From: Chungangia koreensis
GTDB taxonomy: Bacteria; Bacillota; Bacilli; Bacillales_A; Planococcaceae
DNA: 32,000 nucleotides
Direction of reading: 5' to 3'
Assembly (NCBI RefSeq): GCF_042651785.1
Contig: NZ_JBHSEC010000003.1
Span: 72,547 to 104,546 of the forward strand
In this document: piece after piece, positions 1 through 32,000 of the stretch
Layout of the letters: each line of letters opens with the position of its first letter
How positions within the stretch are numbered: the first letter of the stretch is position 1
Made by a program: the position numbers and the translations under genes
The notes under the pieces: model-generated
The model's database searches: none
What the model was told of the DNA's origin: nothing
Seen by the model: only the letters and a program-made list of their open reading frames with translations

Positions 1-3000
1 ACGGACCGATACGAGCAAAATTGGCATGGCATTTTATCTTTCATTCGATACGGCAGAACATCTGCATTCCCTTCAAGCATTTCGTTGCCCGCTTGTTGGT
101 GCTTTTTCCGTACGAATAAACGCATGAGCTGCATATCATCGCCGGAGAGGATTTTCGACTGCGATTTCGACAGCGTCTGGTCCTTATTCATGCGTACCGG
201 AATGATGGACGAGAAGCCCTCCATGTCCTGATCCATTTCTGTAACGACTTCCGGGTCGTCCAGTACATAGCCCTTCATTTTGAATGAACGGAGCAATTCC
301 GATTCCATCCGGGAGTCCGTTAACTCCTCATTCGGCTTCAGCATCGGGTTATGGATGTGTACATATAAAACGCCGGCAGGGGAAGCTTCCTCATCGAGCC
401 AGACTTTCGAGTTGTCCAGCGCCACGTCCAAATACGTCAGCATCTGTAAACTCAAGCCGTAATACACTTCATTCAAGTCAAGTGCCCTTGAAGAGGATTT
501 GTAATCGACAATGCGCACATACGGCTTGCCGTTCACACGTGTCGCATCGACCCGGTCAATCCGTCCACGCAGTTTCATCGATTCCCCACGTTTCAACGGA
601 ATCTGAAGCGGCGGCAGCTGTTCTCCTGGCCCGAAGCCCGCTTCGACCGCAACCGGGACGAAACCGGACACTTTCGAATGCTGGCTAAGCGAATACAGGG
701 TTCGCTGCACGATTTGCTGCAGCTTCCGTTTGATATATACGTAACGGTTCGTACTTAACAAGATTTGATTGAAGAAATAAGGCGCAATCTGATCGACTGC
801 GTTCCGCGCGAGCGACCAGCATTCTTCCTTCGAAAGTTGCGACCATGACTTACCAGATTGAAGAGTTTCGTCGGATACCCATTTCAACGCCGCATGGAAC
901 AGGTCTCCGATTGCTGGTGCCTCCAACTCATAATGCGGGCGTTCCTGCAGCTGCAAGCCGTACGAAGCGAAATGCTGGAACGGGCAGCTGTAATACGATT
1001 CCACACGGGAAACACTCGAAGTGAATGATTCTCCGTACAATTCCTTCGTCAGTTCCGGATATAGTTTTTCGGTTGCCCTTTGATCCCGTAGCGGGAAAAT
1101 GACGCGTTCTACTACTGAAGACCAGTATGGATCATCCTCGTAATAAGCAAGCACAGCACGCCACTCCGGAGAAAGTTCCCCTTCTACTTCGGCTTGGCGG
1201 ATTTGCATAGCTACAAATGGAAGCGTAGGACGCGGATGGCTAATATAGTCCATCTGATTGTCCTCTGGCAGCTCTGTCGGGTCAATCGCCGCAAGTTGAA
1301 TGTCGGTTCCTGGAAGAAGCTGTTGAAGACGGTTGATATAGAGAGATGGCATGAGCGCTTTCCCCTCTTCATCCGCCACCGGATACGTCACGATCAGCTT
1401 TTCTTGCGGTGTGGTGAAGGCACGGTACGCCATGAATGTCTCGTCCATGAGCCGCATTTTCGATGTCGGCGCAAGCTCCAATCCGATTTGCATGAACAGC
1501 TCACGTTCCGAGTCCGAAAGCAGTCCCTCCTGGTCAATTCTTCGTGGCAAGACACCGTCATTTACTCCGATGACGAACACGGCTTTCATGTTCATCACCC
1601 TGGAAATATCGATGGTCGTTACGGTCACTTGGTCCATTGAAGGCGGAATCCGGGCGAATTCGAGTGTATCGAACCCTTCGTCCAAAATCTTCGCGAACTG
1701 TTCGAGCGGCATTTCCGTCTCCCCGAACATCAAGACAAACTGATCCAACACTTCAATCCATTGGTTCCATGCCTGATCGTGTTCAGTCGCTGCCAACAGC
1801 TTGTCTTCCTTCTCTTCTTCCGTCCGCAAGTCGACCATCTTATCGTAAATATGCAAGTCTTCCATGAATGAGAATAATGCTTCCGCTACATCACGGCCCG
1901 TTCGGCAACGCTTCAGCCTTGCCTCCAAGTCCATGAGGGGATTGCGAATAAAATCCCGTACCTCATGGAGTTCCTTTTGAATATAGAGCTCCTCATCCGT
2001 CTGCACGGTCGTATGGAACTCAAGTCCACGGTAACGTTTGAACACCCACCGTTTCTCATCGAACCAGCGATCCCCGTATATTCCCTGGGAAATGACATAG
2101 TTCTCCAAACGGTCCGCACGCTCGCGCCATAGTTTTTTGTCCGCTCCATGCGGGAAGAACAGATCCGTCTTCACTGCCCGGAAAATCGGCTCATACTTCC
2201 AACCTGTCATGACCGCTTCTAAAACCGAGCGGCTGAACTCAATGAGTGGATGGTGAAGCATCGGCTTTTTCCGGCTAATGAAAACCGGGATCTCATATTG
2301 GGGGAATACCGTTTCAATCAATTCATCGTATACTTCCGGCTGGCGGTACAGGATGGCCATTTCACGGTAACGCATACCATCACGCATGAGTTCTCTGATT
2401 CGGCGAGCGAGTGCATGCACTTCCGCATGGCGGTTCGCGGCTTCGATAATTTGAACGTTGCCTTCATTTTCCTTAGCCACTGCTGGATGGTTATCGAACT
2501 CGGTTTCCAAATGGCTCAGGTCTTCATTGTGGAACCGGAGCGGAGAATCCATATAGAGCGGTTCCTCAATTTCCACCGATTCTTGTTGAGCGATTTCCAT
2601 GATTCGTTCGCCTGTTCTGACAGGATTGAAGAATAAACGAGCATTATCCTGGCTATATTCTTCATCCATCGGCAATACAACCGTTACCCGTTTCGCATAC
2701 TTCATGAGCTCCGCCACGATTTCCAACTCTCTTGTTGTAAATGTAACGAAACCGTCTATGTAAACATGAGATGATTTTATTAGGTCTGAGTGTTTGATTT
2801 GAGAAACTAATAATGCCAAATAGCCTTCACTGTCGACATAGGACGTGCCAAGTCTTGCATCGAGCGCATTCATGAGAATGGACAAATCGTCCGTTTTATC
2901 GATCAGCGTTCGTGGAGCGTTTGATACCATCAGCTTCTGATGAAGGTCCGGAATTTTCTCACAGTCAAGGCAATACCGGCTAAACTCTTTTAAAAGTTCC

Positions 3001-3371
3001 TCGATTTGATCAGTGAATCCGCGTTTCCCTGCGGCTTTCCGGAACATCTTAAACTCTTCCTGGTGCTCTTCTAACACACTACGGATGAGCATCCGATATC
3101 CGAAACCATTCACTTCCTTCCGGGTAATGCCCCCTGTTTCCTGAAGAACCCGCCATGCCAAGCGCTTAAATGTCGCAACTTGCGAGCGGATTAAACCTTT
3201 CACACCATAATGAGACGACAAACTATATTCTGCAGAATACGACATCTGGTCAGGAACAATCAGAAAGATCGGATCGCCCATTGGATCCTGTTCCATCATT
3301 TCCGCAATTTCTTGTTGAACATACGTCGTCTTCCCTGTACCGGTACGACCGGTGATCAACCTGAGCGACAT
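1..3371 (-). CDS. addB: AddB/RexB, subunit B of the AddAB helicase-nuclease. The N-terminus is complete; roughly the last 40 aa lie beyond the left window edge.
   Basis: Absent from the ORF track because the frame is open at the window edge. The minus-strand ATG at 3371-3369 sits 6 nt after AGGAGG. Translation MSLRLITGRTGTGKTTYVQQEIAEMMEQDPMGDPIFLIVPDQMS carries the AddB-type N-terminal Walker A. The codons at the left edge read ...DKMPCQFCSYRS, the start of the C-terminal CxxCx5C Fe-S motif of AddB. Confidence 0.85.
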   Translation of the reverse strand, partial: MSLRLITGRTGTGKTTYVQQEIAEMMEQDPMGDPIFLIVPDQMSYSAEYSLSSHYGVKGLIRSQVATFKRLAWRVLQETGGITRKEVNGFGYRMLIRSVLEEHQEEFKMFRKAAGKRGFTDQIEELLKEFSRYCLDCEKIPDLHQKLMVSNAPRTLIDKTDDLSILMNALDARLGTSYVDSEGYLALLVSQIKHSDLIKSSHVYIDGFVTFTTRELEIVAELMKYAKRVTVVLPMDEEYSQDNARLFFNPVRTGERIMEIAQQESVEIEEPLYMDSPLRFHNEDLSHLETEFDNHPAVAKENEGNVQIIEAANRHAEVHALARRIRELMRDGMRYREMAILYRQPEVYDELIETVFPQYEIPVFISRKKPMLHHPLIEFSRSVLEAVMTGWKYEPIFRAVKTDLFFPHGADKKLWRERADRLENYVISQGIYGDRWFDEKRWVFKRYRGLEFHTTVQTDEELYIQKELHEVRDFIRNPLMDLEARLKRCRTGRDVAEALFSFMEDLHIYDKMVDLRTEEEKEDKLLAATEHDQAWNQWIEVLDQFVLMFGETEMPLEQFAKILDEGFDTLEFARIPPSMDQVTVTTIDISRVMNMKAVFVIGVNDGVLPRRIDQEGLLSDSERELFMQIGLELAPTSKMRLMDETFMAYRAFTTPQEKLIVTYPVADEEGKALMPSLYINRLQQLLPGTDIQLAAIDPTELPEDNQMDYISHPRPTLPFVAMQIRQAEVEGELSPEWRAVLAYYEDDPYWSSVVERVIFPLRDQRATEKLYPELTKELYGESFTSSVSRVESYYSCPFQHFASYGLQLQERPHYELEAPAIGDLFHAALKWVSDETLQSGKSWSQLSKEECWSLARNAVDQIAPYFFNQILLSTNRYVYIKRKLQQIVQRTLYSLSQHSKVSGFVPVAVEAGFGPGEQLPPLQIPLKRGESMKLRGRIDRVDATRVNGKPYVRIVDYKSSSRALDLNEVYYGLSLQMLTYLDVALDNSKVWLDEEASPAGVLYVHIHNPMLKPNEELTDSRMESELLRSFKMKGYVLDDPEVVTEMDQDMEGFSSIIPVRMNKDQTLSKSQSKILSGDDMQLMRLFVRKKHQQAGNEMLEGNADVLPYRMKDKMPCQFCSYRS

Positions 3372-3424
3372 GGACTCCCTCCTCTATATCAATCTTTCAT
3401 ATTTATATTGAAGCTATGTAACAA

Positions 3425-3494
3425 CTAAAAAACCCCTTGTTTCCTACTTTCTATTTTACAGAATAGAAGTGTGAGTTGGAAACAAAACGGGGTT
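3425..3494 (-). terminator. Putative rho-independent terminator after the TVP38/DedA gene, with a long interrupted stem.
   Basis: On the minus-strand RNA, AACCCCGUUUUGUUUCC (3494-3478) pairs with GGAAACAAGGGGUU (3444-3431) and is followed by a U-run. An inner mini-hairpin sits in the loop. Confidence 0.45.
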
Positions 3495-3519
3495 CCAATT
3501 GGTGGGAATCCTGCTTTAG

Positions 3520-4122
3520 TTATTTATCATCTGAATCTTTCTCCACCTTCTTGTCCAGCCTTTTCTCAAGCTGTTTCCCGGCAATCCAAAGAAGAAGGAT
3601 GACGATGACGATCGCCGCTGTTTTTCCAGGATTCGTCAAAAGTGAGCGTAAGTCATATCCGATATAAGTAATCGTGATGATCATGATGAATTTTCCTGCG
3701 ATGAGTGTCCAGAGGTAATGCTTTTTCTTCATTTTCGACAAACCCGCCACGATGTTAACGAGTGATGAAGGTGTAAACGGAAAACAGAGCAGTAAAAATA
3801 ATGGGCCAAAGCCATTCCGGTCCACCCAATTGATTAGCTTTTGGATCCGCTTATGCTTTGTCATGTAACGGACAAAGCGTGATTGGCCATAATTCCGAAC
3901 GAGAAGGAACAGGAGATATGAACCCGTGACAGTCCCGCTCCAAGAAAGAAGGAAACCGAACCAAAAACCATACGCATCTGCGTTGGCAATCACAAACGCA
4001 AAGATTGGCAGGAACGGTAAAAACGCCTCGATGAATGGCAGAAGGAAGCCGATGATCGGTCCTAATGCCCGATACTGATTCGATAATTCGATTAAATTCT
4101 GCATTGTCAGCCAATCGTCCAT
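3520..4122 (-). CDS. TVP38/TMEM64 (DedA-superfamily) integral membrane protein
   Basis: The ORF-track frame is 3520..4137. Its first codon is TTG; the ATG at 4122 (MDDWLTMQNL...) follows GGAGTTGGA. The protein is multi-TM with the family-typical stretch NGFGPLFLLLCFPFTPSSLVNIVAGLSKM. Confidence 0.75.
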   Translation of the reverse strand: MDDWLTMQNLIELSNQYRALGPIIGFLLPFIEAFLPFLPIFAFVIANADAYGFWFGFLLSWSGTVTGSYLLFLLVRNYGQSRFVRYMTKHKRIQKLINWVDRNGFGPLFLLLCFPFTPSSLVNIVAGLSKMKKKHYLWTLIAGKFIMIITITYIGYDLRSLLTNPGKTAAIVIVILLLWIAGKQLEKRLDKKVEKDSDDK

Positions 4123-4259
4123 TGATTCCAACTCCAACTTCTGATGAATGTACTTATTTTAAGTGTTTTTACAAAATTTCGCACGATTCAACATTTCTTT
4201 TATTGATTCTACCCAATGATGAATATTTTTGTAGTATAATCATTAGAAAATTTAAACTA

Positions 4260-4997
4260 ATGGGTGAAATGATGAAGATGAAAGATTTCAACGCTGGTCT
4301 TAAAGCGGGTCTGAGTATTGCGATCGGTTACTTTCCGATTGCCATCACGTTCGGTTTATTGGCCAAAACTACCGGCCTGACTATTATAGAGGCGACTGCC
4401 ATGAGCATTTTCGTCTACGCAGGCGCTGCCCAATATATATCACTATCATTAATCGCAAAAAGTGTCGATCCGGTCCTTATTGTCTTAAATACCTTCATCG
4501 TCAACATTCGACACTTTCTTATGACGGCTTCGCTCAATGAAAAGTTGATGCCATCCAGCCGTACGAAGAAAGCATGGCTCGCCTTCTGGATCACGGATGA
4601 ATCGTTTTCCGTCCTCGCCACACGGAAAGAGGAAAAGCTTACAATGGCCTTCTCTTTCGGTGTCGCACTGATTGCCTACAGCAGTTGGGTAGGTTTTACA
4701 GTAGTAGGACATCTCATCGGAGCCAACTTGCCTCCATTCCTGCAAGCCGCCATGTCAGTAGCTCTGTACGCGATGTTCATCGGACTACTCGTTCCGTCCA
4801 TGCGCGGGAATCGGAAAGTTGTCGTTCTGGCAGTCACAGCGGCGGCGATCAACGGAATATTCTTTTGGACAGGCTGGCTGTCGACAGGTTGGTCCATTTT
4901 GGTCTCAACATTGGCTTCTTCGATATTTGTGGAAGTCATTTATTCAATGAAGAGCCGTGAACGAACAATACCCGCTCAGAAAGGGGCTGAATCCTAA
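4260..4997 (+). CDS. azlC: AzlC-family branched-chain amino acid exporter subunit
   Basis: The ORF-track frame is 4065..4997. Its first 65 codons are AT-rich intergenic-looking sequence that overlaps the divergent gene. Plausible starts are ATG 4260, 4269, 4272 or 4278 (MGEMMKMKDF). The protein is polytopic with the AzlC-like VYAGAAQY motif and is followed by overlapping azlD. Confidence 0.8.
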   Translation: MGEMMKMKDFNAGLKAGLSIAIGYFPIAITFGLLAKTTGLTIIEATAMSIFVYAGAAQYISLSLIAKSVDPVLIVLNTFIVNIRHFLMTASLNEKLMPSSRTKKAWLAFWITDESFSVLATRKEEKLTMAFSFGVALIAYSSWVGFTVVGHLIGANLPPFLQAAMSVALYAMFIGLLVPSMRGNRKVVVLAVTAAAINGIFFWTGWLSTGWSILVSTLASSIFVEVIYSMKSRERTIPAQKGAES

Positions 4998-5305
4998 TGG
5001 ACTCATGGTACTGGTGGATGCTGTTAGGAATGGCTCTCGTCACGTACTTGCCACGTGCTATTCCGTTGACGTTTTTGGAAGGTAAAGAACTGCCTCCAAT
5101 GGTTAGCGGCGTGTTGAGGAATATTCCGTTTGCGGTATTAGGTGCGTTAATCTTCCCTGCAATTTTGTACATACAGGAAGGAAATATCCTGTTCGGACTC
5201 ATTGGCGCATTGGCGGCATTCGCCATTGCCTTCATTCGTGGAAATGTCATGTTAGTAGTACTGGGGTCGATAGCCGTATTGGCGATTTATAGTTTAGTGA
5301 TGTGA
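4997..5305 (+). CDS. azlD: AzlD-family branched-chain amino acid transport protein
   Basis: A 102-aa hydrophobic protein whose ATG overlaps the azlC stop (TAATG). The N-terminal YLPRAIPL motif is typical of AzlD. Confidence 0.8.
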   Translation: MDSWYWWMLLGMALVTYLPRAIPLTFLEGKELPPMVSGVLRNIPFAVLGALIFPAILYIQEGNILFGLIGALAAFAIAFIRGNVMLVVLGSIAVLAIYSLVM

Positions 5306-5312
5306 GTGTGAA

Positions 5313-5339
5313 GATCCGCGTTGGTGCGGGTCTTTTTTT
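5313..5339 (+). terminator. Rho-independent terminator of azlCD
   Basis: Stem GATCCGC/GCGGGTC (one G-U pair), a 6-nt loop, then seven T. Confidence 0.8.
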
Positions 5340-5456
5340 ATTTTGAGGGAGGGTGGATTGATGTATAGAAATTTATTTAGTTGTAGATCGTCGACATGCA
5401 TCGGCAAGATCGTCGACAATTTCTTGCTTGCAGATGCATATTAGGCAAAAACCATC

Positions 5457-5497
5457 CCAAATAAAAAGGCTTCCGAATGAAATATCCGAAAGCCTTT
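5457..5497 (-). terminator. Rho-independent terminator of the minJ-csbA-like unit
   Basis: The minus RNA AAAGGCUUUCGGA-UAUUUCA-UUCGGAAGCCUUU forms a 13-bp stem with two G-U pairs, followed by UUUUAUUU. Confidence 0.75.
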
Positions 5498-5507
5498 CTG
5501 CCAATAT

Positions 5508-5744
5508 TTATTTCCCACGAGCTTTTTGCACCATGCGTGTAGCGAAGTAGAAGCCGACGGTTAGTGAGGCGGCGTCTACGACGTAGAGGATCCAATGGTG
5601 CGTGTAGCCAGCATAGACGCTGGCGGCGATGAGTGCGACCGTCAGGATGAGTCCGACTACGTGGTGATAGGTGACTCGGGTTAAAAAGACAACTAACATC
5701 CCTGGCATGAGTAATGCTAAGAAGAATTTTGTTATGAATTCCAT
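5508..5744 (-). CDS. csbA: Small (78 aa) two/three-TM membrane protein, CsbA-like stress protein
   Basis: The ORF-track frame is 5508..5768. The ATG at 5744 (MEFITKFFLALLMPGMLVVFLTRVTYHHVVGL...) lies 6 nt after GAGGGA and 10 nt after the minJ stop. Size, hydrophobic pattern and its position next to minJ resemble B. subtilis CsbA; this assignment is from memory. Confidence 0.5.
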   Translation of the reverse strand: MEFITKFFLALLMPGMLVVFLTRVTYHHVVGLILTVALIAASVYAGYTHHWILYVVDAASLTVGFYFATRMVQKARGK

Positions 5745-5754
5745 AGTAGGTCCC

Positions 5755-6921
5755 TCACTGTACGACAAGCAAACCGAGGCGGTAGTGGTCGTGACGGTAA
5801 ATCACATGCTGTCTAAGCCGCACTTCACCGGAGCGGTCGAGCACTTCCAGTCGGCAATGTGCCGCGTTGATCTGAATCGCTTCGTATAGCTCGTTTTCAT
5901 TTGAAACTGCTTGTCCGTTCACTTTTCGTATGCATTCCCCGACCTTCAAGCCCATCTTATCAGCAGGAGAGCCAGGTAATACTCCAACAATTTTAACACC
6001 GGCACTCTCGGGAGCACCAGCTATCTTACCTGCTTTTTCTTGCAAATGTGTCATAACCGTAATGACGATCCGGCCAATTACACCGATGGCTATGGCTACT
6101 ACACCAAGCAACGGAATCCCAATGGCCCCGATCCCGAAGACGGTTACCGCAATTCCGAGCCAGTTCAACCGTTTAGCAACCAGAGGGAATAAATCTTCCG
6201 GATATGAATGCCTGGCAGTTTGCTCAAATCCGATGACCAACGGCGCCAATACGAGCGCGAACGCTTCCCCGCCTATTGTGATTTGTGGCCAGTACGGAGC
6301 ATAACTTGCAATCGCATCACCTGGTACGACGAATAAGACCGGAAGCAGCCAAAGGCGTTTCACTTTGAAAACAGCTGCGTTCATCCCACGTGCTGATTTC
6401 TTCATGAGTGGAGAAGCGAAATCTGCTGTATGGTTCTTCACTAAAAACGCTTCAGCCAGTAGGAATAATCCTGATAAAATCGCCACAGACGCAAACAATC
6501 CGTTATTGAAGGTTCCTCCGAATGTCCAATTCCAGAACTCGATTTCGTTGCCATATGTATGGAGTGCCCATAATATCGCTAAAGCGATAGCTGTAAAGTA
6601 AACCGGAGACCCTGCTTTATAAAGGAAACTGATCGTAACGAGCAATGCAATGACTGTAAACAATGCAAGCCATTCTTCAGTTACAGTCAATCCTGCAGCA
6701 AAGATCAAAACCGATAACAGGATGGACGGAATCCATCCATCCGCTACCAGCCGCTGGAGCTCTGTCCAGCCATAGAGAATTCGGCGTCTGAAAAACTTCC
6801 GTTCCCTCTTTACCCGTACATAGCCTAGCAGGACAGCAAATAACACGACAACATACGTGAGTGGATTAAGGAAAAAACGGCCGATCCCTTTTAACACTTC
6901 TAAAAGAATTTCAGAAAACAT
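5755..6921 (-). CDS. minJ: MinJ-type polytopic membrane protein with a C-terminal PDZ domain (division-site topological factor)
   Basis: The start is trimmed to ATG 6921 (MFSEILLEVLKGIGRFFLNPL...), which aligns position-for-position with the B. subtilis MinJ N-terminus as I recall it. There are about 7 TM segments and then a PDZ domain (GVKIVGVLPGSPADKMGLKVGECIRKVNG). The gene is adjacent to ctpB, as in B. subtilis. Confidence 0.75.
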   Translation of the reverse strand: MFSEILLEVLKGIGRFFLNPLTYVVVLFAVLLGYVRVKRERKFFRRRILYGWTELQRLVADGWIPSILLSVLIFAAGLTVTEEWLALFTVIALLVTISFLYKAGSPVYFTAIALAILWALHTYGNEIEFWNWTFGGTFNNGLFASVAILSGLFLLAEAFLVKNHTADFASPLMKKSARGMNAAVFKVKRLWLLPVLFVVPGDAIASYAPYWPQITIGGEAFALVLAPLVIGFEQTARHSYPEDLFPLVAKRLNWLGIAVTVFGIGAIGIPLLGVVAIAIGVIGRIVITVMTHLQEKAGKIAGAPESAGVKIVGVLPGSPADKMGLKVGECIRKVNGQAVSNENELYEAIQINAAHCRLEVLDRSGEVRLRQHVIYRHDHYRLGLLVVQ

Positions 6922-7009
6922 GATGCCACCATCCATTCAGCGTCTGCTAAGTTTCTATTATTGTATCAAAACGCTGATAGAAAGGGGTGATTTTTCTAAG
7001 ATTCAGTAC

Positions 7010-8449
7010 CTATTTCCCGCTTTTAATCGTATGTGACATATATCCGATGGCCATTTGAAGCTGATCATCGTTTTCCTTGCGCTCTTTATATGATTGAATC
7101 ACTTCACGGAGCTTGACGAAAAAATAATGATCCATTTGTGGTTCCAAGGATAATCCTTTATCCTGACGGAAATCTTCTACTGCTTTGGCTGTCACTTCAT
7201 CGAAATACCCATCTGTTCTTGTCACGTCATAGCCCATCGAGTTAAGAGCGTTTTGTGCGTAGGCGATGTCGTCCGAATAATCACCCGTTGCATACTGGCC
7301 GCCGACCGGTTTCGCACTTAATTTGAATAATACATTTTGCTCCACTTCCAGATCGGCTTTGATTCCTTTTCCATGAATCCACTGTTGGTTCGGTGTGAGC
7401 CATTTATGTGTTGATAGCTTCACTTCCCCGCCATTGGATAATTCCATCGTTTCCTGGACAGTACCTTTCCCGAAACTCGTCGTTCCAATGATGAATGCCC
7501 GTTTTAAATCCTTCAGTGCCCCACTTAATACCTCACTTGCTGAAGCGCTTCCTTCATTTTGCAATATGGCAACCGGGATTTTTTTCATCTTTTTTGTATA
7601 CGCGGTCTCCTCCGGTTGTTTCACTGTGAGCGGTTCCAGAATTCCACGTGAATCTTGCATGAAGGTATACGTGGCGCCTGGTTTCAACATACTGCCAGCA
7701 ACTTTTTCGACGCTATGCAAATAGCCGCCTGGATTACTGCGGACATCGATGATAATGCCCTCGACTCCCCGTTTCAGCAAGTCGCTCGTATGCTGCTCCC
7801 ACTCTTCCGCCGTCTTTTCGCCAAACATGGAAATCGTTACATATCCGATCGTTTGCCCTTCTACGTCGAACGTTTCACTCGTCACCGTTTTGACTGGTAT
7901 CGTGGAACGCATAATCGAGATTTTTACATGACGCTGCTCTTCTGGCCTGTAGAGCGTCAGTGTAACTTCCGTCCCTTTTTCACCGCCGATTAATTGGAGC
8001 AGCTCCTTCAACGACTTTCCATCCACCCGCTCCCCATTCACTTGTACAATTTCGTCATACGGTTTAATCCCAGCTTTCTCTGCCGGTGAGGACTTAATCG
8101 GAGAAACGATGATGAACCGCCCTTGGGACTGTGTAATTTCAGCACCTATTCCTACCCGTTCATCTGATAACGATTGCTCATGGGCCCTTGCCTCTTCTTC
8201 CGAAAAATATGTACTGTATGGGTCACCGATCGTATCTGTCATTCCACGAATCGCGCCCTCCACCAGCTTCTCATCACTTACGGGGTAAACTGCATGTTTG
8301 GTAATCAAAGCAAATGCTTCATCGATGGTCTTATTCTCACTAATTCCCTCCAATGCTCCGGTGCTACTATCCTTCTTATTCAAGAAAAATAAGAAGAATG
8401 CAATGACGATGATAAAAATTCCTACTAAAATAATTCGGCTCTTGCGCAT
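7010..8449 (-). CDS. ctpB: S41-family carboxy-terminal processing protease with PDZ and C-terminal peptidoglycan-binding domains
   Basis: 479 aa with an N-terminal TM anchor, a PDZ domain (IIVSPIKSSPAEKAGIKPYDEIVQVNG) and the S41 catalytic region (NEGSASASE ... FGKGTVQ). The C-terminus carries a PG_binding_1-like repeat (AQNALNSMGYDVTRTDGYFDEVTAKAVEDFRQDKGL). The SD AAAGGGGA lies 6 nt upstream. Confidence 0.85.
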   Translation of the reverse strand: MRKSRIILVGIFIIVIAFFLFFLNKKDSSTGALEGISENKTIDEAFALITKHAVYPVSDEKLVEGAIRGMTDTIGDPYSTYFSEEEARAHEQSLSDERVGIGAEITQSQGRFIIVSPIKSSPAEKAGIKPYDEIVQVNGERVDGKSLKELLQLIGGEKGTEVTLTLYRPEEQRHVKISIMRSTIPVKTVTSETFDVEGQTIGYVTISMFGEKTAEEWEQHTSDLLKRGVEGIIIDVRSNPGGYLHSVEKVAGSMLKPGATYTFMQDSRGILEPLTVKQPEETAYTKKMKKIPVAILQNEGSASASEVLSGALKDLKRAFIIGTTSFGKGTVQETMELSNGGEVKLSTHKWLTPNQQWIHGKGIKADLEVEQNVLFKLSAKPVGGQYATGDYSDDIAYAQNALNSMGYDVTRTDGYFDEVTAKAVEDFRQDKGLSLEPQMDHYFFVKLREVIQSYKERKENDDQLQMAIGYMSHTIKSGK

Positions 8450-8528
8450 ATTATTTCCCCTTTCTTCCTTTCACTTTATGAAAGGGCTTGGGCGAATAAC
8501 ACACGCAAGAGCCGGTTTTTATTGTCAA

Positions 8529-9107
8529 TTATTCCATGCTGTCCACTAAATCAATCATCATTTGTTCGTCCATCGGTCCGACAATCTTATGCCGAATCAA
8601 GCCGGCCGTATCAATCGTAAAGGTCGTCGGTATCGTTAAAATTTCATATGTCTTTTCAAGACTTCCATCTTCATCTGTCGGAATCGGGAACGTTAATTCA
8701 TAATCTTCAACAAATTGAATGGCATCATCAATGCCGCCATATTCGGCATTCGTCAAATTGACCGCTAAGATTTCAACATTATCCTTTTCCGCATAATCCT
8801 CATAATAGTTCTGCATATGAGGCATTTCCGCTTTACATGGCGGGCACCAAGAAGCCCAAAAATTCAGTATGACTTTCTTTCCTTTGTAATCGGATAATTT
8901 AACGGACTCTCCATCCAACGTTTTCACTTCAAAATCCGGTGGGGCTTTTCCTTTTTCCAATCCGCTCTCAGGCAGAATATCAACCGATGTACCGATGGCC
9001 TCTTCAGGCACTTTTTGAGATTCTTCGATACTCCCTCTAACATATTGAGTAACCATGATGGCAACCAAAATGGCGACGATCAATAGACCGAATACTTTCT
9101 TCTTCAT
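8529..9107 (-). CDS. Membrane-anchored extracytoplasmic thiol-disulfide oxidoreductase (TlpA/ResA family thioredoxin)
   Basis: 192 aa with an N-terminal signal anchor (MKKKVFGLLIVAILVAIMV) and the thioredoxin active site WASWCPPCKAEMP. The SD GGAGGAAAGGA lies inside the upstream gene, and only 3 nt separate the two genes. Confidence 0.85.
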   Translation of the reverse strand: MKKKVFGLLIVAILVAIMVTQYVRGSIEESQKVPEEAIGTSVDILPESGLEKGKAPPDFEVKTLDGESVKLSDYKGKKVILNFWASWCPPCKAEMPHMQNYYEDYAEKDNVEILAVNLTNAEYGGIDDAIQFVEDYELTFPIPTDEDGSLEKTYEILTIPTTFTIDTAGLIRHKIVGPMDEQMMIDLVDSME

Positions 9108-9110
9108 TCG

Positions 9111-9764
9111 TCAGATCCTTTCCTCCGTCGGTTTTTGTTTCACCTGCTTAAACAGGATCGGGAAGATTGCTAACATACAAACAATGGTAGTTAAAATAGG
9201 CGTCTGGTTCATCCCTTCAGGCTGGATGGTACCAATGAGGAGCATAACCAGCAGCATAATCGTGGCAAGCTGTATTCTCCATAACGTCCCTTTTGAAATA
9301 TAGAGGAGGACGGCAAAAGATATGATTGTAAAAATGGTGAATGTGAGCATGCCTTGCCAATTCGTTCCGTCATTTAAGAATACCATCAGTACCTGATAAA
9401 TGCATTGAATGAGAATGATTGAAAAAAGGGCTATTTCAGTATCCTTCACAGAAAAGCCATTCTTTTTTAGAGCGAAGAATGTACGTATTAATGCAGCAAC
9501 TACCCCTAAATATATGCCGGTTTGGCCGCCATTAAAATACAGAATCATCAGAGGCGAATCGACAACCATGTTGAAATCTGTGACAACGACACTCAATTTC
9601 CACACGACGATGAAGATGATGACAATATCCGAATACATGTTTTCAGCTTGTTTGCCGTAACGTTTCCAGACAATTAAACCCGTTATAATAAACGCAGCTA
9701 ATAAGGCGATCCATGAAGAAGGGATGGTCAGGGATTTTAGTATAAACCACTGTGTTACAGGCAC
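9111..9764 (-). CDS. Hypothetical polytopic membrane protein (217 aa, about 6-7 TM); no family recognised
   Basis: GTG start at 9764, 9 nt after AAAGGAG. Hydrophobic throughout, with only two Cys (LIQCIYQ, TIVCMLA), both in predicted TM segments. Translationally coupled to the thioredoxin gene. Confidence 0.6.
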   Translation of the reverse strand: MPVTQWFILKSLTIPSSWIALLAAFIITGLIVWKRYGKQAENMYSDIVIIFIVVWKLSVVVTDFNMVVDSPLMILYFNGGQTGIYLGVVAALIRTFFALKKNGFSVKDTEIALFSIILIQCIYQVLMVFLNDGTNWQGMLTFTIFTIISFAVLLYISKGTLWRIQLATIMLLVMLLIGTIQPEGMNQTPILTTIVCMLAIFPILFKQVKQKPTEERI

Positions 9765-9791
9765 AGGAATCGTCTCCTTTAGTTTGGGAGT

Positions 9792-9832
9792 TTAAAAACA
9801 GCCCTGCATCTAATGTAAGATACAGGGCTTGT
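9792..9832 (-). terminator. Rho-independent terminator after the M23 peptidase gene
   Basis: On the minus RNA, ACAAGCCCUG ... CAGGGCUGU form the stem, followed by UUUUUAAA. Confidence 0.6.
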
Positions 9833-9836
9833 CCTC

Positions 9837-11147
9837 TTATAGTGGTACGTAGCGCCAAGGATTGACAGCACTTGGTCCTTTAGATGACCAGTTACCGATA
9901 TGGAACTCAAAGTGCAAGTGGGAGCCAGTTGAACCACCGGATGAACCCATTGCAGCAATGTGTTCTCCTTTATCAACCGATTGGCCAGAACTTACACCGA
10001 TACTCGATAAATGCGCATATACTGTCGTATAGATTTGGCCGTCAACTGAGTGGGTAATCATGATGACATTACCGTAAGTTCCCATCGTCCCGGCATAAGA
10101 AACGACACCGTCACCAGCTGCATAGATGGGAGTACCAACACTGTTAGCAATATCTTGTCCACGGTGAGCCTTATAAACTCCAGTAATCGGATGGACACGC
10201 CCTCCAAAACCGGATGAGAAACGTCCGGAAGCCGGGCTTGTCCAATCTCCACTTGATACGGTAGGAGAAGAACTGCCGCCGCTATTAGTGCTATTGTTTT
10301 TATTTTGAGCAGCTTTTTTTGCAGCAGCTTCTCTACGTTTACGTTCTGCCTCTTTGCGAGCAATCTCTGCTAAACGTTTCTGTTCGGCTACAATTTTCGC
10401 CTCAAGTTCTTCGCTTACTTGGTGAGCATCATGTAAATCTTCTTCAAGATCTGCCTTTTCAGCACGAAGTTTTGCTACTTCAGCCTCCAACTGATCGACT
10501 AATTTACCTTGTTGGACTTTTTGTTGATCAAGTGAAGCCTTTAAATCTATTAACTTCTGTTTATTCAATTCTTGTTGTGCACGCTTATCTTCCACTAATT
10601 TCTTTTGTTCTTCAAGCGCTTGTTTATCAGCCGCTTGTTCTTCTAAGATCTTGCGGTCTGCCTCCATTAACGTATTTACAGCAGAGAAGCGGTCAATAAA
10701 GTCAATGAAGCTGTTGGCACCTAATAACACATCTAAATAGTTAACAGAACCACCGCTTGCTTGAACTGCACGAATCCGCTCGCGTAGCAATTCGTCACGT
10801 TCAGCAATTTTCTTTTCCAATTTGGCAATTGAAACTTTTAATTCGTCAATTTCCTTTGTTGTCTGAGCGATTTCTTCATTTACATGTTTGATCTTACCAT
10901 TAGTATTTGCAATTTTATTATTCAGCTCTTGGATTTTCTCTTGGAGCAATTGAATTTCAGTTTTATTTTTATTAATCTCTACGTTCTTTTCACCAATTTG
11001 TGAATCTAAACTATCTTTTTTCTGTTCAATTTGTTTTTGCTGATCCTTCAAGTTGCTCATTGTATCGGCCATTGCAGCCGGTGCGGAAAAAGCAAAACCT
11101 ACAGTCGCAGCCACTGACAGCAGCATCCATTTCGATTTCTTCAACAT
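9837..11147 (-). CDS. Secreted coiled-coil M23/LytM peptidoglycan endopeptidase (EnvC/PcsB-like partner of FtsEX)
   Basis: 436 aa with a signal peptide (MLKKSKWMLLSVAATVGFAFSAPAAMA), about 270 aa of heptad-rich coiled coil and a Ser/Asn-rich linker. The C-terminal M23 domain has intact HxxxD (HRGQD) and HxH (HLHFEFH) motifs. The gene lies 32 nt downstream of ftsX. Confidence 0.85.
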   Translation of the reverse strand: MLKKSKWMLLSVAATVGFAFSAPAAMADTMSNLKDQQKQIEQKKDSLDSQIGEKNVEINKNKTEIQLLQEKIQELNNKIANTNGKIKHVNEEIAQTTKEIDELKVSIAKLEKKIAERDELLRERIRAVQASGGSVNYLDVLLGANSFIDFIDRFSAVNTLMEADRKILEEQAADKQALEEQKKLVEDKRAQQELNKQKLIDLKASLDQQKVQQGKLVDQLEAEVAKLRAEKADLEEDLHDAHQVSEELEAKIVAEQKRLAEIARKEAERKRREAAAKKAAQNKNNSTNSGGSSSPTVSSGDWTSPASGRFSSGFGGRVHPITGVYKAHRGQDIANSVGTPIYAAGDGVVSYAGTMGTYGNVIMITHSVDGQIYTTVYAHLSSIGVSSGQSVDKGEHIAAMGSSGGSTGSHLHFEFHIGNWSSKGPSAVNPWRYVPL

Positions 11148-11179
11148 TCATTCCCCTTCCGAATCTATGAATCTATTAT

Positions 11180-12064
11180 CTAAACTCGCAAAAACTTACG
11201 GACAGACATGAAACTTCCCCAAACACCGATAAAGATTCCCATTAGTAATATCAAACCGTCCACCTGCAAGATGAAGGGATTAAACTCTAATATTTGGAAA
11301 AGCGTATTATCAAGGCGCGGTTGTAATGCTTCATGAAGTTTATAGTAACCAAATGTGACGACAGCAATCGGCAAGATTGAACCGAGCACTCCGTACCACA
11401 TACCTTCCAATACAAATGGGATGCGGACAAAGTTATTTGTGGCACCTACAAGTTTCATAATCTCAATTTCTCGTCCACGGGCAACAATTGTGATCCGGAT
11501 CGTGTTTGAAATTAGGAACATTGCGGTAAATAATAGTGCAAGGATCAGACCTAATCCAACATTTCGACTAAGATTTAGGATATTGAAAAGACGTTCGATT
11601 TTCTCTTCACCATAGATGACATTATCGACGTGATCGAGCTTCCCAATTTCCTTTGCAACCAAATCCGTTTCCTGCGGATTCTCCGCACGCACATAAAATG
11701 CGTCGTGGAGTGGATTGCTTTGTTCGTACAAACGTAAAGCTTCCCCGAAATCTTTGACTAAATCGTTCAACTCTTCACCTTTCGGAGAGTATTGAACCTC
11801 TGCGACACCATCCATCGCATTTAACTGTTGTTCCAGTTGCTTGACTGCCGCTTCATCTGCAGTCAAATCGACAAGTGTTTTAATTTCTACATCATTCTCT
11901 AAGTTGTCTGCAATCTTATTCAAGTTCATCATGATGACGATAAACACGCCTACCAAAAGTAACGTTACAGTCACGGCACTAACTGATGCGAATGTCATCC
12001 AGCTGTTCCTGCCGAGACTCTTGAAACTTTCCCGGATATGACGGCCAAATGTCCTAGCTTTCAT
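11180..12064 (-). CDS. ftsX: Cell-division ABC transporter permease-like protein FtsX
   Basis: The start is trimmed to ATG 12064 (MKARTFGRHIRESFKSLGRNSWMTFASVSAV), 9 nt after GGAGGTG, and overlaps the ftsE stop by 11 nt. Similarity to B. subtilis FtsX is strong throughout. Confidence 0.9.
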   Translation of the reverse strand: MKARTFGRHIRESFKSLGRNSWMTFASVSAVTVTLLLVGVFIVIMMNLNKIADNLENDVEIKTLVDLTADEAAVKQLEQQLNAMDGVAEVQYSPKGEELNDLVKDFGEALRLYEQSNPLHDAFYVRAENPQETDLVAKEIGKLDHVDNVIYGEEKIERLFNILNLSRNVGLGLILALLFTAMFLISNTIRITIVARGREIEIMKLVGATNNFVRIPFVLEGMWYGVLGSILPIAVVTFGYYKLHEALQPRLDNTLFQILEFNPFILQVDGLILLMGIFIGVWGSFMSVRKFLRV

Positions 12065-12740
12065 AACCGTAATCACCTCCGAGCTCGTCCCTCATAATGA
12101 GCCCGCCTTCAATCGCTATGACCCTATGTCTCACTGTGTTGACGATTTCCTTATTATGCGTAGCCATGACAATCGTAGTGCCACGGTTATTGATTTCTTC
12201 AAATATATTCATGATCTCCCAAGATGTCTCTGGATCGAGGTTACCTGTAGGCTCGTCTGCAATCACTACTTTCGGATTGTTGACGATTGAACGTGCAATT
12301 GCGACACGTTGCTGTTCACCGCCAGATAATTCGTTCGGGAACATTCTTGCTTTATGTTTCAATCCGACAAGTTCGAGTACATCTGTTACACGTTTGCGGA
12401 TGACTTTCGGAGACTCCTCGATTACCTCAAGTGCGAATGCTATATTCTCGTAAACATTCAATTTAGGGAGTAGTTTGAAGTCCTGAAACACAACACCAAG
12501 TTGGCGTCTTAATAGTGGTACACGTTTGTTTTTCAAAGTAGCCAAATTTACACCGTTCACTATAATGTCGCCGGAAGAAGGTCTTTCTTCGCGGTACATC
12601 ATTTTGATGAACGTCGATTTCCCTGCACCACTCGGTCCCACGACGTACACGAATTCGCCTTGCTTGATTTCTACATCAATACCGTTTGCAGCAACAACGC
12701 CGTTTTGGTATTTCTTGTAGACATTTTTCATTTCTATCAT
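12054..12740 (-). CDS. ftsE: Cell-division ABC transporter ATP-binding protein FtsE
   Basis: The start is trimmed to ATG 12740 (MIEMKNVYKKYQNG...), 8 nt after AGGTGG. Walker A is GPSGAGKST, the signature is LSGGEQQR and Walker B is VVIADEPT. The match to B. subtilis FtsE is nearly collinear. Confidence 0.92.
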   Translation of the reverse strand: MIEMKNVYKKYQNGVVAANGIDVEIKQGEFVYVVGPSGAGKSTFIKMMYREERPSSGDIIVNGVNLATLKNKRVPLLRRQLGVVFQDFKLLPKLNVYENIAFALEVIEESPKVIRKRVTDVLELVGLKHKARMFPNELSGGEQQRVAIARSIVNNPKVVIADEPTGNLDPETSWEIMNIFEEINNRGTTIVMATHNKEIVNTVRHRVIAIEGGLIMRDELGGDYGYES

Positions 12741-12797
12741 TCTTAGAACCACCTAAAGTTTTTTCTACAAGTGTTGCCGTTTTTCGACGGCAAACCA

Positions 12798-12806
12798 ATT
12801 ATAACA
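12798..12806 (-). promoter_or_regulatory. Candidate extended -10 (TGTTATAAT) of the ftsEX promoter
   Basis: The minus strand reads ...atcaTGtTATAATtgg about 55 nt upstream of the ftsE ATG. The -35 is weak. A short hairpin (TTGCCGT/ACGGCAA) follows in the leader. Confidence 0.4.
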
Positions 12807-13040
12807 TGATATTCTACACGTTTTATTACAGTTATGTATCAATTTACATTGATTTAGGGCATCATTCCTCAGCGTTTTTGGTACTTTCGGTATAAACTTC
12901 TACTAACGTCGAATGACCTACTTTTTTGTCTAATTCTCCGCGGTATTAAGAAACTCCTCTTTTTTCTATTAAATATTTTTTCGACAAACGAAGGAGGTTC
13001 ACGTTTGTAATAATTAGGAAATAAATGGCGGAAATGTGGC

Positions 13041-13081
13041 AAAAAAAATCCCATCACTTTTGTTTAGTGATGGGATCTTTT
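13041..13081 (-). terminator. Rho-independent terminator of cccB (hairpin is symmetric enough to act on both strands)
   Basis: An 11-bp perfect stem ATCCCATCACT/AGTGATGGGAT with a 7-nt loop, followed by an 8-U run on the minus strand. Confidence 0.85.
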
Positions 13082-13090
13082 TATACATAA

Positions 13091-13444
13091 TTATTTTTGC
13101 TTAGATAAATAATCTACAACAGCATCCAAGTCTTCACCTGAAATAAGTCCGGGAGGCATTTGTCCTTTACCATTTTCAATGGTGCTGCGAATTTCATCTG
13201 CAGACAAACGGCCACCAACATCGTTAAGAGATGGTCCCATTCCGCCTTCAAGGTTTTGACCATGGCAGGAAATACAGCTTTGGTTCAATACTTCTTCAGC
13301 GTGAGCAGTTGTATCTGCGCCGCCTCCATTGTCGCCGTTTCCGCCGTTGTTGTTGTTGTCGCCGCCTGCATTATCGTTGCCGCCGCCACAAGCGCCAAGA
13401 ACTAAACCAGCGCCCAATAACAACATCATGAACTTTTTCTTCAT
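13091..13444 (-). CDS. cccB: Membrane-bound lipoprotein cytochrome c-551
   Basis: 117 aa with a lipobox (LVLGAC), a Gly/Asn/Asp low-complexity tether, the heme c motif CISCH and a distal Met (GQMPPG). It lies between the yvjA-like gene and ftsE, as in B. subtilis. Confidence 0.85.
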   Translation of the reverse strand: MKKKFMMLLLGAGLVLGACGGGNDNAGGDNNNNGGNGDNGGGADTTAHAEEVLNQSCISCHGQNLEGGMGPSLNDVGGRLSADEIRSTIENGKGQMPPGLISGEDLDAVVDYLSKQK

Positions 13445-13484
13445 TTAGCTTTCCCTCCTGTTGGTATTAATGAAGTACATCATT

Positions 13485-13493
13485 AGTATAGCA
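13485..13493 (-). promoter_or_regulatory. Candidate extended -10 (TGCTATACT) upstream of cccB
   Basis: The minus strand reads aatTGCTATACTaatg about 40 nt upstream of the cccB ATG. There is no convincing -35. Confidence 0.35.
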
Positions 13494-13517
13494 ATTAAAT
13501 TTGCTATCATACTGTTC

Positions 13518-14393
13518 CTATACCCGTTTAAAACCTTCACCAAGCACTTCATGTGCATCCGCAACAATGACAAATGCTCGTGGATCTACCGTTTGCACAA
13601 CTTCTTTCAATTTTGTGAACTCGGTTTGGTGAACAACAACCAGTACAATCGGCTTTTCTTCATTCGTATAACCACCATATGCAGGAAGTTTCGTCACACC
13701 GCGATTGACGACTTTGTAAATGGCATCCCGCACTTCAGCTTGACGGTTAGTAATAATGTACACCATTTTAGAACGGCCCAAACCTAATTGGACCATATCA
13801 ATTGTTTTGGATGTAACGTAAAGCCCAATAACTGCGTATAACCCTTTTTCAATATCAAACGCAAGCGCAGCCGACAATACAATGACTCCGTCGATAAAAG
13901 CCACACACGAACCCAAAGTCATCCCCGTGTACTTATGAACAATTTGGGCAGCCAAGTCTGTACCGCCAGTCGAACCTTTCCCACGGAAAACAATTCCGAT
14001 GCCAAGCCCGACCGTAATACCGCCGAAAATAGACGCCAACAATGGGTTCATAGTCCAAGGCTCCCAAGTTTCCGTCCAAAACACGACTAACGGAAGGAAC
14101 ACTGTACCGACCAATGTTTTGATGCCGAACTGGCGACCTAATAAGAGTATTCCCGCAATGAACAAAGGAATATTCAACGCCCACTGCACAAACGCCGGTT
14201 TCCAGCCAAGCAGTCCGTATAGTATCGTACTAATCCCGCTCACGCCGCCAGACGCAATCTCATTCGGCAATAAAAACACGTTAAAACCAATCGCAATAAT
14301 GGCCGATCCGATTAAAACGTGGATATATTCTAATATGGTTTTAAAAGTTGGATTCAATTCAACTGGAGTTCTCCGATTCATAATCTGCCTCAT
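13518..14393 (-). CDS. yvjA: YitT-family membrane protein (DUF2179 C-terminal domain), YvjA-like
   Basis: 291 aa with 5 TM segments (GFNVFLLPNEIASGGVSGIS is typical of YitT) and a soluble C-terminal domain. An alternative start is ATG 14381, which follows GAGG. Confidence 0.75.
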   Translation of the reverse strand: MRQIMNRRTPVELNPTFKTILEYIHVLIGSAIIAIGFNVFLLPNEIASGGVSGISTILYGLLGWKPAFVQWALNIPLFIAGILLLGRQFGIKTLVGTVFLPLVVFWTETWEPWTMNPLLASIFGGITVGLGIGIVFRGKGSTGGTDLAAQIVHKYTGMTLGSCVAFIDGVIVLSAALAFDIEKGLYAVIGLYVTSKTIDMVQLGLGRSKMVYIITNRQAEVRDAIYKVVNRGVTKLPAYGGYTNEEKPIVLVVVHQTEFTKLKEVVQTVDPRAFVIVADAHEVLGEGFKRV

Positions 14394-14417
14394 TTCTATG
14401 TCGTAATGCCAAAAGAG

Positions 14418-14446
14418 AGTATAGCAGAGGCAGCGCCGGCTGTGAA
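14418..14446 (-). promoter_or_regulatory. Candidate sigma-A promoter of the yvjA-like gene
   Basis: Minus strand TTCACA, 17 nt, TATACT, with TGC immediately upstream of the -10 (TGCTATACT). It ends about 25 nt before the ATG. Confidence 0.5.
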
Positions 14447-14585
14447 GTTCATTACTGCGGCGCGTTGAAGTGGTGAAAACCTACATAGAGTGCTTTTAAG
14501 AAAATGTGATCGGAATTTGGAAGTTTGAGGATAGCTGACAACTTTGTATGCGGTGAAATTATTATTCACTTTAATCAAAAAGGCA

Positions 14586-14613
14586 TTCAAAATGTCATTA
14601 AAATTGCTATAAT
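14586..14613 (+). promoter_or_regulatory. Candidate sigma-A promoter of the LysR regulator gene
   Basis: TTCAAA, 16 nt, TATAAT, with a perfect extended -10 (TGCTATAAT). It lies about 35 nt upstream of ATG 14648. Confidence 0.55.
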
Positions 14614-14647
14614 TTAATAACTATTCAGAAAAAAGGGGATATTGAAT

Positions 14648-15568
14648 ATGGATTTAAAAGATTGTTCTTTACTACTATCTTTATATGAAGAAAAAAATTT
14701 GAGAAAAGTCGCTGAAAAACTTTATATATCCCAACCTGCAATTACATATCGTTTGAAACAGATTGAAGATAAGTTTCAAGCACGTTTAGTGGAAAGGACC
14801 AATAAAGGAGTTGTCTTTACTTTGGAAGGCGAGCATGTCGTGAAATTTGCCCAGACAATGCTAAATGAGTTTTCCGCTGCAAAGGACTATGTTTATAACA
14901 TGAGCAGCGAAGTCCGTGGAGTTCTTAGACTATCAGTTACCAGTAATTTCGCCCAATATATTTTACCTAATCTCCTTAAGAGATTCTCAGAGCAGTATCC
15001 CAATGTGCAAATACATCTTAAAACAGGAAAGAGCAAAAATGTCCTTCAGCAGCTTAAAGATGACGATGCCCATCTCGCTATTTTAAGAGGTGATTACGCT
15101 TGGCTGGAGGAAAAAAAGAAAATCCATCAAGAAAGGATCCTTCTTATTTCAAAAATCCCTTTAAAGATGGAAAATCTCCCTGACTATCCTCGGATTTTTT
15201 ACGTAACGGATCAACTATTAAGCCAGATTATCGATAACTGGTGGACCGAAAACTACTCATCTCCTCCAAACAATGTAGTGGAAGCCGACAAGGTAGAGGC
15301 TTGCAGGGATTTGGCGAGAACAGGAATGGGGTACACAATCATCCCTGAAATTTGCCTTAGCAAATCACATTTTGACGAGATGTTTGTGTACCCTCTTAAA
15401 AGTCCTCAAGAAGACTTAACTATTCGGAATACTTGGCTTCTCCATAAAAGGAAATCCCGAGAATTATCTGTAGTAGATGCCTTCATTGATTTTATCGAAA
15501 ATGAATTGAAATCCGGTGAGATCATTCGCGTTTTCAATCCGGAAGAACATGTCGAACTTCTAATTTGA
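14648..15568 (+). CDS. LysR-family transcriptional regulator
   Basis: The start is trimmed to ATG 14648 (MDLKDCSLLLSLYEEKN...), 8 nt after AAGGGGA. There is an N-terminal wHTH (LRKVAEKLYISQPAITYRLKQIEDKF) and a LysR substrate-binding domain. Confidence 0.85.
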   Translation: MDLKDCSLLLSLYEEKNLRKVAEKLYISQPAITYRLKQIEDKFQARLVERTNKGVVFTLEGEHVVKFAQTMLNEFSAAKDYVYNMSSEVRGVLRLSVTSNFAQYILPNLLKRFSEQYPNVQIHLKTGKSKNVLQQLKDDDAHLAILRGDYAWLEEKKKIHQERILLISKIPLKMENLPDYPRIFYVTDQLLSQIIDNWWTENYSSPPNNVVEADKVEACRDLARTGMGYTIIPEICLSKSHFDEMFVYPLKSPQEDLTIRNTWLLHKRKSRELSVVDAFIDFIENELKSGEIIRVFNPEEHVELLI

Positions 15569-16600
15569 AAGCAGCAGACCATCGTCATAGTTTTTGAGAA
15601 TCCCCTTACCCGATACAAGGGGGTAGTGGCATGCAACGGAATGTCCCTCTTCAAATGCATTTAACTCAGGTGTTTCTTGTTTACAAAGGTCAGTTGCGTA
15701 TGGACATCTAGTATGGAACCTGCATCCACTTGGCGGATTGACGGGACTCGGAAGATCCCCCTCCAAAACTTGTCGGGTTCCTCTTTTTCTTAATGTTGGA
15801 TCTGGTATTGGAATAGCCTGCAATAATCCTTCCGTGTATGGATGAAGAGGCTTGCTGAATAACTGCTCCTTCGTTCCAAGCTCAACGATTTTCCCTAAAT
15901 ACATCACTGCAATTCGATCGCTTATATATTTTACAGCTGGTAAGCCATGGGCGATAAAAATATAGGTAAGTCCGAACTCCTTTTGTAACTTTGCAATTAA
16001 ATTCAAAATCTGTGATTGTACCGATACATCCAGGGCAGAAACTGGCTCATCACAAATAATAAGCTTCGGATTTAATGCAAGAGCCCTTGCAATGCCGATT
16101 CGCTGCCTTTGACCACCGCTAAACTCATGTGGATATCGGTTCGCATGCTCCGGACGAAGTCCTACAATCTCCAAAAGTTCCTTTACTCGATTCTTCAATT
16201 CTTTGCCCCTATGCAATTTATGGGCAATTAAAGGTTCGGCTATAAGATCAAACACCTTTAAACGTGGATTTAGCGAAGAAAAAGGATCTTGAAAAATCAT
16301 CTGTATATGCTTCCGCTCCTGTCTCAATTCACTCTTGGACAGTTTGGTCAGATTTTTACCGTTAAAAATAATAGTCCCTTCGGTTGGTTCAAGGATATTC
16401 ATAATCAGGTTTCCTGTTGTTGACTTTCCACAACCTGACTCCCCTACAATGCCTAAGGTTTCCCCTTTTTTCACTTCAAAGGCAACACCATCAACAGCTT
16501 TCAAAAATTCCTTGCTTTTGGAAAGGAAACCTGACTCGAGCTCGAAGTATTTCTTTAGATCCTTTACTTGTAACAAGACTTCCTCATTCGACGATTGCAT
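15560..16600 (-). CDS. Oligopeptide/dipeptide ABC transporter ATP-binding protein (OppF/DppF type)
   Basis: Walker A GESGCGKST, signature FSGGQRQR, Walker B LIICDEPVSALD. The C-terminal oligopeptide-type extension carries a Cys cluster (CRFHTRCPYATDLC). Confidence 0.88.
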   Translation of the reverse strand: MQSSNEEVLLQVKDLKKYFELESGFLSKSKEFLKAVDGVAFEVKKGETLGIVGESGCGKSTTGNLIMNILEPTEGTIIFNGKNLTKLSKSELRQERKHIQMIFQDPFSSLNPRLKVFDLIAEPLIAHKLHRGKELKNRVKELLEIVGLRPEHANRYPHEFSGGQRQRIGIARALALNPKLIICDEPVSALDVSVQSQILNLIAKLQKEFGLTYIFIAHGLPAVKYISDRIAVMYLGKIVELGTKEQLFSKPLHPYTEGLLQAIPIPDPTLRKRGTRQVLEGDLPSPVNPPSGCRFHTRCPYATDLCKQETPELNAFEEGHSVACHYPLVSGKGILKNYDDGLLLSN

Positions 16601-17585
16601 GCTGGGTCACCACCTCTTCTTTATGCAGCCAGCAGCGCACTTGATGTGTTTCATCACCAAATAATTCAGGAGAATGCTCACGGCAATGATCCATTCTAAG
16701 TGGACAACGAGAATAAAACCTACAACCCTTCGGCCAATTCGAAGCGCTTGGAACTGATCCTGGAATTGCCTTCAGTTCATCTTCCAGTTCATGTACCTTT
16801 GGTGTACTTTCCATTAGACCGACCGTGTATGGGTGCTTCGGCTCCTTGAAAATAGTAAATACGTCCGACTCTTCAACAACTTGACCAGCATACATGACAA
16901 TCACTTTATCAGCCATCTCAGCAACTACACCTAAGTCATGGGTAATGATTATAATAGACGTATTAAATTCCTCTTTTAACTCAAGCATCAGATTCAAGAT
17001 TTGCGCCTGTATGGTAACATCAAGCGCTGTCGTCGGCTCATCAGCAATGAGTATTTTCGGGTTACAAGAAAGAGCCATGGCAATCATTACCCTTTGCCTC
17101 ATACCACCGCTAAGTGAGTGAGGGTAAGATTCGTATATCTTCTCTGGCCTGGCTATGCCCACCTTCTTCAGTAATTCAATACTCTTAGTTTTCGCTTCCT
17201 TTTTACTAACAGATTGATGCAGCAGAATCGTTTCCGCTATTTGCTCACCAACTTTAAAAACCGGATTGAGCGATGTTAAAGGTTCCTGAAAAATCATGGA
17301 TATGTCATTCCCACGGATTTTCCGCATTTCGCTTTCCTTAATTTTCGCCAAGTCCTTACCATCAAATAGAATAGAACCTCCGTCGATTTTTCCAGGAGGG
17401 TTTATTAAACGGAGGATAGAGAAAGACGTGACGCTTTTTCCGCAACCGGATTCGCCGACGATTGCAATTGTTTCTCCTTTATTCATGGTAAATGAAACAC
17501 CATCAACCGCCTTTACCTGCCCATCTTCTGTATAGAATGATGTTCTAAGATTCTCAACTTTAAGTGCTATATTCTCCAATGCCAT
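16584..17585 (-). CDS. Oligopeptide/dipeptide ABC transporter ATP-binding protein (OppD/DppD type)
   Basis: The start is trimmed to ATG 17585 (MALENIALKVENLRTSF...), which shares one base with the upstream stop (TGATG). Walker A GESGCGKSV, signature LSGGMRQR, C-terminal CRFYSRCPLRMDHC. Confidence 0.88.
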   Translation of the reverse strand: MALENIALKVENLRTSFYTEDGQVKAVDGVSFTMNKGETIAIVGESGCGKSVTSFSILRLINPPGKIDGGSILFDGKDLAKIKESEMRKIRGNDISMIFQEPLTSLNPVFKVGEQIAETILLHQSVSKKEAKTKSIELLKKVGIARPEKIYESYPHSLSGGMRQRVMIAMALSCNPKILIADEPTTALDVTIQAQILNLMLELKEEFNTSIIIITHDLGVVAEMADKVIVMYAGQVVEESDVFTIFKEPKHPYTVGLMESTPKVHELEDELKAIPGSVPSASNWPKGCRFYSRCPLRMDHCREHSPELFGDETHQVRCWLHKEEVVTQHAIVE

Positions 17586-18505
17586 CACCCCTCCATCTGC
17601 AACCGCGGATCCAAAACATCGCGCAGCCAGTCGCCTAAGAAAATGATTCCTAAAACAGTTACTGTAATGGCAATACCAGGGAAAGTAGAAATCCACCATG
17701 AAGTGGCTAAATAATCACGTCCACTTTCCAAGATTCCTCCCCAAGAAATCATCGGGGGTTGAATCCCCATACCTAAATAACTGAGGGAAGCTTCCAGTAG
17801 GATGGCAGTCGCAATACTTAATGTCGATACGACGATAAATGAGGAAATGACATTCGGTAGAATGTGCTTGAATATGATTCCTCCATCTTTTGTGCCTAAA
17901 GTTCTGGATGCCTTTACAAAGTCCCGTTCCTTAATAGATAGGACCTCCCCTCTTACAAGGCGGGCGTATGTCACCCATTTGGTTGCACCAATTACAAATA
18001 CTAACGTCCAAAGGCCTGGACCAAATACTCCCAAGACGACTAACATAAATAAAATATTCGGAATCGCAAGGACGGCATCAACCCCGCGCATGATGAAATT
18101 ATCTAATAAACCACCATAATATCCCGCAAATAGTCCAAGTACGAGTCCTATTGCACCGGCAATCCCAATAGCACAAACCCCTACAATTAGAGATACTTGT
18201 GTTCCCACAATAATTCTACTCAGTAAATCTCTTCCTAAGTTATCAGTTCCAAGTATATGTTCAGAAGTCCCACCCTCCATCCAGAATGGGGGTTTGTTAA
18301 TCATAATAGGATTGATTGAATTTGGATCAAAAGGTGCCAGCTGATTTGCAAAGATACCTACGATCGTAACAAGCATGACAATGACGAAACCGATCATTCC
18401 GGTTTTACTTTTCCATAATTTCCGTACAAGGCGGATAAATTCATTCTTTCTTTTAATATCTTCCCCTGCAATTTCGATTAACGACTGCTTAGTTGGTGCC
18501 TGCAT
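17585..18505 (-). CDS. Peptide ABC transporter permease (OppC/DppC type)
   Basis: The start is trimmed to ATG 18505 (MQAPTKQSLIEIAGEDIKRK...), which follows GGGGGAGGGG. It has six TM segments and the N-terminal OppC-type extension. Confidence 0.85.
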   Translation of the reverse strand: MQAPTKQSLIEIAGEDIKRKNEFIRLVRKLWKSKTGMIGFVIVMLVTIVGIFANQLAPFDPNSINPIMINKPPFWMEGGTSEHILGTDNLGRDLLSRIIVGTQVSLIVGVCAIGIAGAIGLVLGLFAGYYGGLLDNFIMRGVDAVLAIPNILFMLVVLGVFGPGLWTLVFVIGATKWVTYARLVRGEVLSIKERDFVKASRTLGTKDGGIIFKHILPNVISSFIVVSTLSIATAILLEASLSYLGMGIQPPMISWGGILESGRDYLATSWWISTFPGIAITVTVLGIIFLGDWLRDVLDPRLQMEG

Positions 18506-18518
18506 ATTTCCCCTCCCC

Positions 18519-19436
18519 CTAGTTGTACTTAATGCGGGGATCAAAGATCCTATATAAAATATCCGCAATTAAATTCAAGAAAATGACCATGATCGCTACG
18601 ACAAATACTGCAGCTTGAACTATTGCCATATCCCGGCCGTTTACTGCCTGAACTAATAATTGTCCAAGTCCTGGATAGGAAAATACCACTTCCGTTACTA
18701 ATGCTCCACTCACAAGAGTGGATATTTGAAGGAACAGGATGGTGATTACCGGGACAAGTGAGTTTTTAAATCCATGCTTCATAATAAGCGTAAATGGTTG
18801 TACTCCTTTGCTCTTAGCAGTCCGTATGTAATCCTGCTGAAGAATTTCAAGCATGCTCGAACGGATTAACCTTGTCATCTCAGCAGAAACTGCAGTTCCT
18901 AAAGTAATTGAAGGGAGGACAAGATGCCTCCAAGTCTCATTACCGGACACGGGTAAAACTTGTAGCATTACTCCAAAAACGAGCATAAGCATGATACCCA
19001 GCCAAAAGTTTGGCATTGCTTTACCTAATATCGAAAAACCGGTTACAAACATATCAAGGAATGTGTTCCTTTTAACAGCCGAAATGATTCCTGCCGGTAT
19101 AGCAATAAGTACCGCTACCACCATGGAAGTCAAAGCAAGTATTAAGGTTGCCGGAAGACGTTCCATGACGATTGGCAAAGCAGGTTGAGCATAACGGAAT
19201 GACTGGCCAAAATCTCCTTGCACTAAATTGAGTAGAAAATAACCAAACTGAACCGGTACTGGTTCATTCAACTTCAGTGCTTCCCGGAGATTTTCAATAT
19301 CTTCTGGAGTGGCATCCTCAGGAAGCATCAACGATACGGGATCCCCTGCCATGTACACAAGGAAAAAAACAATGAAGGTTATCAAAATTAAAACGGGTAC
19401 AATTTGCAAAATCCTCTGCCTTAAATACTTCCCCAT
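18519..19436 (-). CDS. Peptide ABC transporter permease (OppB/DppB type)
   Basis: The start is trimmed to ATG 19436 (MGKYLRQRILQIVPVLILITFIVFFL...), 6 nt after AGGAGG. The N-terminus is the canonical OppB type, and the protein ends ...DPRIKYN. Confidence 0.88.
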   Translation of the reverse strand: MGKYLRQRILQIVPVLILITFIVFFLVYMAGDPVSLMLPEDATPEDIENLREALKLNEPVPVQFGYFLLNLVQGDFGQSFRYAQPALPIVMERLPATLILALTSMVVAVLIAIPAGIISAVKRNTFLDMFVTGFSILGKAMPNFWLGIMLMLVFGVMLQVLPVSGNETWRHLVLPSITLGTAVSAEMTRLIRSSMLEILQQDYIRTAKSKGVQPFTLIMKHGFKNSLVPVITILFLQISTLVSGALVTEVVFSYPGLGQLLVQAVNGRDMAIVQAAVFVVAIMVIFLNLIADILYRIFDPRIKYN

Positions 19437-19499
19437 ACCTCTCCTCCTAATGGGAAGAGAAGACAAGCATGAAATCACTTGTCTTCCCGATTCCCGATA

Positions 19500-21086
19500 T
19501 TATTTCAATTTAATGTTTTCGATTATAAACATTTCATCTACACGTGGTTCAAATTCAAGGCGATCATTAACTCCGTAAAAACTGTACACTTGGAATAGTG
19601 GAACAATCGGCACTTCCTCAGCAACAATTTCTTGAACCCTCTTGTATTGCTGTTCACGCTCTTCAGCATTCAAATTAACGTTTGCTGCATCCAATAATTT
19701 ATCGACTTCATCGTTTTTATAGTCATTAATGGAATCGGCACGTTCAGAATGATAATAGTCAAGGGCTTGTGCTGCATCGAATAATGAAGCCCCTAAAGCA
19801 ATGAAATAGGCATCCTTATGCTCTTCTGCTTTACGAAGATCAACGAATGCTCCCCATTCCATGAACTCCAGTTTTGCAGTGATACCAGCTTGTGCAAGCA
19901 TTCCCGCTATCATTTCTACAGTAGCTTTGTCCTGGAAATAACGGCCATTTGGTGAATGGAGAGTAATTTCCACTCCTTTTTCATATCCAGCTTCCTTAAG
20001 TAGACTCTTCGCTTTTTCCAAATCATAATTGTATTTTCCGAATAGATCTTCATTAATACCGAAGTTTCCTGGATTCATACGTGTTAACGTCGGTTTTCCA
20101 CCGCCGCCAAGAATATGGTCAACGAGGGCTTGATCGTCAATTGCATAATCGATTGCCTGACGAACTTTAACATCAGAAGTCGGATATCCTTCCGTTACAC
20201 GTAGGAATAGCATCATCGTCCGGTTAACCGGTCCAGTAACGACATCTGTTCCGTCATTGTTTTTAATCCGTTCCCAATCCGTAGGAGGAACTTCTGTTGC
20301 AATATCCACTCCGCCTGTCAATAATTCAGCAACCCTTGTGGAGTTCTCAGGGATAGCCCTGAATACAACTTGCTCCCATTCCGTATTCACACCATTAAAA
20401 TAGTCATCGTTTCTCTCCAATACAACACGGTCATCTTTTTTCCACTCAACAAATTTGAATGGACCCGTTCCTATAGGATTTTCCAAGAAATAGTCAAATC
20501 CGTTCTCTTCAATATATTTACTCGGCAGCATCCCCGAACCGAGGCGCGCAACACGATTTAACAATACTGGGTCTACTTCGAACGTTTTAATATGAACTGT
20601 ATAATCATCAATGATTTCAACCGATTCTATTTGCTTATAGTTAGGGTGCTCACGCAATGAAGAATCTGTCGCCACCCGCTCTAAACTATATTTAACGTCA
20701 GCAGCTGTGAAGGGATCACCATTGTGGAATTTAACATCATCCCTCAACTTGAATTCCCAAGTATGGTCATCGACAAGTTTCCACTCTTTCGCCAAATCAG
20801 GGACAATCGTTCCATTTTCGTTTTTAACCAAGTAGTTATACATATTGATATGAATGGCTTCAGTTGCAGTGGTTTGGTGATTATGAGGGTCGAACGTTAA
20901 CATATCCGTCCCCATTGCGATCGTCAGTGTCAGATTTTCTTCAGCTTCGACTTTAACTGTGCCTTCATCCTTTCCCTTATCGCCCCCGGTTGACGGCTCA
21001 GTAGTACCTTGGCCGCTATCCGAACATGCTGCTATGAATAGAGACAAGACAACTAAGAATGTGAATAACAAGCGTTTATTCTTCAT
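19500..21086 (-). CDS. Family-5 (peptide/nickel) ABC substrate-binding lipoprotein (OppA/DppA type)
   Basis: 528 aa with a lipobox (LFIAACSD) and a Gly/Glu/Lys-rich tether. Size and sequence character fit SBP family 5. The SD GGGGTG lies 5 nt upstream. Confidence 0.85.
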   Translation of the reverse strand: MKNKRLLFTFLVVLSLFIAACSDSGQGTTEPSTGGDKGKDEGTVKVEAEENLTLTIAMGTDMLTFDPHNHQTTATEAIHINMYNYLVKNENGTIVPDLAKEWKLVDDHTWEFKLRDDVKFHNGDPFTAADVKYSLERVATDSSLREHPNYKQIESVEIIDDYTVHIKTFEVDPVLLNRVARLGSGMLPSKYIEENGFDYFLENPIGTGPFKFVEWKKDDRVVLERNDDYFNGVNTEWEQVVFRAIPENSTRVAELLTGGVDIATEVPPTDWERIKNNDGTDVVTGPVNRTMMLFLRVTEGYPTSDVKVRQAIDYAIDDQALVDHILGGGGKPTLTRMNPGNFGINEDLFGKYNYDLEKAKSLLKEAGYEKGVEITLHSPNGRYFQDKATVEMIAGMLAQAGITAKLEFMEWGAFVDLRKAEEHKDAYFIALGASLFDAAQALDYYHSERADSINDYKNDEVDKLLDAANVNLNAEEREQQYKRVQEIVAEEVPIVPLFQVYSFYGVNDRLEFEPRVDEMFIIENIKLK

Positions 21087-21117
21087 AAATACACCCCTTT
21101 TGTGTTTTAAATTCTAC

Positions 21118-22494
21118 TTAACCTACAGAAATCCCTTTATTAACCAAACTGTATTCATGCATAACTGTGCATATAAATTTAATCCCTTCAATAAAATCCT
21201 CAATACGAATGTTCTCATTAGGAGCGTGGATCCTTGAATCTTCGTAACCTACACCAAAACTAACAGCCGGAATATTATATTGAGCTGCTAATTTATACAT
21301 AGGACCGGTTCCTGGAGACATGGAAAAGATTTGTGGAGGCTTACCGTAAAACTTCTCCGCTTCTTTAATGGCCACTTTGGCAAGTGGATCGCCCGGATCA
21401 GTTTTAGCTGCCTTCTTACCACTGATTTTATGAATGGTAATATCCTCGAAACCATGCTTATCTAAATGTTTGCGCAGGAGAACGATTATTTCATCTGGGT
21501 CCTGATCCGGAACGAGGCGAAAATCGATTTTCACTTTCGCTTCCGAGGGCAGAACGGTTTTCGATCCCTCTCCCGTGTAGCCGGAGTAAATTCCGCAAAT
21601 GGTACAAGTAGGCTGGAAGATGAACTTCTCTTTTAATTCGTCTCCATCCAAGTTAAGGAGAAAAGATTCCAACTCCAGGTTTTTGAGCATTTCTTTTTCA
21701 TGTAAAGGCATATTGGCAAGCATCTGTTTCTCCAGTTCGCTTGGCTGGTCAACTCTGTCATAAAATCCTTCTATTTTGACACGCTCATCCGTTCCTTTTA
21801 ACGTATTTAATGCCCAAACAAGCCGCCATGCAGGATTTTCGATAATTGCTGCATTCGAGGAGTGAAGATCAGTATTCGCACCTTTCGCCCTCAGTTCGAT
21901 ATACAGCATCCCCTTTAATCCAAGGCGTATAGATAATGCTCCATCCGGCGTCTTATAACCCGACTCCCAAATGTAACCGTCTGTTTCAATAATATCCGGA
22001 GCATTTTCAATCGCATGATGAGTATAAATACTTCCGAATTCCTCCTCTCCATCTACAAAAAATTTAATGTTCACTGGAAGCTCGCCATACACTTGTTGAT
22101 ATGCATGGATTGCAGCAATACGTGCGAAAAGATTCCCTTTGTTATCAGCGACTCCACGAGCAAACAATTTTCCATCATGAATTTCTGCACCGAATGGAGG
22201 ATAATCCCATAATTCAATTGGATCCTCAGGCTGAACATCATAATGGTTATAAAATGATAATGTCTTTTCCTTATCGCTAAGGATCTTTCCATATACAACT
22301 GGATGACGCCCAGTCGGTACAATCTGAACTTCCGCGTTTAATTTCAACAAATAACCTTCAACCATTGCAGCCATTTCATCAATTCCACGAAACTGAGTAG
22401 ATACACTCGGCTGCCTGCAACCTTCCTGTAACCAAGAAATGTATTGATCTCTATGCTGATCGATATATTCGTATAAATCCTTCAATCCTGTCAT
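21118..22494 (-). CDS. M20-family metallopeptidase (ArgE/DapE/ACY1/CPG2-type dipeptidase)
   Basis: About 458 aa. Metal and catalytic motifs are NHYDVQP, ARGVADNKG and DGEEEFGS, with a dimerisation-domain insert. The start is ATG 22494 or GTG 22497; the SD is weak. Confidence 0.8.
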   Translation of the reverse strand: MTGLKDLYEYIDQHRDQYISWLQEGCRQPSVSTQFRGIDEMAAMVEGYLLKLNAEVQIVPTGRHPVVYGKILSDKEKTLSFYNHYDVQPEDPIELWDYPPFGAEIHDGKLFARGVADNKGNLFARIAAIHAYQQVYGELPVNIKFFVDGEEEFGSIYTHHAIENAPDIIETDGYIWESGYKTPDGALSIRLGLKGMLYIELRAKGANTDLHSSNAAIIENPAWRLVWALNTLKGTDERVKIEGFYDRVDQPSELEKQMLANMPLHEKEMLKNLELESFLLNLDGDELKEKFIFQPTCTICGIYSGYTGEGSKTVLPSEAKVKIDFRLVPDQDPDEIIVLLRKHLDKHGFEDITIHKISGKKAAKTDPGDPLAKVAIKEAEKFYGKPPQIFSMSPGTGPMYKLAAQYNIPAVSFGVGYEDSRIHAPNENIRIEDFIEGIKFICTVMHEYSLVNKGISVG

Positions 22495-22625
22495 CACCTA
22501 CTAAACTTATTTTTGGAATCGCTTACATAGAGAATATCAAAAATTTAAAATTTCTGATAATACATATTTTTTTCTTGTGGTGATAAAAAAATTTTATTAA
22601 GGAAATAGAAAAACCTTTCATTCCG

Positions 22626-22641
22626 TTGGTTGGTTGGTTGG
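22626..22641. repeat. (TTGG)x4 tetranucleotide microsatellite, with one further GTTGG 8 nt downstream
   Basis: Direct reading: ccgTTGGTTGGTTGGTTGGaagaagtgGTTGGatag. Confidence 0.9.
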
Positions 22642-22691
22642 AAGAAGTGGTTGGATAGTTATTGCAGTCTCCTGTTTAGTGGGTTGAATGG

Positions 22692-22783
22692 AATCTTTTG
22701 CACTTGATTAGAAAAGGCTGAGGGTTTTGCACCTATCGAGGGTTCTTTTGCGGTTTCAACCAAATGTTTTGCTGATGCAAGCT
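22692..22783. repeat. Degenerate tandem units with a TTTTGC core; the last three are spaced exactly 21 bp apart
   Basis: TTTTGC occurs at 22696, 22725, 22746 and 22767. The 21-mers are agggTTTTGCacctatcgagg, gttcTTTTGCggtttcaacca and aatgTTTTGCtgatgcaagct. Confidence 0.7.
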
Positions 22784-22816
22784 GATCTTTTTAAGGGAGG
22801 TTAGCTACCGAAGGAG

Positions 22817-22963
22817 CCATATTGCGGATTTTTGATCTCATATTGCTGCGTTTGGCATCTATATTGCGCTTTGCCGCTATCATATTGCGGCGTTTGCCGT
22901 TTATATTGCGCGATTTCCACTTCATATTGCGCGGAAACCAATTGATATTGCGTTCCAAAGGAT
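22817..22963. repeat. Seven tandem 21-bp units with an invariant ATATTGC core (array A)
   Basis: The core starts at 22819, 22840, 22861, 22882, 22903, 22924 and 22945, all exactly 21 bp apart. The units are ccATATTGCggatttttgatc, tcATATTGCtgcgtttggcat, ctATATTGCgctttgccgcta, tcATATTGCggcgtttgccgt, ttATATTGCgcgatttccact, tcATATTGCgcggaaaccaat and tgATATTGCgttccaaaggat. Confidence 0.95.
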
Positions 22964-22982
22964 TCCACCAATTTTTCCCCAT

Positions 22983-23015
22983 TAAAAAAGGTACACCAGA
23001 TAATCCAGTGCACCT
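22983..23015 (-). terminator. Rho-independent terminator of the secA-prfB operon
   Basis: The minus RNA AGGUGCAC-(11-nt loop)-GUGUACCU forms an 8-bp stem with one G-U pair, followed by UUUUUU. It begins 8 nt after the prfB stop. Confidence 0.8.
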
Positions 23016-23023
23016 CCAACATA

Positions 23024-24128
23024 TTAAGCTAGTTTCGAACGCAAATAGGCGTTGATGAATTGATCGATGTCGCCGTCCATGACGTTGTTGACGTTCCCGG
23101 TTTCGGCGTTCGTGCGGTGGTCTTTCACCATAGAATATGGGTGGAAGACGTATGAGCGGATTTGGCTTCCCCAGCCAATTTCCTGTTGGTCTCCACGGAT
23201 TTCCAACAATTCTTTTTCACGTTCTTCGATCTTCAGTTGATACAATTTCGCTTTCAACATCTTCATCGCTTGTTCACGGTTCTTAATCTGTGAACGTTCA
23301 TTTTGACATTGAACGACGACGCCCGTCGGCATATGCGTGATCCGGACTGCGGAGTCGGTCGTATTGATGTGCTGACCGCCGGCACCAGTTGCCCGGTACG
23401 TATCGACCTTCAAATCTTCACTCTTTACTTCAATCTCGATTTCTTCATTGAACTCAGGCATGACTTCGCAAGATGCGAAGGATGTATGACGACGTCCTGA
23501 AGAATCGAAAGGTGAAATCCGTACAAGACGGTGTACGCCTTTTTCCGCTTTCAAGTAGCCATATGCATTATGCCCCTTGATGGACAATGTCACCGACTTA
23601 ACGCCCGCTTCATCACCCGCAAGATAGTTCATCGTTTCAACCTTGAAACCGCGCTTTTCAGCCCAGCGCGTGTACATGCGAAGCAGCATGGACGTCCAGT
23701 CCTGGGACTCGGTACCGCCAGCACCCGCATGCAGTTCCAAAATTGCATTGTTCTTATCGTACGGTTCGCTCAATAGTAACTGAAGTTCGAATGCTGAAAG
23801 CTGCTCAACAAAGTCCGGCAATTCGTTACTCAGTTCCGTTTGAAGTTCCTCGTCAGGCTCTTCACGAAGAAGCTCCAGCGTCATCTCCAAGTTTTCCTGC
23901 GTATCGCTCAGTTCTTTGTACTCCCCGACTAAATCCTTCAACGAATTCGATTCACTGATGACGGTTTGTGCCGCCTGCTGGTCATCCCAGAAATCAGGCA
24001 TAAGCATTTGCTCATCCAATTCAGCGATTCTGGCCTCTTTGTTTTCTAAGTCAAAGAGACCCCCTAAAGTCCGCTAATTTCTTAGCTGTTTTATCCAACT
24101 CGTTCCGGATATCTCCTAATTCCATCAT
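23024..24128 (-). CDS. prfB: Peptide chain release factor 2, translated through a programmed +1 frameshift
   Basis: Frame 0 is ATG 24128 (7 nt after GGAGGA), [25 protein letters not shown], then TGA at 24053-24051. The +1 frame continues [24 protein letters not shown]... to the stop at 23024; the ORF track shows only this part. The SPF (RISPFDS) and GGQ (GAGGQHIN) motifs are present. Confidence 0.93.
24050..24065 (-). promoter_or_regulatory. RF2 autoregulatory +1 frameshift site
   Basis: The minus strand reads AGG GGG TCT CTT TGA C: an internal SD-like AGGGGG, a 3-nt spacer, the slippery CUU, and UGA followed by C. This is the canonical prfB recoding signal. Confidence 0.9.
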
Positions 24129-24146
24129 TGCTAAATCCTCCAATTA

Positions 24147-26657
24147 TTACGAGACTGCGCCGTGGCAGTTCTTGAATTTCTTGCCGCTGCCACATGGGCA
24201 TGGGTCGTTACGTCCGACGTTCTGCGTATTACGGACCGGTTTTTTCTTAACCGGCTCGCCGCCTTCTTTCGGATTGACCGCTTGGCCTTTTGCCACTTCC
24301 TGGCGCTCTAAGTTGTTGCGGATTTCCGCTTTCATTGCGTATTTTGCCACGTCATCGCGGATTGCATCCACCATATCTTCAAACATGGCAAAACCTTCGT
24401 TTTGGTATTCACGAAGTGGATCCGTTTGTCCGTAAGCACGTAAGTGAATACCTTGACGCAATTGATCCATCGCATCGATATGGTCAATCCATTTCGAATC
24501 GATCGAGCGAAGAAGGACAACCTTCTCAAACTCACGCATACGCTCAGGTGAAAGCTCTTCTTCTTTCTCATTATACCGCTCTGTGACAGCTTCCTTGATA
24601 ACATCAATCATTTCCGCTGGAGATTTCCCCGCCAAATCGGATTGCTTGATGCGGCCTTCAGGCAATAAATTCGCCGCGATGAAATCTTCTAGACCTTTCA
24701 AGTTCCACTCGTCTTTATTCTCAGTTGCTGCAGTATAAGCACTTACCGTACGCTCGATTACTTCATCGATCATGGACTCAACAAGAGCACGTAAATCTTC
24801 GTTTTCGAGCACTTCATTCCGTTCCTTGTAAATGATTTCACGTTGCTGACGCAACACGTCATCATATTGAAGGAGACGTTTCCGTGCATCGAAGTTGTTT
24901 CCTTCTACCCGTTTCTGGGCGGATTCAACAGCACGGCTGACCATTTTCGATTGGATTGGCGCAGTATCATCCATACCCAAGCGAGTCATCATAGCCTTCA
25001 TATTGTCAGAACCGAAACGGCGCATCAATTCATCTTCCAATGAGAGATAGAATTGCGTTACTCCCGGATCTCCTTGACGACCGGAACGACCACGCAACTG
25101 GTTATCAATACGGCGGGACTCATGTCGCTCCGTACCGATAACGGCCAATCCGCCAATCTCGCGAACTCCGTCACCAAGTTTAATATCCGTACCACGGCCG
25201 GCCATGTTTGTCGCGATCGTAACCGCTCCTTTATGACCCGCTTCCAAAATGATTTCAGCCTCGCGCTCGTGGTTCTTTGCATTCAATACGTTATGCTTAA
25301 TACCACGTTTTGTTAATAAATTCGAAATCTCTTCGGACGTTTCAATCGCCACAGTACCGACCAGCACTGGCTGACCATTCTTATGGCGTTCTGCGATATC
25401 GTCAGCAACCGCATTGAATTTCCCTGACATCGAGGCGTAAATCAAATCCGCACGGTCGTCACGGATAATCGGCTTGTTCGTCGGAATGACAATAACATTC
25501 ATATTGTAAATGTTACGGAATTCCTCTTCTTCCGTCTTCGCTGTACCGGTCATACCAGATAACTTCTCATACATACGGAAGAAGTTTTGGAACGTAATAG
25601 TCGCCATCGTCATCGATTCATTCTGAATCTCTAAACCTTCTTTTGCTTCGATTGCCTGGTGAAGTCCATCACTATAACGACGGCCCTTCATCAAACGACC
25701 TGTGAAGGAGTCAACGATGACCACTTCGCCTTCCTGAACAACGTAGTCAACGTCAAGATGCATACTCACATGCGCCTTTAGCGCCTGGTTGATCGCATGG
25801 TTCAAGCGGACATGTGTCAAATCGAACAAGTTATCGATCCCAAACGCTTTCTCAGCCTTATCGACACCACTCTCCGTCAACACGACACCCTTCGTCTGCT
25901 CATCGTACGCAAAGTCTTCTTCCTTCTTCAACATACGAATAAATGCATTCGCCTGGATATAAAGAGCAGCAGCCTTTTCAGCTTGTCCAGAAATAATGAG
26001 CGGCGTACGCGCTTCATCGATCAGAATCGAGTCAACCTCGTCAATGACCGCATAGAAAAGAGGGCGCTGAACTTTATCTTCTTTATAAAGAACCATATTG
26101 TCACGAAGGTAATCGAAACCAAGCTCGTTATTCGTGCTGTACGTAATATCAGCCGCATACGCTTCCCGCTTCTCTTCCTTCGATAAGCTATTCAAATTCA
26201 AACCAACAGAAAGACCGAGGAATTCATACAAATGGCCCATTTCCGTCGCGTCACGGCTTGCCAAGTATTCATTGACCGTCACGACATGTACGCCTTTACC
26301 GGACAATGCGTTCAAATAGACCGCCATCGTGGAAGTCAACGTTTTACCTTCACCGGTTTTCATCTCAGAGATATTACCTTCATGCAGTGCAGCAGCACCC
26401 ATGATTTGAACACGGAATGGATACATGCCAAGTGCACGGCGTGCCCCTTCACGTGCAACCGCAAATGCCTCTACTAACAAATCATCAAGTGTCTCGCCGT
26501 TCTCTATACGTGTACGGAATTCATCCGTCTTAGCCCGGAGATCCTCGTCAGATAGGATTTCCATCTCATGCGCGAGCGCCTCTACCTGATCGGCAGTCTT
26601 CTCAAGACGCTTCACATCCCGCTTGTTCATATCAAACAATTTATTTAAAACGCCCAT
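24147..26657 (-). CDS. secA: Preprotein translocase ATPase SecA
   Basis: The start is trimmed to ATG 26657 ([20 protein letters not shown]), 8 nt after AGGAAG. Walker A is MKTGEGKTL. The match to B. subtilis SecA is collinear, and the C-terminus has the zinc-binding [14 protein letters not shown]. Confidence 0.95.
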
Positions 26658-26688
26658 GTATGTCACTTCCTATTCAGTATCAAACTTC

Positions 26689-26718
26689 ATTTTACCATTG
26701 TGTGATAGGCCTATGCAA
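26689..26718 (-). promoter_or_regulatory. Candidate sigma-A promoter of secA-prfB
   Basis: Minus strand TTGCAT, 18 nt, TAAAAT, with an extended -10 (TGGTAAAAT). It ends about 30 nt upstream of the secA ATG. Confidence 0.45.
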
Positions 26719-26756
26719 ATAGGCTGACAATAATAGGAACGCCGGTAGGTCGAGGT

Positions 26757-26882
26757 ATGTTTCCGATTAAAGGAAGTTTAATGCTGATTGGATTGCAGTT
26801 AATGCTGATTCCTTTTCTGGTAATGCTGATTAGATTCTACTTAATGCTAATTGGACAACAGATTCCTCTAATTTCCTCTATA
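26757..26882. repeat. Six tandem 21-bp units: four strong units with a TAATGCTGATT core and two degenerate flanking units (array B)
   Basis: The core starts at 26779, 26800, 26821 and 26842, exactly 21 bp apart. The units are atgtttccgattaaaggaagt, tTAATGCTGATTggattgcag, tTAATGCTGATTccttttctg, gTAATGCTGATTagattctac, tTAATGCTaATTggacaacag and attcctctaatttcctctata. Confidence 0.95.
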
Positions 26883-26886
26883 ACAC

Positions 26887-26917
26887 TTAAAAGAAGCCCC
26901 CGAAATCGGAGGCTTCC
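26887..26917 (-). terminator. Rho-independent terminator of hpf
   Basis: The minus RNA GAAGCCUCCG-AUUU-CGGGGGCUUC is followed by UUUU. It begins 14 nt after the hpf stop. Confidence 0.85.
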
Positions 26918-26930
26918 AACTTACACATAT

Positions 26931-27503
26931 TCAATTCGTTTCAATCAATCCATATTTACCATCTCTGCGCTTATACACGATGTGAGTGCCGTTCGATTCG
27001 GCGTCCGTGAAAATGAAGAAGTTATGTCCTAACATGTTCATTTGGAGGATTGCCTCGTCTTGATCCATAGGCTTCAAGTCGAATTGTTTCGTACGTACTA
27101 TCGGGAATTCACTATCCTCGTCATCGAGTACGGAAACGGCAGTTTCACCATTACTATTGCCATTAACCGAAGCAAAAAATGAAGCTACACCTTCTCGTTC
27201 TCTGAATTTCCGGTTCACCTTCGTTTTATATTTACGGATTTGACGCTCCAGCTTATCGCAGATCAGATCGACCGCTGCATACATATCATCGTGCCGCTCC
27301 TCTGCACGGAGAGTCAAATTCTTCATCGGAATCGTTATTTCAACCTTTGTCTGTTTATCATTGTAGACCTTGAGATTGACATTTGCTGTGGCATTCGCTC
27401 CTTCAGTGAAGTAACGTTCGAGCTTCTGAACCTTTTTCTCGACGTATTCCCGAATTGCTGGAGTTACCTCAATGTTCTCACCGCGAATGTTAAACTTTAG
27501 CAT
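26931..27503 (-). CDS. hpf: Long-form ribosome hibernation promoting factor (HPF/YvyD)
   Basis: 190 aa beginning MLKFNIRGENIEVTPAIREYVEKKVQKLERYF, close to the B. subtilis YvyD N-terminus. It has the C-terminal dimerisation domain. The SD GGAGGAG lies 6 nt upstream. Confidence 0.93.
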   Translation of the reverse strand: MLKFNIRGENIEVTPAIREYVEKKVQKLERYFTEGANATANVNLKVYNDKQTKVEITIPMKNLTLRAEERHDDMYAAVDLICDKLERQIRKYKTKVNRKFREREGVASFFASVNGNSNGETAVSVLDDEDSEFPIVRTKQFDLKPMDQDEAILQMNMLGHNFFIFTDAESNGTHIVYKRRDGKYGLIETN

Positions 27504-27548
27504 ATGAACTCCTCCTTTTTGTTAAGCGCTTGTAAATAATATACTACG

Positions 27549-27575
27549 TATCCCCTCAAATTTCCTGCAAGAAAC
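27549..27575 (-). promoter_or_regulatory. Weak candidate sigma-B-type promoter upstream of hpf
   Basis: Minus strand GTTTCT, 15 nt, GGGATA, against the consensus GTTTAA-N12-15-GGGTAT. It lies about 45 nt upstream of the ATG. B. subtilis yvyD is known to be sigma-B and sigma-H dependent. Confidence 0.3.
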
Positions 27576-27739
27576 ATCGGAAAATTTCGTCAAAGTCGAA
27601 ATTTGTCGAATGTCTGTTTCAAAATGTTCAATAAATGAGGGGTGCGCCTGCCCTACACAATAGAGCTTTTGCTCATTTTACGACCAACGACTTCAGTTTA
27701 TTCAATAAGTCGAGCAGGATGAATTATTTATTTTCCCTA

Positions 27740-27767
27740 TTAAAAAACCTGCCAAACTCGGCAGGTA
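27740..27767 (-). terminator. Rho-independent terminator after the PilZ gene
   Basis: The minus RNA ACCUGCC-GAGUUU-GGCAGGU is followed by UUUUUAAU. Confidence 0.8.
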
Positions 27768-27778
27768 AGATAAATTCA

Positions 27779-28117
27779 TTATTTTGTTGAAATTTCATTC
27801 CGCCTGCGGAACTTCAGCTGGCTGATAATCTGTTCTTCTAACTTTTCATCTTCGTTAAAATCGATTCCGTACAGTGCGCCCTCATGGCTTGCTTGCTTCC
27901 AAACCACTTTCCCAGGAGCAGTGATTGTGTCCTGCATCAATACAAACTGCATCACAACTTCCATTCCCTTTGTCAACTGGTTGTCAGAAAAGACCTTTGC
28001 TCCGCCTGGACTAATATCGATCATGCGGCATGAGCCATTCTCATCGCCCATTTTCAGCTCAGCTTCCAACGGACTGCCAAATGTATAACGGAAAATCTCT
28101 TTTCGTTTATAAAACAT
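27779..28117 (-). CDS. Stand-alone PilZ-domain (c-di-GMP receptor-type) protein
   Basis: The start is trimmed to ATG 28117 (MFYKRKEIFRYTF...), 6 nt after AGGGGTG. The two PilZ signature motifs are present: RKEIFR (RRxxxR with an R-to-K change) and DISPGG (DxSxxG). Confidence 0.75.
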   Translation of the reverse strand: MFYKRKEIFRYTFGSPLEAELKMGDENGSCRMIDISPGGAKVFSDNQLTKGMEVVMQFVLMQDTITAPGKVVWKQASHEGALYGIDFNEDEKLEEQIISQLKFRRRNEISTK

Positions 28118-28141
28118 CCAAAACACCCCTGATTGTCTGCC

Positions 28142-29614
28142 TTATTTTTGAATCAAATCTTGCGTCATCCGAACCGTTTCTTCAATCGTCTCCGCAATAT
28201 TCTCGTTGTCAGCCACCGTCTGATGAATCGTCGCGTTCATTTCCTCGATGGAACTACTGTTTTCGGTCAATAGATCTGCGAACTCATTTGTTGCGTTTCT
28301 TATATCAATGGTAGCTACGTTAATCCGCTCTACTTTCGCTTCAAATTCAACAAGCTTTTCCATCAGGTCTTCCATTGATTGTTGAATTGCTGACATTCGT
28401 TCTTCTGCAGTACCGGTAGCGTCAGATTGTACGCGCATACGACTGGAACTTTCCGTTAAGTGAGTACGTGTTTCTTCATTCGCCTTATTGACGTCCGACA
28501 GATTTTCGCTGATTTCATCCAGCGTGCTCTTCGTAAGACCTGCAAGCTTCCGGATCTCTTCCGCGACAACCGCGAACCCCTTCCCATGTTCGCCAGCACG
28601 AGCCGCCTCGATTGAAGCATTTAACGCCAACAAGTTCGTCTGTGCGGTAATTTGCTGTATGGACTCCGTCAATTCATTCGTCTTCGAAATGTTTTCGGTT
28701 AACGAGTGGAATGAATGCTGAAGTTCAGATAGGAAGCGTTCAACTTCCTGCATCCCTTTCCGAAGGCTGATCATAATCTCCATACTCTCATCAGAATCGT
28801 TATGTAACTGCTGGGCTCCCGAAGCCATTTCTTTCGTTTCGTTCAATAGAGCTTGAACTTCCCCTTGCGTCGTTTCCGCGTTCTCTGCAATACGAGAAAT
28901 TTGGAACGACTCTTGTTCTACGCTTGCACTCACACTGTCGACAATGGTCAGCATCTCACGTTGGGCATTAATGTGCTGCTTGGAAGTAATACCAACATGA
29001 TTGAGATTATCAGCAATTTGCTCTACACCACTATTCAAGTTAACAGACTTCTCTCCCTCAAGTTGAGCACGATTTTCCAAATCAATGGAAAACTGTTCAA
29101 CCTGTTGCTGAAGCTTTTTCGATTGGCGGATCTGCATGAATAAACCTAAACACATAAGAACTAACACCAACATAAGGCTACTGCGGGAAGCTGCGATTTC
29201 CGCCTGATTCGGGTACTGCTGAAGAAAAGTTATGAGTGTGACTATACTCAACAAACTACCGAAAGCCATCAAACGGCTCGATGCGAGTATACTGGACAAA
29301 CCCGCAATGTAAAACGCAATCCCTGCCGTTGCTACGGATGGCACACCTACATACGCATTAAATATTGTTGCCCCAGCTGTAACAGTGAGGACAATCCAAG
29401 GGAAGGCCTTTTGAAAAACAGGCACCCATTTCGCCAAACCGTACGCAATCAGCGTCAATACGACAGGAATTGCCATACTAATCACCTTCATCGCATCCTG
29501 GTCAGTCAACCAATAAAAAAGAAAACCGATGAAACTGGAAGCTCCTAAAGTAATAAAAAGGATTAAATTCTTCTTCTCAAAATCTCGTTGCCTAAGCAGT
29601 TGAACAGACTCCAT
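28142..29614 (-). CDS. Methyl-accepting chemotaxis protein with a 6-TM membrane-embedded N-terminal module
   Basis: The start is trimmed to ATG 29614 ([20 protein letters not shown]...), 6 nt after GGGGG. Six closely spaced hydrophobic helices leave no sizeable extracytoplasmic domain. The cytoplasmic signalling domain has the conserved hairpin tip [34 protein letters not shown]. Confidence 0.85.
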
Positions 29615-29745
29615 AATGGACCCCCTGAATATTCTTTCTATTAAGTATAAAGTAGCATAATTTCCAGTAAATTCATACATAATTTTAGTAGATTCGACAT
29701 AGAAAAACATCCGCACGTTAACAGCACGTCAAGTGATAGATAAAT

Positions 29746-29771
29746 GAAAAAGCCCGGTACAATACCGGACT
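29746..29771 (-). terminator. Rho-independent terminator of the AAA-ATPase operon
   Basis: The minus RNA GUCCGGUA-UUG-UACCGGGC (one G-U pair) is followed by UUUUUCAUUU. Confidence 0.65.
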
Positions 29772-29825
29772 CTTTCCCAAGGGTTATTACATCTTCTTTA
29801 AGTGATTCAAATAAAACATTAATTA

Positions 29826-31064
29826 TTAAAAGACTTCTTTGATATATTGTGCCGCATCACTATACAAACCGCCTTGATTGGCATATTTAATATAATTTTT
29901 AACAGTAGCCATCCATTCCAAAGTTGAAGGTTTTGTGCTGCGGATCGCGGCTAAAAGATCTTCCATCGTAATAAGGCGTTCCTGGTTTGTTCTCATGATT
30001 TCCGTCAGAACATTTTCTGTAGCGATTTCAATAACATTCTCAATATCTGCACCAGAGTAGTGCTCTGTTTTCTCCGCCAGCAGATCGTAAACTATGCTGT
30101 TATCAACCGGTTTTCCATGTAGCTTTAATTTAAAAATTACTTTTCTTGCTTCCCGATCCGGTGGTGGAACAAAGACAAGCTTATCGAACCTGCCCGGACG
30201 TTTGAAAGCGGAGTCTACGTCCCATGGCATATTGGTCGCTCCAATTACTAACATTTTATCAGTATTCGTATTAATGCTTTGCAATTCAGTCAACATGGAA
30301 TCCACTAACCCACGCATCAAATCCGAACTCGACTTTGAACGGCTGTACCCCAGGGTATCTATCTCATCAAAGAACAAGACAGAAGGTTTGTTTGCCCTCG
30401 CTGTTTCAAAAATATTATGCAGGTTTTGTTCACTTTCACCAAAATATGGACTTAGAATTTCAGTAATATGTACAGGGTAAAAGTTAGCGCCTACTTCACC
30501 TGCAGTTGCTTTAGCAATAAATGTTTTACCACAGCCCGGAGGTCCATAAAGTAGAATTCCCCCGCCTGTCTTTTTGCTGAACTTTGAAAAGAGACCCGGA
30601 TTAGTAAAAGGCTTAATGATTTTCATTTCAATTGTCTGTTTAAGGGAATCCAAGCCTCCGACATCTGCGAAGGTAGTCCTTTCTGCCAACCGTTCTCCCA
30701 AATTGATTACATTGTCTCTTTTTCCGCCGTCAATTACACGGATCTTAGATGAGGTACTATCTATCGGTTCTTCATTATGGACTTCTGTTTCTAACTTAGA
30801 AATTTCTAAAGTATCCTCTTGCTCAAACTCCAAAGAATCTTCTGAATCCCTGGATTCTGTTTCTTTTGCACCTAACATGTTACGCAAACTTTGGGTAACC
30901 AATCTTTCCATTTCCGGGTCGTTCTTTTCCAAGGCTTTGGAAAATGCGAATAGTGCTTCTGAAAGTTGCCTCTTCAGTAGGTATTCCTCAGCCAATAAGT
31001 ACCAGGCTTCAAAGTTAGAATGATCTTTTTCAATCATAGAATGATATAACGAAATCTTATTCAT
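29826..31064 (-). CDS. Classical-clade AAA ATPase with an N-terminal TPR/MIT-like helical module and an acidic linker
   Basis: The start is trimmed to ATG 31064 (MNKISLYHSMIEKDHSNFEAWYLL...), which follows AAAGGAAAA and overlaps the upstream stop (ATGAATAA). Motor motifs are Walker A GPPGCGKT, pore loop SPYFGESE, Walker B VLFFDEID and SRH with Arg fingers ATNMPWDVDSAFKRPGRFD. Confidence 0.85.
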   Translation of the reverse strand: MNKISLYHSMIEKDHSNFEAWYLLAEEYLLKRQLSEALFAFSKALEKNDPEMERLVTQSLRNMLGAKETESRDSEDSLEFEQEDTLEISKLETEVHNEEPIDSTSSKIRVIDGGKRDNVINLGERLAERTTFADVGGLDSLKQTIEMKIIKPFTNPGLFSKFSKKTGGGILLYGPPGCGKTFIAKATAGEVGANFYPVHITEILSPYFGESEQNLHNIFETARANKPSVLFFDEIDTLGYSRSKSSSDLMRGLVDSMLTELQSINTNTDKMLVIGATNMPWDVDSAFKRPGRFDKLVFVPPPDREARKVIFKLKLHGKPVDNSIVYDLLAEKTEHYSGADIENVIEIATENVLTEIMRTNQERLITMEDLLAAIRSTKPSTLEWMATVKNYIKYANQGGLYSDAAQYIKEVF

Positions 31065-31509
31065 TAAAATTTTCCTTTCGTAATCCATTTGTAAAACATG
31101 GATTATCAGGCTCAAGCCGAAGTGCTTCTTCAAAAAGAGATAATGCTTTGTCGTTTTCCAGGGCCAATAACATTAGGTAGCCGTAAGCAGCATAGGCCGT
31201 CCCACTTTCCGGGTTTACCTTCAAAGCATCCAAGAACGCTCTTTCCGCTGCAAAATGATACATCGTTCCTATGAAGAGAAAACCTGTTTCTTCATCCAAA
31301 TCATAAATAAGTGCTTGTCGGCAAAGGTCCCTTGCAACTGAAAAATGTCTATAAGAACTTTGTACCACTGCAAGTTTATAAAGTGCGATCGAATTATTTG
31401 GATCAATTTTCAATATGTTTTGGATATGCTTTTCAGCTTCTTCGTACCTGTCTATCGCAAATAAATGATTGATGATAGACAGATCGTTTTCGATGGTTGA
31501 TTGCAACAT
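31057..31509 (-). CDS. Small all-TPR repeat protein (about 150 aa)
   Basis: There are at least three TPR-like units (e.g. YEEAEKHIQNILKIDPNN, ALSLFEEALRLEPDN). The start is ambiguous: GTG 31515, ATG 31509 or TTG 31506, all after AGGTG. Confidence 0.75.
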   Translation of the reverse strand: MLQSTIENDLSIINHLFAIDRYEEAEKHIQNILKIDPNNSIALYKLAVVQSSYRHFSVARDLCRQALIYDLDEETGFLFIGTMYHFAAERAFLDALKVNPESGTAYAAYGYLMLLALENDKALSLFEEALRLEPDNPCFTNGLRKENFNE

Positions 31510-31524
31510 GTTCACCTACTAAGT

Positions 31525-31977
31525 TTATTTAACCCCTAAAATGTACAAGAGCCCTTCCCTCAAAAAAATCCCCACTATACTGTAAATAAAGGCTGGTCCA
31601 ATCAAGTCAACCTTTTTTTCGTGAAAATAAATAAACTGCTCAAATCGTTTTTTAAGAATATAAATATAGTAGATATATAGTAAGAGTGCTCCAGCTCTAT
31701 ATCCGATTGCAACATTTCCGATATCTATCAAAGGGTAGTTAACAGTCAAATAGGTCATCAACAAAGGTTCGGAGATAAATAAAATAGATCCCAAAATGAT
31801 TCCTGCATAAATTGCTTTTTTTGAAACTCTAAGCCATATGGCATTTAATGTACCTAAGATGACCAAAGGAAAAGTTCCGCCTAAAATTGCGACTAAGAAA
31901 AATGCATTGATCGGATATGTTTTTGGCATTACCCACACTTTACTCAAAGAGGTTTGAAACAAATCGTTATTTTGCAT
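31525..31977 (-). CDS. Hypothetical 150-aa integral membrane protein (about 4 TM); no family recognised
   Basis: ATG 31977 lies 5 nt after GAAGGAG. The protein has hydrophobic segments throughout. Its stop is 9-15 nt before the TPR gene start. The operon promoter lies beyond the right edge. Confidence 0.6.
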   Translation of the reverse strand: MQNNDLFQTSLSKVWVMPKTYPINAFFLVAILGGTFPLVILGTLNAIWLRVSKKAIYAGIILGSILFISEPLLMTYLTVNYPLIDIGNVAIGYRAGALLLYIYYIYILKKRFEQFIYFHEKKVDLIGPAFIYSIVGIFLREGLLYILGVK

Positions 31978-32000
31978 AATTACTCCTTCAATTGGGCACT

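Follow-up and report, generated by a model that had tools for sequence, protein, structure and literature searches.

The window analysed here is a 32,000-nucleotide stretch of the Chungangia koreensis genome, and the element of interest lies in housekeeping chromosome (hpf-secA-prfB), in the intergenic region between prfB and an M20 peptidase/opp operon, where all of the surrounding genes are read from the minus strand. The intrinsic terminator of secA-prfB (22984..23014, minus strand), which we read from the sequence as a GGTGCACTGGAT/ATCTGGTGTACC hairpin followed by TTTTTT, adjoins the repeat array that we call array A and lies upstream of it as the genes are transcribed; the minimum-free-energy fold contains the hairpin, and a simple terminator scan does not include this terminator in its list. 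The M20 gene starts at 22497 or 22494, 322-468 bp from array A, in agreement with the 320-470 bp given in an earlier note on this DNA. The same note placed the array 20 nt past the terminator, which holds for an array end at 22963, but the terminator-proximal end of the cores lies about 32 nt past the T-run. The sole sigma-70-like promoter match upstream of the M20/opp operon (TTATCA-18-TATTAT, 22557..22586, minus strand) is a consensus match only, at 9 of 12 positions, and because it lies downstream of both array A and its neighbour, array A', these two arrays probably fall outside the operon's leader. The promoter scan found no promoter-like site between prfB and array A.

Array A consists of seven 21-bp units (22819..22965, no strand assigned), each with the core ATATTGCG on the plus strand, or CGCAATAT on the gene-sense minus strand, followed by a variable spacer of about 13 bp. 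The heptamer ATATTGC starts on the plus strand at 22819, 22840, 22861, 22882, 22903, 22924 and 22945, such that all six core-to-core distances are exactly 21 bp, and on that strand it is confined to array A within the whole 32-kb window. Its seven columns are invariant and the eighth core column is kept in six of the seven units, which carry the complete ATATTGCG; pairwise identity is 1.0 in core columns versus 0.29 in spacer columns, which is the random level. These regularities had been noticed before and we confirm that they are real, with the exception of a yC said to precede the core, which is present in four of the seven units and absent from the remainder. The spacers contain a weaker GCAAA-like half-site about one helical turn past each core. 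Beside array A lie the four TTTTGC units (GCAAAA on the minus strand) of array A' (22696..22793, no strand assigned), starting at 22696, 22725, 22746 and 22767; the distances of 29, 21 and 21 bp place three units in 21-bp register and the fourth 29 bp from them. Array A' had also been described as offset by half a period, and indeed its TTGC lies 53 bp, or about five helical turns, from the nearest TTGC of array A.

Chance does not produce such a pattern: the spaced motif ATATTGC-N14-ATATTGC has six matches in the window, as opposed to 0.00 expected from 100 dinucleotide-preserving shuffles. In an unbiased scan of lags 5-63 the three strongest local periodicities were lags 21 and 42 at array A and lag 21 at a second array, array B (signal at 26777-26860), and phased hexamer chains (at least three copies, periods of 8-60) all had a period of 21 or 42 save for one chance-level case; shuffled sequence gave 0.25 chains. 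Two other period-21 signals were set aside as coding, one in the Gly/Asn-rich linker of a cytochrome c lipoprotein (13318-13388) and one in a PcsB-like coiled coil (10804-10999). Array B (26778..26861, no strand assigned) has four 21-bp units with the core TAATGCTGATT on the plus strand, at distances of 21, 21 and 21 bp and with pairwise identities of 0.95 in the core versus 0.42 in the spacer. It is situated between the secA promoter and the hpf intrinsic terminator, GGAAGCCTCCGATTTCGGGGGCTTC followed by TTTT (26889..26917, minus strand, read in the same way as the first), which is about 35 nt upstream of the array.

The nearest relatives available for comparison belong to Psychrobacillus, at about 84% SecA identity, and they carry five or more additional independent arrays, each with a period of 20-21 bp. 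All phased arrays that we found between genes in the Chungangia and Psychrobacillus loci, which total roughly 190-210 kb, have a period of 21 (or 42) bp; at least eight of them are independent, with differing cores. As a negative control we used 536 kb of unrelated metagenome loci, gathered by M20 protein search and with best relatives of at most 57% identity, and these contain no array of the 21-bp core-spacer type. The earlier note had allowed that array A might be a local duplication accident if no other array of its period existed; array B and the Psychrobacillus arrays have that period, so it is not. Array A has all four features of the family, being intergenic, having at least four units at 20-21 bp, combining a 7-13 bp core with diverged spacers, and following an intrinsic terminator. 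The arrays appear to represent an undescribed, clade-restricted family of 20-21 bp core-plus-spacer intergenic elements in Chungangia and Psychrobacillus, and a limited literature search agrees with the prior remark that no described element has such a structure.

What is kept within the family is the core and the distance between cores. The arrays retain a 7-13 bp core, in several of them spacer identity is at the random level (0.27 in array L119_a, 0.22 in L128_a and 0.22 in L130_d, where core-block identity is 0.75-0.90), and about 54 of 66 core-to-core steps in 13 arrays are exactly 21 bp, which together argue that core and spacing are both constrained. Because spacers saturated with substitutions would otherwise be expected to carry indels, this suggests selection on the spacing itself. 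Some arrays show occasional steps of 17-20 bp and higher-order periods of 41/82 bp. The cores, in turn, vary between arrays, with at least six different ones, and two of them recur at non-orthologous loci: ATATTGCG is common to array A and to the Psychrobacillus ilvA-catE array, where it is gene-sense rather than antisense as in Chungangia, and TGGTTGCTCT is common to two P. glaciei arrays at non-orthologous positions, with no relation between their spacers. These two coincidences arose in 0 of 20,000 simulations, and they point to trans-acting recognition or to copying between loci. A TTGC common to several cores is not significant after merging non-independent arrays, and a proposed resemblance of cores to a half-site in the operator of the downstream promoter, suggested at locus L119 by AAGTAA of the catE-like promoter and the GCAAGTAA core, does not extend to arrays A and B. 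Searches with spaced cores outside the clade yielded no related array: three consecutive GCAATAT-N14 units gave, uninformatively, at least 118 matches in genome contigs of unrelated phyla, mostly perfect tandem or long-ORF coding repeats, while in viral contigs three ATATTGCG-N13 units gave two matches, both unrelated perfect 21-bp tandem repeats of coding type, and three GGTTGCT-N14 units gave 89 unspecific ones.

The arrays also turn over quickly, and this raises the possibility that they are selfish or neutral minisatellites, functionless products of slippage or unequal exchange in the least constrained DNA between terminators and promoters, with the core as the microhomology needed for amplification, which would set the period. 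Between P. glaciei and strain L4, which share 99% SecA identity, the ilvA-catE array has 8 versus about 20 units, and the terminator and array that follow prfB have been wholly replaced; the three genomes compared have three unrelated arrays directly after prfB. Arrays A and B are missing from the orthologous intergenic regions of the nearest relative, which are short. There are higher-order repeats of the kind that satellites typically show (42 bp at 87%; 82 bp x4.3 at 90%), the location is that of other bacterial interspersed repeats, among which STAR elements grow and shrink in the same way, with no known function (PMC3532100), and in array d, where P. glaciei and strain L4 differ by three substitutions in cores and two in spacers, no short-term protection of the core is visible. 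Neutral turnover, however, homogenises or degrades entire units, and it leaves unexplained why invariant cores sit beside random spacers, why indels are absent, why at least eight unrelated arrays share a period of 20-21 bp, and why the same 8- and 10-mers occur at non-orthologous loci amid unrelated spacers. It also has to contend with the persistence of the ilvA-catE array in all six sampled Psychrobacillus lineages, in which it ranges from 4 to about 20 units with unalignable spacers and related cores (TTGCGARTA, GCGAGTA, GCAAGTA). The spacers of L130_c and L130_b are still similar at a two-unit lag (0.55-0.59) and those of other arrays are saturated, a gradation of ages that fits duplication followed by selective retention. 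On balance we regard a functionless minisatellite as somewhat unlikely.

The arrays depend neither on their orientation relative to genes nor on a promoter. In an RNA reading, array A would be transcribed as part of a long M20/opp leader or by read-through from prfB, and its CGCAAUAU repeats would serve as a sponge or as the target of an RNA-binding protein. Like mRNA in this group, the gene-sense strand of arrays A, A' and B is rich in purines and in A, and read-through from the terminator into the operon would take in array A. But the sole promoter-like match (22586-22557) is downstream of arrays A and A', the Psychrobacillus copies of ATATTGCG are on the other strand with respect to the genes, and the sister array L130_b lies between two convergent terminators without a promoter, where no transcription would be expected. 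Folding of array A is no better than that of shuffles (z-scores of -1.6 and -1.3 for the two strands), there is no Rfam match at the gathering threshold or even at E<=10, and single-stranded RNA offers no obvious rationale for strict 21-nt spacing. The repeat leader proposed earlier is therefore very improbable.

A small heptad-repeat protein had likewise been left as a possibility; the candidates are a plus-strand ORF at 22822-23055 (ILRxxxx, seven times) and a minus-strand 'QY' ORF at 23022-22801. Three of the six frames are open across array A, a Shine-Dalgarno-like GAAGGAG stands 5 nt before the TTG at 22822, and array B too has an open plus-strand frame (LMLIxxx) headed by AAGGAAG, 4 nt and an ATG. 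Open frames on a T-rich strand are, however, predicted by composition alone, and, whichever frame is read, the core codons never vary synonymously (ATA TTG or CAA TAT in seven of seven units) beside random spacers. Spacer pairwise identity in the ILR frame is 0.33, 0.38 and 0.30 at codon positions 1, 2 and 3, with no pattern; a stop breaks that frame at the Psychrobacillus ATATTGCG core, orthologous arrays differ in which frames are open, and both plus-strand ORFs would read antisense through the terminator and 3' end of the neighbouring gene. None of the four candidate ORFs occurs among 15 billion recorded proteins, which include the SecA of this genome, and there was no Pfam or NCBIfam match. 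We consider a protein product extremely doubtful.

Another DNA-level model, which we judge improbable, is that the arrays are structural elements without a sequence-specific partner, in which phased A/T-rich patches would be curved or easily wrapped (e.g. by gyrase, HBsu or RNA polymerase) and might provide an upstream bend or a topological buffer behind the terminator. Array A does show AT/GC periodicity at 10.5 bp, with a power of 3.6 versus a 95th percentile of 0.87, as do L130_c, L128_a and L119_a; the half-sites one turn past each core fit the same model, and a wedge model, which is weak evidence, has the most curved 126 bp of the window centred at 22832, the junction of A' and A. But such periodicity is absent from array B, L130_d and the L4 prfB array, and array B has no predicted curvature. 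Curvature moreover requires phased A-tracts and not an invariant core of 8-13 bp, and would not explain the recurrence of cores across loci. A hairpin or REP-like structure was also considered and discarded, as the DNA fold of L130_c (z = +0.4) is no better than that of shuffles.

Several known systems resemble these arrays in part. Plasmid iterons, such as the seven 22-bp iterons of the R6K gamma origin and those of P1, F, pSC101, RK2 and lactococcal theta plasmids, are head-to-tail direct repeats, four to seven or more at about two turns, with a core inside a less conserved unit and all on one DNA face, and array A, with its seven units at 21 bp, falls within the iteron pattern of direct repeats of about 17-22 bp at roughly two-turn spacing. 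The arrays described here, in contrast, occur several per chromosome, with differing cores and no replicon context. Direct-repeat centromeres (parC of R1 and pSK41, sopC of F, tubC, the heptad arrays of omega protein) are also short phased arrays, on which a cooperative nucleoprotein complex assembles and whose rapidly evolving sequences are specific to each system, but their units measure 7, 10-12, 20 or 43 bp, and ours are scattered through ordinary intergenic regions of the chromosome. Of the window proteins that were scanned, five of which are ORFs without a Pfam match, none has a Rep-like, ParA/ParM/TubZ or ParR/ParB-like domain; no DnaA box (at most one mismatch) lies within 1.7 kb of array A or B, and the window has 4 such boxes versus 9 expected. 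With no rep or par gene and no DnaA box nearby, the specific iteron or centromere identity raised in the earlier note is unsupported. Searches by blastn with array A found no plasmid similarity in PLSDB and no phage match.

Operators with two-turn direct repeats, including those of LytTR regulators (AgrA/ComE), AraC/XylS half-sites and tandem ARG boxes, share the 21-bp centre-to-centre spacing that places protomers on one DNA face. A LytTR operator comprises two 9-bp direct repeats with a 12-bp spacer, abutting the -35 and served by a cognate LytTR regulator. Such operators have two or rarely three repeats at the -35, whereas the arrays have 4 to about 20 and are 25-380 bp from a promoter or promoterless; array A has seven, about 235-380 bp from its sole promoter-like site. 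The window proteins scanned contain no LytTR domain, but the regulator gene could lie elsewhere. Matches by eye to consensus boxes of ComA, Spo0A, CtsR, ScoC, ARG and CodY were partial and inconsistent across units, so that we claim none of them, and a sigma-54-like TGGCAT-N5-TTGC, present in one unit only, was judged coincidental. CRISPR loci have a comparable repeat-spacer layout with constant unit length, but their repeats measure at least about 23 nt and their unique spacers at least about 26 nt, and cas genes usually accompany them; the repeats here are 7-13 bp and the spacers 8-14 bp (8 and 13 in array A), far below those sizes, and no cas genes or domains were found in the window. We reject CRISPR-like acquisition because the spacers of the younger arrays are related by duplication.

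The STAR elements of Staphylococcus, also from Bacilli, are intergenic direct repeats with short cores and locus-specific spacers that expand and contract and differ in abundance between lineages (PMC3532100). Their consensus, though, is a GC-rich 14-bp T(G/A/T)TGTTG(G/T)GGCCC(C/A) with spacers of at least 40 bp (PMC3532100), to which the present arrays have no match, with their 20-21 bp period and cores of 7-13 bp that vary by locus; array A has ATATTGCG and 13-bp spacers. The TAACTGA heptamer repeats of Beggiatoaceae and cyanobacteria are likewise intergenic, abundant, lineage-restricted direct repeats with no known function, but they are contiguous 7-nt units without spacers (PMC4679880), in contrast to a core plus spacer at 21 bp. 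Intergenic heptamer tandem repeats also occur at two of our control loci, L241 and L295. In the ToxI-like RNAs of type III toxin-antitoxin systems (PMC3401426), tandem repeats of about 34-40 nt stand immediately before a toxN-like endoribonuclease gene; array A has a period of 21 nt and an M20 peptidase gene downstream.

Our preferred explanation, to which we give slightly less than even credence, is that array A is a non-coding row of sites in double-stranded DNA, a putative cooperative platform for a sequence-specific DNA-binding protein. The identical ATATTGCG recognition sites would each be two helical turns apart, and since the spacing is exactly that, all of them would be on one face of the duplex, where a sequence-specific and probably oligomerising protein might assemble. 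The layout of the arrays, their membership of a family, the differing conservation within units, the independence from orientation and promoter and the rapid turnover between close relatives are observed; the binding, its cooperativity and any consequence of it are inferred. That the arrays act as DNA, one of the readings in the earlier note and the one that the evidence favours, is supported by the retention of 21-bp spacing amid random spacers, the use of a core in both orientations and the promoterless position of L130_b. The arrays occupy the free DNA that separates an intrinsic terminator from the promoter or terminator that follows. In this reading they originate and expand through tandem duplication, in blocks of 21, 42, about 82 or about 220 bp, after which core and spacing are retained and spacers randomise. 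Candidate roles include a local chromosome-structure or roadblock function and titration of a regulator. Several observations speak against a protein-binding platform. At least six cores would need several proteins or one of odd specificity, and wholesale replacement together with a change from 8 to about 20 units between close relatives is more satellite-like than one would expect of a conserved regulatory site. The core substitutions in array d, the 17-20 bp steps and the 41/82-bp periods point the same way, as does the lack of a linked DNA-binding gene at any array, the sole regulator in the window being a LysR-type gene 7 kb away.

A bolder proposal, and in our estimation a rather unlikely one, is that the arrays constitute a genome-wide system of phase-locked core-spacer satellites in Chungangia and Psychrobacillus, arrays that are dedicated to recognition by a few DNA-binding proteins and that move or are replaced as terminator-plus-array cassettes. 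Such movement would explain the three unrelated arrays after prfB in three genomes. Behind terminators they might then, for example, organise the chromosome or act as roadblocks; alternatively, as chromosomal decoy 'iterons', they might titrate regulators or replication and partition proteins of foreign origin.

Should the arrays prove to be protein-binding platforms, they would be a new class of chromosomal cis-elements in Bacilli, defined by a strict two-turn period and not by shared sequence, and would offer a handle on an unrecognised DNA-binding system; differing even between near-identical strains, they could also be used as strain-typing markers. They would also confound the prediction of promoters and small ORFs, because long open 'heptad' frames with Shine-Dalgarno-like sequences arise within them. 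Were they functionless satellites, one would still have to find a mechanism for the constant 21-bp period and for the protection of the cores. In some Psychrobacillus genomes there may be as many as about one array per 5-10 kb, an estimate from a single locus.

The heptamer ATATTGC occurs on the plus strand of the window at 22819, 22840, 22861, 22882, 22903, 22924 and 22945, that is, seven times at exact 21-bp steps, and nowhere else on that strand. These units (array A, 22819-22965) and the adjoining TTTTGC units (array A', 22696-22793), three of them in 21-bp register at 22725, 22746 and 22767 with a further copy at 22696, are as an earlier note described them, as is the reading ATATTGCG in six of the seven array A copies. 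The two-core pattern of array A has 6 matches against 0.00 expected from dinucleotide-preserving shuffles, and Tandem Repeats Finder (TRF) reports periods 21 and 42 there. Unbiased autocorrelation (lags 5-63) ranks array A and 26777-26860 as the top periodicities of the 32 kb, at lag 21 or 42, and the phased hexamer chains of the window, sought over periods 8-60, all repeat at 21 or 42 bp, save one chance-level case. The surrounding genes all lie on the minus strand: hpf (27503-26931), secA (26666-24147), prfB (24019-23024), the M20 peptidase gene (22497-21118) and, beyond it, the five-gene opp operon. Read on that strand, the prfB stop codon is followed by a terminator hairpin and T-run (~23014-22984), the hairpin also appearing in the computed fold, then by ~32 nt without notable features, seven copies of CGCAATAT, each with 13 variable nt, four GCAAAA units and (CCAA)4. 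The sole sigma-70-like match of the prfB-M20 spacer (22586-22557, minus strand) lies between (CCAA)4 and the M20 gene.

The array A pattern is real and extends more widely than the first reading from sequence alone had suggested. That note had allowed for a local duplication accident; a second array in the window and several in Psychrobacillus make the pattern more general. Array B (26778-26861) consists of four 21-bp phased units with the core AATCAGCATTA on the minus strand (TAATGCTGATT on the plus strand), and its layout is like that of array A: the hpf terminator, ~35 nt, four units, ~50 bp and the secA promoter. The cores of the two arrays are unrelated and their architecture is identical. 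The SecA encoded in the window matches the Chungangia koreensis protein at 100% identity; next comes a Logan contig (L119) at 85%, then Psychrobacillus, Paenisporosarcina and Bhargavaea entries at 82-84%. In NCBI taxonomy Chungangia is listed under Lactobacillales incertae sedis and Psychrobacillus under Bacillaceae, and the protein collection and metagenomes searched contained no Chungangia-like sequence besides the source genome. Scanning the secA neighbourhoods of these relatives for phased arrays yielded further arrays, in every case with a period of 20-21 bp. One follows the ilvA-like gene in L119 (L119_a, GCAAGTA x6), and the orthologous spacer carries GYGARTA x4 in L120 and L127, ATRTTGCGARTA x6-8 in L128 (L128_a), about 8 units in P. 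glaciei (L130) and about 20 in strain L4. P. glaciei has three more: AGRGCAAYCA x4 after the catE-like gene (L130_b), AATCGGTCGAATA x6 right behind the prfB terminator (L130_c) and TGGTTGCTCT x5 after the pcsB-like gene (L130_d). L119, the closest contig, has no arrays in its hpf-secA (130 bp) or prfB-downstream (123 bp) spacers.

At relaxed thresholds the scan gave 20 detections at period 21, a few of them coding heptads or low-complexity sequence, and at most 3 at any other period. The Paenisporosarcina and Bhargavaea loci scanned had no intergenic array of the 21-bp core-spacer kind, their sole period-21 signal being a relaxed-threshold match in L126, inside sequence that codes for the PcsB coiled coil. 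Two period-21/18 signals in the window were likewise rejected as related arrays: 13318-13388 codes for the Gly/Asn-rich linker of a cytochrome c lipoprotein, and 10804-10999 for a PcsB-like coiled-coil region. Across 536 kb of unrelated metagenome loci, period-21 matches were contiguous heptamer repeats only. In unrelated bacteria, M20 peptidase homologues are preceded by two of these, (TATCGCR)n at L241 3121-3270 and (TTCATCY)n at L295 3858-3990, which are another kind of intergenic repeat, STRR/TAACTGA-like.

When array units are stacked in register, pairwise identity of core block and spacer is 0.84 and 0.29 in array A, 0.75 and 0.27 in L119_a, 0.80 and 0.22 in L128_a, and 0.85 and 0.22 in L130_d. 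The seven ATATTGC columns are invariant across array A, and spacer identity of 0.22-0.29 is at the level of unrelated sequence. L130_c and L130_b are younger arrays, with spacer identity of 0.55-0.59 at a two-unit lag and a 42-bp super-unit (87%) in TRF. Core-to-core distance is exactly 21 bp in ~54 of 66 steps, the others (17-20 bp) falling at sub-block junctions or array ends. Since the spacers are saturated with substitutions yet free of indels, spacing is under constraint as well as core. A related core persists in the orthologous ilvA-catE array of every Psychrobacillus lineage sampled, while spacers and copy number vary.

We tentatively favor, as somewhat short of probable, the view that these are phased protein-binding arrays on double-stranded DNA. 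An exact two-turn period common to arrays that differ in sequence, together with protected cores, protected spacing and a lack of dependence on orientation or promoter, is a hallmark of recognition along one face of the helix, and iterons, partition centromeres and two-turn operators bear it too. The arrays would arise through tandem duplication, and a putative protein would recognize the cores along one face. An element that acts through DNA bending or wrapping alone, which we think quite unlikely, has support in array A from the 10.5-bp AT/GC periodicity and, more weakly, from a wedge-model curvature peak at 22832, but it fails for array B and L130_d.

The many different cores and satellite-like turnover are real difficulties for protein binding. 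P. glaciei and strain L4, whose SecA proteins are 99.2% identical, differ in the ilvA-catE array by duplication of a whole block of five type 1 and six type 2 units, and the units of array b number 4 in one genome and at least 6 in the other. Behind the prfB stop codon the two differ in terminator and their arrays are unrelated: in strain L4 (Psychrobacillus sp., CP168496, L302 13696-14050), four ~20.5-bp subunits sharing TAGGRGNNCATAG make up a higher-order repeat of 82 bp (x4.3, 90% identity), where P. glaciei has its six AATCGGTCGAATA units. Counting Chungangia, three genomes therefore have three unrelated arrays at this one position. Such turnover and higher-order repeats would suit a satellite without function, to our minds the leading rival though still unlikely, followed in order by the structural, RNA and small-protein readings. 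However, a functionless satellite leaves the core/spacer contrast, the fixed period and the recurrence of cores unexplained. That recurrence takes two forms: ATATTGCG is common to array A (antisense to the genes) and the Psychrobacillus ilvA-catE array (gene-sense), and TGGTTGCTCT is the core of L130_d and, reverse-complemented, of L130_b, two non-orthologous arrays with unrelated spacers. Among simulated random cores of matched lengths, one shared 8-mer arose in 1.4% of trials and two shared 8-mers or longer in 0 of 20,000, so the cores are drawn from a limited repertoire, which implies that they are either recognized in trans or copied from one locus to another.

Array A is spanned by open sequence in three of its six frames and GAAGGAG does precede TTG 22822, but composition alone would predict open frames on the T-rich strand. 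The small heptad-repeat protein once entertained on this basis now seems very improbable: no frame shows synonymous change in the core, against saturation in the spacers, differences among spacers follow no codon-position pattern, the ILR frame is cut by TGA in L128 despite an identical core, the set of open frames varies among orthologous arrays, and every minus-strand frame of array B contains stops. Candidate peptides had no Pfam or NCBIfam match, and none occurs in a 15-billion-protein collection that does include the SecA of the source genome. As for the RNA-leader proposal, we consider an RNA element improbable: no promoter-like site was found upstream of array A, Rfam gave no match at the gathering threshold or at E<=10, and fold z-scores (-1.6 and -1.3 on the two strands, +0.4 for a sister array) lie inside the shuffled range. 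In addition, L130_b is flanked on both sides by terminators, those of a convergent gene pair, and array orientation relative to flanking genes is mixed.

A plasmid iteron or partition centromere was rejected, there being no rep or par gene or DnaA box nearby and no plasmid similarity. The arrays are best filed as interspersed intergenic direct repeats with iteron-like geometry. The closest described chromosomal analogue is the STAR element of Staphylococcus, which likewise combines an intergenic conserved core with locus-specific spacers, expansion and contraction, but has a single GC-rich 14-bp consensus and spacers of at least 40 bp; its function is unknown (PMC3532100). A search of non-subscription literature turned up no account of phased core-spacer arrays with a 21-bp period from Chungangia, Psychrobacillus or other Bacilli, an absence that is weak evidence.

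Several other features of these loci deserve mention. At the catE-like (Glyoxalase) gene, which lies downstream of the ilvA-catE array, a strong promoter (TTGACT-17-TATAAT) precedes a palindrome, TTAC-N5-GTAA (L120 4095-4150; L119 4665-4735; L130 3220-3260), that resembles CatR/YodB-type operators. Its AGTAA half-site also lies within the array cores GCAAGTAA and GCGAGTAA; we rejected the idea that cores mimic this half-site, as the likeness did not extend to other arrays. A perfect palindrome, GCCTAT-TTGC-ATAGGC (26715-26745, minus strand), overlaps the TTGCAT -35 hexamer of what is probably the secA promoter and could be an operator or hairpin. The spacer that separates array A' from the promoter-like site of M20 has a further slippage-prone run, (GTTG)4.2/(CCAA)4 (22625-22641), and ATTATCAGAAATTTT (22540-22575, minus strand) shares bases with the -10-like hexamer ahead of the M20/opp operon; with 3 mismatches to the CodY box AATTTTCWGAAAATT, it may plausibly be an ordinary regulator site. 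The long prfB ORF begins only at 24019 (TTG), ~125 nt past secA (24019-24147), and relatives are annotated with 366 aa (joined) or 327 aa, which would fit the programmed +1 frameshift that is usual for prfB. The M20 peptidase gene, oppABCDF and a convergent LysR-type regulator gene (14642-15568, plus strand) form a block (14642-22497) between prfB and a yitT-like gene, a junction that we regard as an insertion hot spot because Psychrobacillus has nothing or an MCP gene there. A GC-rich element of ~120-150 bp (…TTTCCGTTYCAGRYGGACGC…CCGCGGG…GGAGTCGCC…CACTACAATC…) recurs in different Psychrobacillus intergenic regions (L128 13760-13880, L130 9190-9345, L119 ~20900-21002) and has the look of a dispersed-repeat or MITE-like family of its own.

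What the first reader, a model, noticed from the sequence alone, without database searches (positions are those of the whole stretch)
26757..26882. Array B: four near-identical phased 21-bp units (TAATGCTGATT core) plus two degenerate flanking units between the hpf terminator and the secA promoter
TAATGCTGATT or TAATGCTAATT starts at 26779, 26800, 26821 and 26842, exactly 21 bp apart. The flanking units at 26758 and 26863 retain 7 of 11 core positions in phase. The array fills almost the whole space between the hpf terminator (26887-26917) and the candidate secA promoter (26689-26718), roughly -45 to -170 relative to that promoter. This is a typical position for an upstream activator or architectural-protein array. 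The ORF-track 91-aa ORF here (MLIxxxx heptads) runs through the hpf terminator and antisense into hpf, so coding is unlikely.
Basis: seen in the sequence. Interest (0 to 1): 0.7.

Follow-up and report, generated by a model that had tools for sequence, protein, structure and literature searches.

The report
Phased 21-bp repeat array upstream of secA
Between the hpf and secA genes of Chungangia koreensis lies a real array of 21-bp repeats with a conserved 11-bp core, which looks like a row of binding sites for an unknown protein but is a species-specific extra that the conserved secA promoter does not need.

Summary
AATCAGCATTA (minus strand; TAATGCTGATT on plus) occurs exactly at 26779, 26800 and 26821. 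A one-mismatch copy is at 26842, and 7/11 relics are at 26758 and 26863, all exactly 21 bp apart. The array lies between a strong hpf terminator and a sigma-A-type secA promoter.

It is not coding, not a known or stably folded RNA, and not predicted to be intrinsically curved. Core columns are 95% identical and linker columns 38%. The conserved columns are contiguous (p=5e-5) and no indel has broken the phase. This fits sequence-specific protein binding on one face of the helix.

The organism is Chungangia koreensis. The secA promoter and leader are conserved across about 30 distinct spacers from relatives. About 20 of the 43 spacers recovered are only 125-175 nt, with no array. Other relatives carry 20-21-bp arrays at the same place with statistically unrelated cores, and copy number differs between two Sporosarcina koreensis genomes (6 versus 2 units).

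Array B is therefore a lineage-specific, fast-evolving phased array in a hypervariable spacer. It is not a conserved secA activator site. Best reading: cooperative protein-binding platform, binder unknown (about 0.5). Main rival: functionless minisatellite (about 0.3).

The parts
26758..26883 (.). Whole array B: six in-phase 21-bp units, four intact and two decayed at the ends
   Evidence: TRF period 21, 3.7 copies, no indels; the repeat finder family D1 with five copies at spacing 21
26779..26789 (-). Core copy 1, nearest the secA promoter: AATCAGCATTA, exact, centre about -101 from the likely TSS
26800..26810 (-). Core copy 2: AATCAGCATTA, exact
26821..26831 (-). Core copy 3: AATCAGCATTA, exact
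26842..26852 (-). Core copy 4: AATTAGCATTA, one mismatch
26758..26768 (-). Decayed in-phase core on the promoter side, 7/11 match
26863..26873 (-). Decayed in-phase core on the terminator side, 7/11 match to the variant core
26889..26917 (-). hpf intrinsic terminator: 11-bp stem, 4-nt loop, then a U run
   Evidence: fold -19.4 kcal/mol, z -4.46
26689..26718 (-). secA sigma-A-type promoter: -35 TTGCAT (26718-26713), 18-nt spacer, extended -10 TGgTAAAAT (26697-26689)
   Evidence: read; the same element is conserved in about 30 distinct spacers from relatives
26674..26692 (.). Inverted copy (16/19) of the promoter-proximal array unit 26769-26787, overlapping the end of the -10 box, the TSS and the first bases of the secA leader. 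It could be a second binding site; its status is uncertain.
   Evidence: the repeat finder I1; 0 of 1000 dinucleotide shuffles reach 16/19; p = 0.01 by local alignment, one of 20 tests

Best explanation
Array B is a lineage-specific, helically phased array of four intact and two decayed copies of an 11-bp recognition sequence (AATCAGCATTA in the direction of secA). The copies are spaced exactly two turns of the DNA helix apart, in the non-transcribed DNA between the hpf terminator and the secA promoter. Most likely it is a platform on which an as yet unidentified sequence-specific DNA-binding protein binds cooperatively, one unit per 21 bp, all on one face of the helix. From its position, about 75-190 bp upstream of the start of transcription, such a complex could modulate secA-prfB transcription. 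It might do so by looping to the inverted unit-like copy at the start site. This would be an accessory, species-specific layer and not part of the conserved promoter. Shown: the anatomy, the core/linker conservation pattern, the fixed spacing, the absence of coding or RNA signals, the dispensability for the promoter in relatives, and the rapid turnover. Inferred: that a protein binds, and any effect on secA.
For: The cores are 95% identical pairwise and the linkers 38%, close to saturation. The conserved columns form one contiguous block: permutation p = 5e-5 for an 11-column window. Eight other arrays of the clade show the same pattern at p = 1e-4 to 0.05. There are no indels in array B despite about 26 inferred linker substitutions. 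There are none in the sister array A (7 units) despite about 66, where P(0 indels) is about 0.001 at an indel:substitution ratio of 1:10. Spacing as well as sequence is therefore constrained. Non-coding arrays in 373 kb of related loci cluster at periods of 20-21 and 40-42 bp, which is 2 and 4 helical turns. A unit-like sequence occurs in inverted orientation at the secA -10/TSS. A known precedent for this geometry is BvgA~P, six dimers of which bind at 22-bp spacing on one face of the ptx promoter (PMC7250471).
Against: No binding protein is identified, and no regulator gene lies next to the array. The core occurs nowhere else in the 32-kb window. The secA promoter is conserved and evidently works without any array in many relatives. 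Arrays at the same position in relatives have cores that are not significantly alike: 36 pairs, minimum p = 0.005, not significant after correction. Copy number is not fixed within S. koreensis. The last intact core is 60 bp from the -35 hexamer, further than classical activator sites. The spacer is generally a dumping ground for extra DNA in this clade.
Confidence: 0.5

Rival explanations
1. Functionless minisatellite. A 21-bp unit was amplified by slippage or unequal recombination in a permissive, non-transcribed spacer, and it persists because nothing selects against it.
For: The hpf-secA spacer is hypervariable in the clade. Its length runs from 125 nt to 2.7 kb, with inserted ordinary genes. 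S. luteola genomes with identical Hpf differ by a 147-nt GC-rich insert. Arrays of other periods also occur: 52 bp x 6.5 in L161 and 55 bp in L135. Copy number is 6 versus 2 units in two S. koreensis genomes. Cores are unrelated between species. Tandem arrays are common in non-coding DNA of these genomes generally, at 0.2-0.6 per kb.
Against: Neutral decay should hit all 21 columns alike. Instead 10 of 11 core columns are invariant while all 10 linker columns vary (p = 5e-5). The exact 21-bp register has survived near-saturating linker divergence in arrays B and A. The preference for periods of 20-21 and 40-42 bp is also unexplained.
Confidence: 0.3
2. Relic or decoy of a mobile replicon. The units are iteron-like or transposase-end-like sites left by, or directed against, a plasmid, phage or transposon whose initiator, partition protein or transposase recognises the core.
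For: The architecture matches iterons: 17-22-bp direct repeats about two turns apart, with a conserved core plus variable linker, 3.5-7 copies, and replicon-specific sequence (own knowledge). The junction is an insertion hot spot. Core sequences are species-specific.
Against: There is no rep, par, integrase or transposase gene in the window. No DnaA box with at most 1 mismatch lies in 26600-27000. blastn against 72,556 plasmids finds nothing. Pattern scans of 2.9 million viral contigs find only unrelated coding heptad repeats. The genes inserted at this junction in relatives are ordinary metabolic or signalling genes.
Confidence: 0.08
3. RNA-level element. The array is transcribed, by read-through from hpf or from an unseen promoter, and its 11-nt cores act as repeated pairing or protein-binding sites, for example as a sponge or a leader element.
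For: An 11-nt core is about the length of an sRNA seed. The core is partly complementary to the start of the secA leader.
Against: The array lies downstream of a strong terminator and upstream of the promoter, and no promoter-like site lies inside it. Rfam gives no hit at gathering threshold, and only a sub-threshold hit on the terminator. Folding is no better than shuffles on either strand, z = +0.31 and -0.78. The periodicity is that of the DNA helix.
Confidence: 0.04
4. Intrinsically curved DNA upstream of the promoter. A 21-bp period adds up any bend of the unit in phase and could stimulate RNA polymerase without any specific protein.
For: The two-turn period and the upstream position fit. 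Arrays A and L153 are predicted to be curved: 104 and 83 degrees, against about 40 and 33 for shuffles.
Against: Array B itself is predicted to be no more curved than shuffles, 37 versus 38 +/- 22 degrees. The same holds for five other arrays (my own implementation of the wedge model from recalled parameters, checked on phased A-tracts). Curvature would not require an exactly conserved 11-bp core.
Confidence: 0.03
5. Protein-coding heptad repeat: the 91-aa plus-strand ORF, or a decayed gene.
For: 21 bp equals 7 codons, and one plus-strand frame is open through the array.
Against: The ORF runs antisense through the hpf terminator into hpf and has no Pfam match. Another plus-strand frame (the NAD reading) hits a stop in unit 3 and the third has a TAA in every unit, read from the sequence. 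No ORF of 20 aa or more crosses the array on the minus strand. Equivalent arrays in relatives mix 20- and 21-bp units, so they keep no frame.
Confidence: 0.01

Closest known systems
BvgA~P binding arrays at Bordetella promoters (Pptx, Pfha)
   Same: Several binding units are centred two helical turns apart (22 bp), all on one face of the DNA. They extend upstream from the -35 element of a sigma-70-type promoter and bind cooperatively (PMC7250471).
   Different: BvgA sites are head-to-head inverted heptads, mostly weakly conserved. The most proximal site abuts the -35 element, and the regulator is known. Here the units are direct repeats with a nearly invariant 11-bp core, 39-60 bp separate the array from the -35 hexamer, and no regulator is known.
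Plasmid and phage iterons (for example RK2, R6K, pPS10, lactococcal theta plasmids with 22 bp x 3.5)
   Same: Direct repeats of 17-22 bp phased about two turns apart, a conserved core with a variable linker in some replicons, 3.5-7 copies, and a sequence private to each replicon (own knowledge).
   Different: No initiator gene, no DnaA box and no mobile-element context. Whether an AT-rich unwinding region adjoins the array was not specifically tested. The array sits between chromosomal housekeeping genes.
LytTR-family operators (AgrA, ComE, PlnC, YpdB)
   Same: Direct repeats of 9-10 bp separated by 11-13 bp, giving a 21-bp centre-to-centre distance (own knowledge). Sister array A (9-bp core plus 12 bp) has exactly this unit layout.
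   Different: Those operators normally have two (rarely three) repeats directly upstream of the -35 element. Here there are 4-6 (B) or 7 (A) units placed further upstream, and no LytTR gene is in the window.
Intergenic minisatellites such as mycobacterial MIRU/VNTR loci and Staphylococcus aureus STAR elements
   Same: Tandem or regularly spaced short repeats confined to intergenic DNA. Copy number varies between strains (seen here in S. koreensis). STAR elements likewise have a short conserved core separated by variable sequence (own knowledge).
   Different: MIRU units are 40-100 bp. Both MIRU and STAR are dispersed multi-locus families with one shared unit. The arrays here have locus-specific cores, a two-turn period and an exact register.
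TAACTGA intergenic direct repeats of Beggiatoaceae
   Same: Sets of 2-6 short direct repeats in intergenic DNA of unknown function, proposed to be binding sites (PMC4679880).
   Different: That is one heptamer used genome-wide, mostly a few nucleotides upstream of start codons, and it is proposed to act on RNA. Here the cores are private to each locus, the period is 21 bp, and the array lies upstream of the promoter.

Membership tests
Iterons of a plasmid or phage replication origin | Tandem direct repeats of 17-22 bp phased about two helical turns apart | tested here: met
   Period exactly 21 bp, 4 intact and 2 decayed units
Iterons of a plasmid or phage replication origin | Cognate initiator (rep) gene adjacent, within a mobile replicon | tested here: not met
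   The ORFs of 110 aa or more that were scanned (29, covering all the long ORFs along the window) were compared with NCBIfam or Pfam, and none is a Rep, Par, integrase or transposase; the flanks are hpf and secA. No plasmid match.
Iterons of a plasmid or phage replication origin | DnaA boxes next to the repeats | tested here: not met
   No TTATCCACA with at most 1 mismatch in 26600-27000. An adjacent AT-rich unwinding element was not specifically tested.
LytTR-type response-regulator operator | Direct repeats with about 21-bp centre-to-centre spacing | tested here: met
   11-bp core plus 10-bp linker gives 21 bp
LytTR-type response-regulator operator | Two (rarely three) repeats lying directly upstream of the -35 element | tested here: not met
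   4-6 units; the last intact core is 60 bp upstream of the -35 hexamer
LytTR-type response-regulator operator | A cognate LytTR regulator encoded in the genome | not testable with these tools
   None in the window. The rest of the C. koreensis genome could not be reached: it was absent from the contig look-ups and from the genome scan.
NarL/BvgA-type phased activator array | Binding units every 21-22 bp on one face, continuing down to the -35 element | tested here: inconclusive
   The spacing is met, but continuity to the -35 element is not: 39 bp without a recognisable unit lie between 26757 and 26719.
NarL/BvgA-type phased activator array | Each unit is an inverted repeat of two half-sites | tested here: not met
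   The core AATCAGCATT matches its own reverse complement at only 6 of 10 positions, read from the sequence. The units are direct repeats.
MIRU/VNTR-type intergenic minisatellite | Head-to-tail units in intergenic DNA | tested here: met
MIRU/VNTR-type intergenic minisatellite | Copy-number polymorphism between strains | not testable with these tools
   No second C. koreensis genome was reachable. The analogous array of S. koreensis has 6 versus 2 units in two genomes.
MIRU/VNTR-type intergenic minisatellite | A dispersed family with the same unit at many loci | tested here: not met
   The core occurs only in this array within the 32-kb window. Cores of nine arrays are not significantly alike. 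A genome-wide test was not possible.
CRISPR array | Repeats of about 23-55 bp separated by unique spacers of similar length, usually with cas genes | tested here: not met
   11-bp core and 10-bp linkers that still resemble one another (38% identity); no cas genes.
Known structured RNA (Rfam) | A match to a covariance model, or folding better than shuffles | tested here: not met
   0 hits at gathering threshold, and only a sub-threshold Phe_leader hit on the terminator. Folding z = 0.31 and -0.78.

The most novel reading that the evidence does not exclude
Array B would be one member of a clade-wide class of 'orphan' iteron-like arrays in Planococcaceae. These are helically phased (20-21 or 40-42 bp) rows of private recognition sites that arise and turn over quickly in non-transcribed spacers, somewhat enriched just downstream of hpf. 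They would serve as chromosomal titration or decoy platforms for DNA-binding proteins, either host regulators or the initiator, partition or packaging proteins of invading plasmids and phages. They would not act as classical promoter operators.
Probability: 0.07. Interest if true: 0.8.

Novelty: new variant of a known kind. Interest (0 to 1): 0.42.

Why it matters
If a protein does bind, this would be a lineage-specific regulatory or architectural layer on secA-prfB, two essential genes whose promoter is otherwise strongly conserved. The wider pattern is unusual for bacterial intergenic DNA. Several species carry helically phased arrays at the same position, with conserved cores and fixed register within each array but unrelated cores between species. 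That pattern offers a compact system for asking how binding-site arrays are born, kept in phase and replaced. If nothing binds, the arrays show that bacterial minisatellites can mimic operator arrays closely, which is a caution for motif-based regulon prediction.

Tried and rejected
1. Same-core arrays elsewhere. A scan of 185,579 species' genomes for two exact cores 0-30 bp apart gave 82 scattered hits in unrelated taxa and none in Chungangia. The source genome appears not to be in that collection. Exact look-ups of its Hpf also failed. A genome-wide census of the core was therefore impossible.

2. Phage or plasmid origin. blastn against plasmids found no match. Five pattern scans of viral contigs returned only perfect tandem repeats, or coding heptad repeats inside long ORFs, in unrelated viruses.

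3. A common motif across arrays. By eye I saw GCTRAT and TTGCG in several cores and a resemblance to the secA -35 region. A permutation test on nine cores was not significant after correction (minimum p = 0.005 over 36 pairs). Local alignment of each array to its own flanks was significant only for the inverted copy in C. koreensis. These resemblances are withdrawn.

4. Intrinsic curvature is not predicted for array B.

5. RNA structure or family: none found.

6. Coding is rejected (and the 20/21-bp mixed periods in relatives).

7. Mobile-element insertion at the junction. The long spacers in relatives hold ordinary genes (a ThiD-type kinase, a drug/metabolite-type transporter, a GGDEF protein), not integrases.

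8. Literature searches on repeats in Sporosarcina, on secA promoters and on the core sequence itself found nothing relevant. The exceptions were the BvgA and TAACTGA analogies.

9. L083 (GCA_029263895.1) ends in an IS256-like transposase right after hpf and was uninformative.

Full report
**What is there**

The window comes from Chungangia koreensis. Its Hpf protein is 100% identical to the NCBI entry for that species. The next relatives, Sporosarcina species, are at most 86% identical. All genes near the finding lie on the minus strand:
- hpf, 26931-27503
- secA, 24147-26666 as listed; the real start is probably the ATG at 26657
- prfB, 23024-24127, with its usual +1 frameshift site

Read in the direction of these genes, the hpf-secA spacer contains the following, in order:
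- a strong intrinsic terminator at 26917-26889 (-19.4 kcal/mol, z = -4.5);
- the array;
- 39 bp of unique sequence;
- a sigma-A-type promoter: TTGCAT at 26718-26713, an 18-nt spacer, and TGgTAAAAT at 26697-26689;
- a leader of about 25 nt with a ribosome-binding site.

TRF finds 3.7 copies of a 21-bp unit at 26778-26855 with no indels. The core AATCAGCATTA (TAATGCTGATT on the plus strand) is exact at 26779, 26800 and 26821. It has one mismatch at 26842. It occurs nowhere else in the window. In-phase relics at 26758 and 26863 keep 7 of 11 positions, with p about 0.011 each.

**What it is not**

- *Not coding.* The only open frame is the 91-aa plus-strand ORF. It runs antisense through the terminator into hpf and has no Pfam match. 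Equivalent arrays in relatives mix 20- and 21-bp units, so they keep no reading frame.
- *Not a known or structured RNA.* Rfam gives nothing at gathering threshold and only a sub-threshold hit on the terminator. Both strands fold no better than shuffles. The array lies after a terminator and before the promoter, and has no promoter-like site inside it.
- *Not predicted to be curved.* My wedge-model calculation gives 37 degrees, against 38 +/- 22 for shuffles.

**Signs of constraint**

Core columns are 95% identical between units, and linker columns 38%, close to saturation. The conserved columns form one block, with permutation p = 5e-5. Eight other arrays of the clade show the same contiguity at p between 1e-4 and 0.05. 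The caveat is that units in the 20/21-bp arrays were anchored on a seed.

The register has survived about 26 inferred linker substitutions in array B without an indel. It has survived about 66 in the neighbouring array A (22819-22965, seven units, core ATATTGCGS). There, P(no indel) is about 0.001 at an indel:substitution ratio of 1:10.

A period of 21 bp is two turns of the helix, so all cores face the same side. This combination is the signature of cooperative, sequence-specific protein binding to DNA. That reading is an inference; no protein has been shown to bind.

**Comparison with relatives**

I recovered 43 hpf-secA spacers from genomes and metagenomes, and later six more loci.

The secA promoter and leader are conserved in every distinct spacer where they could be located, about 30 in all. 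About 20 of the 43 spacers are only 125-175 nt, and TRF finds no array in them. In the short spacers read base by base, the terminator lies within about 25-60 bp of the -35 hexamer. The array is therefore dispensable for this promoter.

Other relatives have their own phased arrays in the same place:
- S. limicola: 7-8 units, AGCGACTRATYCT, periods 20/21/41
- S. koreensis: 6 units, TTTATGCGT
- metagenome locus L126: 9 units, RTGGCTAWTA
- L121, L153 and others

These cores are not significantly alike. Two S. koreensis genomes differ by 4.5 units.

The spacer is also variable in other ways. Whole genes are inserted in some species. There are 52- and 55-bp arrays in L161 and L135. S. luteola genomes with identical Hpf differ by a 147-nt GC-rich insert.

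In a rough tally, tandem arrays are about three times denser in the spacer downstream of hpf than in other non-coding DNA of the same loci. The counts are 11 in 17 kb against 8 in 38 kb, p = 0.015. Non-coding arrays cluster at periods of 20-21 and 40-42 bp.

**A local detail**

The 19 nt at 26674-26692 cover the end of the -10 box, the start site and the first bases of the leader. They are an inverted copy (16/19) of the promoter-proximal array unit at 26769-26787. No dinucleotide shuffle of the flank out of 1000 reaches this. By local alignment, p is 0.01, in one of 20 tests. The four relatives tested show nothing similar. It could be a second site for the same protein, allowing a loop over the promoter. 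It could also be the sequence from which the unit was copied. It is not established.

**Interpretation**

The best-supported reading is a cooperative protein-binding platform of unknown partner, with confidence about 0.5. It is lineage-specific and accessory, and possibly modulates secA-prfB.

The main rival is a functionless minisatellite in a permissive spacer, at about 0.3. That rival explains the turnover and the unrelated cores. It does not explain the core/linker contrast or the preserved register.

A relic of, or decoy for, a mobile replicon is the most novel reading not excluded. It has no positive support: there are no mobile genes, no DnaA boxes, and no plasmid or viral counterpart.

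**Relation to known systems**

In geometry the array works like the BvgA arrays of Bordetella promoters (PMC7250471), like plasmid iterons, and like LytTR operators. In dynamics it behaves like a VNTR. It fails at least one defining feature of each family tested, so I do not file it as a member of any of them.

**Limits**

The rest of the C. koreensis genome could not be searched. I therefore cannot say whether the core occurs elsewhere or whether a cognate regulator exists.

Noticed in passing
window 22819-22965: Array A: seven units at exactly 21-bp spacing with the core ATATTGCG(G/C) on the plus strand. It lies between the prfB terminator and an M20 peptidase plus oligopeptide ABC transporter operon. 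Core identity is 0.89 and linker identity 0.34, with no indels. It is predicted to be curved: 104 degrees against 41 +/- 22 for shuffles.
   Followed up: partly
window 26674-26692 and 26769-26787: A 19-nt inverted repeat (16/19) links the promoter-proximal array unit to the secA -10/TSS/leader. 0 of 1000 dinucleotide shuffles reach it, and p = 0.01 by local alignment. It is not seen in four relatives.
   Followed up: partly
window 24050-24056 (minus strand), within 24035-24127: The prfB gene carries the classical programmed +1 frameshift site: AGGGGG TCT CTT TGA C. The first short frame starts at about 24127, and the listed 331-aa ORF is the second frame.
   Followed up: yes
window 26655-26666: The mechanical secA ORF starts at GTG 26666, inside the ribosome-binding site GGAAGTGA. 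The real start is probably ATG 26657 (MGVLNKLFD...).
   Followed up: partly
L190 2105-2265 versus L191/L193 (Sporosarcina luteola): Genomes with identical Hpf differ by a GC-rich insert of about 147 nt in the hpf-secA spacer. Similar GC-rich text appears at the ends of L090 and L121. It looks like a dispersed MITE-like element.
   Followed up: no
L096 2222-2560: An array of 16 or more units of 21 bp (core TTGTAGATA / TTGTCGATA, with a higher-order period of about 63-126 bp). It fills a 1-kb spacer between a chemoreceptor gene and hpf, where C. koreensis and others have a PilZ gene.
   Followed up: partly
L161 3641-4014: 6.5 nearly identical copies of a 52-bp unit lie directly after the hpf terminator in a metagenomic relative. 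This is a young array of a different period at the same position.
   Followed up: no
L122 3700-4126: In this relative, hpf is followed not by secA but by what looks like an rRNA operon promoter region (repeated TTGACA...TATAAT) and the start of 16S rRNA.
   Followed up: no
window 14642-22497: An M20 peptidase, a five-gene oligopeptide/nickel-type ABC transporter operon and a convergent LysR-type regulator lie between prfB and the yitT-cytochrome c-ftsEX block. From memory, this block is absent from the equivalent place in Bacillus subtilis.
   Followed up: no

What the first reader, a model, noticed from the sequence alone, without database searches (positions are those of the whole stretch)
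29826..31977. Candidate uncharacterised system: membrane protein, TPR protein and a Vps4/spastin-like TPR(MIT)-linker-AAA unfoldase
Three minus-strand genes are tightly packed: a 9-15 nt gap, then an 8-nt ATGAATAA overlap. They have their own terminator (29746-29771), and the operon continues past the right edge. They encode (i) a 150-aa ~4-TM protein with no recognisable family, (ii) a ~150-aa protein made only of TPR units, and (iii) a 412-aa ATPase. The ATPase has one TPR/MIT-like helical hairpin (NFEAWYLLAEEYLLKRQLSEALFAFSKALEKNDPE), a ~70-aa acidic Ser/Glu-rich linker, and a single classical-clade AAA cassette. All motor elements are present (GPPGCGKT, pore loop YFG, LFFDEID, SRH RPGRFD), along with a C-terminal helix. 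No protease domain is fused or adjacent, unlike FtsH or Lon. The N-domain is TPR-like, as in mycobacterial EccA, but the cassette looks classical (Cdc48/Vps4/FtsH-like) rather than CbbX-like. The overall layout is that of the eukaryotic and archaeal Vps4/spastin/katanin remodelling ATPases. The block is visibly AT-richer than hpf/secA, consistent with an accessory module. Plausible roles are membrane-protein extraction or remodelling, or a defence or stress module in which TPR proteins act as adaptors.
Basis: partly seen in the sequence, partly recalled or inferred. Interest (0 to 1): 0.7.

Follow-up and report, generated by a model that had tools for sequence, protein, structure and literature searches.

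The report
Membrane-tethered TPR–AAA ATPase module, partly decayed
The three genes are one copy of an uncharacterised module conserved in spore-forming Firmicutes (small membrane protein, membrane-anchored TPR adaptor, TPR-headed AAA+ unfoldase), but here a 412-bp deletion has cut off the adaptor's membrane anchor.

Summary
All three minus-strand genes, the ATPase motifs, the overlap and the terminator are real. The trio is a conserved module. Relatives of the ATPase occur in 320 of 185,579 species representatives. Of the best 80 loci, nearly all Bacillota, 49 carry small 4-helix membrane protein → ~293-aa TPR protein ending in a 2-TM hairpin → TPR-linker-AAA ATPase, in unrelated flanking contexts.

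- The window's 152-aa "TPR-only" protein is a truncated remnant. An out-of-frame 412-bp deletion removed the C-terminal TPRs and the membrane hairpin, and it created the ATGAATAA overlap (ancestral form: ATGA).
- The ATPase head is a genuine TPR unit, not a MIT domain. The cassette is closest to Cdc48 D2 (RPGRFD type), not to the Vps4/spastin clade.
- The small membrane gene is the first gene of the operon in relatives, so no further upstream partner is expected.

No protease, nuclease or ESCRT-III/PspA partner is linked. There is no phage or plasmid carriage and no enrichment of defence genes nearby.

Best reading (inferred): a protease-free AAA+ remodeller recruited to the membrane by the TPR adaptor. 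The nearest published analogue is a briefly noted "Vps4-like ATPase + TPR-6TM" pair in other phyla. Function is untested, and interest is moderate.

The parts
31525..31977 (-). Gene 1: small integral membrane protein, 150 aa, an orphan family. It has a disordered N-terminal tail with the conserved motif (D/E)L(F/L/Y)QPSL, then four long helices (aa 23-48, 53-80, 86-118, 126-146) and a GG..P...LG..NA.WL signature in helix 1.
   Evidence: ORF and RBS. No family hit. Family alignments A1 and A7. AlphaFold pLDDT 87. No Foldseek match with E<1 in PDB or BFVD. 428 clusters in 1.84 billion representatives; the best 150 listed are all standalone, and full-length ones are about 135-224 aa. 100% identical to a Chungangia koreensis hypothetical protein.
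31057..31515 (-). Gene 2: truncated TPR adaptor gene, 152 aa from GTG or 150 aa from ATG 31509. It corresponds to the N-terminal half (about 3 TPRs) of a ~293-aa family protein. The C-terminal TPRs and the 2-TM hairpin are missing. The last 12-15 codons are out of frame relative to the ancestral gene.
   Evidence: Alignment with full-length orthologues. blastn and alignment against L006. TPR Pfam hits. Every other family member with E below 1e-40 is 288-315 aa.
31090..31103 (-). Junction of the 412-bp out-of-frame deletion (about 31097/31096) that removed the adaptor's C-terminal half. The old reading frame survives downstream as ...FYKWITKGKF*.
   Evidence: L006 positions 406-817 have no counterpart in the window.
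29826..31064 (-). Gene 3: TPR-linker-AAA ATPase, 412 aa, intact. 90% identical to its nearest relative, with dN/dS 0.024 over the AAA core.
30870..31064 (-). ATPase N-terminal four-helix TPR domain (aa 1-65). Conserved motif N..AWYLLG.EY......EAL.AFS.AL.
   Evidence: TPR_1/TPR_2 matches at aa 19-48. AlphaFold pLDDT 91, helices 3-13, 18-30, 34-47 and 50-71. The top 50 Foldseek hits are all TPR proteins, with no MIT domain.
30681..30869 (-). Acidic, Ser/Glu-rich linker (aa 66-128; 19 D/E against 8 K/R). Its length and sequence vary across the family.
30522..30545 (-). Walker A motif GPPGCGKT.
   Evidence: It aligns with the CDC48A D2 Walker A.
30432..30449 (-). Pore loop 1, PYFGES (aromatic-hydrophobic-Gly). 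G209 and S211 are invariant in the family.
   Evidence: It aligns with MWFGESE of CDC48A D2.
30357..30377 (-). Walker B motif LFFDEID.
30183..30242 (-). Sensor 1 (GATNMPWDVD, family-specific) and second region of homology with arginine fingers (KRPGRFDK).
29862..29936 (-). Family-specific C-terminal segment TKPST(L/I)EW..T(V/I)KNY(I/V)KY(A/S)NQ.G.Y.
29746..29776 (-). Intrinsic-terminator-like hairpin (14 pairs) plus T-run, 50 nt after the ATPase stop codon.

Best explanation
The locus is one copy of a conserved, uncharacterised three-gene operon found mainly in Bacillota. It most likely encodes a protease-free AAA+ unfoldase/remodeller that works at the cytoplasmic membrane.

In intact copies:
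- Gene 2 encodes a cytoplasmic array of about six TPRs held on the membrane by a C-terminal two-helix hairpin (a tail-anchored TPR receptor).
- Gene 3 encodes a soluble hexamer-type classical AAA ATPase. Its N-terminal TPR unit, on a flexible acidic linker, would dock on that receptor.
- Gene 1 encodes a four-helix membrane protein with a conserved, disordered N-terminal peptide. It is either the client whose oligomeric or folded state the ATPase resets by threading it through the YxG pore loops, or a co-anchor that bundles with the adaptor's hairpin.
- With no protease linked, the outcome would be extraction or disassembly rather than degradation.

In this genome (Chungangia koreensis) a 412-bp frameshifting deletion removed the adaptor's anchor and distal TPRs. 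The ATPase is therefore probably uncoupled from the membrane and the module crippled, although genes 1 and 3 are still intact.

Shown: gene content, conservation, architecture, the truncation, and the catalytic competence of the motifs. Inferred: the docking mode, the client and the physiological role.
For: - Conserved colinear trio: seen in Bacillus, Clostridium butyricum and Brevibacillus and in a metagenome contig. Relatives in 320 of 185,579 species; 49 of the best 80 loci carry TM>TPR>AAA and 12 more carry TPR>AAA.
- Tight or overlapping gene junctions: 0-nt gap or ATGA between TPR and AAA, 11-nt overlap between TM and TPR.
- The flanks are unrelated between genomes.
- The adaptor has two predicted C-terminal TM helices in 49 of 60 cases.
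- The link between AAA and a TPR/TM protein persists in divergent variants (L089: AAA without head followed by a 577-aa TPR+TM protein). The link between the small TM protein and a TPR-TM protein persists in L090, a high-GC contig.
- All ATPase motor motifs align with CDC48A D2 at 175 bits. The core is under strong purifying selection, dN/dS 0.024.
- The N-domain is a TPR fold.
- The membrane protein's N-tail is conserved but has low pLDDT, as expected for a linear motif bound by a partner.
- No protease, nuclease or ESCRT-III partner was found in the operon or among 150 flanking genes.
- Truncation in the window.
- A similar association (AAA ATPase next to a TPR+TM protein) was read as a 'membrane-proximal complex' in PMC11237479.
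Against: - No experiment bears on any member.
- No complex modelling could be run, so docking of the ATPase head on the adaptor and the identity of the client are guesses.
- The topology of the 4-helix protein could not be settled from charge bias. If its N-tail is outside the cell, it cannot be a cytoplasmic TPR ligand.
- Some variants have a TPR partner without predicted TM helices (L078) or lack the small membrane protein (12 loci). Membrane tethering and the gene-1 client idea are therefore not universal.
- The patchy distribution and repeated decay (window, L041, L054, L080) fit an accessory or conflict role at least as well as a proteostasis role.
Confidence: 0.5

Rival explanations
1. 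An anti-phage or abortive-infection (or other conflict) system. The small membrane protein would be a membrane-disrupting effector. The TPR protein would sense a phage or stress cue. The AAA ATPase would either keep the effector disassembled or activate it, comparable to Trip13 resetting HORMA in CBASS.
For: - Patchy distribution: 320 of 185,579 species.
- Different flanks in every genus.
- Repeated decay: the window, L041, L054 and L080.
- Sigma-A-like promoter matches are modestly enriched upstream of gene 1, 8 of 42 against a shuffled mean of 2.4.
- The C. butyricum copy sits beside polymorphic-toxin/immunity cassettes and an Apyc1-like MBL gene.
- Two of 30 sampled loci are adjacent to Septu PtuA.
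- The best PADLOC match of the ATPase is IetA, E 1.7e-33.
Against: - The neighbour survey shows no enrichment of defence genes. Most flanks are housekeeping or metabolic.
- The TPR and membrane proteins have no significant PADLOC match.
- The IetA/IteA score is far below cut-off (103 against 510) and lower than the Cdc48, PAN and FtsH scores.
- The family is absent from phage, plasmid and IMG/VR collections.
- There is no nuclease, protease or NADase effector.
Confidence: 0.2
2. A true bacterial Vps4-family system: an MIT-domain, meiotic-clade ATPase of archaeal origin that remodels a membrane polymer. This would be the Firmicute counterpart of the 'MIT+Vps4-AAA → TPR+6TM' pair reported in Verrucomicrobia, Cyanobacteria and other phyla.
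For: - The domain layout resembles Vps4: helical head, linker, one AAA cassette, C-terminal helix.
- The NCBIfam CdvC model aligns over the whole cassette at 173 bits.
- PMC11237479 reports a Vps4-like ATPase with a TPR+TM neighbour replacing Snf7.
- The 2 TM helices of the adaptor plus the 4 of gene 1 add up to 6.
Against: - No MIT (PF04212) or Vps4_C (PF09336) match at E<=0.1.
- The N-domain model matches only TPR structures.
- CDC48 (203 bits) and PAN (186 bits) models score higher than CdvC, and all are far below their cut-offs.
- The best solved relatives are Cdc48/p97/VAT D2. No single-cassette chain outranks isolated p97 D2 at 175 bits.
- The SRH is RPGRFD, as in Cdc48, PAN and FtsH. 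From my own knowledge, the meiotic clade has an RRRF/L-type motif.
- No Snf7/PspA neighbour was found.
- Firmicutes are not among the phyla listed in that paper.
Confidence: 0.08
3. A module specific to spore-formers that acts in sporulation, germination or cell-envelope remodelling during development, for example assembly or removal of a membrane complex.
For: Almost all hosts belong to endospore-forming lineages: Bacillaceae, Paenibacillaceae, Brevibacillus, Clostridium, Sporomusa, Heliobacterium and Peptococcaceae, plus a relative in the Ktedonobacteria genus Thermogemmatispora. SpoVK sets a precedent for an AAA ATPase with a spore-surface role (PMC11513918, listed).
Against: - Present in only a small minority of spore-formers.
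- No match to sigma-E, -F, -G or -K promoter patterns upstream of gene 1 in 42 non-redundant loci.
- No sporulation genes recur in the flanks.
Confidence: 0.1
4. The ATPase is just a generic stand-alone chaperone (a YjoB- or SpoVK-type orthologue) that happens to lie next to two unrelated small genes.
For: JGI annotates homologues as 'SpoVK/Ycf46/Vps4 family AAA+-type ATPase'.
Against: - The linkage with the TPR-TM and 4-helix membrane genes is conserved across classes of Bacillota, with coupled junctions.
- No SpoVK model appears among the 25 best NCBIfam matches.
- CbbX-type EccA scores only 31 bits.
Confidence: 0.02

Closest known systems
Bacterial 'MIT+Vps4-like AAA ATPase → TPR+6TM protein' gene pair (e.g. 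Opitutus terrae Oter_1429), noted in Ravi et al., mSystems 2024 (PMC11237479)
   Same: A single-cassette classical AAA ATPase with a small helical head is encoded next to a TPR protein with transmembrane helices. No ESCRT-III and no protease are linked. The authors inferred a membrane-proximal complex. The function is unknown.
   Different: [quoted passage not shown] Here the hosts are Bacillota, the head is TPR, and the order is 4TM → TPR-2TM → ATPase with a separate small membrane protein. The cassette is closest to Cdc48 D2.
Cdc48/p97/VAT (D2 cassette) and other classical-clade AAA unfoldases (PAN/Rpt, FtsH)
   Same: The closest sequence relatives are the D2 cassettes of Cdc48/p97/VAT (175 bits to CDC48A D2). 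Walker A/B, the pore loop (aromatic-hydrophobic-Gly), sensor 1, the RPGRFD arginine fingers and the 'SGAD' lid motif all align.
   Different: There is one cassette only. There is no double-psi-barrel N-domain, no coiled coil/OB ring, no M41 protease and no own TM helices. All NCBIfam scores are far below the family cut-offs.
Membrane TPR adaptor plus AAA machine pairs: LapB(YciM)–FtsH in E. coli; tail-anchored Pex26/Pex15–Pex1/Pex6; Fis1/Tom20-type tail-anchored TPR receptors
   Same: A TPR (or helical) receptor anchored in the membrane presents clients to, or recruits, a hexameric AAA ATPase. This is the working analogy for the adaptor. There are weak Fis1_TPR_C and TOM20_plant Pfam matches to adaptor homologues.
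   Different: This is analogy only. No sequence family is shared beyond generic TPRs. LapB is N-terminally anchored and feeds a protease, whereas no protease is linked here.
Vps4 / spastin / katanin (meiotic-clade AAA)
   Same: The overall layout matches: small helical N-domain, flexible linker, one AAA cassette, C-terminal helix.
   Different: MIT and Vps4_C domains are absent, the SRH is not of the meiotic type, there is no ESCRT-III or tubulin-type polymer partner, and the CdvC model scores 173 against 650.
IetA of the IetAS anti-phage system
   Same: It is the best PADLOC match of the ATPase, covering the AAA cassette only (E 1.7e-33).
   Different: The NCBIfam IteA model scores 103 bits against a cut-off of 510. 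There is no IetS serine-protease partner, and the match is weaker than to Cdc48, PAN or FtsH.

Membership tests
Classical AAA (PF00004) ATPases | AAA core with Walker A, Walker B, sensor 1, SRH arginine fingers and the AAA_lid_3 small subdomain | tested here: met
   PF00004 E 2.1e-37 (129 bits against a cut-off of 21) and AAA_lid_3 at 33 bits against 27. The motifs align residue by residue with CDC48A D2.
Classical AAA (PF00004) ATPases | Pore loop 1 with an aromatic-hydrophobic-Gly motif, needed for substrate threading | tested here: met
   PYFGES at aa 206-211 aligns with MWFGESE of CDC48A D2. Gly and Ser are invariant in 18 family members.
Vps4/CdvC (meiotic clade) | N-terminal MIT domain (PF04212) | tested here: not met
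   No Pfam MIT match at E<=0.1. The AlphaFold model of aa 1-72 (pLDDT 91) matches only TPR proteins among the top 50 PDB hits.
Vps4/CdvC (meiotic clade) | Vps4 C-terminal oligomerisation domain (PF09336) and a family-level score | tested here: not met
   No Vps4_C match. NCBIfam CdvC scores 173 bits against a cut-off of 650 and ranks below CDC48 and PAN.
Vps4/CdvC (meiotic clade) | An ESCRT-III/Snf7/PspA-type polymer partner encoded nearby | tested here: not met
   None in the operon, among 150 flanking proteins of 30 loci, or in variant operons.
FtsH | N-terminal TM helices plus a C-terminal M41 zinc protease | tested here: not met
   No Peptidase_M41 match. The FtsH_fam model scores 170 bits against a cut-off of 600 and aligns with the AAA part only.
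Cdc48/p97/VAT | Double-psi-barrel N-domain and two tandem AAA cassettes | tested here: not met
   There is a single cassette in 412 aa. TIGR01243 scores 203 bits against a cut-off of 803, matching D2 only.
EccA (type VII secretion) | CbbX-type AAA cassette behind a multi-TPR N-domain | tested here: not met
   TIGR03922 scores 31 bits against a cut-off of 467.
IetA (IetAS defence) | IteA equivalog score and an adjacent IetS serine protease | tested here: not met
   NF042959 scores 103.5 bits against a cut-off of 510. No protease gene is present in the module.
SpoVK | Orthology to SpoVK (CbbX-like clade) | tested here: not met
   No SpoVK model among the 25 best NCBIfam matches. Any match would have E>0.019.
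B. subtilis YjoB | Orthology to YjoB | not testable with these tools
No YjoB model or sequence was at hand.
Bacterial Vps4-like + TPR-6TM pair (PMC11237479) | AAA ATPase gene adjacent to a gene for a TPR protein with TM helices | tested here: met
   The adaptor has TPRs plus two C-terminal TM helices in 49 of 60 adjacent cases.
Bacterial Vps4-like + TPR-6TM pair (PMC11237479) | Sequence homology of the ATPase and of the TPR-TM partner to the Opitutus prototype (ACB74714.1 and its neighbour) | not tested
Distant TPR hits of 410-512 aa turned out to be generic soluble TPR proteins.
This Bacillota three-gene module (defined here) | 4-helix membrane protein of the LFQPSL/GG..P..NA.WL family | tested here: met
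   The window protein is the first sequence of A1 and A7. It is 81% identical to P0127 and 22-39% identical to orthologues from other genera.
This Bacillota three-gene module (defined here) | Full-length (~293 aa) TPR adaptor with a C-terminal 2-TM hairpin | tested here: not met
   The window copy is cut to 152 aa by a 412-bp deletion. The locus is therefore a degraded member.
This Bacillota three-gene module (defined here) | ATPase with the N-terminal TPR unit and the NMPWDVD / KNY(I/V)KY signatures | tested here: met

The most novel reading that the evidence does not exclude
The module is a previously unrecognised bacterial 'dislocase'. It would be a Cdc48-D2-like AAA+ motor recruited by a tail-anchored TPR receptor to extract or disassemble membrane proteins without a coupled protease. 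That would make it a prokaryotic functional counterpart of Msp1/ATAD1, Pex1/6–Pex26 or NSF–SNAP. Its co-encoded orphan four-helix membrane protein would be the dedicated client or switch, possibly used as a membrane-damaging effector in a new kind of conflict system.
Probability: 0.25. Interest if true: 0.75.

Novelty: new variant of a known kind. Interest (0 to 1): 0.5.

Why it matters
Bacteria are thought to handle membrane-protein quality control mainly through FtsH, which carries its own protease and membrane anchor. This module is a conserved, protease-free classical AAA ATPase whose membrane attachment is supplied by a separate TPR receptor, with a dedicated orphan membrane protein alongside. 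It would be a split, modular alternative that resembles eukaryotic organelle extraction machines. It is small (three genes, about 2.6 kb), occurs in tractable hosts (Clostridium butyricum, Brevibacillus, Neobacillus, Paenibacillus), and comes with natural variants and natural knock-outs such as the truncated adaptor here. Its function is therefore readily testable. For annotating this genome, the practical message is that the 'tetratricopeptide repeat protein' gene is a truncated remnant.

Tried and rejected
- Extending the window: exact-product look-ups of the window ATPase and membrane protein found no contig on record.
- Defence-island test: Pfam and PADLOC scans of 150 flanking proteins from 30 loci gave heterogeneous housekeeping genes and only 2 loci with Septu PtuA. 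No enrichment.
- Mobile-element carriage: tblastn against plasmids and phages, and a scan of IMG/VR, found no family member. Hits were AAA-only at 45% identity or less, plus two weak viral hits.
- Fold of the membrane protein: the model is confident, but there is no Foldseek match with E<1 in PDB or BFVD.
- Fusions or distant relatives of the membrane protein: the best 150 of 428 hits in the exhaustive profile search are all standalone small proteins.
- Link to the published TPR-6TM partner: distant TPR hits of 410-512 aa were generic soluble TPR proteins in unrelated contexts.
- Topology of the membrane protein from the K/R bias: ambiguous.
- Alternative-sigma promoter patterns (W, B, X/M, E, K, G, F) upstream of gene 1: none found. 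Strong sigma-A-like matches are modestly enriched, 8 of 42 against a shuffled mean of 2.4.
- dN/dS of the TPR remnant (0.20) does not show relaxed selection. It mostly reflects divergence before the deletion, so it does not date the event.
- Rfam and tRNA scans of the window: nothing.
- Four literature searches found no description of the Firmicute module. The conflict-systems paper PMC7159879 and the ESCRT paper PMC10936438 do not cover it.

Full report
**1. What is in the window**

Three minus-strand ORFs lie at the right edge:
- 31977-31525, 150 aa.
- 31515-31057, 152 aa from GTG. ATG 31509 behind an AGGTGA Shine-Dalgarno is the likelier start, and NCBI annotates 150 aa.
- 31064-29826, 412 aa from ATG, preceded by AAGGAAA.

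A 14-pair hairpin with a T-run sits at 29776-29746. GC is 0.33, 0.38 and 0.40 for the three genes, against 0.43 for the window and 0.47 for secA. The neighbours are core genes: an Opp transporter, an M20 peptidase, prfB, secA and hpf, then a PilZ protein and a chemoreceptor. The membrane and TPR proteins are 100% identical to proteins of Chungangia koreensis. The contig itself could not be retrieved.

**2. The proteins**

*ATPase.*
- It matches PF00004 (E 2e-37) and AAA_lid_3, with a weak TPR_1/TPR_2 match at aa 19-48.
- NCBIfam models rank CDC48 D2 (203 bits), PAN (186), CdvC (173) and FtsH (170), then IteA (103) and EccA (31). All are far below their cut-offs.
- In the PDB the best matches are the D2 cassettes of Cdc48/p97/VAT, AFG2 and NVL/Rix7. 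Isolated p97 D2 (175 bits) is rank 60, so no single-cassette chain ranks above it.
- Walker A, pore loop PYFGES, Walker B, sensor 1, RPGRFD and the SGAD lid motif align residue by residue with CDC48A D2.
- An 18-member alignment shows a conserved N-terminal unit (N..AWYLLG.EY...EAL.AFS.AL), a variable acidic linker, and a family-specific C-terminal segment TKPST(I/L)EW..T(I/V)KNY(I/V)KY(A/S)NQ.G.Y.
- AlphaFold models aa 1-72 confidently (pLDDT 91) as four helices. The 50 best Foldseek hits in the PDB are all TPR proteins (consensus TPRs, SycD, FKBP51, AIP, cyclophilin 40), with no MIT domain.

*Membrane protein.*
- It has no match in Pfam, NCBIfam, PADLOC or PHROGs.
- AlphaFold (pLDDT 87) gives a disordered N-tail and four long helices.
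- Foldseek finds nothing with E<1 in the PDB or BFVD.
- Its family is small: 428 clusters at E<=1e-3 among 1.84 billion representatives. The 150 best hits listed are all standalone small proteins.
- Conserved features are an N-terminal (D/E)L(F/L/Y)QPSL motif and GG..P...LG..NA.WL in helix 1.
- Its orientation in the membrane could not be settled from charge bias.

**3. The middle gene is a remnant**

- In every relative examined the middle protein is about 287-312 aa. It has about six TPRs, then a conserved P.R(I/L)..KLGGP motif and a two-helix membrane hairpin.
- The window protein aligns only with the N-terminal half.
- Against L006, a contig 87% identical in DNA, the window lacks 412 bp (L006 positions 406-817) and a further 15 bp.
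- The junction lies at about 31097/31096. Because 412 is not a multiple of three, the frame shifts and runs into the ATPase start. This produces the ATGAATAA overlap.
- L006 keeps ...FYKWFVKGKFI* with the usual ATGA stop/start overlap. The old frame is still readable in the window as FYKWITKGKF*.
- The adaptor has therefore lost its distal TPRs and its membrane anchor, while genes 1 and 3 are intact.
- dN/dS against L006 is 0.024 for the AAA core and 0.20 for the TPR remnant. The latter mostly reflects pre-deletion history and does not date the event.

**4. Conservation elsewhere**

- Full-length ATPase homologues (50-90% identity) occur in Neobacillus, Bacillus, Ornithinibacillus, Brevibacillus, Clostridium, Sporomusa and others.
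- Annotated neighbourhoods in Bacillus sp. 1NLA3E, C. butyricum, Brevibacillus agri and a metagenome contig all show small protein → TPR (291-293 aa) → AAA on one strand. Junctions are 0-17 nt gaps or overlaps, and the flanks are completely different.
- A scan of one genome per species found relatives in 320 of 185,579 species. The best 80 loci are essentially all Bacillota, plus a few probably mis-binned MAGs.
- With HMMs of the two partner families, the 80 loci divide as follows:

| Arrangement | Loci |
|---|---|
| TM > TPR > AAA | 49 |
| TPR > AAA without the small-protein family | 12 |
| AAA > TPR | 3 |
| No adjacent family TPR | 8 |
| AAA fragment, from decay or a contig end | 5 |
| Cut by a contig end | 3 |

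- In the 12 loci without the small-protein family, some carry a different 209-214-aa 2-TM protein, some carry two adaptor paralogues, and three (L059, L065, L085) may simply be cut by a contig end.
- Of the 8 loci with no adjacent family TPR, two still hold all three families in rearranged form. Four belong to a divergent type: TPR of about 400 aa → 661-aa unknown protein → AAA.
- Degraded copies are L041 (split adaptor), L054 (ATPase fragment) and L080 (frameshift).
- More distant variants keep the theme. L089 has a head-less AAA followed by a 577-aa TPR+TM protein. L090 is a high-GC contig with a divergent small membrane protein followed by a TPR-TM protein. A Thermogemmatispora TPR-TM protein also belongs here.
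- Upstream of gene 1 lies an intergenic region. Strong sigma-A-like promoter matches occur in 8 of 42 non-redundant loci, against a shuffled mean of 2.4. Patterns for sigma W, B, X/M, E, K, G and F give no match.
- No fourth gene recurs. The 150 nearest flanking proteins of 30 loci are heterogeneous, and the commonest Pfam family occurs only four times.

**5. What it is not**

- No protease, nuclease or ESCRT-III/PspA gene is linked.
- Two of 30 loci sit next to Septu PtuA, and the C. butyricum copy lies beside toxin/immunity cassettes. Overall there is no enrichment of defence genes.
- The family is absent from the plasmid and phage collections, where matches are AAA-only at 45% identity or less. 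It is essentially absent from 2.9 million viral contigs.
- There are no Rfam or tRNA features in the window.

**6. How it most likely works (inference)**

- The adaptor's long N-terminal TPR array has no signal peptide and must be cytoplasmic. Its C-terminal hairpin pins it to the membrane.
- The ATPase is soluble and has every element of a threading motor. It carries one TPR unit on a flexible acidic tether.
- The simplest model is that the adaptor recruits the ATPase to the membrane, either by TPR-TPR stacking or by binding a peptide.
- There the ATPase would unfold, extract or disassemble a membrane client. The co-encoded four-helix protein, with its conserved disordered tail, is the obvious candidate client or co-anchor.
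- With no protease attached, the product would be a reset or extracted protein. The working analogies are Msp1, Pex1/6-Pex26, NSF-SNAP, or LapB-FtsH without the protease.
- In Chungangia the anchor-less adaptor should uncouple the motor from the membrane.
- I put 0.5 on this mechanism. The rivals are a conflict/abortive-infection system (0.2), a developmental role in spore-formers (0.1), a true Vps4-family system (0.08) and an unlinked generic chaperone (0.02).

**7. Comparison with what is known**

- The only published description I found of something similar is one passage in the PSP comparative-genomics paper PMC11237479. [quoted passage not shown]
- The Firmicute module shares that logic. 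It differs in head domain (TPR, not MIT), gene order, the split 4TM + TPR-2TM arrangement and host phylum. Homology could not be tested.
- Membership in Vps4/CdvC, FtsH, Cdc48, EccA, IetA and SpoVK was tested and not met. YjoB could not be tested.

**8. Verdict**

- The Vps4/MIT analogy is only architectural. The specific copy in this window is partly decayed.
- Novelty: a new variant of a known kind (adaptor-recruited classical AAA machine), with an orphan membrane partner.
- Interest is moderate (0.5). It would be higher if a dislocase or conflict function were shown.

Noticed in passing
window 24040-24075 (minus strand), upstream of ORF 23024-24019: prfB carries the classical programmed +1 frameshift site: AGGGGG TCT CTT TGA C, an SD-like element followed by CTT-TGA-C. 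This explains why the RF2 ORF seems to start at an internal TTG.
   Followed up: partly
window 27779-29716 (minus strand): Between hpf and the module lies a chemoreceptor and a small PilZ-domain protein. The chemoreceptor (524 aa) has an MCPsignal domain but no recognised sensor domain, and its N-terminal region is hydrophobic and looks multi-spanning. The PilZ protein is 115 aa. This may be a c-di-GMP-linked chemosensory pair.
   Followed up: partly
L062 3852-8924; also L070, L072, L074: A divergent module type in Paenibacillus and Brevibacillus: TPR protein (~400 aa, 1 TM) → 661-aa protein with no Pfam match → TPR-AAA ATPase. In L062 a DUF6847 protein follows.
   Followed up: partly
L089 5974-8681 (Bacillus sp. 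N5-665; a 5.5-Mb record labelled as a plasmid in PLSDB): A head-less relative of the ATPase (314 aa) that keeps the C-terminal ...TTLDWFSTAKNY... motif. It is followed by a 577-aa TPR protein with a TM hairpin and a further TM plus a C-terminal domain. The record has almost no annotation and is clearly a chromosome.
   Followed up: partly
L002 2417-8517 and 11412-12218 (Clostridium butyricum metagenome scaffold): The module sits next to IS66/IS110 transposases. It also adjoins a run of polymorphic-toxin and immunity-type genes (Colicin-DNase/WHH, Ntox15, GAD-like/Tdi1, SUFU-like, Imm48 in L003) and an Apyc1-like metallo-beta-lactamase gene.
   Followed up: no
L009 1653-3562 (Neobacillus sp. 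LXY-4): A Septu-type PtuA ATPase (PADLOC E 7e-134) and a following gene lie about 2 kb upstream of the module. One other of the 30 sampled loci has the same.
   Followed up: partly
L088 5578-7970 (Streptomyces goshikiensis linear plasmid): An actinobacterial AAA relative (45% identity over the cassette and C-terminal segment, 424 aa) overlaps a 373-aa hypothetical gene. It lies near TOPRIM-domain and DNA/RNA non-specific endonuclease genes. This may be a different AAA-centred system.
   Followed up: no
L041 3144-4025; L054 7582-8441; L080 6920-8454: Other decayed copies of the module: a split adaptor gene (217 + 67 aa), a lone ATPase fragment in Heliobacterium mobile, and a frameshifted ATPase in Paenibacillus dendritiformis. 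Loss appears to be recurrent.
   Followed up: partly
L022 58-3179; L023 5272-8441; L045/L049 5331-8438: Copy-number variation of the partners: two paralogues of the small membrane protein in L022 and L023 (in L023 on the strand opposite the ATPase), and two tandem TPR-2TM adaptor paralogues with no small membrane protein in Clostridium manihotivorum and Clostridium sp. C8-1-8.
   Followed up: partly
whole window (organism identity): The window proteins are identical to Chungangia koreensis proteins. NCBI taxonomy files this genus under Lactobacillales incertae sedis, whereas the closest named module homologues are from Bacillus, Neobacillus and Ornithinibacillus.
   Followed up: no
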